This document shows positions 1-64,000 of a DNA stretch of 64,000 nucleotides, one piece after another. Each line of letters opens with the position of its first letter. Position 1 is the first letter of the stretch. Location of the stretch: positions 34,969 to 98,968 of the forward strand of contig CADEGF010000020.1 in the NCBI GenBank assembly GCA_902826815.1, written 5' to 3'. A program made the position numbers and the translations under genes. Under the pieces are notes generated by a model. That model searched no databases, was not told the DNA's origin, and was given only the letters and a program-made list of their open reading frames with translations. This DNA comes from an uncultured Mycobacteriaceae bacterium (GTDB lineage Bacteria; Actinomycetota; Actinomycetes; Mycobacteriales; Mycobacteriaceae).

Positions 1-546
1 CGCCCCGGTAAGGGCGACGATCCAGGCGGCGACGACCGTGATCGGCTGGCTGCCCGCCACCATCGCGCCGAGCGTGCTGCCCTCCGCCGCGGGCACCGAC
101 CGGCGGCAGGCCGCCACGGCGGCGACCCGGCCCGCCGTCACGGCCACGATCACCGCGATCGCACTCAGTTCGGCGAACGCCAGCGCCTGCACCACGATCA
201 CCACCACGACGGCGGCCACCCCGAACGGACCGGCCCCGCCATCGCGCATCACCTGCAGCGCCCGCTCCGGCGGGCCGTAGCAGCCCAGTCCGTCGACGGT
301 GTCGGCCAGCCCGTCGATGTGCAGGCCCCTGGTCACGATCAGCAGCGCCGCCACCGCAAGCACACCGGTCAGCGGGTGGCCGGTGTGCAACGCCAGCGAC
401 GACACCCACACCACCCCGGCCGCCAGCGCGCCGAGCGCAACGCCGACGACCGGCAGCGCCGTCAGCACCCCTCGGCCGACTCCGGACCCAACGCGCAGCG
501 GCAGCACCGTACCGAACGCGAACGCCCCTGTGACCGAACGGATCAC
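1..546 (-). CDS. cobS: Adenosylcobinamide-GDP ribazoletransferase (cobalamin synthase), 3' end runs off the window
   Basis: Read by hand (absent from ORF track, no stop in window): GTG at 546 overlaps the cobT TGA; reads [18 protein letters not shown], hydrophobic, with a [16 protein letters not shown] motif. Confidence 0.9.
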
Positions 547-1583
547 GACGAGACGCTGGCCTCATCGAACGTGGCCATCGACCGCAGCGTGGCGATCGCG
601 GCGCGAACCACCGGCAGTGCCACCGCCGCGCCGGTGCCCTCGCCGAGACGCATCGACAGGTCGACGATCGGCTCGAGTTCCAGTTTCTCCAGCGCCAGCA
701 TGTGCGCGGGTTCGGTGGAGCGATGACCCGCACGCCACCAGTCGCGCGCACCCGGCGCGAGTACATCGGCGACCATGGCCGCGGCGGTCACCACAACGCC
801 GTCCAGCAGCACCGGCGTCCGGCGCACCGCGGCCTGAGCGCAGAACCCCGCCATCGCGGCCAGGTCCGCCCCGCCGCACACCCGCAGCAGCCCGAGCGGG
901 TCCGCCGTCAGACCGCAGGCACGGTACAGCGCGTCGCGGACAGCCGCGACCTTCCGCGCCCAGCCCGCGTCGTTGATCCCAGTGCCGCGACCGACGATCG
1001 CGACCGGCTCGGTACCTGTCAGTGCGGCGATCAATGTCGTTGCGGCCGTAGTGTTTCCGATGCCCATGTCGCCGGCGATCAGCAGATCGGCGCCGGCGTC
1101 GACCTCCTCGTCGGCGATCCGGCGGCCCGCCTCCACCGCGGCCTGTGCTTCCTCGGCGGACAGCGCGTCCTCGACAGCGATATTGCCGCTGCCCCTTCGG
1201 ATCTTGTGCGCGCCGATGGACGCGGAATGCGGTTCGTCGACGTCGACCGCGATATCCACTACCCGAACGGTGGCGCCGGCGGCCTCGGCCAGGACGTTGA
1301 TCGCGGCGCCGCCCGCATCGAAGTTGGCGACCATCTGTGCGGTGACTTCGGCCGGAAACGCCGATACACCTGCTGACGTGACGCCGTGATCGCCTGCGAA
1401 CACGACCACCCGGGCGCGTTCGAATTGGTTGGGCGGGCACACACCCTGGCATGCCGCCACCCAGACGGACAGCTCTTCGAGCCGCCCGAGCGAGCCCGCC
1501 GGTTTGGTCAGCGTGTCCTGGCGCGCTCGCGCCTGCGCGGCGACGGCCTCATCAGGTGCCTCGATCGGCGGGATGTCCGTCAC
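543..1583 (-). CDS. cobT: Nicotinate-nucleotide dimethylbenzimidazole phosphoribosyltransferase
   Basis: [37 protein letters not shown] motifs; start set at the GTG overlapping the cobU stop (track start 1817 is too long). Confidence 0.95.
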
Positions 1584-2101
1584 GAGGGCTCCTTCACCGT
1601 TAGCGGTTGTCCGGCGACCACGAGCACCACGCGGTCGCACACTGCGGCGAGCCGCTGGTTCAGCACGCCGAGCTGGTCGGCGAAGAGGCGGCCCGCGACG
1701 GTCTCTGGCACGACGGTCAGACCTACTTCCGGGCTGACGAGCACTAGGTCCGCCTGATACGCGGCGACGGCGTCGACGAGGCCGTCGACATCCGCGCCTG
1801 CAGACCCGCCCGTCCACGCCTGCGTGCGGTCCATGGCGGCGGTGAGCCAGCCGCCGATATCGTCGACGATCGTGGGACCGGTGTCATCGGACCGCAATTG
1901 CTTTGTCACATCGGAGGTTTCGACGGTTGCCCAATGCCCGGGCCGACGTTCGCGATGGGCGGAAACACGCGCGGCCCACTCGTCGTCGTCGGCGAGGACT
2001 CCGGTGGCCAGGTAGCGCACCCGGTCACTGGATTGCGAGATGACGCGCTCGGCGAAGTCGGATTTGCCCGACCGGATACCGCCGAGCACCAGAACGCGCA
2101 C
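1580..2101 (-). CDS. cobU: Bifunctional adenosylcobinamide kinase / cobinamide-phosphate guanylyltransferase
   Basis: P-loop [31 protein letters not shown] motifs; coupled to cobT. Confidence 0.93.
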
Positions 2102-2108
2102 CGTTGGC

Positions 2109-2789
2109 TCAGGTGACCTTGTCGCCGCGGTTGACCTGCGGGCGCGGCGCCCGCATCCGCCGCAGCTGGGAGGCGCGGCTCGCGGCGTAGAACCCCAGCT
2201 TCCAACCGCTTTCGGTGTGATCGGGGTACTTCTCGTCGACGAGCCGATTCACCCTGCGGCCCAAGAGCAATCCGTCGACGATCATGATCGCCATCAGGAT
2301 CAGCATCGCGGGTGAGATGAAGTACTGCACCTGCGGCACCGCGAGCATGATGAAGATCAAACCGAGTGCGGCGGGCATGAAGAGACCGAGCACGCTGATG
2401 CGGCGCGAATCGACGATGTCGCGGGCGTACCGGCGCACGGGGCCCTTGTCGCGGGGCAACAGATAGTCGTCGTCGCCAGCCATCATCCGTTCGCGGCGCT
2501 CGGACGTGGCGGCCCGGCGGACGGCTTTGTCCTCGCGGCGTTCCTCACGTGACAGCTTCGGCCCGCGCAGCTCCTTGCGCCTGCGCCTGGCCTCGGCACT
2601 GGTCATCGGGGCGGGCGCGATGGGCCCGCGACGGCGCGCGGCATCGCGTTTGGGCGTCGGCCTGCCCTTCGGCGCCGTTTTGCCGCCTGCTTTCGCATCG
2701 GCGTCGCTGTCCGCGGTCGCCTCGACGCCATCGGTGTCGTCCGAGTCTCGGGGAGGCGGGTTGTCCTTCTTGCGGCCCAGCAGGTTCAC
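2109..2789 (-). CDS. DUF3043-type membrane protein (Rv2206 orthologue)
   Basis: KGRPTPKR motif, basic N-terminal half, two TM helices; start GTG 2789 lies 7 nt after a TATGCT -10 element. Confidence 0.85.
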   Translation of the reverse strand: MNLLGRKKDNPPPRDSDDTDGVEATADSDADAKAGGKTAPKGRPTPKRDAARRRGPIAPAPMTSAEARRRRKELRGPKLSREERREDKAVRRAATSERRERMMAGDDDYLLPRDKGPVRRYARDIVDSRRISVLGLFMPAALGLIFIMLAVPQVQYFISPAMLILMAIMIVDGLLLGRRVNRLVDEKYPDHTESGWKLGFYAASRASQLRRMRAPRPQVNRGDKVT

Positions 2790-2853
2790 GCCCGCCAGCA
2801 TAATCTTGGAGAAATGGCCGGCTCGGATGGCCTAGGTCACGGCCGACAGACTC

Positions 2854-2882
2854 GGGAATAGCGGCATCACAAGGTACCGTTG
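2854..2882 (+). promoter_or_regulatory. SigH/SigE-type ECF promoter upstream of the Fe-S carrier gene
   Basis: GGGAATA-N17-CGTTG matches the GGAAY...cGTT ECF consensus. Confidence 0.65.
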
Positions 2883-2932
2883 ACCAGGTGGGCTGTAGTC
2901 GGCCCGCAACACAAGCCATTCAGGGAGACGCA

Positions 2933-3295
2933 ATGACTGTTCAGGACGAGTCGGCGACCGCCACCACCACCCATGGCGCGGTCCTGACCGAAGCCGCCGC
3001 CAGCAAGGCCAAAGCACTGCTGGACCAGGAGGGCCGCGACGACCTGGCGCTGCGCATCGCGGTCCAGCCGGGCGGATGCGCCGGCCTGCGCTACAACCTC
3101 TTCTTCGACGACCGGGCCCTCGACGGCGATCTGACCACCGAGTTCGGTGGCGTCAACTTGACCGTCGACCGGATGAGCGCGCCCTACATCCAGGGCGCGA
3201 CCATCGACTTCGTCGACACCATCGAGAAGCAGGGCTTCACCATCGACAACCCCAACGCCACGGGTTCGTGCGCGTGCGGGGACTCGTTCAACTGA
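2933..3295 (+). CDS. HesB/IscA A-type Fe-S cluster carrier (Rv2204c orthologue)
   Basis: GGCAG and C-terminal CACG motifs; GGAG RBS before ATG 2933. Confidence 0.95.
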   Translation: MTVQDESATATTTHGAVLTEAAASKAKALLDQEGRDDLALRIAVQPGGCAGLRYNLFFDDRALDGDLTTEFGGVNLTVDRMSAPYIQGATIDFVDTIEKQGFTIDNPNATGSCACGDSFN

Positions 3296-3296
3296 C

Positions 3297-3962
3297 TTAG
3301 TACTGGCCTGCCACGCGCAGCAGATACGAACACACCAGGACCTGGTCGTCGGCCACGATTAGCTGCGCCACGCCCTGTTCCGCCAGCTCCGGTGGGGGCC
3401 GGGTGCGGCTGCCCGCCGGTGTGACGTTCATGCTGAACAGCACCTGCGCCTGGTAGGGCGACGAGAACACCATCTTGTCGACCGAGGTGACCTCGGCCTT
3501 ACCGAACTGCTTTTTGAACGTATCGCTGCTCAAATCGGCCAGCGCCAGGTCCGACCGCTTTTCCTTCACCGCGTCGAACAACCCGCACAGCGTGTTGCGG
3601 GCGATCTCCTCCACATCGCCGCGCTGCAGCGCATCCAGATAGGCCTGGATCGCGGCTTGCGCGGACGCATTCGTCAGCTTCTGAGGCTGCGAAGAGTCGC
3701 TGTCGGAGCGCATCACGAAAATCGTTGCGCCCACAGCGGCGGCCAGCACGGCGAGCGCCGCCAGCACGGCAAGTACGGCGCGCCACTGACTCCCTTTCGG
3801 ATATTGAATCGGCGGCGGAAGCATGCCCGGATACATCGGCGCCCCAACGAAATTCTCCGGATAGGGATTCGGAGGCGCGCCGACAATGTGAGGAGGTGCA
3901 CCGGGTTGCGGGGGAGGCCCTACCGGTCCAGCGCCGTAGTGGGGCGGATACGGACCAGCCAT
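3297..3962 (-). CDS. Membrane-anchored protein (Rv2203 orthologue)
   Basis: Pro-rich N-terminus, one TM helix, C-terminal Cys-containing extracellular domain; synteny. Confidence 0.8.
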   Translation of the reverse strand: MAGPYPPHYGAGPVGPPPQPGAPPHIVGAPPNPYPENFVGAPMYPGMLPPPIQYPKGSQWRAVLAVLAALAVLAAAVGATIFVMRSDSDSSQPQKLTNASAQAAIQAYLDALQRGDVEEIARNTLCGLFDAVKEKRSDLALADLSSDTFKKQFGKAEVTSVDKMVFSSPYQAQVLFSMNVTPAGSRTRPPPELAEQGVAQLIVADDQVLVCSYLLRVAGQY

Positions 3963-4051
3963 GATAGGCAGGTTAGCGCAACCGGCCCACGGCCGACGGG
4001 GCCGCGAGGCTCGGTAAGATTATCTAGACGAGTTAATGAATTGAAGGGTGA

Positions 4052-5040
<989 letters not shown>

Positions 5041-5041
<1 letters not shown>

Positions 5042-5090
5042 CCGAGTGGCGCTTTTCCTGAATTTGCCGAGTGGCGCTTTTCCTAAATTT
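5041..5090. repeat. Two-copy 25-bp tandem direct repeat between the convergent adoK and asnB ends
   Basis: GCCGAGTGGCGCTTTTCCT(G/A)AATTT at 5041-5065 and 5066-5090, one mismatch. Confidence 0.9.
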
Positions 5091-7014
5091 GCACCGGGTA
5101 GGTCGGCTCCTTGATATCGGGCGTCACGCTGCCCTCGACGAAGATCGCGTGCCACAGCATGAAGATCAGCACGGTCCACAGTCGTCTGCTGTGATCGCTT
5201 GCACCGCTACGGTGTTCGTCGAGCATCGTGTGGACCGCGGCGATGTCGACCAGCTCGCCTGCGCCCGACGACGCGACGAGGCCGTAGGCCCAGTCCAATA
5301 GTTCCCCCGCCCGCAACCAGTGCCGGATCGGGACGGGGAAGCCCAGCTTCGGCCGGTTCAGTACGTGCGGCGGGATGACGGGTTCCAGCGCGCGGCGAAG
5401 CGCGTATTTGGTCGTCGACCTGGTGATCTTCTGGTCCAGCGGAAGCCGGGACGCCACCGCGAACACCTCTGGGTCGAGGAACGGAACCCGCAGCTCTAGC
5501 GAGTTGGCCATCGTCATCTTGTCCGCCTTGACCAGGATGTCGCCCCGCAGCCAGGTGAAAAGGTCGATGTGCTGCATGCGCGCGACCGGGTCCCAGCCCT
5601 CGGACTCGGCGTAAACGCGGGCCGTGACGTCGGTGTGGGTCCAGTCGGGGCGGAATCTCCTCAGCACGGCCTGCAGCTGTGCGTCGGAGAAGCTGCGGGC
5701 ATTGCCGTAATACCGCTCCTCGAGGGTCTGGCTGCCTCTATGCAGCAAGCTCTTTCCCCTCATGCCGTCGGGGAGTGGGGCCGACACCTTGGCCATCGAC
5801 CGCCGCACGGGACGGGGTAGATAGTCGAAAGGCTTGAGCGACAACGGTTCCCGATAGATCGTGTAGCCGCCGAAAAGCTCGTCGGCGCCCTCGCCGGACA
5901 GCACGACCTTGACATGCTTGCGCGCCTCCCTTGCGATGAAGAACAGCGGCACCAAGGCGGGATCGGCGACGGGTTCGTCGAGATACCAGACGATTTCGGG
6001 TAGCGCGGCGACGAACTCGGTCTGGCTGACGACCTTCGTCACATGCTTGGCGCCGATCGCCTCCGCCGACGCGACCGCGACGTCGACCTCCGAGAAACCC
6101 TCCCGTTCGAAGCCGGTCGTGAACGTGATGAGCCGCGGGTTGTGCCGCATCGCCAGCGCGGCGATCGCGGTGGAATCGATGCCGCCCGACAGGAATGCCC
6201 CGACTGTGACATCGGCGCGCATGTGTTTGGCGACCGAGTCCTCGAGCACCGCGGTTATCTCGTCGTAGCGCTGCTGCTCCTCGCCCGCGACGAACGGTTT
6301 CGCGGCGAAGCGAGGGGTGAAATACCGGGTGACCTCGGGTCGGCCACCTGGTCGGATCCTCGCGTAGCTGCCCGACTCCAGCCGGCGCACGCCGCGGTGC
6401 AGCGTCTCGGGCTCAGGCACGTACTGCAGCACCGTGTAGTGCTGGACGGCGCGTTCGTCGATGCCGAGGTCGACGCCCAGCTCGTCGGCGAGATCGAGCA
6501 GACACTTCTTCTCGCTGCCCACCGCCGTGCCTGCCGTCCCAGTGGCCATGAAGAGCGGCTTGATGCCGAACGGGTCGCGTGCGCAGAACATTTCGCGTTC
6601 CACGGTGTCCCACAGCGCGAACGCGAACATGCCGCGCAGCCGGGCCAGCGAGTCGGTGCCCCAGTAGTGGTAGGCGGCGATGATCGCCTCACCGTCGCCG
6701 TCGGTGTGGAATTGCGCGCCGTGGGTGGTCGCCAACTCCTCGCGCAGCTCCAGGTAGTTGTAGATCTCGCCGTTGAAGACCAGCACATAGCGGTCCGGGG
6801 TCTCGGCAGGGCCCCAGCGCAACGGCTGGTGGCTGTGGGCGATGTCGATGATCGACAGCCGGTTGAAGCCGAGCACCACGTCTTCGTCGTGCCAGGTTCC
6901 CGGTTCGTCGGGGCCGCGGTGACGCATCAGGTGAGACGCGCCGGATACCGCCTCGACCAGACCTGCGGAGACGTCGGCGGACGGGTCAGTCAGCAGGGCA
7001 AGCAGTCCGCACAC
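5083..7014 (-). CDS. asnB: Asparagine synthase-family glutamine amidotransferase (in mycobacteria linked to peptidoglycan mDAP amidation)
   Basis: Ntn-type start MCGL (Cys2) at GTG 7014, HRGPD, FNGEIYNY, SGGIDS, SGEGADELFGGY. Confidence 0.95.
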   Translation of the reverse strand: MCGLLALLTDPSADVSAGLVEAVSGASHLMRHRGPDEPGTWHDEDVVLGFNRLSIIDIAHSHQPLRWGPAETPDRYVLVFNGEIYNYLELREELATTHGAQFHTDGDGEAIIAAYHYWGTDSLARLRGMFAFALWDTVEREMFCARDPFGIKPLFMATGTAGTAVGSEKKCLLDLADELGVDLGIDERAVQHYTVLQYVPEPETLHRGVRRLESGSYARIRPGGRPEVTRYFTPRFAAKPFVAGEEQQRYDEITAVLEDSVAKHMRADVTVGAFLSGGIDSTAIAALAMRHNPRLITFTTGFEREGFSEVDVAVASAEAIGAKHVTKVVSQTEFVAALPEIVWYLDEPVADPALVPLFFIAREARKHVKVVLSGEGADELFGGYTIYREPLSLKPFDYLPRPVRRSMAKVSAPLPDGMRGKSLLHRGSQTLEERYYGNARSFSDAQLQAVLRRFRPDWTHTDVTARVYAESEGWDPVARMQHIDLFTWLRGDILVKADKMTMANSLELRVPFLDPEVFAVASRLPLDQKITRSTTKYALRRALEPVIPPHVLNRPKLGFPVPIRHWLRAGELLDWAYGLVASSGAGELVDIAAVHTMLDEHRSGASDHSRRLWTVLIFMLWHAIFVEGSVTPDIKEPTYPVQI

Positions 7015-7144
7015 GGCGCCAGTATGCCCAATAGCGCCGCGCACGCGAGGAGCGGACAACAGAGGTGTGTCGAGACCTGCGCCCACGGGTGGTCTACGCT
7101 GCGTAGTATTCGGCTAGTCCTACCGACTTCAAGGAGGCTCCAAC

Positions 7145-8191
7145 GTGACACCTCGCGGACGCTGGGTGGTGGCACGAAGAGCTGCGTTGGCGGTCGTCCT
7201 TGGTGCGACTGCGCTGCTGCTCAGCGGGTGTAGTTGGTCGGAGGCTCTCGGCCTGGGCTGGCCGACCGGCATCACCCCTGAGGCACACCTCAACCGAGAG
7301 CTGTGGATCGGCTCGGTGATCGCCTCGCTGGTCGTCGGTGTGATCGTCTGGGGCCTGATCTTCTGGAGCTCGGCGTTCCACAGGCACAAGAAGGGCGATA
7401 CCGAGCTTCCACGCCAGTTCGGCTACAACATGCCGCTCGAGCTGGTGCTGACCGTGGTGCCGTTCCTGATGATCTCGGTGCTCTTCTACTTCACCGTCGT
7501 GGTGCAGGAGCGGATACTGCACAAGGACCCCAACCCTGAGGTCGTCATCGATGTGACCGCCTTCCAGTGGAACTGGAAGTTCGGCTATCAGAATGTCGCG
7601 TTCACCGACGGCACGTTCAACTACGACGGCGCCGACCCGGCGCGCAAGGCGGCGGTCGCATCGGGTCCTGAAGGCCTCGAGGGCGAGCACGGCGGAGAGT
7701 TCGGCGTCATCGGGAACAAGAACCCCGAAGACCGGACCTACCTGAACTTCGACAAGGTCGAGACCCTCGGCACCAGCAACGAGATCCCCGTTCTCGTGGT
7801 GCCGTCCGGTAAGCGCATCGAGTTCCAGATCGCCTCCGCCGATGTGATTCACGGCTTCTGGGTGCCGGAATTCCTGTTCAAGCGCGACGTGATGCCCGAT
7901 CCGAAGGCCAACAACTCCGACAACATCTTCCAGATCAGCGAGATCACCAAGACCGGCGCGTTCGTCGGCCGGTGCACGGAGATGTGCGGCACCTACCACT
8001 CGATGATGAATTTCGAGCTGCGGGTGGTCGAGCCCAACGACTTCAAGGCCTATCTCCAGCAGCGCATTGCGGGAAAGACGAATGCCGAGGCGCTGGCGGC
8101 GATCAACCAGCCGGCGACTGCGGTCACGACGCATCCGTTCGACACCCGCCGCGGAGAGCAGGTCGGGGCACCGTCTCAGGCAAGCAACTAG
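7145..8191 (+). CDS. ctaC: Cytochrome aa3 oxidase subunit II (lipoprotein)
   Basis: Lipobox LLSGC, DVIHGFW, CuA motif [12 protein letters not shown]. Confidence 0.96.
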
Positions 8192-8198
8192 GGATCTC

Positions 8199-8618
8199 AT
8201 GCATATTGAAGCCAGGCTGTTCGAGTTCCTGACCGCGTTCTTCGTCCTCGCGGCCGTCGTGTACGGCACGTTGACCCAGATGTTTCAGTACGGCGGCATC
8301 GAGTGGGCAGGCGTCACCGCGCTGGTCATGACCGCCGGGCTGTGCCTCATCACCGGCACCTTCTTCCGGTTCGTCGCGCGCAGGCTCGATACCAGGCCGG
8401 AGGACTACGAGGACGCCGAGATCAGCGACGGCGCCGGCGAGCTCGGCTTCTACAGCCCGCACAGCTGGTGGCCGATCATGATCGCGCTGAGTGCCTCTGT
8501 CACGGCCGTGGGCGTCGCGCTGTGGCTGCCGTGGCTGATCGCGGCGGGCGTGGTCTTCGTGCTCGCATCCGTCGCAGGCCTGGTCTTCGAGTACTACACC
8601 GGGGCCGAGAAGCACTGA
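8199..8618 (+). CDS. ctaF: Cytochrome aa3 oxidase subunit IV
   Basis: [10 protein letters not shown] start, [19 protein letters not shown] motif, TM helices. Confidence 0.92.
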
Positions 8619-8793
8619 CCGGCCCTGATCCCGCGCGGACGGTCGGCAAGGTCACATCTGGGCTTCAGTTGGTCTCCCACCGCGCTGCTGAATTCGATCC
8701 GCTCATCGGTTTGGGTAGGGTTGCCGGGGCCGTGCAAGTTCGCTGTCAGCCCTAGCTGTCGCGCCGATGAGTAGTGGAGAAGGATAGGCGTAA

Positions 8794-9663
8794 ATGAGCG
8801 GGCCGAATCCCCCAGGACCGGACTCCGAAGGGGCGGACGACCTGGACCAGGAACCGGGCGAGCCGACCGCCGAGGAAGACTCCGTCGCGGACGCGACCGG
8901 TGAGACAGAGATCCACTCCCGGGCCTATTCCGCGCCCGAGGCCGAACAATTCACCGCGGGGCCGTACGTGCCCGCCGATTCCGACCTGTACGAGTACGAC
9001 GATTTCGACAAGGCGGGGCTGGTCGACGCGGGCAGACCGCCACGCTGGCCCTGGGTGGTCGGCGTCGTCGCGATCATCGCCGCCATCGCCTTGGTGGTAT
9101 CTGTTTCGTTGCTGGTGATGGGAACCGAGTCCGACAACCTCAACGCGCAGGGCGGCCCGACGTCGAGCACCACTACGACGCCGCCCGTGCAGGACGAGAT
9201 CACCACGACGACTCCGCCGCCGCCACCGCCGCCTCCTCCGCCGTCTGAGGAGCCGCCTCCGCCGCCGCCCGAGACCGTGACGGTGACCGAGCCGCCGCCC
9301 GCTCCCGCACCGCCTCCCGAAGAGGCGCCACCGCCTCCGCCGGAGGAGCCGCCAACTTCGGCCGCACCGCCGCCCACGACGACGCGCGCCGGTCCGCGCC
9401 AGGTGACCTATTCGGTGACGGGCACCAAGGCGCCCGGTGACATCATCACCGTCACCTACGTCGATGCGTCCGGCCGCAGCCGCACACAGCGCAACGTCTA
9501 CATCCCGTGGTCGCTCACGGTGACACCGATCTCGCAATCCGAGGTGGGGTCGGTACAGGCGTCCAGCCTGTTTCTGGTCAGCAGGCTGAACTGTTCCATC
9601 ACCACGAGCGACGGCACCGTATTGTCCTCGAATACCGGCAACTCCGCACAGACAAGCTGCTGA
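8794..9663 (+). CDS. mmpS3: MmpS3-type membrane protein with Pro/Thr-rich linker
   Basis: One TM helix, poly-Pro linker, C-terminal MmpS domain (VTYSVTG...LNCSI...QTSC); synteny. Confidence 0.85.
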
Positions 9664-10355
9664 TGACACACAACACTGGGGCTGCGGCCCGCTCGCGGTT
9701 CAACCCGACGGCGAGCGACGCCGACAACGTGGACCGGATCCTGCTCGCCTCCTGCGCGGCGATCTGGCTCGCCGTGCTTGGATCGGCTGTCGCCGCCGCG
9801 GTCGCGCTTGTCGACCTGGGCAGCAAGCACCAGGAGTCCTCGACCGAGTCCGGCACACCGTGGTTGCTGTATGGCGTGATCGGGGTGTCGGCACTCATCA
9901 TCGTCGGCGCCATACCGCTGCTCATTCGGGCCAGGCGCACCGCGCTGGATGATCCGCGCGGCGGTCACGGCGGCGGCGCAAGACCCGCTGCCGGACGGCC
10001 CCAAACAGCCACGCGGGCACCAGAACCGCGCACCCAGAACCTGCGTACCGCTGCGCAGACGTCGGCGGCTCCTGGCCGTCAGCGCAGCGGCCACCCGTCA
10101 TCCGCGGGGATCAGCACGTTCGACGCAGGGGTACCGCCCGCCGTGGAACGGGTCTGGTTGCGCTGCGCGGTGTTCATCGCCGGCGCGATCGGGGTGGCGC
10201 TGCTGGCCATCGGCATCGCCACCTATCTGATGGCGGCCGGCCACGACGCATTCGCGTGGGCCTTCTACGTCGTCGCGGGGCTCGTGACGCTCGCTATGCC
10301 CGCCATCCCGTGGATCTACCTGCGACAGCTGAACGAACTCGTCGACACGCACTAA
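9663..10355 (+). CDS. DUF2561-type membrane protein (Rv2197c orthologue)
   Basis: Four TM segments; ATG overlaps the mmpS3 TGA. Confidence 0.8.
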   Translation: MTHNTGAAARSRFNPTASDADNVDRILLASCAAIWLAVLGSAVAAAVALVDLGSKHQESSTESGTPWLLYGVIGVSALIIVGAIPLLIRARRTALDDPRGGHGGGARPAAGRPQTATRAPEPRTQNLRTAAQTSAAPGRQRSGHPSSAGISTFDAGVPPAVERVWLRCAVFIAGAIGVALLAIGIATYLMAAGHDAFAWAFYVVAGLVTLAMPAIPWIYLRQLNELVDTH

Positions 10356-10363
10356 CCGGCGCG

Positions 10364-12070
10364 TCAGTGACCGTTCGTCGAGCCGTGCCCGTTGGATCCA
10401 TGGCCGTTGGATGAACCGTTGCGGTCCTGATGCTCGCGTAATGCCGTGAGTGCCTTACGTTCTCCGGCATGCTCGGCTTCGACGAGCGCCTCCTGCTGAT
10501 CGACGGGATCCGCACGAAGGAAGCTGCCGCTGCCTGGAGCACCGCCTGAGCCCAGCTTGTTCATCCGCTTGGGCACCGCCGCGCCCTGGTACTCCAGCGG
10601 AATCGGGTGGCCGTGATCGTCGACCGGTCCCAGCGGCTGGTGCAGCTCGACGTAGGCACCGTGCGGCAGGCGTTTGATGATGCCCGTCTCGATGCCATGC
10701 TCGAGCACGGCGCGGTCAGCGCGCTGCAGCCCGACACACCACCGGTAGGTCAGGTAGTAGACGATCGCAGGCAGCACGACCATGCCGATGCGGCCGATCC
10801 AGGTCGTCGCATTCAGCGAGATGTGGAACTTGAGCGCGATGATGTCGTTCATGCAGGCGAATGTCAGCACCAGGTAGAACGAGATGGCCATCGCGCCGAT
10901 TGCGGTGCGTACCGGGGCATCTCGGGGCCGCTGAAGCAGGTTGTGGTGCGCCTTGTCGCCGGTGAATCGCTGCTCGAGGAACGGCCATGCCGGAAGCAGC
11001 ATGAACACCAAGCCCATGAGCACAGCGATCCACACGGGCTGAGGAATGGTGTGCCCGAACGGGTAGAACTCCCAGGCAGGCCATAGGCGGATGAGGCCGT
11101 CGGTCCACATCATGTAGAAGTCCGGCTGGCTGCCCGCCGAGATCTGGGAAGGCTTGTACGGGCCGAGCTGCCAGATCGGGTTGATCTGCAGCACCCCGCC
11201 CATGATGCCGAGGATGCCGGTCGTCATCGCGAAGAACGCACCGGACTTGACCGCGAACACAGGCATCACCCGCACGCCGACGACGTTGGTCTCCGTGCGG
11301 CCGGGGCCGGGGAACTGGGTGTGCTTCTGGAACCACACCATTGCCAGGTGGGCGCCGATGAGGGCGAGGATGATGCCGGGGATCAGCAGAATGTGCAGCG
11401 CGTAGAGCCGCGGGATGATGATGCCGATCGAGCAGTCGTATCCGACACCGCCGCAGGGGAAGTCACCGCCGAACAGTGCCCAGTGCAGCCAGGTGCCGAT
11501 AATCGGCATGCCCATCGTGATGCCCGAGAATGCGGCGCGCAAGCCGGTTCCGGACAGAAGATCGTCGGGCAGCGAGTAGCCGAAGAAGCCCTCGAACATG
11601 GCCAGTATCAACAGCAGTGAGCCGATGACCCAGTTGGCCTCGCGAGGCCTGCGGAACGCGCCGGTGAAGAAGATGCGGGCCAGGTGGACCATGATCGAAG
11701 CCGCGAAAAGCAATGCGGCCCAGTGGTGGATCTGGCGGACGAAGAGGCCGCCGCGCACCTCGAAGCTGATGTCCAGGGTGGACGCGAAAGCCCTGGACAT
11801 CTCGACGCCGCGGAGCGGCTGGTACACGCCGTTGTAGGTGACGTCGACCATCGAGGGGTCGAAGAACAGGGTGAGATACACGCCGGTCAGCAGCAGGACG
11901 ATGAAGCTGTACAGCGCGATCTCGCCCAACAGGAACGACCAGTGGGTGGGGAACACCTTGTTGAGCTGTCTGCGGACCGCCGCCGAGGGGTGATAGCGCG
12001 AGTCGATCGCGTCGCCTTGTTCGGCTGCAACCTCCGCGAGGCTAGGCGGTTTTGGCAATTTCGGACTCAT
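10364..12070 (-). CDS. qcrB: Cytochrome bcc complex, cytochrome b subunit
   Basis: [11 protein letters not shown], heme ligands RQIHHWAA and HILLIP, SQPDFY Qp-site motif. Confidence 0.97.
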
Positions 12071-13269
12071 GATCGCCGCTCCCAGAATGCCGGTCCGACG
12101 GGCTCGATGAAGTCGCCGTTGGCAACCAGATACCCGTCCTTGTCAATGGTGATGGGCAGCTGCGCCAGTGCGCGCGCAGCCGGGCCGAATATGGGTTTCG
12201 CGAAATGCAGCGCGTCGAACTGCGACTGGTGGCACGGGCAGAGGATGCGATAGGACTGTTGCTCGTAAAGCGAAGAGGGGCAACCCAAATGAGAGCACAC
12301 CTTGGTAAAGGCGAACAGGTCGCCGAAGTTAAAGCTCTCCTGGCCCTGCCTCTTGACCACTCGCTTCATGTCGCCTGGCTTGATGCGGATGAGCATCACC
12401 GGGTTGCGGACGCCCATCATGATCTGGTTGAGCCGATGGTGTGACTCGGTGGTGGTGCCGTCGCCGTCGGACTCCCGCCACGGGAACACGGTTTCCATCC
12501 CGCCCGCATCGAGGTCCTCGGGGCGCATCTTGACGAACGGTGCACCGTGGCCTGCGCTTCCGGTGGCGCGGGCGATGAAGATGGTCTCGCCGGTGAACCT
12601 CGGGGTCCATCCCGTTGTCCACAGCACGGCCTTCTTGCCGTCGGCGGTCTGGACCACCGGCTTCCACGGATTCTTGATCAGGCCGCCGATGAATGCGACC
12701 AGTGTGCCGGTACCGAATGCGCCGAGTCCGATGCCGAGTGACAGCCCGATCAGCTTGCGGCGCTTGATCGTCGAGCCTTCCAACGCGTCGCCGAGGTTGG
12801 CCACCACCGTCTTGCGCTGGAGTTCCGGTGAGCTACCGTCGTGCCGGTCTTGTATGGAGATCTCTTGGGGGATGAACTTCTTCTGGAAGAGCACGGCGCC
12901 GACGCCGATCGCGAGGATCGACACGCCGAACGTCAGGCCGTACAGCGGGGTGGCCAGGTCGTACCACCAGTGCCCCGGGGTGTCCCCGCCTTTGTACTCC
13001 CACGGCCAGAACAGGAAGACCAGCAGCAGTGCCAGGCCTGAAAGGCCGCCAAGCAGAAGCCAGTTCGCAACTGAGCGTTCGGCGCGCTTCTCGGCCTTGG
13101 TGCCCTGTACGGGCCAGCGGTCTTCCTTGTAGACGATCTCGACGCCGTCGAGTTTGCCGCCGAGCTCGAGCAACTCCTCGCGGGACATCGACGCCAGTTC
13201 GGCATCGGTGGGCTGCCCGGGAACACCCGCCTGACCGGGGGTGTCCATTCCCTTGACGTCGTCGGTCAC
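12067..13269 (-). CDS. qcrA: Cytochrome bcc complex, Rieske Fe-S subunit
   Basis: CSHLGC and CPCHQS Rieske motifs; start taken at the GTG overlapping the qcrC stop (approximate). Confidence 0.95.
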
Positions 13270-14102
13270 GTCCGCGCTCCGATCCACAGGGCCACCCCGA
13301 CGATGGCCACAATCCCGATGATCCAGATCGCCATACCCTCCGTCGTGGGTCCGAGACCACCGAGCCCGTAACCGCCGGGATTCGGGGCTTCTGTGGACAT
13401 CCGCACGTAGGCGATGATGTCGCGCTTCTCCTGTGGAGAGAGCTGACGATCGGAGAACTTCGGCATGTTCTGCGGGCCGGTCTGCATCGCGGTGTAGATC
13501 TGCGCAGGATCGGCGCCAATCAGCTCGGGCGCGTACTTACCCGACGACAGCGCACCGCCCTTACCCGTGAAGTTGTGGCACGAAGCGCAATTCAGCCGGA
13601 ACAGGTCGCCGCCGCGAGCCACGTCGTTGCCGATCAACGACTTTCCGGCGATCTCGCCGTTCTCGTCGCGCGGTACCTCGGGGCCGCCGCCGTTGGCATG
13701 CACATAGGCGCCGATCGCATCGATCTGGGACTCGTCGAACTGCGGCGGCTTCTGCGGTGCCTGCGCTTCGCCGCGCATCGCGGGCATGCGGCCGGTCGAC
13801 ACCTGGAAGTACACGGCGGACTCGCCGACCCCGATCAGGCTCGGCCCACGATCGGCCACACCCTGCAGGTTGACACCGTGGCAGGTCACGCAGGAGGTGT
13901 CGAACAACTCCTTGCCTGTGCGAAGCATCGCCGAGGCGGATTCATCGGCGACAGCCACTTGCGGTGCCGGTGTCAGCGTGGCTGCAAGACCACCTGCGAC
14001 GCCGAGTCCGATCAGCAGCAGCACTGCCGCTGAAAGTCGCCGACGAAGCCGGCGGCGCTTCAACGTCGCCGGCCTTCCGGCTCCGCGGGCCTTCCTGGTC
14101 AT
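13266..14102 (-). CDS. qcrC: Cytochrome bcc complex, di-heme cytochrome cc subunit
   Basis: Two CxxCH motifs (CVTCH, CASCH); GAAGGGG RBS before ATG 14102. Confidence 0.95.
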
Positions 14103-14125
14103 CGAACCCCTTCTCATCGGCGCTG

Positions 14126-14764
<639 letters not shown>

Positions 14765-14804
14765 TCAACTCCACCCGGGTGGAGCAATTCGTCATAATCT
14801 GGCG

Positions 14805-15866
14805 GTGACTTCTTCGCGCAGTGAGCCGACATGGCCGCTGATACTGGGCCGACTGACCACCCAAAAGCCGCTCGAAGTGGGCCAGGCGGGCTGGGCGATG
14901 GACCAGATCATGACCGGAGTCGCCACGCCGGCACAGATCGCGGCGTTCGGCGTGTCGATGAAGATGAAGCGGCCGACATCGGCGGAGGTCACCGAGTTGG
15001 CGGCCACGATGCTCTCCTACGCCCTTAAGGTGCCGACCGATGAGATCGGCAACGACACCGTCGACGTGGTCGGCACCGGCGGCGACGGCGCCAACACGGT
15101 GAACCTGTCCACGATGGCGGCGATCGTCGTCGCCGCTGCAGGCGTGCCGGTGGTCAAGCACGGCAACCGGGCCGCGTCGTCGCGCAGCGGTGGCGCCGAT
15201 ACCCTCGAAGCCCTCGGGGTGCGCATCGACCTCGGGCCCGAGGAAGTCGCCCGCAGCGTGGCAGAGGTCGGAATCGGCTTCTGCTTTGCGCAGAAGTTCC
15301 ATCCGTCGTACAAGCACGCGGGTGCCGCCCGGCGTGAGATCGGCGTGCCAACGGTGTTCAATCTGCTTGGGCCGCTGACGAATCCGGGTTCGCCGCGCGC
15401 CGGCCTTGTCGGCTGTGCGTGGGCCGACCTGGCCGAGGTGATGGCCGGAGTGTTCGCCACCCGCCGGTGCAGCGTGCTCGTCGTGCACGGTGACGACGGA
15501 CTCGACGAGCTCACCACCACCACGACGAGCACCATCTGGCGGGTGCAGTCGGGCACCGTCGAGAAGCTGACGTTCGATCCGGCCGGATTCGGGTTCGCGC
15601 GCGCCGACATCGCCGAGCTGGTTGGCGGCGATGCCGAGACGAATGCGGCAGAGGCGCGTGCGGTGTTCGCAGGCGCGACGGGCCCCGTCCGCGACGCGGT
15701 GGTCCTCAATGCGGCGGGCGCGATGGTGGCCCATGCGGGACTATCCAGCGGCGCCGAATGGCTGTCGGCGTGGGAGTCGGGCCTCGACCGGGCGGCCACT
15801 GCGATCGACTCCGGGGCGGCCGAACAGCTGCTCGCGCGTTGGGTGCGGTTCACTCAGCAGGTTTGA
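14805..15866 (+). CDS. trpD: Anthranilate phosphoribosyltransferase
   Basis: [35 protein letters not shown] motifs. Confidence 0.96.
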
Positions 15867-17591
15867 CGAGTCGAGCGTTTGCGCGGCGGCCAGCCGCGCC
15901 GAGCGTGCCGATGCGGCCCATGACGCCCATCGTCCCGCGCATCCAACCGGTGACGCCCATCCTGGCTCGGCCCGAACGACGCGCACACCTGGCTGGCCGA
16001 GCCAGCGCATGATCAATGCCACCTCTTCGACCAGCGCACCGCCCAACGGGGCCGGGTCGGGCAGAATCGCTTGTGCCGCAGCGCTTATCGCGTCGACCAC
16101 AGGCATCGGCGGTACGCCTCGCTGCGCGTTGCCCGCCGCCGCGAGCTGGCCGCAGCGGATCACCGCAAGGTGCCAGCCGCCGCTGCCGTCGGGGCGCGCC
16201 GCGACGAGTTCGGTGACTGCCGCCAACGCACGCAGCCGCTGACCGCGCCACAGCACGTCGATCCCGGCGGCGGCGTGATCGCGCAGCCGGGCGGCGCTCT
16301 CGTAGCGCTTGCACCCGGCGAGCTCGTCGATGTGAGCAACCACCGCCGACAGCGCGGCGTCCTCGACGCCGTCGATCAATGCCGCCGCCCGCCGCGGCGC
16401 CTCCGCGTACCCGGCGGCGAAAATCTCCCGCGGTGCAGGACATGGCGAGAGCTCACGCTCGGGGCAGCCGGGGCCGTGTCGGCCGGACCTGGCGATTCTG
16501 GTGGTACAGGTGCGCAAGCCGGTGAACCGCGCCAGCAGATCGGCGGTCTCGGCCGCGTCGGCGCGCACCCGGAACGGGCCGACGGCACTGTCGGATTTCG
16601 GCGTGCGCACGATCGACAGCCGCGGAAACGCCTCCTCGGTCAGCACGATCCACCACCACCGCTGCGGGAATTTCGACCGGCGGTTGTACGGCGGTGCGTG
16701 GGCTGCCAGCAGTCGCAGTTCACGTACGCCCGCCTCGAGGTCGTGCGCGCACTCGACGTGGTCCAGCGCGGTGGCCAGGGCGACCATCTCCTTGATCCGC
16801 GGCCGCGAATCGGAGCCGTTGAAGTACTGGCCTGCCCGTCTGCGCAGATCAACCGCCGTGCCGACATAGAGCACCTCGTCGGCGGGACCGCGGAACAGGT
16901 AGACGCCGGGCCGGTGCGGTAGGTTCGCGGCAAGCGTCCGCTTTCGGCGTTGTTCTGGCGACACGTCGGGCAGGTAGGCGCGCAGATCGGGGTAGGTGTG
17001 CACGCCCCGGTTGCCGACCCGCTCGATGAGCCCGTGCAGCACGTCGACGGTGGCCCGCGCATCGTCGAGGGCCCGGTGGGTCGGTGTGGTGGCGGCACAG
17101 AACAACCGGGCCAGCGCCGAGAGCTTCACGCTGGGGGCTTCGTCGCGGGTGAGCACGCGCCGGGCCAGCCGGACGGTGCACAACACCGGCGGACGCGGCC
17201 ACACGATCTGGCAGCGCTCCGCGGCGGCGCGCAGAAATCCGATGTCGAATCCCGCGTTGTGCGCGACGAGCACTGCGCCGCGCGCGAATTCGAGAAACGC
17301 GGGCAGCACCGAATCGATGGTCGGCGCGTCGCGGACCATCGCCGACGTGATGCCGGTGAGTTCGACGATCTGCGGTGGAATGCTGCGGCCGGGGTCGACC
17401 AACGTGGCCAGCTCGCCGAGTACCTCACCGCCGCGGACCTTCACCGCGCCGATCTCGGTGATGGCGTCGACGTTGTCGCCGTCGCCGCTCGCGCGCCCAC
17501 CGGTGGTCTCGAGGTCGACGACGACGAAGGTGGTGTCCCTCAGCGAGACGTCAGAGAACGGATCCACGTCGGCGAAGCTGAGCTGCCCCAT
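15741..17591 (-). CDS. DEDDh exonuclease fused to a GIY-YIG/UvrC-like domain (Rv2191 orthologue)
   Basis: [23 protein letters not shown] exonuclease motifs; PGVYLFRG...LYVG GIY-YIG-like motif. Confidence 0.93.
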
Positions 17592-17597
17592 GGCCTG

Positions 17598-17619
17598 AAG
17601 GTAGGCAGTGGCACCGACA
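17598..17619 (-). promoter_or_regulatory. PafBC/RecA-NDp-type DNA-damage promoter for the nuclease gene (leaderless)
   Basis: Minus strand reads TGTCGGTG-N8-TACCTT, then 6 nt, then ATG. Confidence 0.85.
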
Positions 17620-17642
17620 GCGTGACGTTGCCGCGCGGGGGA

Positions 17643-17664
17643 TGTCGGTGGTGGCCGTTACCGT
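17643..17664 (+). promoter_or_regulatory. PafBC/RecA-NDp-type DNA-damage promoter for the small Cys-rich ORF
   Basis: Plus strand reads TGTCGGTG-N8-TACCGT, followed by AGAGGA RBS and ATG 17694. Confidence 0.8.
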
Positions 17665-17693
17665 GCGACTAACTCGATCGAGAGGACGATCAG

Positions 17694-17918
17694 ATGGACG
17701 AGACCAGCGATACCGGTGCGGTCACCATCGACTGCGATGACTGCGCGGTCCGTGGCCCCGGCTGCAAGGACTGCGTCGTGAGCGTTTTGCTGGGGGTGCC
17801 GGACACCCTGCTGGAGGACGAACGCGCGGCGCTGGAGGTTCTCGCGGAGGCCGGGATGGCACCGCGGCTGCGGCTGGTGCCGATTCATCGGAAGGGCGAT
17901 TCGGGAGTCGTCGCCTAG
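17694..17918 (+). CDS. 74-aa protein with CDDC and CKDC motifs, function unknown
   Basis: Good RBS; two CxxC motifs; resembles a small conserved actinobacterial ORF upstream of ripC (from recall). Confidence 0.8.
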   Translation: MDETSDTGAVTIDCDDCAVRGPGCKDCVVSVLLGVPDTLLEDERAALEVLAEAGMAPRLRLVPIHRKGDSGVVA

Positions 17919-18072
17919 CGACACGCCTGGCAACGGATCGTGTCCGAAAAACTCTGAGAGGCTGTTAAATTTGCGTCTCTTGTTTGGACAAGGCTGATGC
18001 CGTTTCGTAACCTGTCTGAGACCTAGGACAGTTCGGGGCGACTCGCCTAACGGCAGTTTGAGGACACAAATC

Positions 18073-19197
18073 TTGACGCTCGACCGTACGCAGCGGACCA
18101 CGCGCGGAGTTAAGCGACCGTTCATACTCGCAATTTCAGGTTTGACGCTATTTGCCGGAATCCTTGCAGGCAATGTGCAGGCCGACCCGGCCGATGACGC
18201 GCTCGCAAAGCTCAACGAGCTGTCCCGACAGGCCGAGCGGACCACAGAGTCGATGCATTCGGCGCAGCTAGACCTGAACAACAAGCTGACCGCACAGCAC
18301 GAAGCCGAGGCGAAGCAGGTCGCCGATCAGGCCGCTGTCGACACGGCGAAATCGCAACTGGCAACGTTCCAGGCGGCAGTAGACAAGTTTGCTGCGGCCC
18401 AGTACATGGGTGGCAGGACCAACGGCATGGACGCGATGCTGACCGCCGACTCGCCGCAGCGCCTGATCGACCAGCTTTCCGTTCAGCGGGTGATGGCATC
18501 CGAGATGTCGGCGCAAATGAACAGCTACCGAACCATCAGCGATCAGGCAGCCAAGGCGCAGGAGGTGTCGGCGAAGTCCGCGGCCGAGGCCAAAACCGCC
18601 GCTGAGCAGGCCGCCGCGGTGCGCGCGGACCTGCAATCCAAGCAAAGCCGGCTGCAAGTTCAGATGGCTGTCGTCAAATCACAGTTCGAGACTCTGACGC
18701 CTCGCCAGCGGGAAGCGCTCGCGGCCGTGCCGCCCGCGCCTCCGCCGCCCGCCGCATTGCCGCCGACTCCCGACGACCCGGCCATCGTCGCCGCTCCGCC
18801 CGAAGCAATCCCGCCGGGTGACGTCGCCCCGCCGGAGGCCGCCATCGCGGGCGGCGAGGGCACCATGGCAGTGCAGGCCGCGCTCACCAGGATCGGCTCG
18901 CCCTACTCGTGGGGTGGTTCTGGACCCAACGCGTTCGACTGCTCAGGACTCGTGATGTGGGCCTTCCAGCAGGCGGGTGTCTCGCTTCCGCACTCCAGCC
19001 AAGCGCTGGCCCGGGGCGGCCAGCCGGTGGACATGTCGCAGATCCAGCCCGGTGACGTCGTCAACTACTACTCGGACGCGTCGCATACGGCGATCTACAT
19101 CGGCGACGGAATGATGGTGCACGCGTCCACCTACGGCACGCCGGTGAGAGTGGCGCCGGTGAACAATGCGCCGATCTACAACATCCGCCGGTACTGA
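18073..19197 (+). CDS. ripC: NlpC/P60 peptidoglycan endopeptidase with coiled-coil N-terminus (Rv2190c orthologue)
   Basis: Signal peptide, ADPADDALAKLNELSRQAE coiled coil, YSWGG...FDCSGL...SHTAIY catalytic domain; TTG start after GAGGA RBS. Confidence 0.92.
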   Translation: MTLDRTQRTTRGVKRPFILAISGLTLFAGILAGNVQADPADDALAKLNELSRQAERTTESMHSAQLDLNNKLTAQHEAEAKQVADQAAVDTAKSQLATFQAAVDKFAAAQYMGGRTNGMDAMLTADSPQRLIDQLSVQRVMASEMSAQMNSYRTISDQAAKAQEVSAKSAAEAKTAAEQAAAVRADLQSKQSRLQVQMAVVKSQFETLTPRQREALAAVPPAPPPPAALPPTPDDPAIVAAPPEAIPPGDVAPPEAAIAGGEGTMAVQAALTRIGSPYSWGGSGPNAFDCSGLVMWAFQQAGVSLPHSSQALARGGQPVDMSQIQPGDVVNYYSDASHTAIYIGDGMMVHASTYGTPVRVAPVNNAPIYNIRRY

Positions 19198-20002
19198 ACG
19201 ACGACTGCTGGGCCTGCTGCTGCTCATCGAGCTGATCGTGGCGGTGACGCTCGTCGGCAGACCGGCCGCGTCTCCTGGAATCCCGGCCCCCGCTTCGACG
19301 CCCGCCGCAACTGCCGTGGCGTCACGTACCGAGACGGCGTCTGATGGCCGCACGGTAGAGCTGATCAACCTGGGCGGCCCGCAGACACAGCCGCTGCTGG
19401 ACCGGGTGTCCGGCGCCATGGACGACGCGACCGGGGCGGTGACGGCATTCTGGGGCGCCGACTGGCCGCGCGACATCGTCGTCGTCGCAACCGGATCGGA
19501 CGAGCAGTTTCGCGCGCTGGCCGGTGGCGGATCCGACATCGCCGCCGCGACCGTGGGCGAGCGCATCGTGTTCGCTCCAGGCGCCGCAGGCATGAGCGAT
19601 TCGGCACTGCGAATCGTCTTGCGCCACGAGCTTTTCCATTACGCGGTCCGAGCCAAGACTGCAGCGGACGCCCCGAGGTGGATGACCGAAGGCGTCGCTG
19701 ATTTCGTCGCACGACCGGACGCGCCGCGGCCGGGTCCCGAGCGGTCGGCCGAGATCGCGCAACTTCCGACCGACGCCGACCTGGACACCGTTGGCGCGAC
19801 CCGCACCCTCGCCTACGACCGTGCCTGGTGGTTCGCCCGCTTCGTCGCCGACCGATACGGGACGCAGACCCTGCGGAAGCTCTACGAGCGGGCGTGCGGC
19901 CATGGCCACGTGGGCGTCGAAACTGCCGTCGCCGAGACGCTCGGCACCGACCTCGACGAGGTGCTGGTGCAGTGGCGACGCTGGCTTTCTCGGATAGCCT
20001 GA
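19166..20002 (+). CDS. Exported zinc-metallopeptidase-like protein (Rv2189c orthologue)
   Basis: N-terminal TM/signal, HELFH motif, downstream EG (WMTEGVA); start uncertain. Confidence 0.8.
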   Translation: MRRSTTSAGTERRLLGLLLLIELIVAVTLVGRPAASPGIPAPASTPAATAVASRTETASDGRTVELINLGGPQTQPLLDRVSGAMDDATGAVTAFWGADWPRDIVVVATGSDEQFRALAGGGSDIAAATVGERIVFAPGAAGMSDSALRIVLRHELFHYAVRAKTAADAPRWMTEGVADFVARPDAPRPGPERSAEIAQLPTDADLDTVGATRTLAYDRAWWFARFVADRYGTQTLRKLYERACGHGHVGVETAVAETLGTDLDEVLVQWRRWLSRIA

Positions 20003-20007
20003 CCGCG

Positions 20008-21156
20008 ATGACCCGGGTTCTGCTGGTTACCAACGACTTTCCGCCTCGTCGCGGCGGTATCCAGTCGTACCTGCATGAGCTCGTCGGCCAACTGCTGCAA
20101 TCCGGCGGCGACTACACACTGACCGTGTATGCGCCGAAATGGAAGGGCTGCGAGGAGTTCGACGAGGCCGCACGGGCATCCGGCTACCAGGTGGTGCGCC
20201 ATCCGAGCACGCTGATGCTGCCCGGTCCAGGCGTCGACGACAGGATGCGGCGGCTGATCACCGACTACGACATCGAGACGGTCTGGTTCGGTGCGGCGGC
20301 GCCGTTGGCGCTACTTGCGCCCCGTGCGCGCAGCGCGGGTGCCAACCGCGTCGTCGCCAGCACGCACGGCCACGAGGTCGGCTGGTCGATGCTGCCGGTG
20401 GCCCGCAACGCATTACGCCGAATCGGCGACGGAACCGACGTGGTGACCTATGTCAGCAGCTATACCAGGGGCCGATTCGCATCGGCGTTCGGCCCGCACG
20501 CCGCGCTTGAGTACGTTCCGCCGGGGGTGGACACCGACCGGTTCGCACCGGATCCGGCCGCCCGCGCCGAGATGCGGTCGCGCTACGGGCTCGGCGATCG
20601 CCCCCTGATCGTCTGCCTGTCCCGGTTGGTTCCCCGTAAGGGCCAGGACATGCTCATCCGCGCACTGCCCGCCATCCGCGAGCGCGCCGACGGTGCCACT
20701 CTGGTGATCGTCGGCGGCGGTCCGTACATGGACACGCTGCGCCGGCTCGCGGGGGACACCGGCGTGACCGAGCATGTGGTCTTCACCGGCGGCGTGCCCG
20801 GCGCCGAACTACCCGCCCACCACGCGATGGCCGACGTCTTCGCGATGCCGTGTCGGACCCGCGGAGCCGGCCTCGACGTCGAAGGCCTCGGCATCGTGTT
20901 CCTGGAAGCATCGTCGACCGGGGTGCCCGTCGTCGCGGGCGACTCCGGCGGGGCGCCGGAGACCGTGCTCGACGGCGAAACCGGAACGATCGTCGACGGC
21001 ACCGACGTCGGCCAAATCGCAACGGCGATAACCGAAATACTCGCCGATCCCGATCGGGCAGCCCGGATGGGAGCGGCGGGCAGGCGCTGGGCCGTCGACA
21101 ACTGGCAGTGGCGCAGACAGGCGCAGCGGCTGGCCGGGCTCCTCACGAAAACGTGA
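20008..21156 (+). CDS. pimB: GT4 phosphatidylinositol mannoside mannosyltransferase PimB'
   Basis: VTNDFPPRRGGIQSY, RLVPRKGQD, EGLGIVFLEA motifs; synteny with Rv2188c. Confidence 0.92.
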   Translation: MTRVLLVTNDFPPRRGGIQSYLHELVGQLLQSGGDYTLTVYAPKWKGCEEFDEAARASGYQVVRHPSTLMLPGPGVDDRMRRLITDYDIETVWFGAAAPLALLAPRARSAGANRVVASTHGHEVGWSMLPVARNALRRIGDGTDVVTYVSSYTRGRFASAFGPHAALEYVPPGVDTDRFAPDPAARAEMRSRYGLGDRPLIVCLSRLVPRKGQDMLIRALPAIRERADGATLVIVGGGPYMDTLRRLAGDTGVTEHVVFTGGVPGAELPAHHAMADVFAMPCRTRGAGLDVEGLGIVFLEASSTGVPVVAGDSGGAPETVLDGETGTIVDGTDVGQIATAITEILADPDRAARMGAAGRRWAVDNWQWRRQAQRLAGLLTKT

Positions 21157-21868
21157 GAAAGCCCTTGCTGTAGACCCAGGCGGTACCGTTGGGCAGTCCT
21201 TCGAAGCCGCCGAGTTCGATGCCGCCGACACGACACCAGTCGTTATGGCACGGCTCCATCAGTGGATGTTGTTCGCCGACGTAGAGGGTGCCGATCTTCT
21301 TTCCGTTGCCGTCGGGCTTGTCGTAGATGTCGGTGTCCTGGATGACGGTGGCCCAGCCGGAAGGCGTTACTCCGCCGGGGGGCCCCGCAACCGAAGGATC
21401 GATGCACTTGACCTCGCCCTGCCAGTGCCATTTGTCGGTCATCCCCATGGTTTGCGCGCTCGCCAGCTGACCCCCGACATCGGTCTCGCTGTTGACCTGG
21501 CCATAGAACGTGTCGACCTCGCCAGTGATGGGTCCGGCGTCGTCCCAGGTGACAGTGAACTGGACCTTACGACCGTCGATTCCGCCCCTGATTGTGCCGT
21601 TCATGGGCGTACCCGCGGGGATACTCAGGTCGGGGCGGTTGGGCGCGGTGAAGCCGTCCCGGGTGTTGACGGCGCCCGATTTTCCGTCGGGACCCCACCC
21701 CGTGAAGAGGTCAGGGCCGTTGTCCTCGATGATTGTGCCCATCCCAGAGAATTGGTAGCTCTCGCAGGCGGCGCGCGCGAGCGGGACCATCGGATCGGCC
21801 GCGGTAACGGTCCCGGCCAAAAACGTCGCGGCGGTCAGCGTGGCCGCGGCGGCGAATCGAGTTTTCAT
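21143..21868 (-). CDS. Secreted protein: Cys-bracketed beta domain plus C-terminal SH3b-like domain
   Basis: Ala-rich signal peptide; C-terminal ATVIQDTDIYDKPDGNGKKIGTL...WCRV...WV resembles bacterial SH3; leaderless promoter TAGCGT-N6-ATG. Confidence 0.8.
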   Translation of the reverse strand: MKTRFAAAATLTAATFLAGTVTAADPMVPLARAACESYQFSGMGTIIEDNGPDLFTGWGPDGKSGAVNTRDGFTAPNRPDLSIPAGTPMNGTIRGGIDGRKVQFTVTWDDAGPITGEVDTFYGQVNSETDVGGQLASAQTMGMTDKWHWQGEVKCIDPSVAGPPGGVTPSGWATVIQDTDIYDKPDGNGKKIGTLYVGEQHPLMEPCHNDWCRVGGIELGGFEGLPNGTAWVYSKGFLTFS

Positions 21869-21923
21869 GGGCTCACGCTAGGCGCGCATGCAGTCCCGAT
21901 AAATCGGGTGTTTCCCTACCTTT

Positions 21924-23726
21924 TCAGCCCTTGTCGTAGAGCGCTTCGATATCGCCTGCGAACTTCTCGGCCACCACCTTGCGCTTGACCTTCATCGTCG
22001 GCGTCAGCTCGCCGGTGTCCTCGGTGAAATCGACAGGAAGCACCCGGAACTTGCGGATCGCCTCAGCCTTGGAGACGGCTTGGTTGGCGTCCTTGACGGC
22101 CAGTTCGATCTCGGCGACCAGATCGGGGTCCTCGGCCAGATCCGCCACCGAAGCGTCGGCGCCCTTGCCGTTGCGTTCCTTCCAGCCTCCGAAGGACTCG
22201 GGGTCGATCGTGATGAGCGCGGCGATGAACGGTTTGGCGTCGCCGACGCACATCGCCTGGCTGATCAGTGGATGGGCGCGCAGCCGGTCCTCCAGTATCG
22301 CCGGGGCGACGTTCTTTCCGCCCGCGGTGACGATGATCTCCTTCTTGCGGCCGATGATGGTGAGGAAGCCGTCGTCGTCGATCGCGCCGAGATCGCCTGT
22401 GTGGAACCAGTCATCGGTGAAGACCGCGTTCGTCTCCTCCTCGTTGCGCCAATAGCCTGCGAACACCACGCCACCGCGAACCAGCAGTTCGTCGTCGTCG
22501 CCCAGCCGCAACTCATTGCCCGGCACGGGTTTTCCGACCGAACCGATCTTCAGCGCGCCGATCTGGTTCACGGTGATCGCCGCGCTGGTCTCGGTGAGGC
22601 CGTAGCCCTCGTAGATCGTCAGGCCGACTCCGCGGTAGAAGTGACCGAGCCGGGCGCCGAGCGGCGCGCCGCCGGAGATCGCGGCGTGGCAATAGCCGCC
22701 GAGCGCGGCGCGAAGCTTGCCGTACACCAACCTGTCGAACACCGCGTGCTTGGCGCGCAGCAGCAGGCCCGGTCCGCCTTTGTCCTGCGACTGGCTCCAT
22801 TCGATCGCGGTGTTCGCCGCGATCTCGAAGATCCGGCCCTTGCCGTCGTTGCGGGCGTTCTGCTCGGCGGTGTTGTACACCTTCTCGAACACCCGGGGCA
22901 CCGAGACCACCAGCGTCGGTTTGAAGACCCCGAACATCGGGACCAGGTTCTTGATGTCGCTGGTGAACCCGAGCGTCACCTTGTTCACGAAGGCCGAAAT
23001 CGTGATCGCCCTTGCCAGCACGTGGGCCAGCGGCAGGAACACCAGCAGGCGCTCACCCTTGTCGAGCATCGCGGGGAAGGCAGCCTTGGCGCCGCGGATC
23101 TCGTAGACCAGGTTCGCATGCGTCAGCTGGCAGCCTTTCGGTCTGCCGGTGGTTCCCGACGTGTAGATCAGGGTGGCCGGGTCGGCGGACTTGATCCCGG
23201 CCAGCCGGGCGTCCAACCCTGCGCGGTCGGTCGCCTTGCCGGTTTCGGCCAGCTCGTCCAGCGCCTGCCCCGAGGAACTCTCGATGCGGATCACCTTGCG
23301 CAGGTCGGGCAGGTCGCCCCTCAGCTGCTCGATCGTGTCGGCGTGCGCATCGGTCTCGGCGAAGACCAGCACCGCACCGGAATTGCCGAGCACGAACTTG
23401 ATCTGTTCGGCGGAACTGGTCTCGTAGATCGGTACGGTCAGCGCGCCCACCGACAGGATCGCGAAATCGATGATGGGCCATTCGTATCGGGTCGCCGACA
23501 ACACCGCTACGCGGTCGCCGGGATTCACCCCCTCCGCGATCAGTCCGAGTGCGATCGCGCGGACCTCTGCCGCGACCTCGGCGGCCGTCACATCCGCCCA
23601 CGCGCCGTCGACGAGGCGTTGGAGGATCACGTGGTCGGGGTCTTCGCGTTCATGGGAGTAGACGGAGCTGACGACGTTGTCGTGCTCGCCGACTTCGAAC
23701 GGTGCGGCAACACTGAACTCGCGCAC
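21924..23726 (-). CDS. fadD15: Long-chain acyl-CoA synthetase (Rv2187 orthologue)
   Basis: [38 protein letters not shown] motifs. Confidence 0.92.
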
Positions 23727-23819
23727 GATCTTCGCCTCCGATGCTGGTAGCGGAATTGCCTGGCCCAGCCTAGTCGGCCAGCAGCCACCCCCGCGGTGCC
23801 ATATGTGAAGCTAGAGCCG

Positions 23820-24209
23820 ATGAACAGCATCCAGATCGCCGATCAGACGTTCGTGGCGGCTGAGCCGGCGGAGGTCGGCAAGGCCGTCGCAGACCCGGCA
23901 AGCTGGCGGCGCTGGTGGCCGGATCTGCATTTGACGGTGATCGAGGACCGCGGTCCTCTCGGCCACCGCTGGACCGTCAACGGCGCGCTGACCGGAACCA
24001 TGGAGGTCTGGCTGGAGCCGTCGCTGGACGGGGTGATCCTCAACTACTTCGTCCATGCCGAGCCCGCTGGCGTGGCCGCATGGCAGCTGGCCAAGATGAA
24101 CCTCGCCAAGCTCAATCACCAGCGCCGGGTCGCAGGCAAAAAGATGTCCTTCGAGCTGAAACAGAAGTTGGAGGCGTCGCGGCCGGTCGGGATGCCCCCG
24201 CAGGCCTGA
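23820..24209 (+). CDS. SRPBCC/START-fold protein (Rv2186c orthologue)
   Basis: MNSIQIADQTFV start, WRRWWPDL, GTMEVWLEP; synteny. Confidence 0.85.
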   Translation: MNSIQIADQTFVAAEPAEVGKAVADPASWRRWWPDLHLTVIEDRGPLGHRWTVNGALTGTMEVWLEPSLDGVILNYFVHAEPAGVAAWQLAKMNLAKLNHQRRVAGKKMSFELKQKLEASRPVGMPPQA

Positions 24210-24300
24210 TACTGGGTCAGACCCAGCGGCGACGGGTAGATTTCCCTTTCATCGAGCGCATTCGGGCTCAGGAACGACAGAACGACAGAAAGCTGGCCTA

Positions 24301-24738
24301 GTGGCGGACAAGACGGCACAGACCATCTATATCGACGCGGATCCTTCGACGGTGATGGACGTCATCGCCGATATCGGCTCGTATCCCGACTGGGTTGCGG
24401 AGTACAAGGAGACCGAGGTCCTCGAGTCCGACGACGAGGGCTACCCGAAAACGGCCCGGCTGTTGCTGGACGCCGCGGTGCTCAAGGACACCATGGTGTT
24501 GTCCTACGACTGGCCGCCCGACCGCGGTTCGGTCACCTGGACGTTGGTGTCCAGTTCGTTGCTGAAATCGCTTGAAGGTGCATACCGGTTGTCGCCCAAG
24601 GGATCTGGCACCGACGTCACCTACGAACTGTCGGTCGATCTGATCATCCCGATGATCGGCCTGCTCAAGCGCAAGGCAGAGCGCAGGCTCACCGACACCG
24701 CACTGAAGGACCTCAAGAAACGAGTCGAGGCTGAGTGA
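24301..24738 (+). CDS. SRPBCC/polyketide-cyclase-fold protein (TB16.3/Rv2185c orthologue)
   Basis: IADIGSYPDWV...LEGAYRL...VTYELSVD START-like pattern. Confidence 0.88.
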   Translation: MADKTAQTIYIDADPSTVMDVIADIGSYPDWVAEYKETEVLESDDEGYPKTARLLLDAAVLKDTMVLSYDWPPDRGSVTWTLVSSSLLKSLEGAYRLSPKGSGTDVTYELSVDLIIPMIGLLKRKAERRLTDTALKDLKKRVEAE

Positions 24739-25993
24739 AACCCCCGCGCCTACCCACGCCCGGATCAGTCTCTTCGTTGGCAAGGGCGGTGTAGGTAAGT
24801 CGACGCTGGCGACCGCGACCGCGGTGCGCGACGCGCAAAGCGGCCTGCGGGTCCTCGTGGTGTCCACCGACCAGGCGCACTCACTCGGCGACGTGCTCGG
24901 CTGCCCCGTCGTACCCACCGGGGTTCGCGAGCCGACCAGGGTGCTCGCCGACGATGCGGACGCAGGCGGTGGTTTCCTCGACGCCCTTGCGCTGGACACG
25001 CTCGCCCTGCTGGAGGCGCGCTGGCGTGACATCGCGGGCGTGCTGACGGCGCGATTCGACGAGTCGGACCTGGGACATATTGCTCCAGAAGAACTTTCGG
25101 CGCTGCCCGGCATCCAGGAGGTGCTCGGCCTTCACGAGGTCGGCGAGCTCGCGAGATCGGGGGCGTGGGACCACGTCGTCGTCGACTGCGCATCGACGGC
25201 CGATGCGCTGCGGATGCTGACGCTGCCGTCGGCCTTCGGTCTCTACCTGGAGCGGGCGTGGCCGCGCCACCGCAGGCTCAGCTCGGGGGGCGACGATGCG
25301 CGCACCGCGGCGATCGTCGACCTGATGGAGCGCATCGATGCGGGCAACGGTGCGCTGACCGGCCTGCTCACCGACGGGGACTGGGTGAGCGCGCACCTGG
25401 TGCTCACCGCGGAACGCGTGGTGGCCGCAGAAGCCGCGCGCACCCTTGGCTCACTCGCGTTGATGGGCGTGCGGGTCGCCGAGCTGATCGTCAATCAGAT
25501 TTTGGTGCAGGATGATTCGTACGAGTACCGCAACCTGCCCGAGCATCCGGCGTTCGACTGGTACTCCGAACGGATCTCCGAACAGCAGGCGGTGCTCGAC
25601 GAACTCGACGCCACCATCGGCGATGTGCAGTTGGTGATGGTTCCGCATCTCGCAGGCGAGCCGATCGGGGCCAAGGCGCTGGGCGAGCTGCTCGAATTCG
25701 CCCGCAGGCGCGACGGCTCCCCGCCGCCGGGGCCGCTGCGGCCGATCGTCGAGCGCGAGTCCGGATCTGGGTTGAGTTCGGTGTATCGGTTGCGGCTAGA
25801 GTTGCCCCAAATCGACTCGACCGCGCTGTCGCTGGGTCGCGTCGACGACGACTTGATCATCGGCGCAGGCGGGATGAGGCGCCGGGTCCGGCTGGCGTCC
25901 GTCCTGCGGCGGTGCATAGTGGTGGACGCCCAGCTCAAGGGCAGCGAGCTGACTGTGCGATTTCGACCAAATCCGGAGGTGTGGCCGTCGTGA
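24731..25993 (+). CDS. ArsA/Get3-family ATPase with C-terminal HSP20-like domain (Rv2184c orthologue), probable CTG start
   Basis: In-frame Walker A GKGGVGKST lies upstream of the track start at 24824; STDQAHSLGD switch I, DCAST switch II; start position inferred. Confidence 0.85.
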   Translation: MSETPAPTHARISLFVGKGGVGKSTLATATAVRDAQSGLRVLVVSTDQAHSLGDVLGCPVVPTGVREPTRVLADDADAGGGFLDALALDTLALLEARWRDIAGVLTARFDESDLGHIAPEELSALPGIQEVLGLHEVGELARSGAWDHVVVDCASTADALRMLTLPSAFGLYLERAWPRHRRLSSGGDDARTAAIVDLMERIDAGNGALTGLLTDGDWVSAHLVLTAERVVAAEAARTLGSLALMGVRVAELIVNQILVQDDSYEYRNLPEHPAFDWYSERISEQQAVLDELDATIGDVQLVMVPHLAGEPIGAKALGELLEFARRRDGSPPPGPLRPIVERESGSGLSSVYRLRLELPQIDSTALSLGRVDDDLIIGAGGMRRRVRLASVLRRCIVVDAQLKGSELTVRFRPNPEVWPS

Positions 25994-26346
25994 GCTCCAG
26001 CGAGCACCCCGACCTCGGTCCCGAGCTGAGGGCGCTGGCCCAGTCAATCCTGAACCGCATCGACCCGGCGGTACGCGCGGCCGCGGCCGCCGCGGCGGGC
26101 GCGGACGGCCCCGGCAAGTGCCAGCAGGTGTGGTGTCCGGTCTGCGCGCTGGCTGCGCTGGTGAGCGGCGAGCAGCACCCTTTGCTGACCGTCATCGCCG
26201 AGCACAGCGTGGCGCTGCTGAGCGTCGTGCGCGCGATGGTGGAGGACATCGAGTCCGCGCCGAGCCCCGATCAGCCGCCGCCCGACGAGCCGCCGCCGTC
26301 GGGTCCGAGCCGGTATCAGCACATCCCGGTGACCGTCGAAGAGTGA
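25990..26346 (+). CDS. Small protein with CQQVWCPVC motif (Rv2183c orthologue)
   Basis: GTG overlaps the ArsA stop; three clustered Cys. Confidence 0.82.
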   Translation: MSSSEHPDLGPELRALAQSILNRIDPAVRAAAAAAAGADGPGKCQQVWCPVCALAALVSGEQHPLLTVIAEHSVALLSVVRAMVEDIESAPSPDQPPPDEPPPSGPSRYQHIPVTVEE

Positions 26347-26400
26347 CGGTAGAGTAAACCCCAAGCACTGCGGTCCGGTGCGTCCAATCCGGGAGGGTCC

Positions 26401-27099
26401 ATGTGGTATTGGCTGTTCAAGTACATCTTCATGGGCCCGTTGCTGACTTTGCTGGGTCGGCCCAAAATCGAAGGGCTGGAATACGTTCCGGACTCCGGCC
26501 CTGTCATTCTGGCCAGTAACCACCTGGCCGTCGCGGACAGCTTCTATCTGCCTCTCGTCGTCAAGCGCAGGATCACCTTCCTTGCCAAATCCGAGTACTT
26601 CACGGGGACCGGCCTCAAGGGTTGGTTCCAGCGCTGGTTCTACACCGCGGCCGGACAGGTCCCGATCGACCGCACCGATGCCGACTCCGCGCAGGCGGCC
26701 CTGGTGACCGCGGCGCGGATACTGAACGACGGCAAGCTGCTCGGCATGTACCCGGAGGGCACCCGGTCACCTGACGGGCGGCTGTACAAGGGCAAGACGG
26801 GGATGGCGCGGGTCGCCCTGAACACCGGAGTCAAGGTCATCCCGGTCGCGATGATCGGCACCGACGAGGTCAATCCTCCCGGCAGCAAGATGTGGCGATT
26901 CGGCCGCGTGACGGTTCGGTTCGGCAAGCCGATGGACTTCAGCCGGTTCGAGGGCCTGGAGGGCAACCGGTTCATCGAGCGCGCGGTCGTCGACGAGGTG
27001 ATGTACGAGCTGATGCGCCTTTCGGGCCAGGAGTACGTCGACCTGTACGCCGCCGATATCAAGGAGGGTAAACAACCCGCCGCGGAGCTCGTTGCCTAG
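26401..27099 (+). CDS. plsC: 1-acylglycerol-3-phosphate acyltransferase (Rv2182c orthologue)
   Basis: NHLAVAD (HX4D) and YPEGTRS motifs. Confidence 0.92.
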   Translation: MWYWLFKYIFMGPLLTLLGRPKIEGLEYVPDSGPVILASNHLAVADSFYLPLVVKRRITFLAKSEYFTGTGLKGWFQRWFYTAAGQVPIDRTDADSAQAALVTAARILNDGKLLGMYPEGTRSPDGRLYKGKTGMARVALNTGVKVIPVAMIGTDEVNPPGSKMWRFGRVTVRFGKPMDFSRFEGLEGNRFIERAVVDEVMYELMRLSGQEYVDLYAADIKEGKQPAAELVA

Positions 27100-27110
27100 C
27101 TCGGAGCGTG

Positions 27111-28418
27111 CTAGCAGTTCGTAGCGGGTACCCGTGCCGCGCCCAGCTCGGTGGCTTCGGAGTCCTTCCGGCGGGGCGATAACGTGCCCGCGGCCACGAT
27201 GACGGCCAGCGCCCACCACAGGTAGGAACCGCCGACCAGTTGGCGCCACAGCGACGCCGTCGTCTCGTGGTGCTCCGGCATCAGGGTGATCGGCGTCCAC
27301 ACCATCAGCGCCACCCCGGCCGCGGTGACGACACCAAGCGCGACATTGCGATGTCGCCAGGCGAGCACGCTGCACACGACCACCGTCGGCAACGCCCACA
27401 CCCAGTGGTGCGACCACGACACCGGCGACACCACAAGGCCGAACATCGCCACACAGATGAGCGCGAGGACGGGCTCGCCCGCCCGCAACACCCGCCGCGC
27501 CGCCCAGATCGTCAGCCCGAGCACCGCGAAGCAGGCCACCGTCCAGAGCACGAACCGCTCGCCCTCGCCGAGACCCAGCCGCGCCAGTGCGCCCGCGATG
27601 TTCTGGTTTGTGTTCAGGGTCGCGGTACCGATCCGGTCGGTGTTGCGCACGGTGGCAGTCCAGTACTCCCACGAATCACGCCAGGCGAACGCGAAGCCGA
27701 CGAGGGTGGCCGCCACCGCCGAGGCCGCGGTCACGATCAGCGCGCGGGTGTCCCTTCGCAGCAGGAAATAGAGCAGGAACACCGCGGGTGTGAGCTTAAG
27801 CGCGATCGCGACGCCTAGCAGAATGCCGCGCGGCCACGGCGTCCTGCGCGGTACGCAGTCGGCGATGACGAGCGTCATCAGCACGACGTTGATCTGGCCG
27901 AAATCGAAGTTCGCGCGGATCGGCTCGAGGTAGACCGCCGCGGGAGCCACCAGAGCGGCGGCCAGCCAGCACCGCCGCAGCCAGGCCGGCTCGGTGGTGA
28001 CAGAAGATGTCGGCCAGATGTTGATGCGGGTCAGCACGATCACCGTGGACGCGATCAACAGCACGAAGGTCGTCACCGTGATGAGGGCACTTGCCACCGA
28101 CAGCGGAAACAGGGCGAACGGGGCGAAGGCGACGGCCGCCAGCGGCGGATAGGTGAACGGCAGCTCAAGCCCCACCTGGGTCTCGAACATCGCGCCGTCG
28201 GCATACAGCGGTTTGCCGTCCAGCCAGGCTCGCCCGCCCATCCGATAGACGTCGATGTCGATGCGGTACGTGACGTGGCCGAGCAGCCGCCAGCCGGCCC
28301 ATGCCACTGCCGCCAATGTGAGCAGTTGAAACAGCCGCCACGCGACGGTCCGCGACAAACCAGTCCCGCCGGGCCGTGCCCTCTTCGCTCCTCGCGTGCG
28401 CGGCCCAAACCTACTCAT
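27111..28418 (-). CDS. GT-C alpha(1->2) mannosyltransferase for LM/LAM (Rv2181 orthologue)
   Basis: [33 protein letters not shown]87 motifs; polytopic. Confidence 0.9.
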
Positions 28419-28502
28419 CTCGAGTCCAGACTATCGGCCGACCGCGGCGCGCCGGACCACATCCCCTCCCGCGTCGCTACCCGGGCAGCGTAGGTTTTCT
28501 GC

Positions 28503-29387
28503 GTGCACGTGACGCTGGGCTGGAGCCTGGACATACCCCATGGCCGGATGCCTCTGGTGTTCTGTCTTGTGGCGTTCATCCTCACCTTCTTCGTCACCCG
28601 CACCATCGTCCGGTACATCCGCAGCCACGCCGACAGCGACAAGCCCCGCAAGTGGTGGCAGCCGCGCAACATCTCGGCGGGGGGCGGCCTGCACATCCAC
28701 CATGTGGTCATCGGTGTGATCTTGGTCATGATCTCGGGCATCTCGATGGTCACCTTGGCGGTCAATGGGGGAGTACCCGAATTCACGGCCGCGGCAACCA
28801 TTTTCGGAATCGGCGCTGCGCTGGTGCTGGACGAGTTCGCGTTGATCCTGCACCTGCAGGACGTCTACTGGGCCGAGGACGGGCGCACATCGGTGGATGC
28901 GGTGTTCGCGGCGATCGCGGTGGCCGGGCTGCTGATCCTCGGTTTCAACCCGCTCTCGTTCTTCGACATCGGGATATGGCGGCAAGATCACAGCGTCGCG
29001 GCGCGGGCCGCCGTCGTCGCGCTGGCCGTCATCACGCTTGCGCTCGCGGTGATCGTGCTGCTCAAGGGAAAGGTCTGGACCGGCCTGATCGGAATGTTCA
29101 TCACCCCGCTGCTGGTCGTCGGGGCGTTTCGGCTGTCCCGCCCGCATGCACCGTGGGCGCGCTGGCGCTACACCGGCAAACCGCGCAAGATGCACAGGGC
29201 CCTGGTCCGCGAGCGGGTGCTGCGCAGGCCCGTGGTGCAGGCCAAGCTGTGGCTACAGCACATCGTGGCGGGCGAACCGCGGTTCCCCGATGACGCCGAG
29301 GTGGATCAGCAGCTCGATCTCGAGATCCACGCCGCTCCCGCACCGCCGACGGATCCCGAGGCCGTCGCCCAGAAGGCCACCGCGTAG
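28503..29387 (+). CDS. Integral membrane protein (Rv2180c orthologue)
   Basis: LHIHHVVIG, LDEFALILHL motifs, several TM helices; synteny. Confidence 0.85.
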   Translation: MHVTLGWSLDIPHGRMPLVFCLVAFILTFFVTRTIVRYIRSHADSDKPRKWWQPRNISAGGGLHIHHVVIGVILVMISGISMVTLAVNGGVPEFTAAATIFGIGAALVLDEFALILHLQDVYWAEDGRTSVDAVFAAIAVAGLLILGFNPLSFFDIGIWRQDHSVAARAAVVALAVITLALAVIVLLKGKVWTGLIGMFITPLLVVGAFRLSRPHAPWARWRYTGKPRKMHRALVRERVLRRPVVQAKLWLQHIVAGEPRFPDDAEVDQQLDLEIHAAPAPPTDPEAVAQKATA

Positions 29388-29394
29388 GCCCGGC

Positions 29395-29874
29395 GTGAAG
29401 TATTTCTACGACACCGAGTTCATCGACGACGGCTACACCATCGAGCTGATCTCGATCGGCATCGCGGCTGAAGATGGCCGCGAATACTACGGCATATCAA
29501 CCGAATTCAACCCCGACCGGGCGGGGCGCTGGGTGCGCACCAACGTGCTGCCCAAGCTGCCGTCACCGTCGTCGCAGCTGTACCGGTCGCGCAAGCAGAT
29601 CCGGTCGGAACTCGAGGACTTCTTCGGCGTCGACGGGGACGAGCCGATCGAGCTGTGGGCCTGGGTCGGCGCCTACGACCACGTGGTGCTGTGCCAGTTG
29701 TGGGGCCCGATGACCGCGCTGCCACCCGCGATCCCGCGGTTCACCCGCGAACTGCGCCAGTTCTGGGAGGAGCGCGGCTGCCCAAGGATGCCGCCGCGAC
29801 CGCGCGACGCGCACGACGCCCTCGTCGACGCGAAGCACAACCTGCTGCGGTATCAGCTGATGACCGCTCCCTGA
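29395..29874 (+). CDS. Poly(A)-specific 3'-5' exoribonuclease RNase AS (Rv2179c orthologue)
   Basis: YFYDTEFIDDG and HDALVDA DEDDh motifs; start GTG 29395. Confidence 0.9.
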   Translation: MKYFYDTEFIDDGYTIELISIGIAAEDGREYYGISTEFNPDRAGRWVRTNVLPKLPSPSSQLYRSRKQIRSELEDFFGVDGDEPIELWAWVGAYDHVVLCQLWGPMTALPPAIPRFTRELRQFWEERGCPRMPPRPRDAHDALVDAKHNLLRYQLMTAP

Positions 29875-29878
29875 CCGG

Positions 29879-33296
<3,418 letters not shown>

Positions 33297-33382
33297 CCGA
33301 AACATGTTACGGAAGCGAATTGTCGTCAACTGTGGTTGCAGAGCGCACACACCGACGCGTCGTGCGACCTAGAATCGGCGCG

Positions 33383-33787
33383 GTGAGCAGTATTCCAGCC
33401 GCTGAAGATGTGCTCGACCCTGGCGAGGATGTTTTAGACCTGGCTCGTGTCGCACAGTTGCTCGGTATTCCTGTGACGAAGGTCCATCAGCATCTGCGCG
33501 ACGGCCATCTGGTCGGAGTGCGCCGTGAAGGGGCGGTGGTGGTGCCGAAGGTCTTCTTCGACGACCACGGTCACGTCGTCAAGTGCCTGCAGGGGTTGCT
33601 CGTCGTCCTGCACGACGGCGGATACAAGGACACCGAGATCGTCCGTTGGTTGTTCACGCCCGACCCGTCACTGACGATCAGGCGCGACGGATCGGTTGAG
33701 CGGCAGGACAACGCCCGTCCTGTGGACGCGCTGCATTCGCATCAGGCCCGTGAGGTGGTGCGCCGCGCCCAGGCGATGGCGTACTGA
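33383..33787 (+). CDS. HTH DNA-binding protein, PknL substrate orthologue (Rv2175c)
   Basis: VAQLLGIPVTKVHQHLRDG HTH; synteny; TAGAAT-N7-GTG. Confidence 0.88.
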   Translation: MSSIPAAEDVLDPGEDVLDLARVAQLLGIPVTKVHQHLRDGHLVGVRREGAVVVPKVFFDDHGHVVKCLQGLLVVLHDGGYKDTEIVRWLFTPDPSLTIRRDGSVERQDNARPVDALHSHQAREVVRRAQAMAY

Positions 33788-35235
33788 TCCGGATCCTTGT
33801 AGAGCGAGTACCAGGCCACAACGGCGCAGGCGCTGGCCAGCAGCACGTGTATCCATGAGTACATGCCGTGGCTGCCATCGGGTTTGAAGATCACCATGAT
33901 CCAGGTGGAGAAGCCTGCGATGAGCGCGATCGACTGCCTGCTCTGGGCCAGTGCCGCCACGATCGCCAGCGGCCAGGTGTAGTACCACGGCAGCGCGGCG
34001 GGAACGAACAGCACCACGATCACCATCGCCCACGCGATACCGGTGAGCACCTGGCGGTCGGTGTGCCGAAATCGCCACCACAGCACCAGAAGTGAGATGG
34101 CGATGATGGCAATGCCGATGATCCGGGCAACTTCGAGCACCGCGTAGAAGTTCACCGGGAAGAACAGCCCGCCGACCGCGTTGACGACATTGGAGACGGC
34201 GGTCGGCACGGTCAGCCAGTTGATGATCTTCACCGAACCCGCCAGCGCGGTGAGCCAGCCGAGGCCGACTCCGGCGAATCCCGACAAGACGGCGAACACA
34301 GCGATGAAAATCGTGATCGCCCCCGCGGATGCGGCCGCGAACGCCCGAAACGGCGAAAGGCCGCGGCGCTCACGCAGTTGACGCGCCCACACCCACACCA
34401 TGAAGGGAAGCGCAAGGCCCGCAGTTGCTTTCACGGCGACGGCGACGACGATGAGGGCATTGCCCGCGATCGGATGGCGCTGGAATATCAACGCGATGCC
34501 CGCCGCCATCAGGCCGACCATCAGCATCTCGTTGTGCACGCCGCCCATCAGATGAATAATCACCAACGGGTTGAGCGCGCAGATCCACAGCGCGGTGGCG
34601 CCGTTGGCGCCGACGTGACGGGCCAGTCGGGGCGCCGCCCAGATCAACAGGATCAGCCCTGGCAGCATGCACAGCCGCAGCACCATCGTGCCCGCGATCA
34701 CATGGTCGCCGACCAGCATCGTGACGAACTTCGCGACCATGATGAACGCGGGTCCGTACGGCGCGGTCGTCGTCGTCCAGATCGGACTGACGTCGTCCAG
34801 CAACGAGTTCGGGTTGTCGACCGGGCCCACGGCGTACGGATCGAAGCCGTCGCGCAGCAGTGCGCCCTGGGCCAGATAGGAGTAGGTGTCGCGGCTGAAC
34901 ACCGGTACGGACAGTAGAAGCGGGGCCAACCAGAAGCCGGTGGTCGCCACCATCGTGTACTCGCGCGCCGAACCGTCGATCACGCTGCGGCCCAACCGCA
35001 ACCAGGCGATAAGCATCACCGCGACACCGCCCCACAGCAGCACCGACGACAGCACAAGCCCGTGCCCGAACCGCAGCCACGACAGGTGCAGCGACTCCAG
35101 CAGCGGGTCGTGCAGACGCGTACTGCCCGCACCGACCCCGCCCGCCGTGATCATCACCGCGCCGAGGAAGCCCAGCAGTGCGGGCCTGGCCTCTGGCGAC
35201 TTGGTGAACGCGGCCAGCCGCGACAGGGTTGTCAC
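33742..35235 (-). CDS. mptA: Alpha(1->6) mannopyranosyltransferase (Rv2174 orthologue)
   Basis: SRDTYSYLAQG, APYGP, LNPL, HNEMLM, PWY GT-C motifs. Confidence 0.9.
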   Translation of the reverse strand: MTTLSRLAAFTKSPEARPALLGFLGAVMITAGGVGAGSTRLHDPLLESLHLSWLRFGHGLVLSSVLLWGGVAVMLIAWLRLGRSVIDGSAREYTMVATTGFWLAPLLLSVPVFSRDTYSYLAQGALLRDGFDPYAVGPVDNPNSLLDDVSPIWTTTTAPYGPAFIMVAKFVTMLVGDHVIAGTMVLRLCMLPGLILLIWAAPRLARHVGANGATALWICALNPLVIIHLMGGVHNEMLMVGLMAAGIALIFQRHPIAGNALIVVAVAVKATAGLALPFMVWVWARQLRERRGLSPFRAFAAASAGAITIFIAVFAVLSGFAGVGLGWLTALAGSVKIINWLTVPTAVSNVVNAVGGLFFPVNFYAVLEVARIIGIAIIAISLLVLWWRFRHTDRQVLTGIAWAMVIVVLFVPAALPWYYTWPLAIVAALAQSRQSIALIAGFSTWIMVIFKPDGSHGMYSWIHVLLASACAVVAWYSLYKDPDQYAIAWARRTTSRA

Positions 35236-35238
35236 AAC

Positions 35239-36381
<1,143 letters not shown>

Positions 36382-36421
36382 CTAGAGCGTGACCGGGGCT
36401 TTGTAGCAAGTCAGGGCGCTG

Positions 36422-37105
36422 CTAGTTGCGCGATGCGCCTGCGGGGTCGGCGAACCTGGGGGACTGGTCGCGGTTCACCCACGCCAACGCGGCGAGGATG
36501 CCTGCCACCAGGAACGCCGCAAGCCCCAACCAGATCGCCGCCCCGGTGAAGGAACGGGCGCTCGGATCGGTGTAGCGCGCCTGGGCGGACATCGTGCTCA
36601 CCACGCCTGGCTTGAGCTTCCATTCGACGACCTCGGCCGCCACCTGATCCCCGTTGGTCGACGTCACCTCGCCGGGGAACGAAACGGAAAGCGACACATC
36701 GGCGTCCGGATCGGTCAGCGACGTCAGGTCGGCGCGGCCGTCGAGGATCACCAGATCGCCTGCGCGACGCAGCGATAGGTCGACGCCTGCGGCGTCCTGG
36801 TTCATATTCGCCAGCTGCGGCAGCTCGGCGAAGGTCAGGTCGGAGAACACCGCCTGGGAGCCGACGTAGTCGTCTCTCTCGTAGTCCGAAACCGCCACCT
36901 TATTGCTGAACGGCAGGTTGTTCAGCAGCTGCGGGCCCTTGTCGTCGGCCCCGCGGGGTTTCGCTGAGGCGACGATCTGCCCTGACACCCGGTCGTCGGG
37001 GGAGACGGTGATGCTCGCCCTGACGCGCACGCATCCGACGGCCGACGGAATGATCACCAACAGCATCACGATCGCCAGCATGCGAATTCTGCGGCGGTTC
37101 GACAC
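36422..37105 (-). CDS. lppM: LppM-type lipoprotein with C-terminal TM anchor
   Basis: Lipobox-like AVGC followed by VRVRASITVSPDDRVSG; synteny with Rv2171. Confidence 0.85.
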   Translation of the reverse strand: MSNRRRIRMLAIVMLLVIIPSAVGCVRVRASITVSPDDRVSGQIVASAKPRGADDKGPQLLNNLPFSNKVAVSDYERDDYVGSQAVFSDLTFAELPQLANMNQDAAGVDLSLRRAGDLVILDGRADLTSLTDPDADVSLSVSFPGEVTSTNGDQVAAEVVEWKLKPGVVSTMSAQARYTDPSARSFTGAAIWLGLAAFLVAGILAALAWVNRDQSPRFADPAGASRN

Positions 37106-37131
37106 GAGGTCATCGTGCCAGACCCGAGCCT

Positions 37132-37731
37132 TCAGAGCGGCAGTGACCGCCCGAGAATCGCGAACGGGCGAGGGTCGCCCGCGAAGTGGTAGCCGCGGAT
37201 GATGTCGGTGAAGCCGAGTCTGCGGTAGAGCCGCCAGGCCCGGTTGGCCTCCCCGTTGATCTCCGGCGTGGACAACAGCACGTGCGATTCGGTTCGCCCT
37301 GCGAGAAGCCTGCGGGTCAGCGCCTCACCGAGTCCACGCCCCTGTGTGCGTGGGTGAATGTGTAGCTCGGTCAGCTCGAAGTAGCTGGTCATCAGCTCGG
37401 AGATGCGGGACCGGTCGGCCCCGACCCGGTGCAGGCCCGCGACCACCTGCTGCTGCCACCACTGGTCGGGTGCTCCGCAGTAGCCGTATGCGACGCCGGT
37501 GATCGGTGCGGCGGCCAGCTCGGCGGCGGCCGTTCCCGCGTCGGCCGAGTCCGGTGTCTCCACCGCGGCGACGGCCTTCCAGCCGTCCCTTCTGGTGTGT
37601 TCGAGCCACATCGAAGCCCGCTGGTCCTCGGTGCCGCGCGGATAGCGCATCGCGTCGACGTAGACGCCAAGTGCGTCGGGAAGCCTGCGCTCCATATCGG
37701 CCGGCGACAGATCGATGAGAAATGTCGCCAA
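37132..37731 (-). CDS. GNAT acetyltransferase (Rv2170 orthologue)
   Basis: ELHIHPRTQGRGLG acetyl-CoA motif, LYRRLGF; TTG start at 37731. Confidence 0.88.
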   Translation of the reverse strand: MATFLIDLSPADMERRLPDALGVYVDAMRYPRGTEDQRASMWLEHTRRDGWKAVAAVETPDSADAGTAAAELAAAPITGVAYGYCGAPDQWWQQQVVAGLHRVGADRSRISELMTSYFELTELHIHPRTQGRGLGEALTRRLLAGRTESHVLLSTPEINGEANRAWRLYRRLGFTDIIRGYHFAGDPRPFAILGRSLPL

Positions 37732-37954
37732 CTTCTCTGTCCGCCTTTCTTCTCCCTGTGAGGTCGTCAATCTGAGAGCCATTGCCATTATCGCCGGACG
37801 AGCCGGTGGGCCACGAGGGCGGTGCACGTCATACAATCGGGTGGTGAAGTAGGTGGTACGGCTCAGATTCACCTCGTATCATGACTGTTAGTTGTCCGCG
37901 AACGCGGGCGTAAATGTCGTTGAAGACCAAGTGACGGGCGGCAAGGAGGGACGC

Positions 37955-38359
37955 ATGCCACTCTCCGATCATGAGCAGCGCATGCTCGATCAGATCGAGA
38001 GCGCGCTCTATGCCGAGGACCCCAAGTTCGCGTCGAGCGTGCGCGGCGGGGGGCTGAGGGCGCCTTCGGCACGTCGTCGCCTGCAGGGTGCAGCACTATT
38101 CGTGGTCGGCCTCGCGATGCTGGTGTGCGGCGTGGCGTTCAAAGCCACCATGATCGGAAGTTTCCCGATCCTCTCCGTCGTCGGCTTCCTGGTGATGTTC
38201 GGCGGTGTCGTCTTCGCGATCACCGGCAACCGGGTGAAGGGGCGCCGCGATGGTTCCGCCGCCGAGCAGGGCGGGCCGCGGCCGAAGAAGGCCAAGGGCT
38301 CCGGCGGGTCGTTCACCAGCCGGATGGAAGACCGCTTCCGCCGTCGCTTCGACGAATAA
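37955..38359 (+). CDS. DUF3040 membrane protein (Rv2169c orthologue)
   Basis: MPLSDHEQRMLDQIESALYAEDPKF; AAGGAGG RBS. Confidence 0.9.
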   Translation: MPLSDHEQRMLDQIESALYAEDPKFASSVRGGGLRAPSARRRLQGAALFVVGLAMLVCGVAFKATMIGSFPILSVVGFLVMFGGVVFAITGNRVKGRRDGSAAEQGGPRPKKAKGSGGSFTSRMEDRFRRRFDE

Positions 38360-38372
38360 CGCGCGTATCACG

Positions 38373-38405
38373 ATGGGGTAGCCGAAACGGCTGCCCCATT
38401 TTTTT
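38373..38405 (+). terminator. Intrinsic terminator
   Basis: Stem ATGGGGTAGCCG / CGGCTGCCCCAT, AAA loop, then a T run. Confidence 0.88.
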
Positions 38406-38537
38406 GTGTTGACGACCCCCACTTCCCCCCACAGCCGCATGAGCTGGCCTTTCATGTCGCCTGCACCCGGGCGATCGATGCATGGCGATGCTGTCTGACC
38501 CTCATCGTGGGGAAACGGCGTCAACATTTGCTGGCAA

Positions 38538-38582
38538 TTGGAGCGATGTGGGGGATTGTGGGGTAAAGTGGCGTGCGATGGA
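38538..38582 (+). promoter_or_regulatory. Probable MraZ operator: (G/T/A)TGG repeats at 10-bp phasing
   Basis: TTGGA 38538, GTGGG 38548, GTGGG 38558, GTGGC 38568, ATGGA 38578, directly upstream of mraZ. Confidence 0.75.
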
Positions 38583-38618
38583 GCGACCGGGGCTCCCTCA
38601 CCGGCGGGAGGTGGCGAG

Positions 38619-39050
38619 ATGTTCCTCGGCACCTACACGCCAAAGCTCGATGACAAGGGGCGGCTGACGCTGCCCGCCAAGTTCCGCGACGCGCTGGCAG
38701 GAGGGTTGATGGTGACGAAAAGCCAAGACCACAGCCTTGCCGTCTACCCGCGCGCCGAGTTCGAGGCGCTGGCCAGGCGGGCGTCGGGGGCATCGCGAAG
38801 CAACCCGGAAGCCCGCGCGTTCCTGCGCAACCTCGCCGCCGCAACCGACGAACAACATCCCGATTCGCAAGGCCGCATCACGTTGTCCGCCGATCACCGC
38901 CGCTACGCCGACCTGTCGAAGGACTGCGTGGTCATCGGCTCGGTCGACTACCTGGAGATCTGGGACGCCCAGGCGTGGCGGAACTACCAAGAGACACACG
39001 AAGAAAACTTCTCCGCGGCCAGCGATGAAACTCTGCGCGACATCATCTGA
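38619..39050 (+). CDS. mraZ: Division/cell-wall cluster transcriptional repressor
   Basis: [30 protein letters not shown]; 143 aa. Confidence 0.96.
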
Positions 39051-39051
39051 T

Positions 39052-39155
39052 CCGGCTGCTGACCGTGTACCGCGGCCTCTGTCCGAGCCCGCCCTGGCGT
39101 ACTTCCCCGACGCCAGGTCAATCCGCTCGGACAGAGACCACGGTGCATCGGCCGG
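39052..39155 (+). ncRNA. mraW RNA motif (cis hairpin in the rsmH 5' region)
   Basis: Stem CTCTGTCCGAGC 39077-88 / GCTCGGACAGAG 39125-36; inner stem CCTGGCGT / ACGCCAGG; loop ACUUCCCCG; position fits the known actinobacterial motif. Confidence 0.85.
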
Positions 39156-39186
39156 TACATCGGCCCATTTCTCCGGAGGGCTAGCC

Positions 39187-40197
39187 ATGGATACGAGCTC
39201 CGATCACGGACACATCCCGGTTCTGCTCGACCGCTGCGTCGAACTGCTGCGACCGGCGCTGACGCGACGCGACCCCGACGGCTCCGGTGCCGTGCTGGTC
39301 GATGCGACGCTCGGGGCGGGTGGACATGCAGAGCGCTTCCTCACCGAACTGCCGGGCCTGCGGCTCATCGGGCTGGATCGCGATCCGAACGCCCTGTGGA
39401 TCGCCGGTGAGCGCCTTGCCCCGTTCGCCGACCGCGTCCTGCTGACTCGAACCAGATTCGACGGGATCTCCGGTGCCCTCGATGATTCCGGTTACTGGGC
39501 AAGCGAATCCGGCCGACCGGAAATCGACGGGGTTCTTTTCGACCTCGGCGTCTCGTCGATGCAGTTGGACCGCACCGAACGAGGTTTCTCGTACTCCGCC
39601 GACGCGCCGCTGGATATGCGGATGGACCCGGACGCCGAGCTGACCGCGGCCGACGTCGTCAACACCTATGACGAGAAGTCGCTTTCACGGATCCTGCGCG
39701 AATTCGGCGAGGAACGGTTCGCAAGCCGGATCGCCAAGCAGATCGTGCGAAGGCGGACCAGTCGACCGTTCGCCCGCACCGGAGAAATCGTCGAGCTGCT
39801 GTACGAGGCGATCCCCGCGCCTGCCAGGCGCACCGGCGGGCATCCGGCCAAGCGCACCTTCCAGGCGCTGCGCGTGGCCGTCAACGGTGAGCTGGACGCG
39901 CTTCGCGACGCGCTCCCCGCCGCGATGAGCGCGCTGGCACCTGCCGGACGCATAGCGGTGATGTCGTATCAGTCACTGGAGGACCGCATAGTCAAGAGCA
40001 CCTTCGCCGCGGCGACGGCGTCGCGTACACCACCCGGTCTGCCAGTCGAACTTCCCGGGCACGAACCCGAATTCACCAGCCTGACCCGTGGCGCCGAACG
40101 CGCGGGCTCCGCCGAAATCGAACTCAACCCGCGAAGTGCGTCCGTGCGGCTTCGGGCGTTGGAAAAGGTTGCCACAAGGCCAGAAGGGACGGTCTGA
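39187..40197 (+). CDS. rsmH: 16S rRNA m4C1402 methyltransferase
   Basis: [45 protein letters not shown]. Confidence 0.96.
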
Positions 40198-41216
40198 TGA
40201 AGGCCAAGCGACCCGCCGCGGCACGCGGCGCCGACGAGCGCAGGCGCGTGCCGCGCCAACCCGCACGCGGTGCGCAGCGCCGCTCGCACGACGCACCGCC
40301 GAGGCGGGGACGTCCGCGCGCCCCGGAGACCGCGCCGATCACGCGGCCGGTGATCAAGCCGGTCCGCCCGAAGAACACCAGTGAGGCCAAGGCTCGGGCG
40401 AAGGCCCGGAAGGCCAAGGCGCCCAAGGTCGTTCGGCCGCCACTGCGGGAGCGGTTGCTCGCGCGGATCGCAGAGATCGACCTCAACCCGCGTACGTTGG
40501 CGGCCAGGGTCCCGTTCGTGGTGCTGGTCATCGGGTCTCTCGGCATGGGTCTGGGCGTCACGCTGTGGCTGTCGACCGACTCCGCGGAACGCTCCTATCA
40601 GCTCGGCAGTGCCAGGCAGACCAATCAGGCGCTGCTGCAGCAGAAGGAGGCCCTCGAGCGCGACGTGCTGGAGGCACAGGCCGCACCGGCCCTGGCCGAA
40701 TCCGCGCGCGAACTCGGGATGATCCCGTCCCGTGACACCGCTCATCTCGTGCAGGACCCGGCAGGCAACTGGATCGTCGTCGGCGATCCCAAACCGGCCG
40801 AAGGGGTTCCGCCGCCGCCACTGAACACGCCGCTTCCCGACGACACCCCGACACCGCCCGCCCAGGCCGCCGCAACCAGGCCCGCGCCGCCGGTCGTCGA
40901 GCCGCGCGAGATGGTCGTCCGGATGCCGGAACGGGGCCAGCCTGCGACGCCGACGGCTCCGACAGCGCCGGGTGCGCCTGGCGCACCGGCGCCTGCGCCC
41001 GCACCCGGTCCGGCGCCCGTTCCGTTGGCGGTGCCGATGCCGGACAGTCCACATGGAACCAGCGGTCAGCCGCCTGCCCTCGGACCCGCGCAGCCGCCTG
41101 CCGAATCGCCCGCTGCGCCACTGGCCGCACCCGTGCCCGCGGAGCAGTTCGGCCCGGTCGCTGACGCTGCTACTGCTCCTCCCGTCGGCGTGACCGTTCC
41201 CGGTTCCCCGACGTGA
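40197..41216 (+). CDS. ftsL: FtsL-like division protein (Rv2164c orthologue)
   Basis: Basic N-terminus, one TM helix, coiled coil ending ARELGM, Pro/Ala tail; position in the dcw cluster. Confidence 0.8.
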   Translation: MKAKRPAAARGADERRRVPRQPARGAQRRSHDAPPRRGRPRAPETAPITRPVIKPVRPKNTSEAKARAKARKAKAPKVVRPPLRERLLARIAEIDLNPRTLAARVPFVVLVIGSLGMGLGVTLWLSTDSAERSYQLGSARQTNQALLQQKEALERDVLEAQAAPALAESARELGMIPSRDTAHLVQDPAGNWIVVGDPKPAEGVPPPPLNTPLPDDTPTPPAQAAATRPAPPVVEPREMVVRMPERGQPATPTAPTAPGAPGAPAPAPAPGPAPVPLAVPMPDSPHGTSGQPPALGPAQPPAESPAAPLAAPVPAEQFGPVADAATAPPVGVTVPGSPT

Positions 41217-43126
41217 CCCGCGGCGGCGGCCAGCGCGGCCGGAAGACACCGCAACCACGTCCGGGCCAGGGACGGTCGGCACGAGCGCGACGCACCAGGG
41301 CGCCGGCCACCGACACCGGCTTGGGCAGTGCGTCTTTCGTGTTCCGGCACCGGGCAGGCAACGCTGTCATTCTGCTCGTGCTCGTCATCGCGGCGGCGCA
41401 GCTGTTCAACCTCCAGGTGCCGCGCGCCGCGGGGTTGCGCGCCGAGGCCGCGGGCCAGCTGAAGGTCACCGATGTCGACCAGGCCGTGCGCGGCAGCATC
41501 GTCGACCGCAACGACGACAAGCTGGCATTCACCATCGAGGCGCGCGCGCTGACGTTCCAGCCGGTCAAGATCCGCAAACAGCTCGCCGACGCAAGACAGA
41601 AGACGTCAGAGGCGCCCGATCCCGCGGCCCGGCTGCGCGCGATCGCCGCAGAGGTGGCTTCGCGGCTCAACAACAAGCCGGACGCCAAGACGGTGCTGAA
41701 GAAGCTGAAGAGCAACGAATCGTTCGTATACCTCGCCCGCGCCGTCGATCCTGCCGTCGCCGAGGCGATTTCGAAGAAGTTTCCCGAGGTCGGCTCCGAA
41801 CGCCAGGATCTGCGCCAGTACCCGGGCGGATCGCTTGCGGCCAACATCGTCGGCGGCATCGACTGGGACGGGCACGGGCTGCTCGGACTCGAGGACTCGA
41901 TGGACGCCACCCTTGCGGGCACCGACGGCTCCGTCACCTATGACCGCGGGTCCGACGGCGTGGTTATTCCAGGCAGCTACCGCAACCGGCACACCGCCGT
42001 CAACGGCTCCACCGTCCAGCTGACCCTCGACGACGACATCCAGTTCTACGTCCAGCAGCAGGTCCAGCAGGCGCGCAACGCATCCGGTGCCGAAAACCTC
42101 TCCGCGGTGGTGCTCGACTCGAAAACCGGTGAAGTGCTTGCGATGTCGAACGACAACACGTTCGACCCGAGCCAGGACATCGGCAGGCAGGAAGACCGCG
42201 AACTGGGTAACCCCTCGGTGTCGTCACCGTTCGAGCCCGGCTCGGTGAACAAGATCGTCACCGCGGCTTCCGTCATCGAGTTCGGGCTGTCCAACCCCGA
42301 CGAGGTACTGCAGGTCCCCGGCTCGATCGAGATGGGCGGCGTGACCGTCGGCGACGCATGGGAACACGGCGTGATGCCGTACACCACCACGGGCGTGTTC
42401 GGTAAGTCCTCCAACGTCGGCACGCTGATGCTGGCGCAACGGGTCGGCCCAGAGCGCTACGCCGAGATGCTCGACAAGTTCGGCCTCGGTCAGCGCACCG
42501 ACGTCGGGCTGCCCGGCGAGAGCGCGGGTCTGGTGCCGCCGATCGACCAGTGGTCGGGCAGCACGTTCTCCAACCTGCCCATCGGCCAGGGTCTTTCGAT
42601 GACCCTGCTACAGATGACGGGTATGTACCAGGCGATCGCCAACGACGGGGTCCGCGTTCCGCCGCGCATCGTCAAGGCCACCGTCGCCCCGGACGGCAGC
42701 CGCACCGAGGAGCCCCAACCCGACGGTGTGCGGGTCGTTTCGCCGCAGACCGCGCAGACGGTGCGACAGATGCTGCGCGCCACTCTGCAGCGCGACCCGA
42801 TGGGAACCCAGCAGGGCACCGGATCCCAAGGTGCGGTCCAGGGCTATCAGCTTTCCGGGAAGACCGGCACCGCCCAGAAGATCAACCCGGCCTGCGGCTG
42901 CTACTACAGCGACGTCTACTGGATCACCTTCGCGGGCATGGTCACCACCGACGACCCGCGATATGTGATCGGCATCATGGCCGACAACCCGCACCGCACC
43001 GCGGATGGCCAGCCGGGTACGACCATGGCGCCTCTCTTCCACAACATCGCCAGCTGGTTGCTGCAGCGCGAGAACATTCCACTGTCGCCCGACCCGGGCC
43101 CGCCGCTGACGCTGCAGGCCACCTGA
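41213..43126 (+). CDS. pbpB: Class B PBP3 (FtsI)
   Basis: EPGSVNK (SxxK), SSN, KTG motifs. Confidence 0.95.
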   Translation: MTRGGGQRGRKTPQPRPGQGRSARARRTRAPATDTGLGSASFVFRHRAGNAVILLVLVIAAAQLFNLQVPRAAGLRAEAAGQLKVTDVDQAVRGSIVDRNDDKLAFTIEARALTFQPVKIRKQLADARQKTSEAPDPAARLRAIAAEVASRLNNKPDAKTVLKKLKSNESFVYLARAVDPAVAEAISKKFPEVGSERQDLRQYPGGSLAANIVGGIDWDGHGLLGLEDSMDATLAGTDGSVTYDRGSDGVVIPGSYRNRHTAVNGSTVQLTLDDDIQFYVQQQVQQARNASGAENLSAVVLDSKTGEVLAMSNDNTFDPSQDIGRQEDRELGNPSVSSPFEPGSVNKIVTAASVIEFGLSNPDEVLQVPGSIEMGGVTVGDAWEHGVMPYTTTGVFGKSSNVGTLMLAQRVGPERYAEMLDKFGLGQRTDVGLPGESAGLVPPIDQWSGSTFSNLPIGQGLSMTLLQMTGMYQAIANDGVRVPPRIVKATVAPDGSRTEEPQPDGVRVVSPQTAQTVRQMLRATLQRDPMGTQQGTGSQGAVQGYQLSGKTGTAQKINPACGCYYSDVYWITFAGMVTTDDPRYVIGIMADNPHRTADGQPGTTMAPLFHNIASWLLQRENIPLSPDPGPPLTLQAT

Positions 43127-43168
43127 CCGGCCTGCCGCTGGTCGCCAGGCCGGTACTGTGTCAAGGCC

Positions 43169-44692
43169 ATGAAACTGCGTCCCTCGCATCCAACAGGCCA
43201 GGCGCTGCGGCCACTGGCCGACCGGGTAGGCGCGGTCATTTCGCCCGCCGACGACGGGCGGGAAACCGTCGTCACCGGTGTCACCCTGCGCAGCCAGGAT
43301 GCCCAGCCGGGAGATCTGTTCGCCGCGCTGCCCGGTGCGGCGTCGCACGGCGGGCGCTACGCGGCCGACGCCATCGGGCGTGGGGCGGTGGCGGTGCTCA
43401 CCGATTCGGACGGCCTGGCCCACATGGGCGCCGATGCGACGGTGCCCGTGCTCGTCCGATCCGACCCCCGGTCGGTGCTCGGCGGGTTGGCCGCCACCGT
43501 GTACGGCGACCCGTCGCGCCACCTCCGGGTGATCGGAGTGACCGGCACATCCGGCAAGACCACCACCACATACCTCGTCGAGGCGGGGCTGCGGGCCGCC
43601 GAACGGGTCGCCGGGTTGATCGGAACCGTCGGCATCCGGATCGCCGGTGCGGATCTGCCGAGCAAGCTGACGACGCCGGAGGCACCCGATCTGCAGGCTC
43701 TGCTTGCGCTGATGCTCGAGCAGAGCGGCGACACCGTCGTGATGGAGGTGTCCAGTCACGCGCTGAGCCTCGGACGCGTCGACGGAGTCTCCTTTGCCGT
43801 CGGGGGCTTTACCAACCTGTCCCGTGACCACCTCGACTTCCATCCGACGATGAAGGACTACTTCGACACCAAGGCGCGACTGTTCGATCCCGTATCGTCA
43901 ACCGCCGCAGCCTCTTCGGTGGTGTGTGTCGACGATGACGCGGGACGGGCGATGACCGCGCTCGCGTCGAACCCGGTGACGGTCAGCGCAACCGGTGAGG
44001 ACGCCGACTGGCGCGTTGAGGACGTCCGCACCGTCGAGCGCGGTGCGCAGGAGTTCTTCGCTGTCGACCCGGCGGGCGTTCACCACGCGCTGCGCATCGG
44101 GTTGCCCGGCCGCTACAACGTCGCGAACGCTCTGCTCGCGGTGGCGCTGCTGGACGCGGTCGGGGTGTCACCCGAACAGGCCGCGCCGGGACTGCGGGAT
44201 GCGCGGGTACCCGGCAGGCTCGAGCGTGTCGACCGCGGTCAGGATTTCCTGGCGCTGGTCGACTACGCGCACAAGCCAGGGGCGCTTCGCGCGGTGCTCG
44301 AGACGCTGCGCAGGCAGACCGCCGGACGCATCGCGGTGGTGTTCGGCGCAGGCGGCAACCGCGACCCTGGCAAACGTGCGCCGATGGGTCAGGTGGCCGC
44401 CGAACTGGCCGATCTCGTCGTCGTCACCGATGACAACCCTCGCGACGAGGATCCCGCGACCATCCGCTCGGCGATCGTCGGCGGCGCGACGGCCGGCGCA
44501 GCCGAAGTCGTGGAGATCGGCGACCGGCGCGCGGCCATCGACCACGCCGTCGGATGGGCGCGCGCCGGAGACATCGTGCTGATCGCAGGGAAGGGCCACG
44601 AAGCGGGCCAGACCAGCCACGGGCAGACCCGCCCGTTCGACGACCGCGACGAACTCGCCGGATCCCTCGAGGCGTCAGGATTCCACGCATGA
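43169..44692 (+). CDS. murE: UDP-MurNAc-dipeptide mDAP ligase
   Basis: GTSGKTT, MEVSSH, VDYAHKP, DNPR (DAP specificity), GKGHE. Confidence 0.96.
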
Positions 44693-46170
44693 TCGATCTG
44701 ACACTGGCTCAGATCGCCGAGATCGTCGGCGGTGAGCTTGCCGATATCTCGACCGCCGATGCCGCGACGACGAGGGTCACCGGCTCGGTCGAATTCGACT
44801 CTCGCGCAGTGACTCCCGGTGGCCTGTTCCTCGCGCTTCCCGGCGCGCGGTCCGACGGTCACGACTTCGCCGCAGGCGCGGTGGCCGCCGGCGCCGTCGG
44901 CGTACTGGCCGCAAGGCCGGTCGGGGTGCCCGCGATCGTCGTCGAGCCCCGCACCGAGGCGGGAACCGACACGGCCGCAAGCGTTCTGTCCTACGACACC
45001 GACGGCTCGGGTGCGGCCGTGCTCGCCGCACTGGCCCGGCTGGCCGCCGCGGTGGCCGCGGAGCTGGTCGCGGGTGGCCTGACGATCGTCGGCATCACCG
45101 GCTCGTCGGGTAAGACGTCCACCAAGGACCTGGTGGCCGCCGTCCTCGCGCCGCTCGGCGAGGTGGTGGCGCCGCCCGGCTCCTTCAACAACGAGCTCGG
45201 CACCCCGTGGACGGTGTTGCGGGCGGGGCAGGACACCGACTTCCTGGTCCTCGAGATGTCGGCGCGCCATCCCGGCAATATCGCCGCGCTGGCGTCGATC
45301 GCCCCGCCGTCCGTCGCCGTCGTGCTCAATGTCGGCACCGCTCATCTCGGTGAGTTCGGCTCCCGCGAAGCGATCGCGCGGACCAAGGCCGAACTGCCGC
45401 AGGCTGTTCCGGCGTCGGGGGTGGTCATCCTGAACGCCGACGACGATGCCGTCGCCGCCATGGCGGATCAGACCGCGGCCCGCGTGGTGCGGGTATCGCG
45501 CTCGCCGGGCGCCGATGTGTGGGCCGGTCCGGTGAGTCTCGACGCGGTCGCGCGACCCCGCTTCACGATGCACGCGGCGGGCACCGAGACCGAGGTATCG
45601 CTCGCGGTGCACGGCGACCACCAGGTGTCCAACGCGCTGTGCGCCGCCGCGGTCGCACTGGAGTGCGGTGCGAGCGGAGACCAGGTGGCTGCCGCCCTCG
45701 CCGGCGCAGGTCCGGTATCGGTGCACCGCATGCACGTCAGCACCCGCGACGACGGTGTCACCGTCATCGACGACGCCTACAACGCAAACCCCGATTCCAT
45801 GCTGGCAGGGCTCAAGTCACTGGCCTGGATGGCCCGCCAGGGGGGTGAAAGCAGGCGAAGCTGGGCGGTGCTCGGCGAGATGGCCGAACTCGGCGACGAC
45901 GCGATATCGGAACACGACCGCATCGGCAGACTTGCGGTGCGATTAGATGTCACTCGACTGATCGTCGTGGGAACCGGGAGATCTATGAGCGCGATGCACC
46001 ACGGCGCGGTCATGGAGGGTTCGTGGGGAGGGGAGGCCACCATGGTCGCCGACGCTGACGCCGCGCTCGAATTGTTGCGGGCCGAGCTGCGCCAGGGAGA
46101 TGTGGTGCTCGTCAAGGCGTCCAACGCCGCCGGGCTGGGGAAACTCGCCGAGGCGTTGGTCGCCTCATGA
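44689..46170 (+). CDS. murF: UDP-MurNAc-tripeptide D-Ala-D-Ala ligase
   Basis: [33 protein letters not shown]. Confidence 0.96.
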
Positions 46171-47246
46171 GGCAGATCCTCATCGCCGTCGGCATCGCGC
46201 TGACGATCTCGATCCTGCTGACGCCGGTGCTGATCGGCCTTTTCACCCGGCAGGGCTTCGGCCACGAGATCCGCGAGGACGGCCCGCCGAGCCATGCCAA
46301 GAAGCGCGGCACCCCGTCGATGGGCGGCGTCGCGATCCTGGCGGGCATCTGGGCGGGTTACCTCGGCACCCACCTCGTCGGGCTGGCGCTCGACGGCCAG
46401 GGTCCGTCCGCGTCGGGCCTGCTCACCCTCGGACTCGCGACCGCGCTGGGCATCGTCGGGTTCGTCGACGACCTGATCAAGATCCGCCGGTCGCGCAACC
46501 TCGGCCTCAACAAGACCGCCAAGACCGTCGGCATGCTGGCGGCCGCCGTCATCTTCGGCGTGCTTGCGTTGCAGTTCCGCAACGCCGACGGCCTCACCCC
46601 TGGCAGTGCTGAACTGTCCTATGTCCGTGAAATCGCCACGGTAACCCTGGCTCCCGCGCTCTTTGTGCTGTTCTGCGTGCTGATCGTCTACGCGTGGTCG
46701 AACGCGGTGAATTTCACCGACGGACTCGACGGGCTGGCCGCCGGTGCGATGGCGATGGTCTGCGCGGCCTACGTGATCATCACGTTCTGGCAGTTCCGCA
46801 ACGCGTGCGCGACGGCGCCAGGTGTCGGTTGCTACAACGTGCGCGACCCGCTCGACCTCGCCCTGATCGCCGCCGCGTCCGCGGGGGCCTGCATCGGGTT
46901 CCTGTGGTGGAACGCCGCGCCCGCGAAGATCTTCATGGGCGACACCGGTTCGCTTGCGCTCGGCGGCGTTATCGCCGGGCTCTCGGTGCTCAGCCGCACC
47001 GAGATGCTGGCCGTCGTGCTCGGCGCCCTGTTCGTCGCCGAGGTGACATCGGTGGTCGTGCAGATCCTGGCGTTCCGAACCACGGGGCGACGAGTGTTCC
47101 GGATGGCACCGTTCCATCATCACTTCGAGCTCGTCGGGTGGGCCGAAACCACGGTGATCATTCGTTTCTGGCTGCTGACCGCGATCGCCTGCGGGCTCGG
47201 TGTTGCGCTCTTCTACAGCGAGTGGCTCACCACCGTCGGAGCGTGA
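46167..47246 (+). CDS. mraY: Phospho-MurNAc-pentapeptide transferase (MurX)
   Basis: [37 protein letters not shown]. Confidence 0.97.
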
Positions 47247-47247
47247 G

Positions 47248-48672
47248 GTGAGCCGCCGCGCCGTCGCGCCGCTGTTGCCAGGCACCCGGGTGTTGGTGAC
47301 AGGGGCGGGCATCACCGGCCGGTCGGTGAGCGCGGCACTCGAGCCGACGGGCGTGCGGCTGACCATCTGCGACGATGACCCGCTCGCGCTACAGCGCCTG
47401 ATCGCACCGGCGAGCGTCGTCACCACCGCAGAGGCCGTCGACCATATCGGCGACTACGCGCTCGTCGTCACCAGCCCCGGATTCCCGCCCACCGCACCGG
47501 TTTTGGCGGCCGCCACGGCAGCGGGCGTGCCGATCTGGGGCGACGTCGAGCTGGCATGGCGGCTGGATCAGGCCGGCTGGTTCGGCCCGCAGAAGCGCTG
47601 GCTGGTGGTGACGGGCACGAACGGAAAGACCACCACCACCTCGATGCTGCACGCCATGCTGGTCGCCGCGGGTCGGCACGCCCTGCTGTGCGGCAACATC
47701 GGCAACCCGGTGATCGACATGCTCGCCGAACCCGCCGAGCTGCTCGCGGTCGAGCTGTCGAGTTTCCAGCTGCACTGGGCGCCGTCGCTGCGACCGGATG
47801 CGGGAGCGGTGCTCAACGTCGCCGAGGATCACCTCGACTGGCACGGTTCGATGGACGCCTACGCGGCCGACAAGGCGCGGGCGCTGGACGGCAGGGTGGC
47901 CGTCGCAGGCCTCGACGACGCTCTGGCGGCCGGGCTACTCGATCACGCCGCCGCGGAGGTGCGAGTGGGGTTCACGCTCGGTGACCCGGCGGCGGGGCAG
48001 CTGGGGGTGCGCGACGGCGCCCTGCTCGACAGGGCCTTCGCCGACGGCCTCGTCCTCGCCGAAACGGCGTCGATCCCGGTGCCGGGTCCGGTGGGGGTTC
48101 TCAACGCGTTGGCGGCCGCCGCACTGGCCCGCGCCGTCGACGTGCCCGCCGAAGCCATCTCGGATGCGCTGTCGTCGTTCCATCTGGGCCCGCACCGTGC
48201 CGAGAAGGTGGCCGAAGTCGACGGCGTCGCCTACGTCGACGACTCCAAGGCCACCAACCCGCATGCCGCGCATGCGTCGATAGCGGCGTATCCGCGGGTG
48301 GTGTGGATCGCGGGCGGTCTGCTCAAGGGCGCATCGGTCGACGAACTCGTCTCACAGGTATCGAATCGCCTGGTCGGCGTCGTGTTGATCGGCCGGGACC
48401 GGGGGCTGGTCGCCAATGCGTTATCGCGACACGCGCCGGATGTACCCGTTGTGGAGGTTGTGACGGGGGAGGATTCTGAGGTGCCTGATGCGAATGAGTC
48501 AGATGTGAATTCTGTGACTCGCTTGATGACCGAGGTGGTCGCCGCCGCGGGCCGGCTGGCGCGTCAAGGGGATACCGTGCTGCTGGCTCCTGCGGGCGCA
48601 TCATTCGACCAGTTCAGCGGCTACGCCGAGCGTGGGGACGCGTTTGCGGCGGCCGTGCGCGCGGTCCGTTAG
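47248..48672 (+). CDS. murD: UDP-MurNAc-L-Ala D-Glu ligase
   Basis: [36 protein letters not shown]. Confidence 0.96.
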
Positions 48673-48680
48673 CGGGACCC

Positions 48681-50192
48681 GTGTCCAGCATTCTGAGCCG
48701 GCTGAAGCTCCGCCGGACCGGCGCCGCGGAGGCAACCTCCGCTGAAACCGCCGCGGTTCGTGAGCCGCGCACCCGTTTCGGTGCCTGGCTCGGCAGACCG
48801 ATGACCTCGTTTCACCTCATCATCGCCGTCGCCGCGCTGCTCACCTCACTTGGCCTGATCATGGTGCTGTCCGCCTCCGGCGTGCACTCGTACGACGAGG
48901 ACGGCTCGCCATGGGTGATCTTCGGCAAGCAGCTGATCTGGACTCTCGTCGGCCTATTCGCGTTCTACGCAGCGATGCGGATGCGCGTGCAGACGATGCG
49001 GAGCCTCGCGTTCAGCGGCTTCGCGGTCTCCGTCGTGCTTCTCGTGCTCGTGTTGATCCCGGGAATCGGCAAGGAGGCCAACGGCTCCCGCGGTTGGTTC
49101 GTCGTCGCCGGACTGTCCATGCAACCCTCGGAGCTGGCCAAGATCGCATTCGCGATCTGGGGTGCGCACCTGCTTGCGGCCCGCAGGATGGAGCGGGCGT
49201 CGCTGCGGGAGATGCTCATCCCGCTGGTCCCCGCCGCGGTGATCGCCCTGGCGCTCATCGTCGCGCAGCCCGACCTCGGGCAGACCGTGTCGCTCGGCAT
49301 CATCCTGCTGGCGCTGCTCTGGTACGCGGGCCTTCCGCTGCGGGTTTTCCTCTCGTCGCTGTTCGCGGTCGTCGTCTCGGCGGCGGTACTCGCCATGGCC
49401 GAGGGCTATCGCTCCGACCGGGTGATGTCCTGGCTGAACCCCGCCGAGGACCAACAGGGCTCGGGCTACCAGGCCAAACAGGCCAGGTTCGCGCTGGCCA
49501 ACGGCGGTGTCTTCGGCGATGGCCTCGGCCAGGGCACCGCGAAGTGGAATTACCTGCCCAATGCGCACAACGACTTCATCTTCGCGATCATCGGCGAAGA
49601 GCTGGGTTTCATCGGCGCGGCAGGCCTGCTGTGCCTGTTCGGGCTGTTCGCGTACACCGGCATGCGGATCGCGCGCCGGTCGGCCGACCCGTTCCTTCGC
49701 CTGCTCACTGCGACCGCCACCATGTGGGTCCTCGGCCAGGTGTTCATCAACGTCGGCTACGTCATCGGCCTGCTTCCGGTCACCGGTCTACAGCTGCCGC
49801 TGATTTCTGCGGGCGGAACATCAACGGCGACAACGCTTCTGATCATCGGAGTGATCGCCAACGCGGCCCGACACGAACCCGAGGCGGTCGCTGCACTTCG
49901 TGCAGGCCGTGAAGACAAGGTGAACCGGCTGCTGCGGCTGCCGCTACCGCAGCCTTACGCGCCGACCCGCACAGAGGCGCTGCGAGACCGGCTGAAGTCC
50001 CGCAAGGACAAGCCGGCCGCCAAACCGCAGCGCAAACCCGCCAAGGACAACCGGCGTAAACCCCATACGGCCGACCGGCCGGTGCGACGCTCAGTGCATC
50101 ATGGAGGCGGCCAGCGCGCTCACCGCGCGGCTGGGCAGCAGCGCCACCAGGGCCGACGGGCTCGCACATTGGAAGGTCAACGTCACTGGTGA
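48681..50192 (+). CDS. ftsW: SEDS glycosyltransferase FtsW
   Basis: [35 protein letters not shown]; basic C-terminal tail. Confidence 0.96.
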
Positions 50193-51310
50193 ATGGGCCG
50201 ATCTCCATAGTTATCGCCGGCGGCGGGACGGCAGGCCACATCGAACCCGCCATGGCCGTCGCCGATGCGCTGCGTGCGCTTGATCCGGACGTGCGGATCA
50301 CCGCGCTCGGCACGCACCGGGGCCTCGAGACTCGTCTGATTCCAGAGCGCGGGTACTCCCTCGAGCTCATCACGCCGGTGCCGCTGCCCCGTAAGCCCGG
50401 CGCCGACCTGTTGCGGCTGCCGGTGCGGGTGCGCAGGGCCGTCAAGGAGACTCGCAGCGTGCTCGACGACGTCGGCGCCGACGTCATCGTCGGGTTCGGC
50501 GGCTATGTCGCGGTGCCCGCCTACCTGGCTGCGCGCAGACGCCGGGTGCCGGTGGTCGTGCACGAAGCCAACGCCAGCGCGGGCTGGGCCAACAAGCTGG
50601 GTGCGCGGTCGGCGAGCCGAGTGCTATCCGCTGTCGCCGACTGCGGCCTGCCGCGCGCCGAGGTCGTCGGGGTGCCTGTGCGGTCGGCGATCACCTCGCT
50701 CGACCGGATGGCGGAGCGCGCAAAAGCCCGGGCCCACTTCGGATTCGCCGATGACGCGCGGGTGCTCCTGGTTTTCGGCGGTTCCCAGGGCGCGCAGTCG
50801 ATCAACCGTGCCGTCGCACCGGCGGCCGATGCGCTCGCCGCGGCCGGTGTCTCCGTGTTGCACGCGCATGGCCCGAAGAACACCCTCGATCTTCGCGAAC
50901 CGGCAGAAGGCGACCCGCCGTACGTCGGGGTGCCCTATCTCGACCGGATGGATCTCGCCTACGCCGCAGCCGATTTGGCGATCTGCCGGTCCGGAGCGAT
51001 GACGGTTGCCGAGGTGTCCGCCGTTGGGCTGCCCGCGGTGTACGCCCCGCTCCCCATCGGCAACGGCGAACAACGGCTCAACGCGCTGCCCGTCGTCAAC
51101 GCGGGCGGTGGGCTTCTGGTCGACGACGCCGACCTCACGCCCCAGTTCGTCGGCGAGACCGTCGCCGGACTGCTCAGCGACGCTCCGCGGCTGACCGCGA
51201 TGACCGCCGCCGCGGCGATGGCGGGCCACCGCGACGCCGCGCAGAAAGTCGCCGAGGTCGCACTCGAGGTGGCCCGCAGCGGCCGCGTTACCCGAAAGTC
51301 CCACCGGTGA
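50189..51310 (+). CDS. murG: Lipid I N-acetylglucosaminyltransferase
   Basis: [32 protein letters not shown]. Confidence 0.96.
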
Positions 51311-52800
51311 GCGCGATTCCGCTGCCCGATGAGCTGAAGCGGGTGCACATGGTCGGCATCGGCGGCGCCGGTATGTCCGGCATCGCCCGCATCCTGCTCG
51401 ACCGCGGCGGACTGGTGTCGGGGTCGGACGCCAAGGAGTCCCGCGGTGTCGCGGCGCTTCGTGCCAGGGGCGCGGTGATCCGCATCGGCCATCACGAGTC
51501 CTCGCTTGACCTGCTGCCCGGCGGCCCGACAGCCGTCGTGACCACTTACGCGGCAATACCCAGGACCAACCCCGAGCTCGTCGAGGCGCGCAGGCGCGGT
51601 ATCCCGGTGATCCTGCGGCCCGTGGTGCTGGCCAAGCTCATGGCGGGGCATACCACGTTGATGGTGACCGGCACGGCAGGCAAGACCACAACGACCTCAA
51701 TGCTCATCGTGACGTTGCAGCACACCGGTTTCGACCCGTCCTTTGCGGTAGGAGGCGACCTCGGCGAAGCGGGCACGAACGCCCACCACGGCAGCGGCAC
51801 GTGTTTCGTGGCCGAGGCCGACGAGAGCGACGGCTCGTTGCTCGAGTACACACCGGACGTCGCAGTGGTGACCAACATCGAGGCGGACCACCTGGATTTC
51901 TTCGGCACTCCCGAGGCCTACAGCGCGGTCTTCGACCAGTTCGTCGAACGGCTGGCGCCGGGCGGTGTGCTGATAGCGTGCGCCGACGACCCTGGCGCCG
52001 CCGCTCTCGCGGATCGGTCGGCGGAGCAGGGCATCAGGGTGCTGCGCTATGGCAGCGCGCAGGACGGCGAGCAGGCACCAGGCATGACGGGGACGCTTCT
52101 CAGTTGGGAGCAGCAGGGCACCAACGCAGTGGCGCATATCGCGCTGGCGGGTGAACCGTATCCACGCGTGATGCGCCTTGCGGTGCCCGGCAGGCATATG
52201 GCCCTGAATGCTCTGGCGGCGCTGTTGGCGGCGGTCGAGGCAGGCGCACCAGTCGACGGCGTCCTCGATGGCCTTGCCGGGTTCGACGGTGTCCGAAGGC
52301 GATTCGAGTTGGTTGGCACGGTCAACGGCGTGCGGGTGTTCGACGACTATGCCCACCACCCCACGAAGGTCCGTGCCGCTCTTTCGGCGCTGCGCACGTT
52401 GGTCCGCCAGGGCGAGACGACCCATGCGGGTGCGGGTCGGGCCGTGGTCGTGTTCCAACCGCACTTGTATTCGCGGACACAGATTTTCGCGCGAGAGTTC
52501 GGGGAGGCTCTCAGCGATGCCGACCGGGTCTTCGTGCTCGACGTCTACGGCGCCCGTGAACAACCGATCGCGGGAATCAGTGGGGCCACAGTCGCCGAGC
52601 ACGTCAACGCCGAGGTGACCTACCTGCCGGACTTCTCCGCCGTCGCCGAACAGGTGGCCAACGAGGTGCGCACCGGCGACGTGGTCGTCACGATGGGCGC
52701 GGGGGACGTAACGATGCTCGGCCCTGAAATCGTCGAGGCGCTCGCGGCACGGGCCAACCGGTCGGCGCTGCAAAGCAAACCGGAAACGGGCGCGCCGTGA
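51307..52800 (+). CDS. murC: UDP-MurNAc L-Ala ligase
   Basis: [43 protein letters not shown]. Confidence 0.96.
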
Positions 52801-53702
52801 CTGAGCCCGAGGACGGCGCCGAGGCGACGGCCGAACCCGACCTCGAACCCGCGCCCCAAGAGGAGGAGGACGCACCCGAGGAGGAGTTCGAGGGCCCGCG
52901 CCGCAGGGCCAGGCGGGAACGCGAAGCGCGTCGCGAGGCGCAGGCCCGCGCAGTCGCGATCGAACACGCGAGAAGAGACGCCAAGCGGCGGGTCCAGGGA
53001 AAGTCGACCGAGGACGCCAAACCCGTTGGGCGGGGCACGGTTCGGGGCCTGAAGTTGTTGGTGTGGACGATTCTGCTCGTGGTGTTGTTCGTCGGGCTCG
53101 GCCTTCTTCTGTACTTCACCCCGATCATGGCTGCCCGAAACATCGTCATCACCGGGGTCGGCGCGGTATCGCAAGAGGAGGTCACCGCCGCCGCGGCAGT
53201 CAAGCAGGGCACGCCGCTTCTGCAGGTGAACACCGACGACGTGGCCGAGCGGGTGGCCACCATCCGCCGGGTCGCCACCGCACGCGTGCAGCGCGAGTAC
53301 CCGTCGACACTTCGCATCACCGTCGTCGAGCGGGTGCCGGTGGTGGTCAAGGACTTTCCCGACGGGCCACACCTATTCGACCGCGACGGGGTCGACTTCG
53401 CGACCGGACCGCCGCCGCCCAACCTGCCGTACCTCGAAGCGGACAACCCCGGGCCGAGCGATCCGCCGACCAAGGCGGCGCTTGAAGTGATGACCGCGCT
53501 GCGCCCTGAGGTGGCCGGACAGGTCGCGCGGGTTTCGGCGCCGTCGGTCGCATCGATCACGCTGACGTTGGTCGACGGCAGGGAAGTGGTGTGGGGCACC
53601 ACCGACCGCACGGAGGAGAAGGCGCAGAAGCTCGCGGCGCTGTTGACCCAACCGGGCCACACCTACGACGTGTCGAGCCCCGATTTGCCGACGGTCAAGT
53701 GA
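52797..53702 (+). CDS. ftsQ: Cell division protein FtsQ
   Basis: Acidic/charged N-terminus, one TM helix, POTRA domain, [12 protein letters not shown] end. Confidence 0.93.
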
Positions 53703-53818
53703 ACCGGTCGCGGCGAAATCACCGGAAATTCCCGGCGTTTCCGTCGGCGCGCCTGCATGGATAGTGGTTGGCCTCGCCCTACCGTTCTGTTTGCGCGAAA
53801 CAACTTGACATAACTATA

Positions 53819-53835
53819 AACCTCTTGTTGAGGTT
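53819..53835. promoter_or_regulatory. Inverted repeat in the AT-rich ftsQ-ftsZ promoter region
   Basis: AACCTC-TTGTT-GAGGTT, next to TTGACATAACTATAA. Confidence 0.5.
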
Positions 53836-53893
53836 GAGAGTTTGCCCGAGAGTCTTGCGCACCGAAGGCAACCAGGGAGGAAAGGCGACCGCG

Positions 53894-55027
53894 ATGACCC
53901 CCCCGCACAACTACCTCGCCGTCATCAAAGTGGTCGGCATCGGCGGCGGCGGCGTCAACGCCGTCAACCGGATGATCGAGCACGGCCTCAAGGGCGTGGA
54001 GTTCATCGCGATCAACACCGACGCGCAAGCGCTGTTGATGAGCGACGCCGATGTCAAGCTCGACGTCGGCCGCGACTCCACAAGGGGGCTCGGCGCGGGC
54101 GCCGACCCCGAGGTCGGCCGCAAGGCGGCCGATGACGCCAAGGACGACATCGAAGAGCTGCTGCGCGGCGCCGACATGGTGTTCGTGACCGCGGGCGAGG
54201 GCGGTGGCACCGGTACCGGCGGCGCACCCGTCGTCGCCACCATCGCGCGCAAGCTCGGTGCGCTCACGGTCGGCGTGGTGACGAGGCCGTTCTCGTTCGA
54301 GGGCAAGCGACGCAGCAACCAGGCCGAGACGGGCATCTCCGCGCTGCGCGAGAGCTGCGACACCTTGATCGTCATCCCCAACGACCGGCTGCTCCAGATG
54401 GGCGACGCCGCGGTTTCGCTGATGGATGCGTTCCGCAGCGCCGACGAAGTGCTCCTCAACGGCGTGCAGGGCATCACCGATCTGATCACCACCCCTGGCC
54501 TGATCAACGTCGACTTCGCCGACGTGAAGGGCATCATGTCCGGCGCGGGCACCGCGTTGATGGGTATCGGCTCGGCGCGCGGCGACGGAAGGTCGCTCAA
54601 GGCAGCCGAGATCGCGATCAACTCGCCGCTGCTCGAGGCGTCCATGGAGGGTGCCCAGGGCGTGCTGATGTCCATCGCGGGCGGCAGCGACCTCGGTCTG
54701 TTCGAGATCAACGAGGCGGCCTCGCTGGTGCAGGACGCCGCCCACCTCGAGGCCAACATCATCTTCGGCACCGTGATCGACGACTCGCTCGGCGACGAGG
54801 TGCGGGTAACGGTGATCGCGGCGGGCTTCGACGCATCGGGACCGAGTCGCAAGCCCGTGGTCGGCGCCGGTCAGGCGATCGCGCCTGCGAAGGCGGGCAA
54901 GGTGACCTCGTCGCTGTTCGAACCGGTCGATGCCGTCAGCGTGCCGGTGCACACCAACGGCGCGACGGTCAGTATCGGCGGGGACGATGACGACGACGTG
55001 GACGTTCCGCCCTTCATGCGGCACTGA
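53894..55027 (+). CDS. ftsZ: Cell division GTPase FtsZ
   Basis: [22 protein letters not shown] tubulin motif, [12 protein letters not shown] tail. Confidence 0.99.
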
Positions 55028-55046
55028 CGGGCGCTGGAGCCATTAG

Positions 55047-55796
55047 GTGCTCCTCGCGTCCGCTCGGAATACTGGAATCGTGAGTGTTCGGATTCGGCGC
55101 GTGACGACCACCCGCGCAGGCGGTGTCTCGGCGCCGCCGTATGACACCTTCAATCTCGGCGACCATGTCGGTGACGACCCGGCGGCTGTCACGGCCAACC
55201 GGAAGCGGCTGGCATCGGCCATCGGGTTGGGCGCCGACGCCGTCGTCTGGATGAACCAGGTGCACGGCGACCGGGTGGTGCGGGTCGATGGCCCTCTGGA
55301 AGCGGGAGCGGGCGCTGTCGATGCGACCGACGCATTGGTGACGACCACGCCACGTTTGGCATTGGCCGTCGTAACGGCAGATTGCGTTCCCGTTTTATTG
55401 GCCGACGCCCGCGCCGGGGTGGTGGCGGCGGTTCATGCAGGCCGAGTCGGCGCGCAAAAAGGCGTCGTGGCACAGGCCGTGGAGGCGATGGTCGACGCCG
55501 GGGCGCACGCCGCGGACATCTCGGTGCTGTTCGGGCCTTCGGTCAGCGGACGCAACTACGAGGTGCCCGCCGCGATGGCCGATGAGGTGGAGGCGGCGCT
55601 GCCCGGTAGCAGGACGACTACCTCACGGGGTACCCCCGGACTGGATCTGCGAGCCGGAATTGCCCGGCAATTAAAGGATTTGGGTATCACCGCCATCGAC
55701 GCAGACCCCCGCTGCACGATGGACGACCGTAGCTTGTTCAGCCACCGGCGCGACGCCCCGACCGGACGCATCGCCTCTGTGGTGTGGATGGAGTGA
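55047..55796 (+). CDS. pgeF: PgeF/YfiH (laccase-domain) protein
   Basis: FNLGDHVGD, NQVHG, TADCVP, HAGR, FSHRR; start may instead be GTG 55080. Confidence 0.9.
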   Translation: MLLASARNTGIVSVRIRRVTTTRAGGVSAPPYDTFNLGDHVGDDPAAVTANRKRLASAIGLGADAVVWMNQVHGDRVVRVDGPLEAGAGAVDATDALVTTTPRLALAVVTADCVPVLLADARAGVVAAVHAGRVGAQKGVVAQAVEAMVDAGAHAADISVLFGPSVSGRNYEVPAAMADEVEAALPGSRTTTSRGTPGLDLRAGIARQLKDLGITAIDADPRCTMDDRSLFSHRRDAPTGRIASVVWME

Positions 55797-55800
55797 GGCG

Positions 55801-56541
55801 ATGGCAACCCCGAGGGAGAATGAACTCGCCAACGCGCTGACCCTGCTGCGCGAACGACTGGCCGACGCTGTCAAAGCCGCGGGTCGTAACAGTGACGAAA
55901 TTCAATTGCTCCCGATAACGAAATTCTTTCCAGCAACCGATGTACTAATTCTGTCGCATTTGGGGTGTGCCGAATTCGGCGAATCGCGTGAACAAGAGGC
56001 GGTCGTGAAATCGGCCGAATGCAATTCCGCCGAACCCGGTTCACAGGTTCGCTGGCACATGGTGGGCCGGATACAACGCAACAAGGCGCGGTCGATCGCC
56101 AACTGGGCCTACGCCGCGCACTCGGTGGACAGTGCCAGGCTGATCACCGCGCTGGACCGGGCGTCGACCGTGGCGCTGCGCGAGGGCGCGCGATCCGAAC
56201 CTCTGCGGGTCTACCTCCAGCTCAGCCTCGACGGCGATGTCGAGCGCGGGGGAGTCGACATCACGCGGCCCGATCTCGTCGACGAACTGTGCGCCGAAGC
56301 GCAAGCGGCGCAGGGGCTGCGGTTCGTCGGCCTGATGGGCATCCCGCCGCTCGGGTCGGATCCCGAGGACGCGTTCGCGCGGCTGGAGGCCGAGCACCAG
56401 CGGGTACAGGCCTCCTACCAGCAGCGCCTCGAGCTGTCGGCCGGGATGTCCAGCGACCTCGAGGCGGCCGTCAAACATGGTTCGACGTGTGTGCGTGTCG
56501 GTACCGCGGTTCTGGGGCAACGTCCTCTAACGTCACCATGA
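55801..56541 (+). CDS. yggS: PLP homeostasis protein, YggS family
   Basis: ITK, FGESREQE, WHMVGRIQRNK, SAGMS, VRVG motifs. Confidence 0.92.
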   Translation: MATPRENELANALTLLRERLADAVKAAGRNSDEIQLLPITKFFPATDVLILSHLGCAEFGESREQEAVVKSAECNSAEPGSQVRWHMVGRIQRNKARSIANWAYAAHSVDSARLITALDRASTVALREGARSEPLRVYLQLSLDGDVERGGVDITRPDLVDELCAEAQAAQGLRFVGLMGIPPLGSDPEDAFARLEAEHQRVQASYQQRLELSAGMSSDLEAAVKHGSTCVRVGTAVLGQRPLTSP

Positions 56542-56595
56542 GTAGTCACTCCAGTCACATCTTCATCACAGGCATCAGGCAAGAAGGGTCCAGCG

Positions 56596-57207
56596 ATGAG
56601 CACACTGCACAAGGTCAAGGCGTACTTCGGTATGGCGCCTATGGACGACTACGACGACGAGTACTACGACGACGAGGACCGTCCCGGCCGCAGCTATCCG
56701 CGCCGTGAGCGCTTCGGCGACGAGGGCTACGGCGGCCGCTACGACGACCGTTACGAGGAAGAGGAGATGGCGGGCGCCTACCGCGGCGGCTACGCCGACG
56801 AGGGACGCTTCCACCCGCGCGAATTCGATCGCGCCGCACCGAGATACGCCCCGCTGCGTGGCTCGACGCGGGGCGCGCTTGCGATGGATCCCCGCCGGAT
56901 GGCAATGCTGTTCGACGAGAGCAGCCCGCTGTCGAAGATCACCACGCTGCGGCCCAAGGACTACAGCGAGGCACGCACCATCGGCGAGCGCTTCCGCGAC
57001 GGCACGCCGGTGATCATGGACCTGGTGACCATGGACAACGCCGACGCCAAGCGGCTCGTCGACTTCGCCGCGGGCCTGGCATTCGCCCTGCGCGGATCAT
57101 TCGACAAGGTCGCGACCAAGGTCTTCCTGCTGTCGCCTGCCGATGTCGACGTCACACCGGATGACCGCAGGCGCATTGCCGAGACCGGCTTCTACGCCTA
57201 TCAGTAG
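56596..57207 (+). CDS. sepF: Cell division protein SepF
   Basis: [13 protein letters not shown] amphipathic start, [17 protein letters not shown]. Confidence 0.95.
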
Positions 57208-57340
57208 GGCGGCCGCTGCGCCCGACGTCGCGCTGCTCTCGTCTGCTCGGCGCGCCAGGTAGGCTTGCGGCAACGCATGGGCCGGCATCGGTCTGCGGTC
57301 CGTATCGAACGTCACATCGGCTGTAGTGAGGTCGGCTTAG

Positions 57341-57631
57341 TTGGCCCTGTTTTTTGAGATTCTGGGTTTCGCGCTGTTCGTCTTCTGGCTGCTGCTCATC
57401 GCCAGAGTGGTGGTCGAGTTCATCCGCTCGTTCAGCCGCGACTGGCACCCGAGGGGTTTCACGGTGGTGATCCTCGAGCTGATCATGACGCTCACCGACC
57501 CGCCGGTGAAGCTGCTGCGCCGCATCATTCCGCAGCTCACGATAGGGGCGATCCGCTTCGACCTGTCGATAATGGTGCTGCTGCTCGTTGCGTTCATCGG
57601 TATGCAGCTGGCGTTCAGCGCCGCGGCGTGA
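57341..57631 (+). CDS. yggT: YggT-family membrane protein (Rv2146c orthologue)
   Basis: LTDPPVKLLRRIIP...FDLS motif; TTG start. Confidence 0.9.
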   Translation: MALFFEILGFALFVFWLLLIARVVVEFIRSFSRDWHPRGFTVVILELIMTLTDPPVKLLRRIIPQLTIGAIRFDLSIMVLLLVAFIGMQLAFSAAA

Positions 57632-57811
57632 CAACGGCGAAACGCCGTTTGCCGGACACGGCAATTGGGCATAAGAAGATTGAATTTCACTCTTAATTAT
57701 TGGCCTCACCTGCAACCGCCGTGTCCCGTGTGACAGGATGGACGCCAGTTACTCCACGGACGCTCTACACTTTGAACCGATTGACGGTCCAGACCATCTA
57801 GGGGGCAGAAA

Positions 57812-58639
57812 ATGCCGCTCACTCCAGCCGACGTTCACAACGTCGCATTCAGCAAGCCACCCATTGGCAAGCGCGGCTACAACGAGGACGAGGTCGATGC
57901 CTTCCTCGATCTGGTCGAGAACGAGCTGACTCGGCTCATCGAGGAGAACGCCGACCTTCGTCAGCGGGTGACCGAGATGGACCAGGAGCTGACGACTGCG
58001 CGGGCAGGCGGTGGAGCCGCCCAGGCTCAGCCGACACAGGCCATCCCGCTGTATCAGCCTGAGCCCGAACCCGAGCCGGCGCCTGCGCCCGTATATGAGG
58101 CGCCGCCGCAGCAGGCGCCGCCCGCTCCGGTGAGCGAGGACCAGCACCTGAAGGCTGCCCGCGTGCTCAGCCTGGCCCAGGACACCGCCGACCGGTTGAC
58201 CACGACCGCCAAGACCGAGTCGGAGAAGCTGCTGTCCGACGCCAGGTCGCAAGCCGACCAGATGGTCAGCGAGGCGCGGGTGACCGCGGAGTCCACGGTG
58301 GCCGAGGCGCGCCAGCGCGCGGACACGATGCTCGCCGATGCGCAGACCCGGTCGGAGACCCAGCTGCGCCAGGCTCAGGAGAAGGCGGATGCGCTGCAGG
58401 CGGACGCCGAGCGCAAGCACTCCGAGATCATGGGAACGATCAACCAGCAGCGCACCGTGCTGGAAGGCCGGCTGGAGCAACTGCGCACGTTCGAGCGCGA
58501 GTACCGCACCAGGCTCAAGACCTATCTGGAGTCCCAGCTCGAGGAACTCGGCCAGCGCGGCTCGGCGGCGCCGGTCGATTCGAGCGCCAACAACGACAGC
58601 GGCGGCGGGTTCAACCAGTTCAACCGCGGTAACAACTAA
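57812..58639 (+). CDS. wag31: DivIVA/Wag31 polar growth protein
   Basis: [33 protein letters not shown]; coiled coils; PTQAIP phosphosite context. Confidence 0.97.
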
Positions 58640-58679
58640 GCCCTCAGGGTCTTGGGCCCGCAGGCGTTGGGAGTGACCA

Positions 58680-59021
58680 TTGCTGATCGTTGCCCTTGTG
58701 CTCGCCGTCATCGGCCTGGCGGCCTTGGTGACCGCGGTCGTCACGAGCAATGAGCTCATTGCCTGGGTCTGCATAGCCGCGAGTGTCATCGGCGTGGTGC
58801 TGCTCATCGTCGATGCCCTGCGCGAGCGTTCGCGCGGGGACGTCGATTCGGATGCCGATTCCAATGCCGAGGAGCCGTCGCAGGAAGTCGACGAGGGATA
58901 CGCCGAGGACTATCCGGACGAGCCGGCGGCCGAAGCCGGCGACGAAACCGCCGCGGTCCCAACCGAAACCGTCGACAGCGACGCGGTAGAGGTCACCGAG
59001 AAAGACAACAACCCGCACTAG
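58680..59021 (+). CDS. Two-TM protein with acidic tail (Rv2144c orthologue)
   Basis: [17 protein letters not shown]...NELIAWVCI; synteny. Confidence 0.8.
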
Positions 59022-59695
59022 CGCGTCGGCGTCGCCAGCAGTTCGCGCACTTCGTCGTCAGACACCTGGTGGAAGTCCGCGTAAACCTGCCCGACGGCTT
59101 CGAACGACGCGGGCGTCGTCGCGCACACCACATCGTCGGCCTCGTCGGCCAACTGCTTGCATGCCGACGGCGGGCCGACCGGAACCGCCACCACAACACG
59201 CGCAGGCTGTGCAGCGCGAACCGCGCGGACGGCGGCGAGCATGCTTGCGCCGGTGGCGATCCCGTCGTCGACGACGATGGCGACCTTGTCCTTCGGGTCC
59301 GCGGCAGGGCGGTCACCGCGGTAGGCCGTCTCCCTGCGGTTGAGTTCCTCCGTCTCTCGGGCGATGGCGTCGCGCAGCGCCTGCTCGCCGATGCCAAGGT
59401 TTCTCATCAGGTTGTCGTTGACGACCAGGCCGCCACCACTGGCCACTGCGCCCATCGCGAGCTCCTCCCACTGGGGCACGCCGAGCTTTCGGACCAGGAA
59501 CACGTCAAGCGGCGCCCGAAGCGCGGCGGCGACCTCCCAGCCGACCGGAACTCCGCCGCGCGCCAGCCCGAGGACCAGAAGATCGTCTCTGCCGTGATAT
59601 GCCGTCAACGCCTTGGCCAGGACCCGGCCTGCTTCGCCGCGGTCCCGGTAGGTACGTGCTGCGCTCCGTCGCGCGAGCCCACTCCAACCGGCCAT
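59018..59695 (-). CDS. Type I phosphoribosyltransferase-like protein (related to the Rv2143 N-terminal domain)
   Basis: [33 protein letters not shown] loop, YADFHQVSD. Confidence 0.88.
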
Positions 59696-59805
59696 GACTG
59701 TGACTTCCCGTTTCGGGACTCGTTTAGCCTACGACGGGCAATCCAACTGCGCGTCGACTCCGAATATCACTGAGGTATTCACGGGTATTCACGGCGAAGG
59801 GAAAC

Positions 59806-61158
59806 ATGGGCATCGAATTCGAGAGCGTCGTCGACCACCCGTTGGCCGAGGTGTTCGCGTGGCATACCAGGCCCGGTGCGATGTCCCGGCTGGTTCCGCC
59901 GTGGCAGCCGATGACAGTGGTCGCCGAAAGCGAGTCGCTCGCCGACGGCAGGGCGGTGCTCGGCCTGCCCGGTGGGCTGCGCTGGATCGCCCAACACGAT
60001 CGGGACGGCTTCGACCCGCCGCACCGGTTCGTCGACGTGCTGTCCTCGGCAGGGCCGCGGTCTGTGCCTGCCCGCGCCATCGGCTGGTGGCGGCACACCC
60101 ATGAGTTCTCCGAGGCACCCGGCGGCGCCACCCTGGTGCGCGACGAGGTCGACACCACCGTGCCGGGCGTGGCCCTTCGGCCGACGTTCGTCTACCGACA
60201 TCGCCAGCTCGCCGACGACCTCGCCGCCCATCGCGATGCGACCGACGCAGGCGCCGAGCCGATGGTCATCGCCGTCACCGGTGCGTCCGGTCTTGTCGGA
60301 TCCGCGCTCACGGCGTTCCTGACCACGGGCGGACATCGGGTGATCCGGCTGGTCCGACGGCCCGCACGGGCCAAGGACGAGCGGCAGTGGCGGCCCGACG
60401 CCCCGGCGCCGGATCTGCTGTCGGGGGTCGACGCCGTGGTCCATCTGGCAGGCGCCTCGATCGCGGGCCGTTTCACCGAGAAGCACAAGGCCGCGATTCG
60501 CGACACCCGTATCGAGCCGACACGCAACCTGGCGCGGGCCGCGGCCGACTGTGACGACGGCCCCGCGGTGTTCGTCAGCGCATCGGCGGTCGGCATCTAC
60601 GGGCCCGACCGCGGCGACGCGCTGCTCTGTGAGGAAAGCGTTCGCGGCGGCGGATTCCTCGCAGACGTGGTCGCCGACTGGGAGGCCGCGACCCGTCCAG
60701 CGGCCGAAGCCGGGCTGCGGGTGGTATCGGTCCGCACTGGTGTCGTGCAGGCCGCGGCGGGCGGAACGCTGCGGTTGCTGAGGCCGTTGTTCCTCGCAGG
60801 CCTCGGCGGCAGGTTGGGCAGCGGGCGACAGTGGCTGTCCTGGATCAGCCTCGACGACCTGCTCGACGTCTACTACCGCGCGCTCTATGACGCCCGGCTG
60901 ACCGGACCCGTCAACGCGGTCGGGCCGACGCCGGTACGAAACAGCGAATACACCAAGGCGCTCGCTGGTGTGCTGCACCGGCCATCGCTTGTGCCGGTGC
61001 CGTCCTTCGGGCCGCGGCTGCTATTGGGCGGTCAGGGCGCCCGTGAGCTCGCCGAGGCCGATCAGCGGGTGGTGCCGACGAAGCTGACCGATCTCGGCCA
61101 CAGGTTCAGGCACGCAACCGTTTCGCACGCGTTGGCCCATCAGCTGGGGCACGGCTGA
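59806..61158 (+). CDS. TIGR01777-type NAD-dependent epimerase with N-terminal SRPBCC-like domain
   Basis: VTGASGLVG Rossmann motif, VHLAGASIA, GSGRQWLSWISLDD, VNAVGP. Confidence 0.88.
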   Translation: MGIEFESVVDHPLAEVFAWHTRPGAMSRLVPPWQPMTVVAESESLADGRAVLGLPGGLRWIAQHDRDGFDPPHRFVDVLSSAGPRSVPARAIGWWRHTHEFSEAPGGATLVRDEVDTTVPGVALRPTFVYRHRQLADDLAAHRDATDAGAEPMVIAVTGASGLVGSALTAFLTTGGHRVIRLVRRPARAKDERQWRPDAPAPDLLSGVDAVVHLAGASIAGRFTEKHKAAIRDTRIEPTRNLARAAADCDDGPAVFVSASAVGIYGPDRGDALLCEESVRGGGFLADVVADWEAATRPAAEAGLRVVSVRTGVVQAAAGGTLRLLRPLFLAGLGGRLGSGRQWLSWISLDDLLDVYYRALYDARLTGPVNAVGPTPVRNSEYTKALAGVLHRPSLVPVPSFGPRLLLGGQGARELAEADQRVVPTKLTDLGHRFRHATVSHALAHQLGHG

Positions 61159-61862
61159 TCGGCGAACCGCGACAGGAAACCGCGCACCAACGCCCGGATT
61201 CGCAGCGCCGCGCTGTCTTGGAGTTCCCTTGTCGCCGAGAGCAGTTCGTCGTATGTGTGACCGTTGCTCGTGATCTCCCCGTTGCGGTCGTCGGCAAACC
61301 AGCGCGCAAGCATGTCGTGATCGACCTCGGGATGAAACTGCAGGCCGACCGCCCGACCGAGAACGAACGCCTGCGATGCCATCGCCGTTCTCGCGATCTC
61401 GGTGGCGCCAGGCGGAAGTGTCCAGGCGTCGAAGTGCCACGCGAACCACCGGCCGCCGGGTATCAGGCTCTCGTCATCGCTTGCCACCTCGCACCAGCCG
61501 ATCTCCGGCGTCGCCAATGCAGAAACCGCACCACCGAACGCCTGCGCAAGCAGTTGACCGCCGAGGCACACGCCCAATGTCGGCACGCCGGCGTCGGCGG
61601 CATCGCGCAGCATCTGCATCTCCGCGCCTACCCAGGTGCGCTGCAGCGCCTCGTCGTAGACCGGCCATCGCGCGCCGAGAGGCACGATGACGTCGTAGCG
61701 GCTCGGGTCGGGAAACTCCACGTCAAGCACGGGGTCGTCGACCCGTTCGGCGGGCACCACCCCGAAGGTGGCGACGTCGTAGCCGCACTCGGTGAACGCC
61801 TCGCCAAGTAGACCCTCGGTTGCGAGGTGCTCGTTGTGGATGAACAACACTTGCGGTGCCAT
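61140..61862 (-). CDS. Class I glutamine amidotransferase domain protein
   Basis: GVCLGGQ nucleophile elbow and QFHPE catalytic His-Glu. Confidence 0.88.
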   Translation of the reverse strand: MAPQVLFIHNEHLATEGLLGEAFTECGYDVATFGVVPAERVDDPVLDVEFPDPSRYDVIVPLGARWPVYDEALQRTWVGAEMQMLRDAADAGVPTLGVCLGGQLLAQAFGGAVSALATPEIGWCEVASDDESLIPGGRWFAWHFDAWTLPPGATEIARTAMASQAFVLGRAVGLQFHPEVDHDMLARWFADDRNGEITSNGHTYDELLSATRELQDSAALRIRALVRGFLSRFADQPCPS

Positions 61863-61871
61863 GGTGAGAGA

Positions 61872-63104
61872 TTATTTCGGAGGCGTCGGCGGCGCGTCGT
61901 CAGGGGCGAGTTCGTTGGCGATGCGCCTGAACAGGGTGTCGGCTTCGTTGCGGTAATTGCCCTGGTCGTCGAACGCTTCGGGTTGGTAGGTGACGGCGAG
62001 GGCCAACGAAATCTTCTTGGCAGGAAGGTAGGCCATCACCCCGGCCTCGCCTGCGAACAGCGGGTTCTGTAGCAGCCAGTTGCCGGAGATCACGATCCCC
62101 ATGCCGTATGTGTAGCCGTCGTTCATCTCCATACAGGTGGTGCAGCCGGGAAGCGCACTGGTCTTACCGCGCAGGTCGGTCGAGGAGAACTTCTCGTATG
62201 AGTCCTTCGACAGCAACTTGCCGGAGCCGAGGCCAGAAGCGCTGGCTTCCATGTCGTAGATATTCGTCGTCTGGATGGCGCCTTGGGTGATCGTCCACGA
62301 CGGGTTCCAGTAGGTGGATTCCTCGTAAAACGGTGTGTCTGCAGGTACTTTGAGCGCCTGCCTGCGTTCGCTGGTGAACGCGTGCAGCACCGGCGCCGGG
62401 ATCTGCGGGGTAAACGAGTTGGCGGTGTTGGTCAGCCCGAGCGGCCGTAGCACCTTGTCCTCCAACAGCTCTGGCATTCGCTGTCCGGTCGCGTTCTCGA
62501 GTGCCTTGCCCAGCAGCACGTAGTTGGTGTGCGCGTAGTTCCAGTTCGTACCCGGCTCATACAGAAGTGGCTTGCTCGTCGCGAACCCGAGGAGCTGGTC
62601 GGGTTCCCACTGACGGAACGGGTCTTTGTACAGCGCCTCTTCGAACTCGGTATTGCCGATGACGTAATCGACGTAGCCGGAGGTCATTTGGCCAAGCTGC
62701 CCGAGAGTGACCCTGTCCGCATTCGGCACATCCGGCAGCCACTTCGACAGTTTGTCGTCAAGGCTCACCTTCTTCTCGTCGACCAGGATCAGCAGCAGTG
62801 TCGAGACATAGGAGATCGCGACCGCGCCGTTGCGAAAGTGCATGTTCGTCGTCGCGGGCACATTGGTCATCGAGTCGCCGACCGCCCGGGTGACGATCTC
62901 CTTGCCGTCGACGGTGACCCGGACGATGACCGCCTTGAGGTGCGCCTCGGCCATCGTGTCGCGCACGATCGTCATCACCGCATCGGCCTTGGCGGGGTCA
63001 GCCGGCGGCGCGGGCGATTCCTCAGAATGCGGAGCGGTCGGCACGCAGCCTGCGAGCATGACGAGCGCGCAGGTCAGACCGAGGATGCGACGGGTGGGGA
63101 GCAT
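61872..63104 (-). CDS. lpqK: Beta-lactamase/serine-hydrolase-fold lipoprotein, LpqK-like, lacking canonical catalytic motifs
   Basis: Lipobox LAGC; FRNGAVAISY in place of SxxK; YAH in place of YxN; lpqK assignment is from recall; start may be 63119. Confidence 0.75.
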   Translation of the reverse strand: MLPTRRILGLTCALVMLAGCVPTAPHSEESPAPPADPAKADAVMTIVRDTMAEAHLKAVIVRVTVDGKEIVTRAVGDSMTNVPATTNMHFRNGAVAISYVSTLLLILVDEKKVSLDDKLSKWLPDVPNADRVTLGQLGQMTSGYVDYVIGNTEFEEALYKDPFRQWEPDQLLGFATSKPLLYEPGTNWNYAHTNYVLLGKALENATGQRMPELLEDKVLRPLGLTNTANSFTPQIPAPVLHAFTSERRQALKVPADTPFYEESTYWNPSWTITQGAIQTTNIYDMEASASGLGSGKLLSKDSYEKFSSTDLRGKTSALPGCTTCMEMNDGYTYGMGIVISGNWLLQNPLFAGEAGVMAYLPAKKISLALAVTYQPEAFDDQGNYRNEADTLFRRIANELAPDDAPPTPPK

Positions 63105-63161
63105 GTCCGATCTTGGCACGCGGGGAGTTTGGAGTTGATCGCCTTCGGCTATTCGAGACGC

Positions 63162-64000
63162 GTGTCGGAGCTCGCGGACTGGTTTCTAACCGCCGAGGAG
63201 CGCGGCAATCCGGCCTCTGCGATTGCGTCATGGTGCGCGGGCAGTCGCGCAGAGCCGCTGATCCACGGCGCGACCTACTTCGACCAGTTGGTCAATGAGG
63301 TCGAAGCTCTCGGCGACGGTGACTATGTCTTCTTCACCGACTGGCGCGGTGATCCCGACCAGAAGATGCGCGAGGACGGGCCGACCGTCAGAGAGCTGTT
63401 ATGCGAGGCGGCCGGGCGTGGCGTCGTCGTCAAGGGTCTGGTGTGGCGCTCGCATCTGGACAAGTTCGCCTACAGCGAGGAGGAGAACCAGCATCTCGGT
63501 GAGGCGATCGAGCGTGCGGGTGGTGAGGTGCTGCTCGATCAACGCGTCCGGTTCGGCGGATCGCATCACCAGAAGCTGGTGGTGATCCGGCACCGCGACC
63601 AACCCGAACGCGACGTCGCATTCGCCGGCGGAATCGATCTGTGTCACTCCCGCCGCGACGACGCGGAGCACCACGGAGACCGGCAGGCCCAGCAGATGTC
63701 CAAGGAGTACGGGAAGCACCCGCCGTGGCATGACGTCCAGCTCCGCCTCCAGGGCCCGGTGGTCGGAGCCCTGGACACCACCTTCCGGGAACGGTGGGAC
63801 GACCCGGCACCACTCGACATGCTTTCGCCGATCGCGTGGATCAAGGACAAGATTCGCGGTGCGGACCTCAAGCCGGACCCGCTGCCTGAACAACCCGCCG
63901 ATCCGCGGCCGTGCGGACCGCACTCCGTGCAGGTGCTTCGCACCTATCCCGACGCACACTTCGAATACGACTTCGCCCCGCACGGCGAGCGCAGCATCGC
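63162..64000 (+). CDS. Phospholipase D-family protein, truncated by the window end
   Basis: Read by hand (absent from ORF track): MSELADWFLTAEERGNP...SHHQKLVVIR...AFAGGIDL...PWHDVQ, first HKD-type motif. Confidence 0.85.
   Translation, partial: MSELADWFLTAEERGNPASAIASWCAGSRAEPLIHGATYFDQLVNEVEALGDGDYVFFTDWRGDPDQKMREDGPTVRELLCEAAGRGVVVKGLVWRSHLDKFAYSEEENQHLGEAIERAGGEVLLDQRVRFGGSHHQKLVVIRHRDQPERDVAFAGGIDLCHSRRDDAEHHGDRQAQQMSKEYGKHPPWHDVQLRLQGPVVGALDTTFRERWDDPAPLDMLSPIAWIKDKIRGADLKPDPLPEQPADPRPCGPHSVQVLRTYPDAHFEYDFAPHGERSI

Follow-up and report, generated by a model that had tools for sequence, protein, structure and literature searches.

Two divergent PafBC-type promoters and a conserved four-cysteine microprotein gene upstream of ripC in Mycobacteriaceae

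PafBC controls most DNA damage-induced genes in mycobacteria, including Mycobacterium tuberculosis, and its regulon has many uncharacterized members. The locus described here raises the question of whether one short gap between two genes holds two promoters of this kind and, if so, what is encoded by the small open reading frame (ORF) that one of them faces. The locus lies in a 64,000-nucleotide stretch of DNA from an uncultured Mycobacteriaceae bacterium, referred to below as the window. The source organism comes from a wastewater metagenome. A gap of ~100 bp carries two divergent promoters of the known PafBC DNA damage type, one reading on the minus strand into a nuclease gene and the other on the plus strand into the small ORF. 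The features on this side of the locus are as follows.

15741 to 17591, minus strand: nuclease gene, encoding a fusion of a DEDD (RNase_T) exonuclease with a GIY-YIG/UvrC-like nuclease, of the Rv2191/MSMEG_4259 orthologue family
17598 to 17619, minus strand: PafBC-type promoter of the nuclease gene, with the -26 element TGTCGGTG at 17619-17612, an 8-nt spacer, and the -10 hexamer TACCTT at 17603-17598
17643 to 17664, plus strand: PafBC-type promoter of the small ORF, with the -26 element TGTCGGTG at 17643-17650, an 8-nt spacer, and the -10 hexamer TACCGT at 17659-17664
17680 to 17686, plus strand: Shine-Dalgarno sequence GAGAGGA, 7 nt 5' of the ATG (17694), within a 5' untranslated region of ~23 nt
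17694 to 17918, plus strand: small ORF encoding a 74-amino-acid acidic microprotein with a CxxC-x6-CxxC motif (C14, C17, C24, and C27)

Two promoters in one gap

The motifs proposed by the first-pass annotation are present where it placed them, as TGTCGGTG-CCACTGCC-TACCTT on the minus strand (17619-17598) and TGTCGGTG-GTGGCCGT-TACCGT on the plus strand (17643-17664). The two copies had been called identical in their 8-mers and spacers; this is true of the 8-mers and of the spacer lengths, but the spacer sequences differ. The pattern TGTCRGTG-N8-TANNNT has exactly two matches in the 64 kb, namely these two copies, against a chance expectation of 0 matches (100 dinucleotide shuffles). The published PafBC promoter consensus is tGTCgg(N10)tA(N3)T, in which a -26 element replaces the -35 element (PMC8635444). 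On both strands, TGTCGGTG supplies the -26 element with its GTC triplet, and the fixed 10-nt distance from tGTCgg to tAnnnT is kept for TACCTT and TACCGT alike, as the N8 that follows the 8-mer. A canonical -35 element is absent, as a scan with the sigma-70 consensus found no -35/-10 promoter in 17400-18300. The gap was also said to lack a LexA SOS box, which we confirmed: the sole match to TCGAAC-N4-GTTCGA in the gap has 3 mismatches and does not contain the GAAC/GTTC core.

An alignment of the gap across mycobacteria, which had been proposed as a check, revealed that both motifs are conserved, the plus-strand copy in 78/80 species and the minus-strand copy in 68/80, and that every conserved copy in the 80 loci keeps the N8 spacing. 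All 146 matches to a relaxed motif in the 80 species fall inside a 300-bp zone, and the remaining 890,812 strand-bp contain 0. The distance from box to box ranges from 8 to 115 bp among species; this variation indicates two separate promoters, and we rejected a single bidirectional PafBC site. The designation of both motifs as PafBC-type promoters is supported, in that they behave as real, separately conserved elements across the 80 mycobacterial loci, and the plus-strand copy does so in a distant clade as well. We assign a probability of about 0.75 to the reading that the gap contains two independent PafBC "sigma adaptation" promoters and that the microprotein belongs to the regulon. PafBC dependence at this locus is inferred. 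In the proposed mechanism, DNA damage would lead single-stranded DNA-activated PafBC to recruit the RNA polymerase-SigA holoenzyme to each of the two promoters.

On the minus strand, the nuclease matches Pfam RNase_T (4e-37) and GIY-YIG and scores 1147 bits against NCBIfam NF005903 (cutoff, 1038). The earlier naming of the neighbors was likewise correct: a DEDD exonuclease plus GIY-YIG nuclease (NF005903), RipC (NF038345), an HExxH peptidase-like protein, and a GT4 glycosyltransferase. Six nucleotides (CAGGCC) separate the minus-strand TACCTT from the nuclease ATG at 17591, and in 66/68 mycobacterial loci the start codon lies 6 to 9 nt past this -10 hexamer. Because the promoter sits so close to the start codon, the nuclease mRNA is expected to be leaderless, and the predicted transcription start site (TSS) coincides with the first base of its start codon, the A at 17591. 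The minus-strand promoter would, in this way, yield a leaderless mRNA for a DEDD/GIY-YIG nuclease of the Rv2191 family. In M. tuberculosis, Rv2191 is listed with TGTCAGTG-N8-TAACGT, is flagged as PafBC_candidate, and responds to mitomycin C with a log2 fold change of ~3 (~8-fold). The annotated Rv2191 start overlaps the motif, which suggests that it is placed too far upstream and that the true mRNA is leaderless; the leaderless geometry found here corrects the likely start of the family. The locus had been put forward as a candidate for an undescribed module, and this description needs to be divided. The nuclease half is known, given that Rv2191 is a mitomycin-induced PafBC candidate, but the microprotein half is new.

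The four-cysteine microprotein

The small ORF had been read as encoding a protein, and its substitution pattern bears this out. We found a dN/dS of ~0.05 over 54 codons (pN, 0.065; pS, 0.617), with third codon positions 5 to 9 times more variable than first and second positions. The sequence cGAGAGGAc is conserved, and 29 to 31 nt separate the -10 hexamer from the small-ORF ATG in most mycobacterial loci. From the plus-strand promoter, with a predicted TSS near 17671, transcription would produce a short-leader, Shine-Dalgarno-led mRNA for the 74-amino-acid acidic cytoplasmic protein. The protein has a net charge of about -7 and looks cytoplasmic; its cysteines are arranged here as CDDC-x6-CKDC, a helix spans approximately residues 41 to 52, and a P-x-L-R motif near the C terminus is invariant. 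None of the four cysteines varies among 118 diverse family members. We infer from these cysteines by themselves that the protein may bind Zn or an Fe-S center, and they would most likely hold one metal ion, assumed here to be Zn.

Homology searches returned 1,778 homologues, every one of them named "hypothetical protein," and the family, which forms 1,143 clusters at 50% identity across Actinobacteria, is unnamed. Longer "fusion" members were discarded, as they are merely read-through into an adjoining CoA-transferase (Pfam). The microprotein had no match in Pfam, NCBIfam, PADLOC, or the PDB; profile searches of PDB sequences gave chance matches only (best E value, 0.6), and Foldseek found no match in the PDB for its model (probability, 0.06), the AlphaFold models being of low confidence (pLDDT 49 and 63). 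Neither of two homology searches, one with a slow-grower sequence and the other with a fortuitum-group profile, named an M. tuberculosis or M. smegmatis orthologue. For M. tuberculosis H37Rv, the regulon table examined has no entry for the small ORF, and among the entries listed in the Ribo-RET supplements of Smith et al. there is none at 24534xx-24538xx. The gene is in no PafBC regulon list in the searchable sources, and the searchable text of the PafBC papers does not mention MSMEG_4256-4259. The small ORF appears to have been missed or left unnamed in annotation, and its product has apparently never been studied before. It probably belongs to a known regulon, of which it would be a new and deeply conserved member, and, with its lasting promoter and very strong constraint, is among the better candidates for a conserved nonenzymatic effector of the LexA-independent response.

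In a distant clade of soil actinobacteria, TGTC[AG]G-N10-nAnnnT precedes the small ORF in 65/72 regions, such that the gene bears a PafBC-type promoter even there. Many of the -10 hexamers in this clade lack the first T (e.g., CACCGT) and fit only nAnnnT, which we counted against the motif and which leaves promoter strength there uncertain. In 45 of the 65 box-bearing regions, the small-ORF ATG lies 6 to 7 nt past the -10 hexamer; the mRNA would usually be leaderless. The microprotein is probably part of the ancient core of the PafBC regulon in actinobacteria.

The same clade bears on which neighbor the microprotein serves. It could regulate the divergent DEDD/GIY-YIG nuclease or form an accessory subunit of it, the two being induced together to act on damaged DNA or stalled forks. 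The two genes form a divergent pair around a single regulatory gap in mycobacteria, three divergent lineages have this promoter type at both genes, and in one lineage a second, unrelated four-cysteine ORF adjoins the nuclease gene. In the distant clade, however, the nuclease gene is 1.5 to 3.2 kb from the small ORF in 16/35 loci and is missing from the available upstream sequence in 7/25, whereas the NlpC/P60 (RipC-like) gene remains adjacent, lying downstream on the same strand in 45/46 loci. In one locus (L083), other genes stand between the small ORF and the nuclease gene, and the box remains with the small ORF. The acidic nature of the protein also does not suggest DNA binding, and we consider a partnership with the nuclease rather unlikely. 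The small ORF is, in the distant clade, more tightly adjoined to the NlpC/P60 gene than to the nuclease gene. Tentatively, and with low confidence, we picture the microprotein as a small adaptor that binds other proteins on the RipC/cell envelope side rather than the nuclease side. The gene order (trpD-nuclease-X-ripC-pimB') may also be just an ancient conserved block without functional coupling.

Transcription toward ripC

Between the small ORF and the adjoining hydrolase gene, the following additional features were identified.

17920 to 17927, plus strand: GACACGCC box, directly past the small-ORF stop codon
17960 to 18035, plus strand: ripC promoter-like site, an invariant noncoding block with TTGGAC at 17984-17989, an 18-nt spacer, and TAACCT at 18008-18013
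18058 to 19197, plus strand: ripC, an NlpC/P60 peptidoglycan hydrolase gene (NF038345 RipC, 627 bits; Pfam NLPC_P60)

The likely start of ripC is an in-frame TTG at 18073, with GAGGAC before it at 18060-18065, and the start context gaaggacgcaaatcTTG is conserved. The promoter-like block is flanked by an AT-rich element on its 5' side and a conserved GAGACCTA on its 3' side; its column identity is 0.8 to 0.98 in 79 species, and its anchor is found in 80/80 loci. With an invariant sigma-A-like promoter to itself, ripC does not rely on the one that precedes the small ORF. The GACACGCC box is found at the post-stop position in 47/80 mycobacterial loci and 50 to 100 nt upstream of the small ORF in 31/80 distant-clade loci, and it may be a regulator binding site; the WhiA motif, which we take to be GACAC, offers a lead. 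A post-stop hairpin, GACACG...CGTGTC, was rejected as a terminator, as the arm that would pair with the box is not conserved.

A scan for intrinsic terminators found none, and an Rfam scan of 15000-21000 (E ≤ 1) gave no match, so that no known riboswitch or leader lies 5' of ripC. Because no conserved terminator follows the small ORF, its transcript probably reads into ripC. RNA data are consistent with this. In four RNA-seq runs of an isolate identical to one of the relatives (L036), contigs span the small ORF and ripC at a depth of 167 to 231, compared with 10 to 70 on the nuclease side, these being assembled-contig depths that carry no strand, local depth, or damage condition. The absence of a conserved terminator and the contiguous RNA contigs together make read-through plausible, and it would give ripC damage-inducible expression in addition to that from its own constitutive-looking promoter. 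In environmental metatranscriptomes, RNA is present over 17804-18070, in contigs that are sparse and divergent.

The plus-strand TSS is predicted at ~17670-17672, and a start near 17671 had been suggested. In the contigs of the relative, where the predicted position is ~2950, two of the four runs have contigs beginning at 2940 and 2959, compatible with such a start, but in another run the contig begins at 2862 and the remaining run is unbroken.

These observations also bear on the possibility that the plus-strand promoter really serves damage induction of ripC and the genes downstream, with the small ORF as a leader or upstream ORF, for instance a cysteine-responsive attenuator. Attenuators of this type have been described in mycobacteria as leaderless polycysteine ORFs. 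The small ORF lies directly 5' of the NlpC/P60 gene on the same strand in 80/80 mycobacterial and 45/46 distant loci, a single RNA contig covers both genes with no conserved terminator after the ORF, and the ORF contains four cysteine codons. The cysteines, however, are spaced as CxxC-x6-CxxC rather than consecutive, purifying selection acts strongly on the entire 54-residue core (dN/dS, ~0.05), and residues remote from the cysteines (P57, L59, and helix 41-52) are invariant. Moreover, the ORF has its own Shine-Dalgarno sequence or is leaderless, and ripC has its own invariant promoter. A polycysteine leader ORF was rejected on the grounds that the protein is 74 amino acids long, with two spaced CxxC pairs and constraint over 54 codons, and we regard the broader leader explanation as quite improbable.

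In a further alternative, the plus-strand motif would be a vestige or have arisen by chance, and the small ORF would have some other promoter or remain silent. The run with a contig starting 90 nt before the motif would fit this reading, which is very improbable indeed: the motif is present in 78/80 species with an invariant N8 and no background matches, it keeps its place with respect to the start codon, and the distant clade retains it in a position suited to leaderless initiation.

Comparison with known systems

The two promoters resemble the PafBC-dependent (RecA-NDp) promoters of the LexA-independent mycobacterial response in their bipartite tGTCgg-N10-tAnnnT structure, the lack of a -35 element, and their position immediately 5' of the gene, often for a leaderless mRNA; in contrast to known examples, two stand back to back here. 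On the nuclease side, the gene and the Rv2191/MSMEG_4259 DnaQ-UvrC-like nuclease share the NCBIfam equivalog NF005903 and the promoter motif, and both are flanked by trpD, ctaE, and qcrC at one end and by ripC at the other, with no material difference.

The microprotein is similar to Cys4 zinc ribbons and to the CxxCxGxG knuckles of DnaJ in having two CxxC pairs and a Gly-rich linker (CDDCAVRGPGCKDC), but its linker is just 6 residues long and it has no significant profile or structure match. We rejected a WhiB-like Fe-S protein, a class defined by C-Xn-C-X2-C-X5-C, G[VI]WGG, and a basic C terminus; the microprotein has CxxC-x6-CxxC, lacks GxWGG, is acidic, and has no match to Pfam Whib. A membrane inhibitor of the SidA/DidA/YneA/ChiZ type was also rejected, as the longest hydrophobic run is ~9 residues (VVSVLLGVP) and no domain matched.

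The wider likeness is to SulA, SidA, DidA, YneA, and ChiZ, which are small proteins under a DNA damage regulator, as the microprotein would be; the microprotein gene adjoins that of a division-associated hydrolase. To our knowledge, the phylum Actinobacteria lacks SulA. In contrast to these proteins, the microprotein lacks a transmembrane segment, a signal peptide, and a LysM domain, and it matches none of them in sequence or fold. Control of didA in Caulobacter lies with DriD, a WYL-type activator (PMC9186387). The persistent place of the microprotein gene ahead of ripC provides a testable hypothesis for the coupling of DNA damage to septation; the first-pass annotation had suggested a damage effector that may connect damage with wall hydrolysis or a division checkpoint. 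It is conceivable, albeit unlikely, that the Cys4 microprotein is the as yet missing checkpoint effector of the LexA-independent response in Actinobacteria, a cytoplasmic protein that, once induced by PafBC and with read-through into ripC, modulates FtsEX-RipC septal peptidoglycan hydrolysis or the divisome. If true, it would be a functional analogue of SulA, SidA, and DidA, but one that has a new fold and acts on a new target.

Paired PafBC-type promoters between the nuclease gene and the small ORF

The features of the locus, most of which had been named from sequence, are as follows; the neighboring genes are as first stated, by matches to NF005903, NF038345, and domain models.

15741-17591, minus strand: fusion of a DEDD exonuclease and a GIY-YIG/UvrC-like nuclease (NF005903, Rv2191 family)
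17619-17598, minus strand: nuclease promoter, TGTCGGTG-CCACTGCC-TACCTT, followed after 6 nt by the nuclease ATG at 17591
17643-17664, plus strand: small-ORF promoter, TGTCGGTG-GTGGCCGT-TACCGT, followed by GAGAGGA at 17680-17686 and the ATG at 17694
17694-17918, plus strand: small ORF, encoding the 74-aa Cys4 microprotein
Neighbor of the small ORF, plus strand: RipC (NF038345)
Further neighbors in the window: an HExxH peptidase-like protein and a GT4 glycosyltransferase
On the nuclease side: trpD, ctaE, and a cytochrome c gene

That this gap holds two independent PafBC-type promoters is the well-supported, regulatory part of our analysis. The first-pass annotation had described one motif on each strand and no LexA SOS box; both motifs are present exactly as described, and scans of the gap returned neither a credible mycobacterial SOS box nor a sigma-70-type -35/-10 pair. 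The pattern TGTCRGTG-N8-TANNNT matched twice in the 64-kb window, both times in the gap, and never in 100 dinucleotide-preserving shuffles. Both copies also match the published in vivo PafBC consensus, tGTCgg(N10)tA(N3)T, the 5' part of which lies at -23 to -28 and takes over the -35 contact in what has been termed sigma adaptation (PMC8635444).

From each of 80 Mycobacteriaceae genomes we took the orthologous locus, allowing one mismatch in the 8-mer. The two motifs proved conserved across the family, the plus-strand copy in 78/80 loci, the minus-strand copy in 68/80, and both together in 66/80, always with an 8-nt spacer in the conserved copies. Relaxed-motif matches numbered 146 in the 300-bp zone 5' of the small ORF and 0 in the remaining 890,812 strand-bp of these loci. 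The nuclease start codon lies 6 to 9 nt from the -10 in 66 of 68 loci, the spacing of a leaderless mRNA. The small ORF has a short leader in which cGAGAGGAc is kept after the -10, and its ATG is 29 to 31 nt from the -10 in most species. The gap between the back-to-back boxes varies from 8 to 115 bp across species, which argues for two separate promoters and rules out one phased bidirectional site.

Beyond mycobacteria, a locus with a member of ~50% identity (L081) retains the order nuclease (minus), small ORF (plus), NlpC/P60 gene (plus), with TGTCGGGC-N8-AAGTCT preceding the small ORF. A more distant clade comprised 80 soil-metagenome loci, of which 72 distinct regions were used for the promoter count. 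Of these 72, 65 had TGTC[AG]G-N10-nAnnnT 5' of the small ORF, and in 45 of those 65 the ATG is 6 to 7 nt from the -10, so that the microprotein mRNA would itself be leaderless there. As background, this looser pattern occurred just 44 times in 638 kb of distant-clade loci, nuclease promoters included. Where the nuclease is adjacent, its promoter is likewise of the leaderless PafBC type, as read from L130, L138, and L083. In the putative distant-clade promoters (L088 to L167), the -10 is mostly CACCGT, GAGCGT, or CAGCGT, retaining A2 and T6 but not the first T, with the start codon 6 to 7 nt on.

The Cys4 microprotein

Patterns of substitution and conservation mark the small ORF as a genuine and ancient gene. 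Among 81 mycobacterial sequences, third codon positions are 5 to 9 times more variable than first and second positions, and the 54-codon core has a pN of 0.065 and a pS of 0.617 (dN/dS ~0.05). Homologues numbered 1,778 at E<=1e-3, every one named "hypothetical protein," and when 1.84 billion representative proteins were searched with a profile, 1,143 clusters at 50% identity were recovered, including 338 below 1e-10. The consensus sequence of the family reads IDC[DE]xCxVRGxxCxDCVV[ST]VLLGxPP...(D/E)ER-AL-VLA--GLVPPLRLV; 118 diverse members, once aligned, showed no variation at the four cysteines, P57, or L59. It matched no Pfam, NCBIfam, or PADLOC model, and neither Foldseek nor profile searches of the PDB returned anything significant. 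AlphaFold confidence was low (pLDDT of 49 with a shallow and 63 with a deep alignment), with only a helix at about residues 41 to 52 well supported.

The microprotein, first proposed as a DNA damage effector, probably belongs to the core of the PafBC regulon. Because it is acidic (14 D/E versus 7 K/R), looks cytoplasmic (no transmembrane segment or signal peptide was found), and carries a conserved C-terminal P-x-L-R motif, we favor a putative metal-stabilized, protein-binding adaptor.

Gene order and transcription toward ripC

Synteny in the distant clade is asymmetric, the microprotein gene staying with the NlpC/P60 gene more consistently than with the nuclease. Where enough sequence was available, an NlpC/P60 gene lay downstream on the same strand in 45/46 loci and the nuclease upstream on the opposite strand in 18/25; the nuclease, where detected, was directly adjacent in 19/35 loci and 1.5 to 3.2 kb off in 16/35. 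In L083, which represents a non-mycobacterial lineage, the small ORF and the nuclease are separated by an unrelated 4-Cys ORF and a CoA-transferase gene; the small ORF still has its TGTCGGAG-N8-TAGCGT box and is followed 28 nt on by the NlpC/P60 gene. That unrelated ORF (3478-3738; 86 aa, CxxC...CxxC, zinc-ribbon-like) is the immediate neighbor of the nuclease, with the CoA-transferase gene between it and the microprotein gene.

The window's source organism is known solely from metagenomes of wastewater and soil; window positions 17804-18070 are covered by environmental metatranscriptome contigs of relatives. We also used RNA-seq contigs, which carry neither strand nor local depth, from four runs of an isolate identical to L036 (Mycolicibacterium austroafricanum). 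The motif at 2922-2943 predicts a start site at ~2950, and contigs began at 2940 and 2959 in two of the runs; of the others, one breaks at 2862 and one has no break. The contigs starting at 2940 and 2959 continue without a break across the small ORF and ripC and past them (~5.3 kb; depth 167 to 231), and nuclease-side contigs have a depth of 10 to 70. The small ORF is thus transcribed in this isolate, with RNA continuous into ripC, a result that does not extend to regulation.

A non-coding block 5' of ripC (17960-18035) has an identity of 0.8 to 0.98 across 79 species and no Rfam match. Within it lie TTGGAC-18 nt-TAACCT (17984-18013), the AT-rich element CTGTTAAATTTGC upstream of this, and a conserved GAGACCTA downstream. 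Since the TTGGAC/TAACCT pair is found in 80/80 loci, ripC would have a promoter of its own, and the block is probably that housekeeping-like promoter and its leader. The spacer from the small-ORF stop codon to this promoter is held at 57 to 59 nt and contains no conserved hairpin or terminator. A GACACGC(C) box, which we take to resemble the WhiA GACAC motif, follows the stop codon (17920-17927) in 47/80 mycobacterial loci; in the distant clade (L088 to L167) it instead lies 5' of the small ORF's PafBC box, ~50 to 100 nt upstream of the small ORF, in 31/80 loci. It is not part of any conserved hairpin.

The proposed link from DNA damage to wall hydrolysis or division is the most interesting reading, drawn from gene order. 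Because the microprotein follows the NlpC/P60 gene over the nuclease, such a damage-to-envelope link is possible; the trpD-to-pimB' block is an old syntenic unit, which weakens arguments from neighborhood. We rate the interest as moderate, and as high if the checkpoint reading is true.

The nuclease and the known PafBC regulon

In M. tuberculosis, supplementary data of Brzostek et al. 2021 (PMC8151990) place TGTCAGTGCAGGGGCCTAACGT at 2453814-2453835 (plus strand), labeled as overlapping Rv2191 (2453819-2455756) and flagged as a PafBC candidate; mitomycin C gave log2 fold changes close to 3. The nuclease promoter was therefore already known. Given the leaderless geometry in 66/68 species, the annotated Rv2191 start (2453819) is probably too far upstream; we infer that the true mRNA of this family is leaderless and begins slightly downstream, with which the overlap between motif and annotated start agrees. 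A deletion mutant of MSMEG_4259 in M. smegmatis has a mutational phenotype that is no more than mild (PMC11348249). The trpD (plus) and nuclease (minus) genes overlap convergently at their 3' ends by 126 nt (15741-15866), and an overlap of 126 to 130 nt in L083 and L085 suggests that this is conserved.

The M. tuberculosis motif table of PMC8151990 has no entry for a gene divergent from Rv2191, and the PafBC papers that could be searched make no mention of a small ORF at the nuclease/ripC gap. Overall, the original reading stands for the PafBC-type promoter pair and the conserved small gene but not for the novelty of the nuclease half: one promoter serves a known regulon member, and the other a deeply conserved, apparently undescribed Cys4 microprotein.
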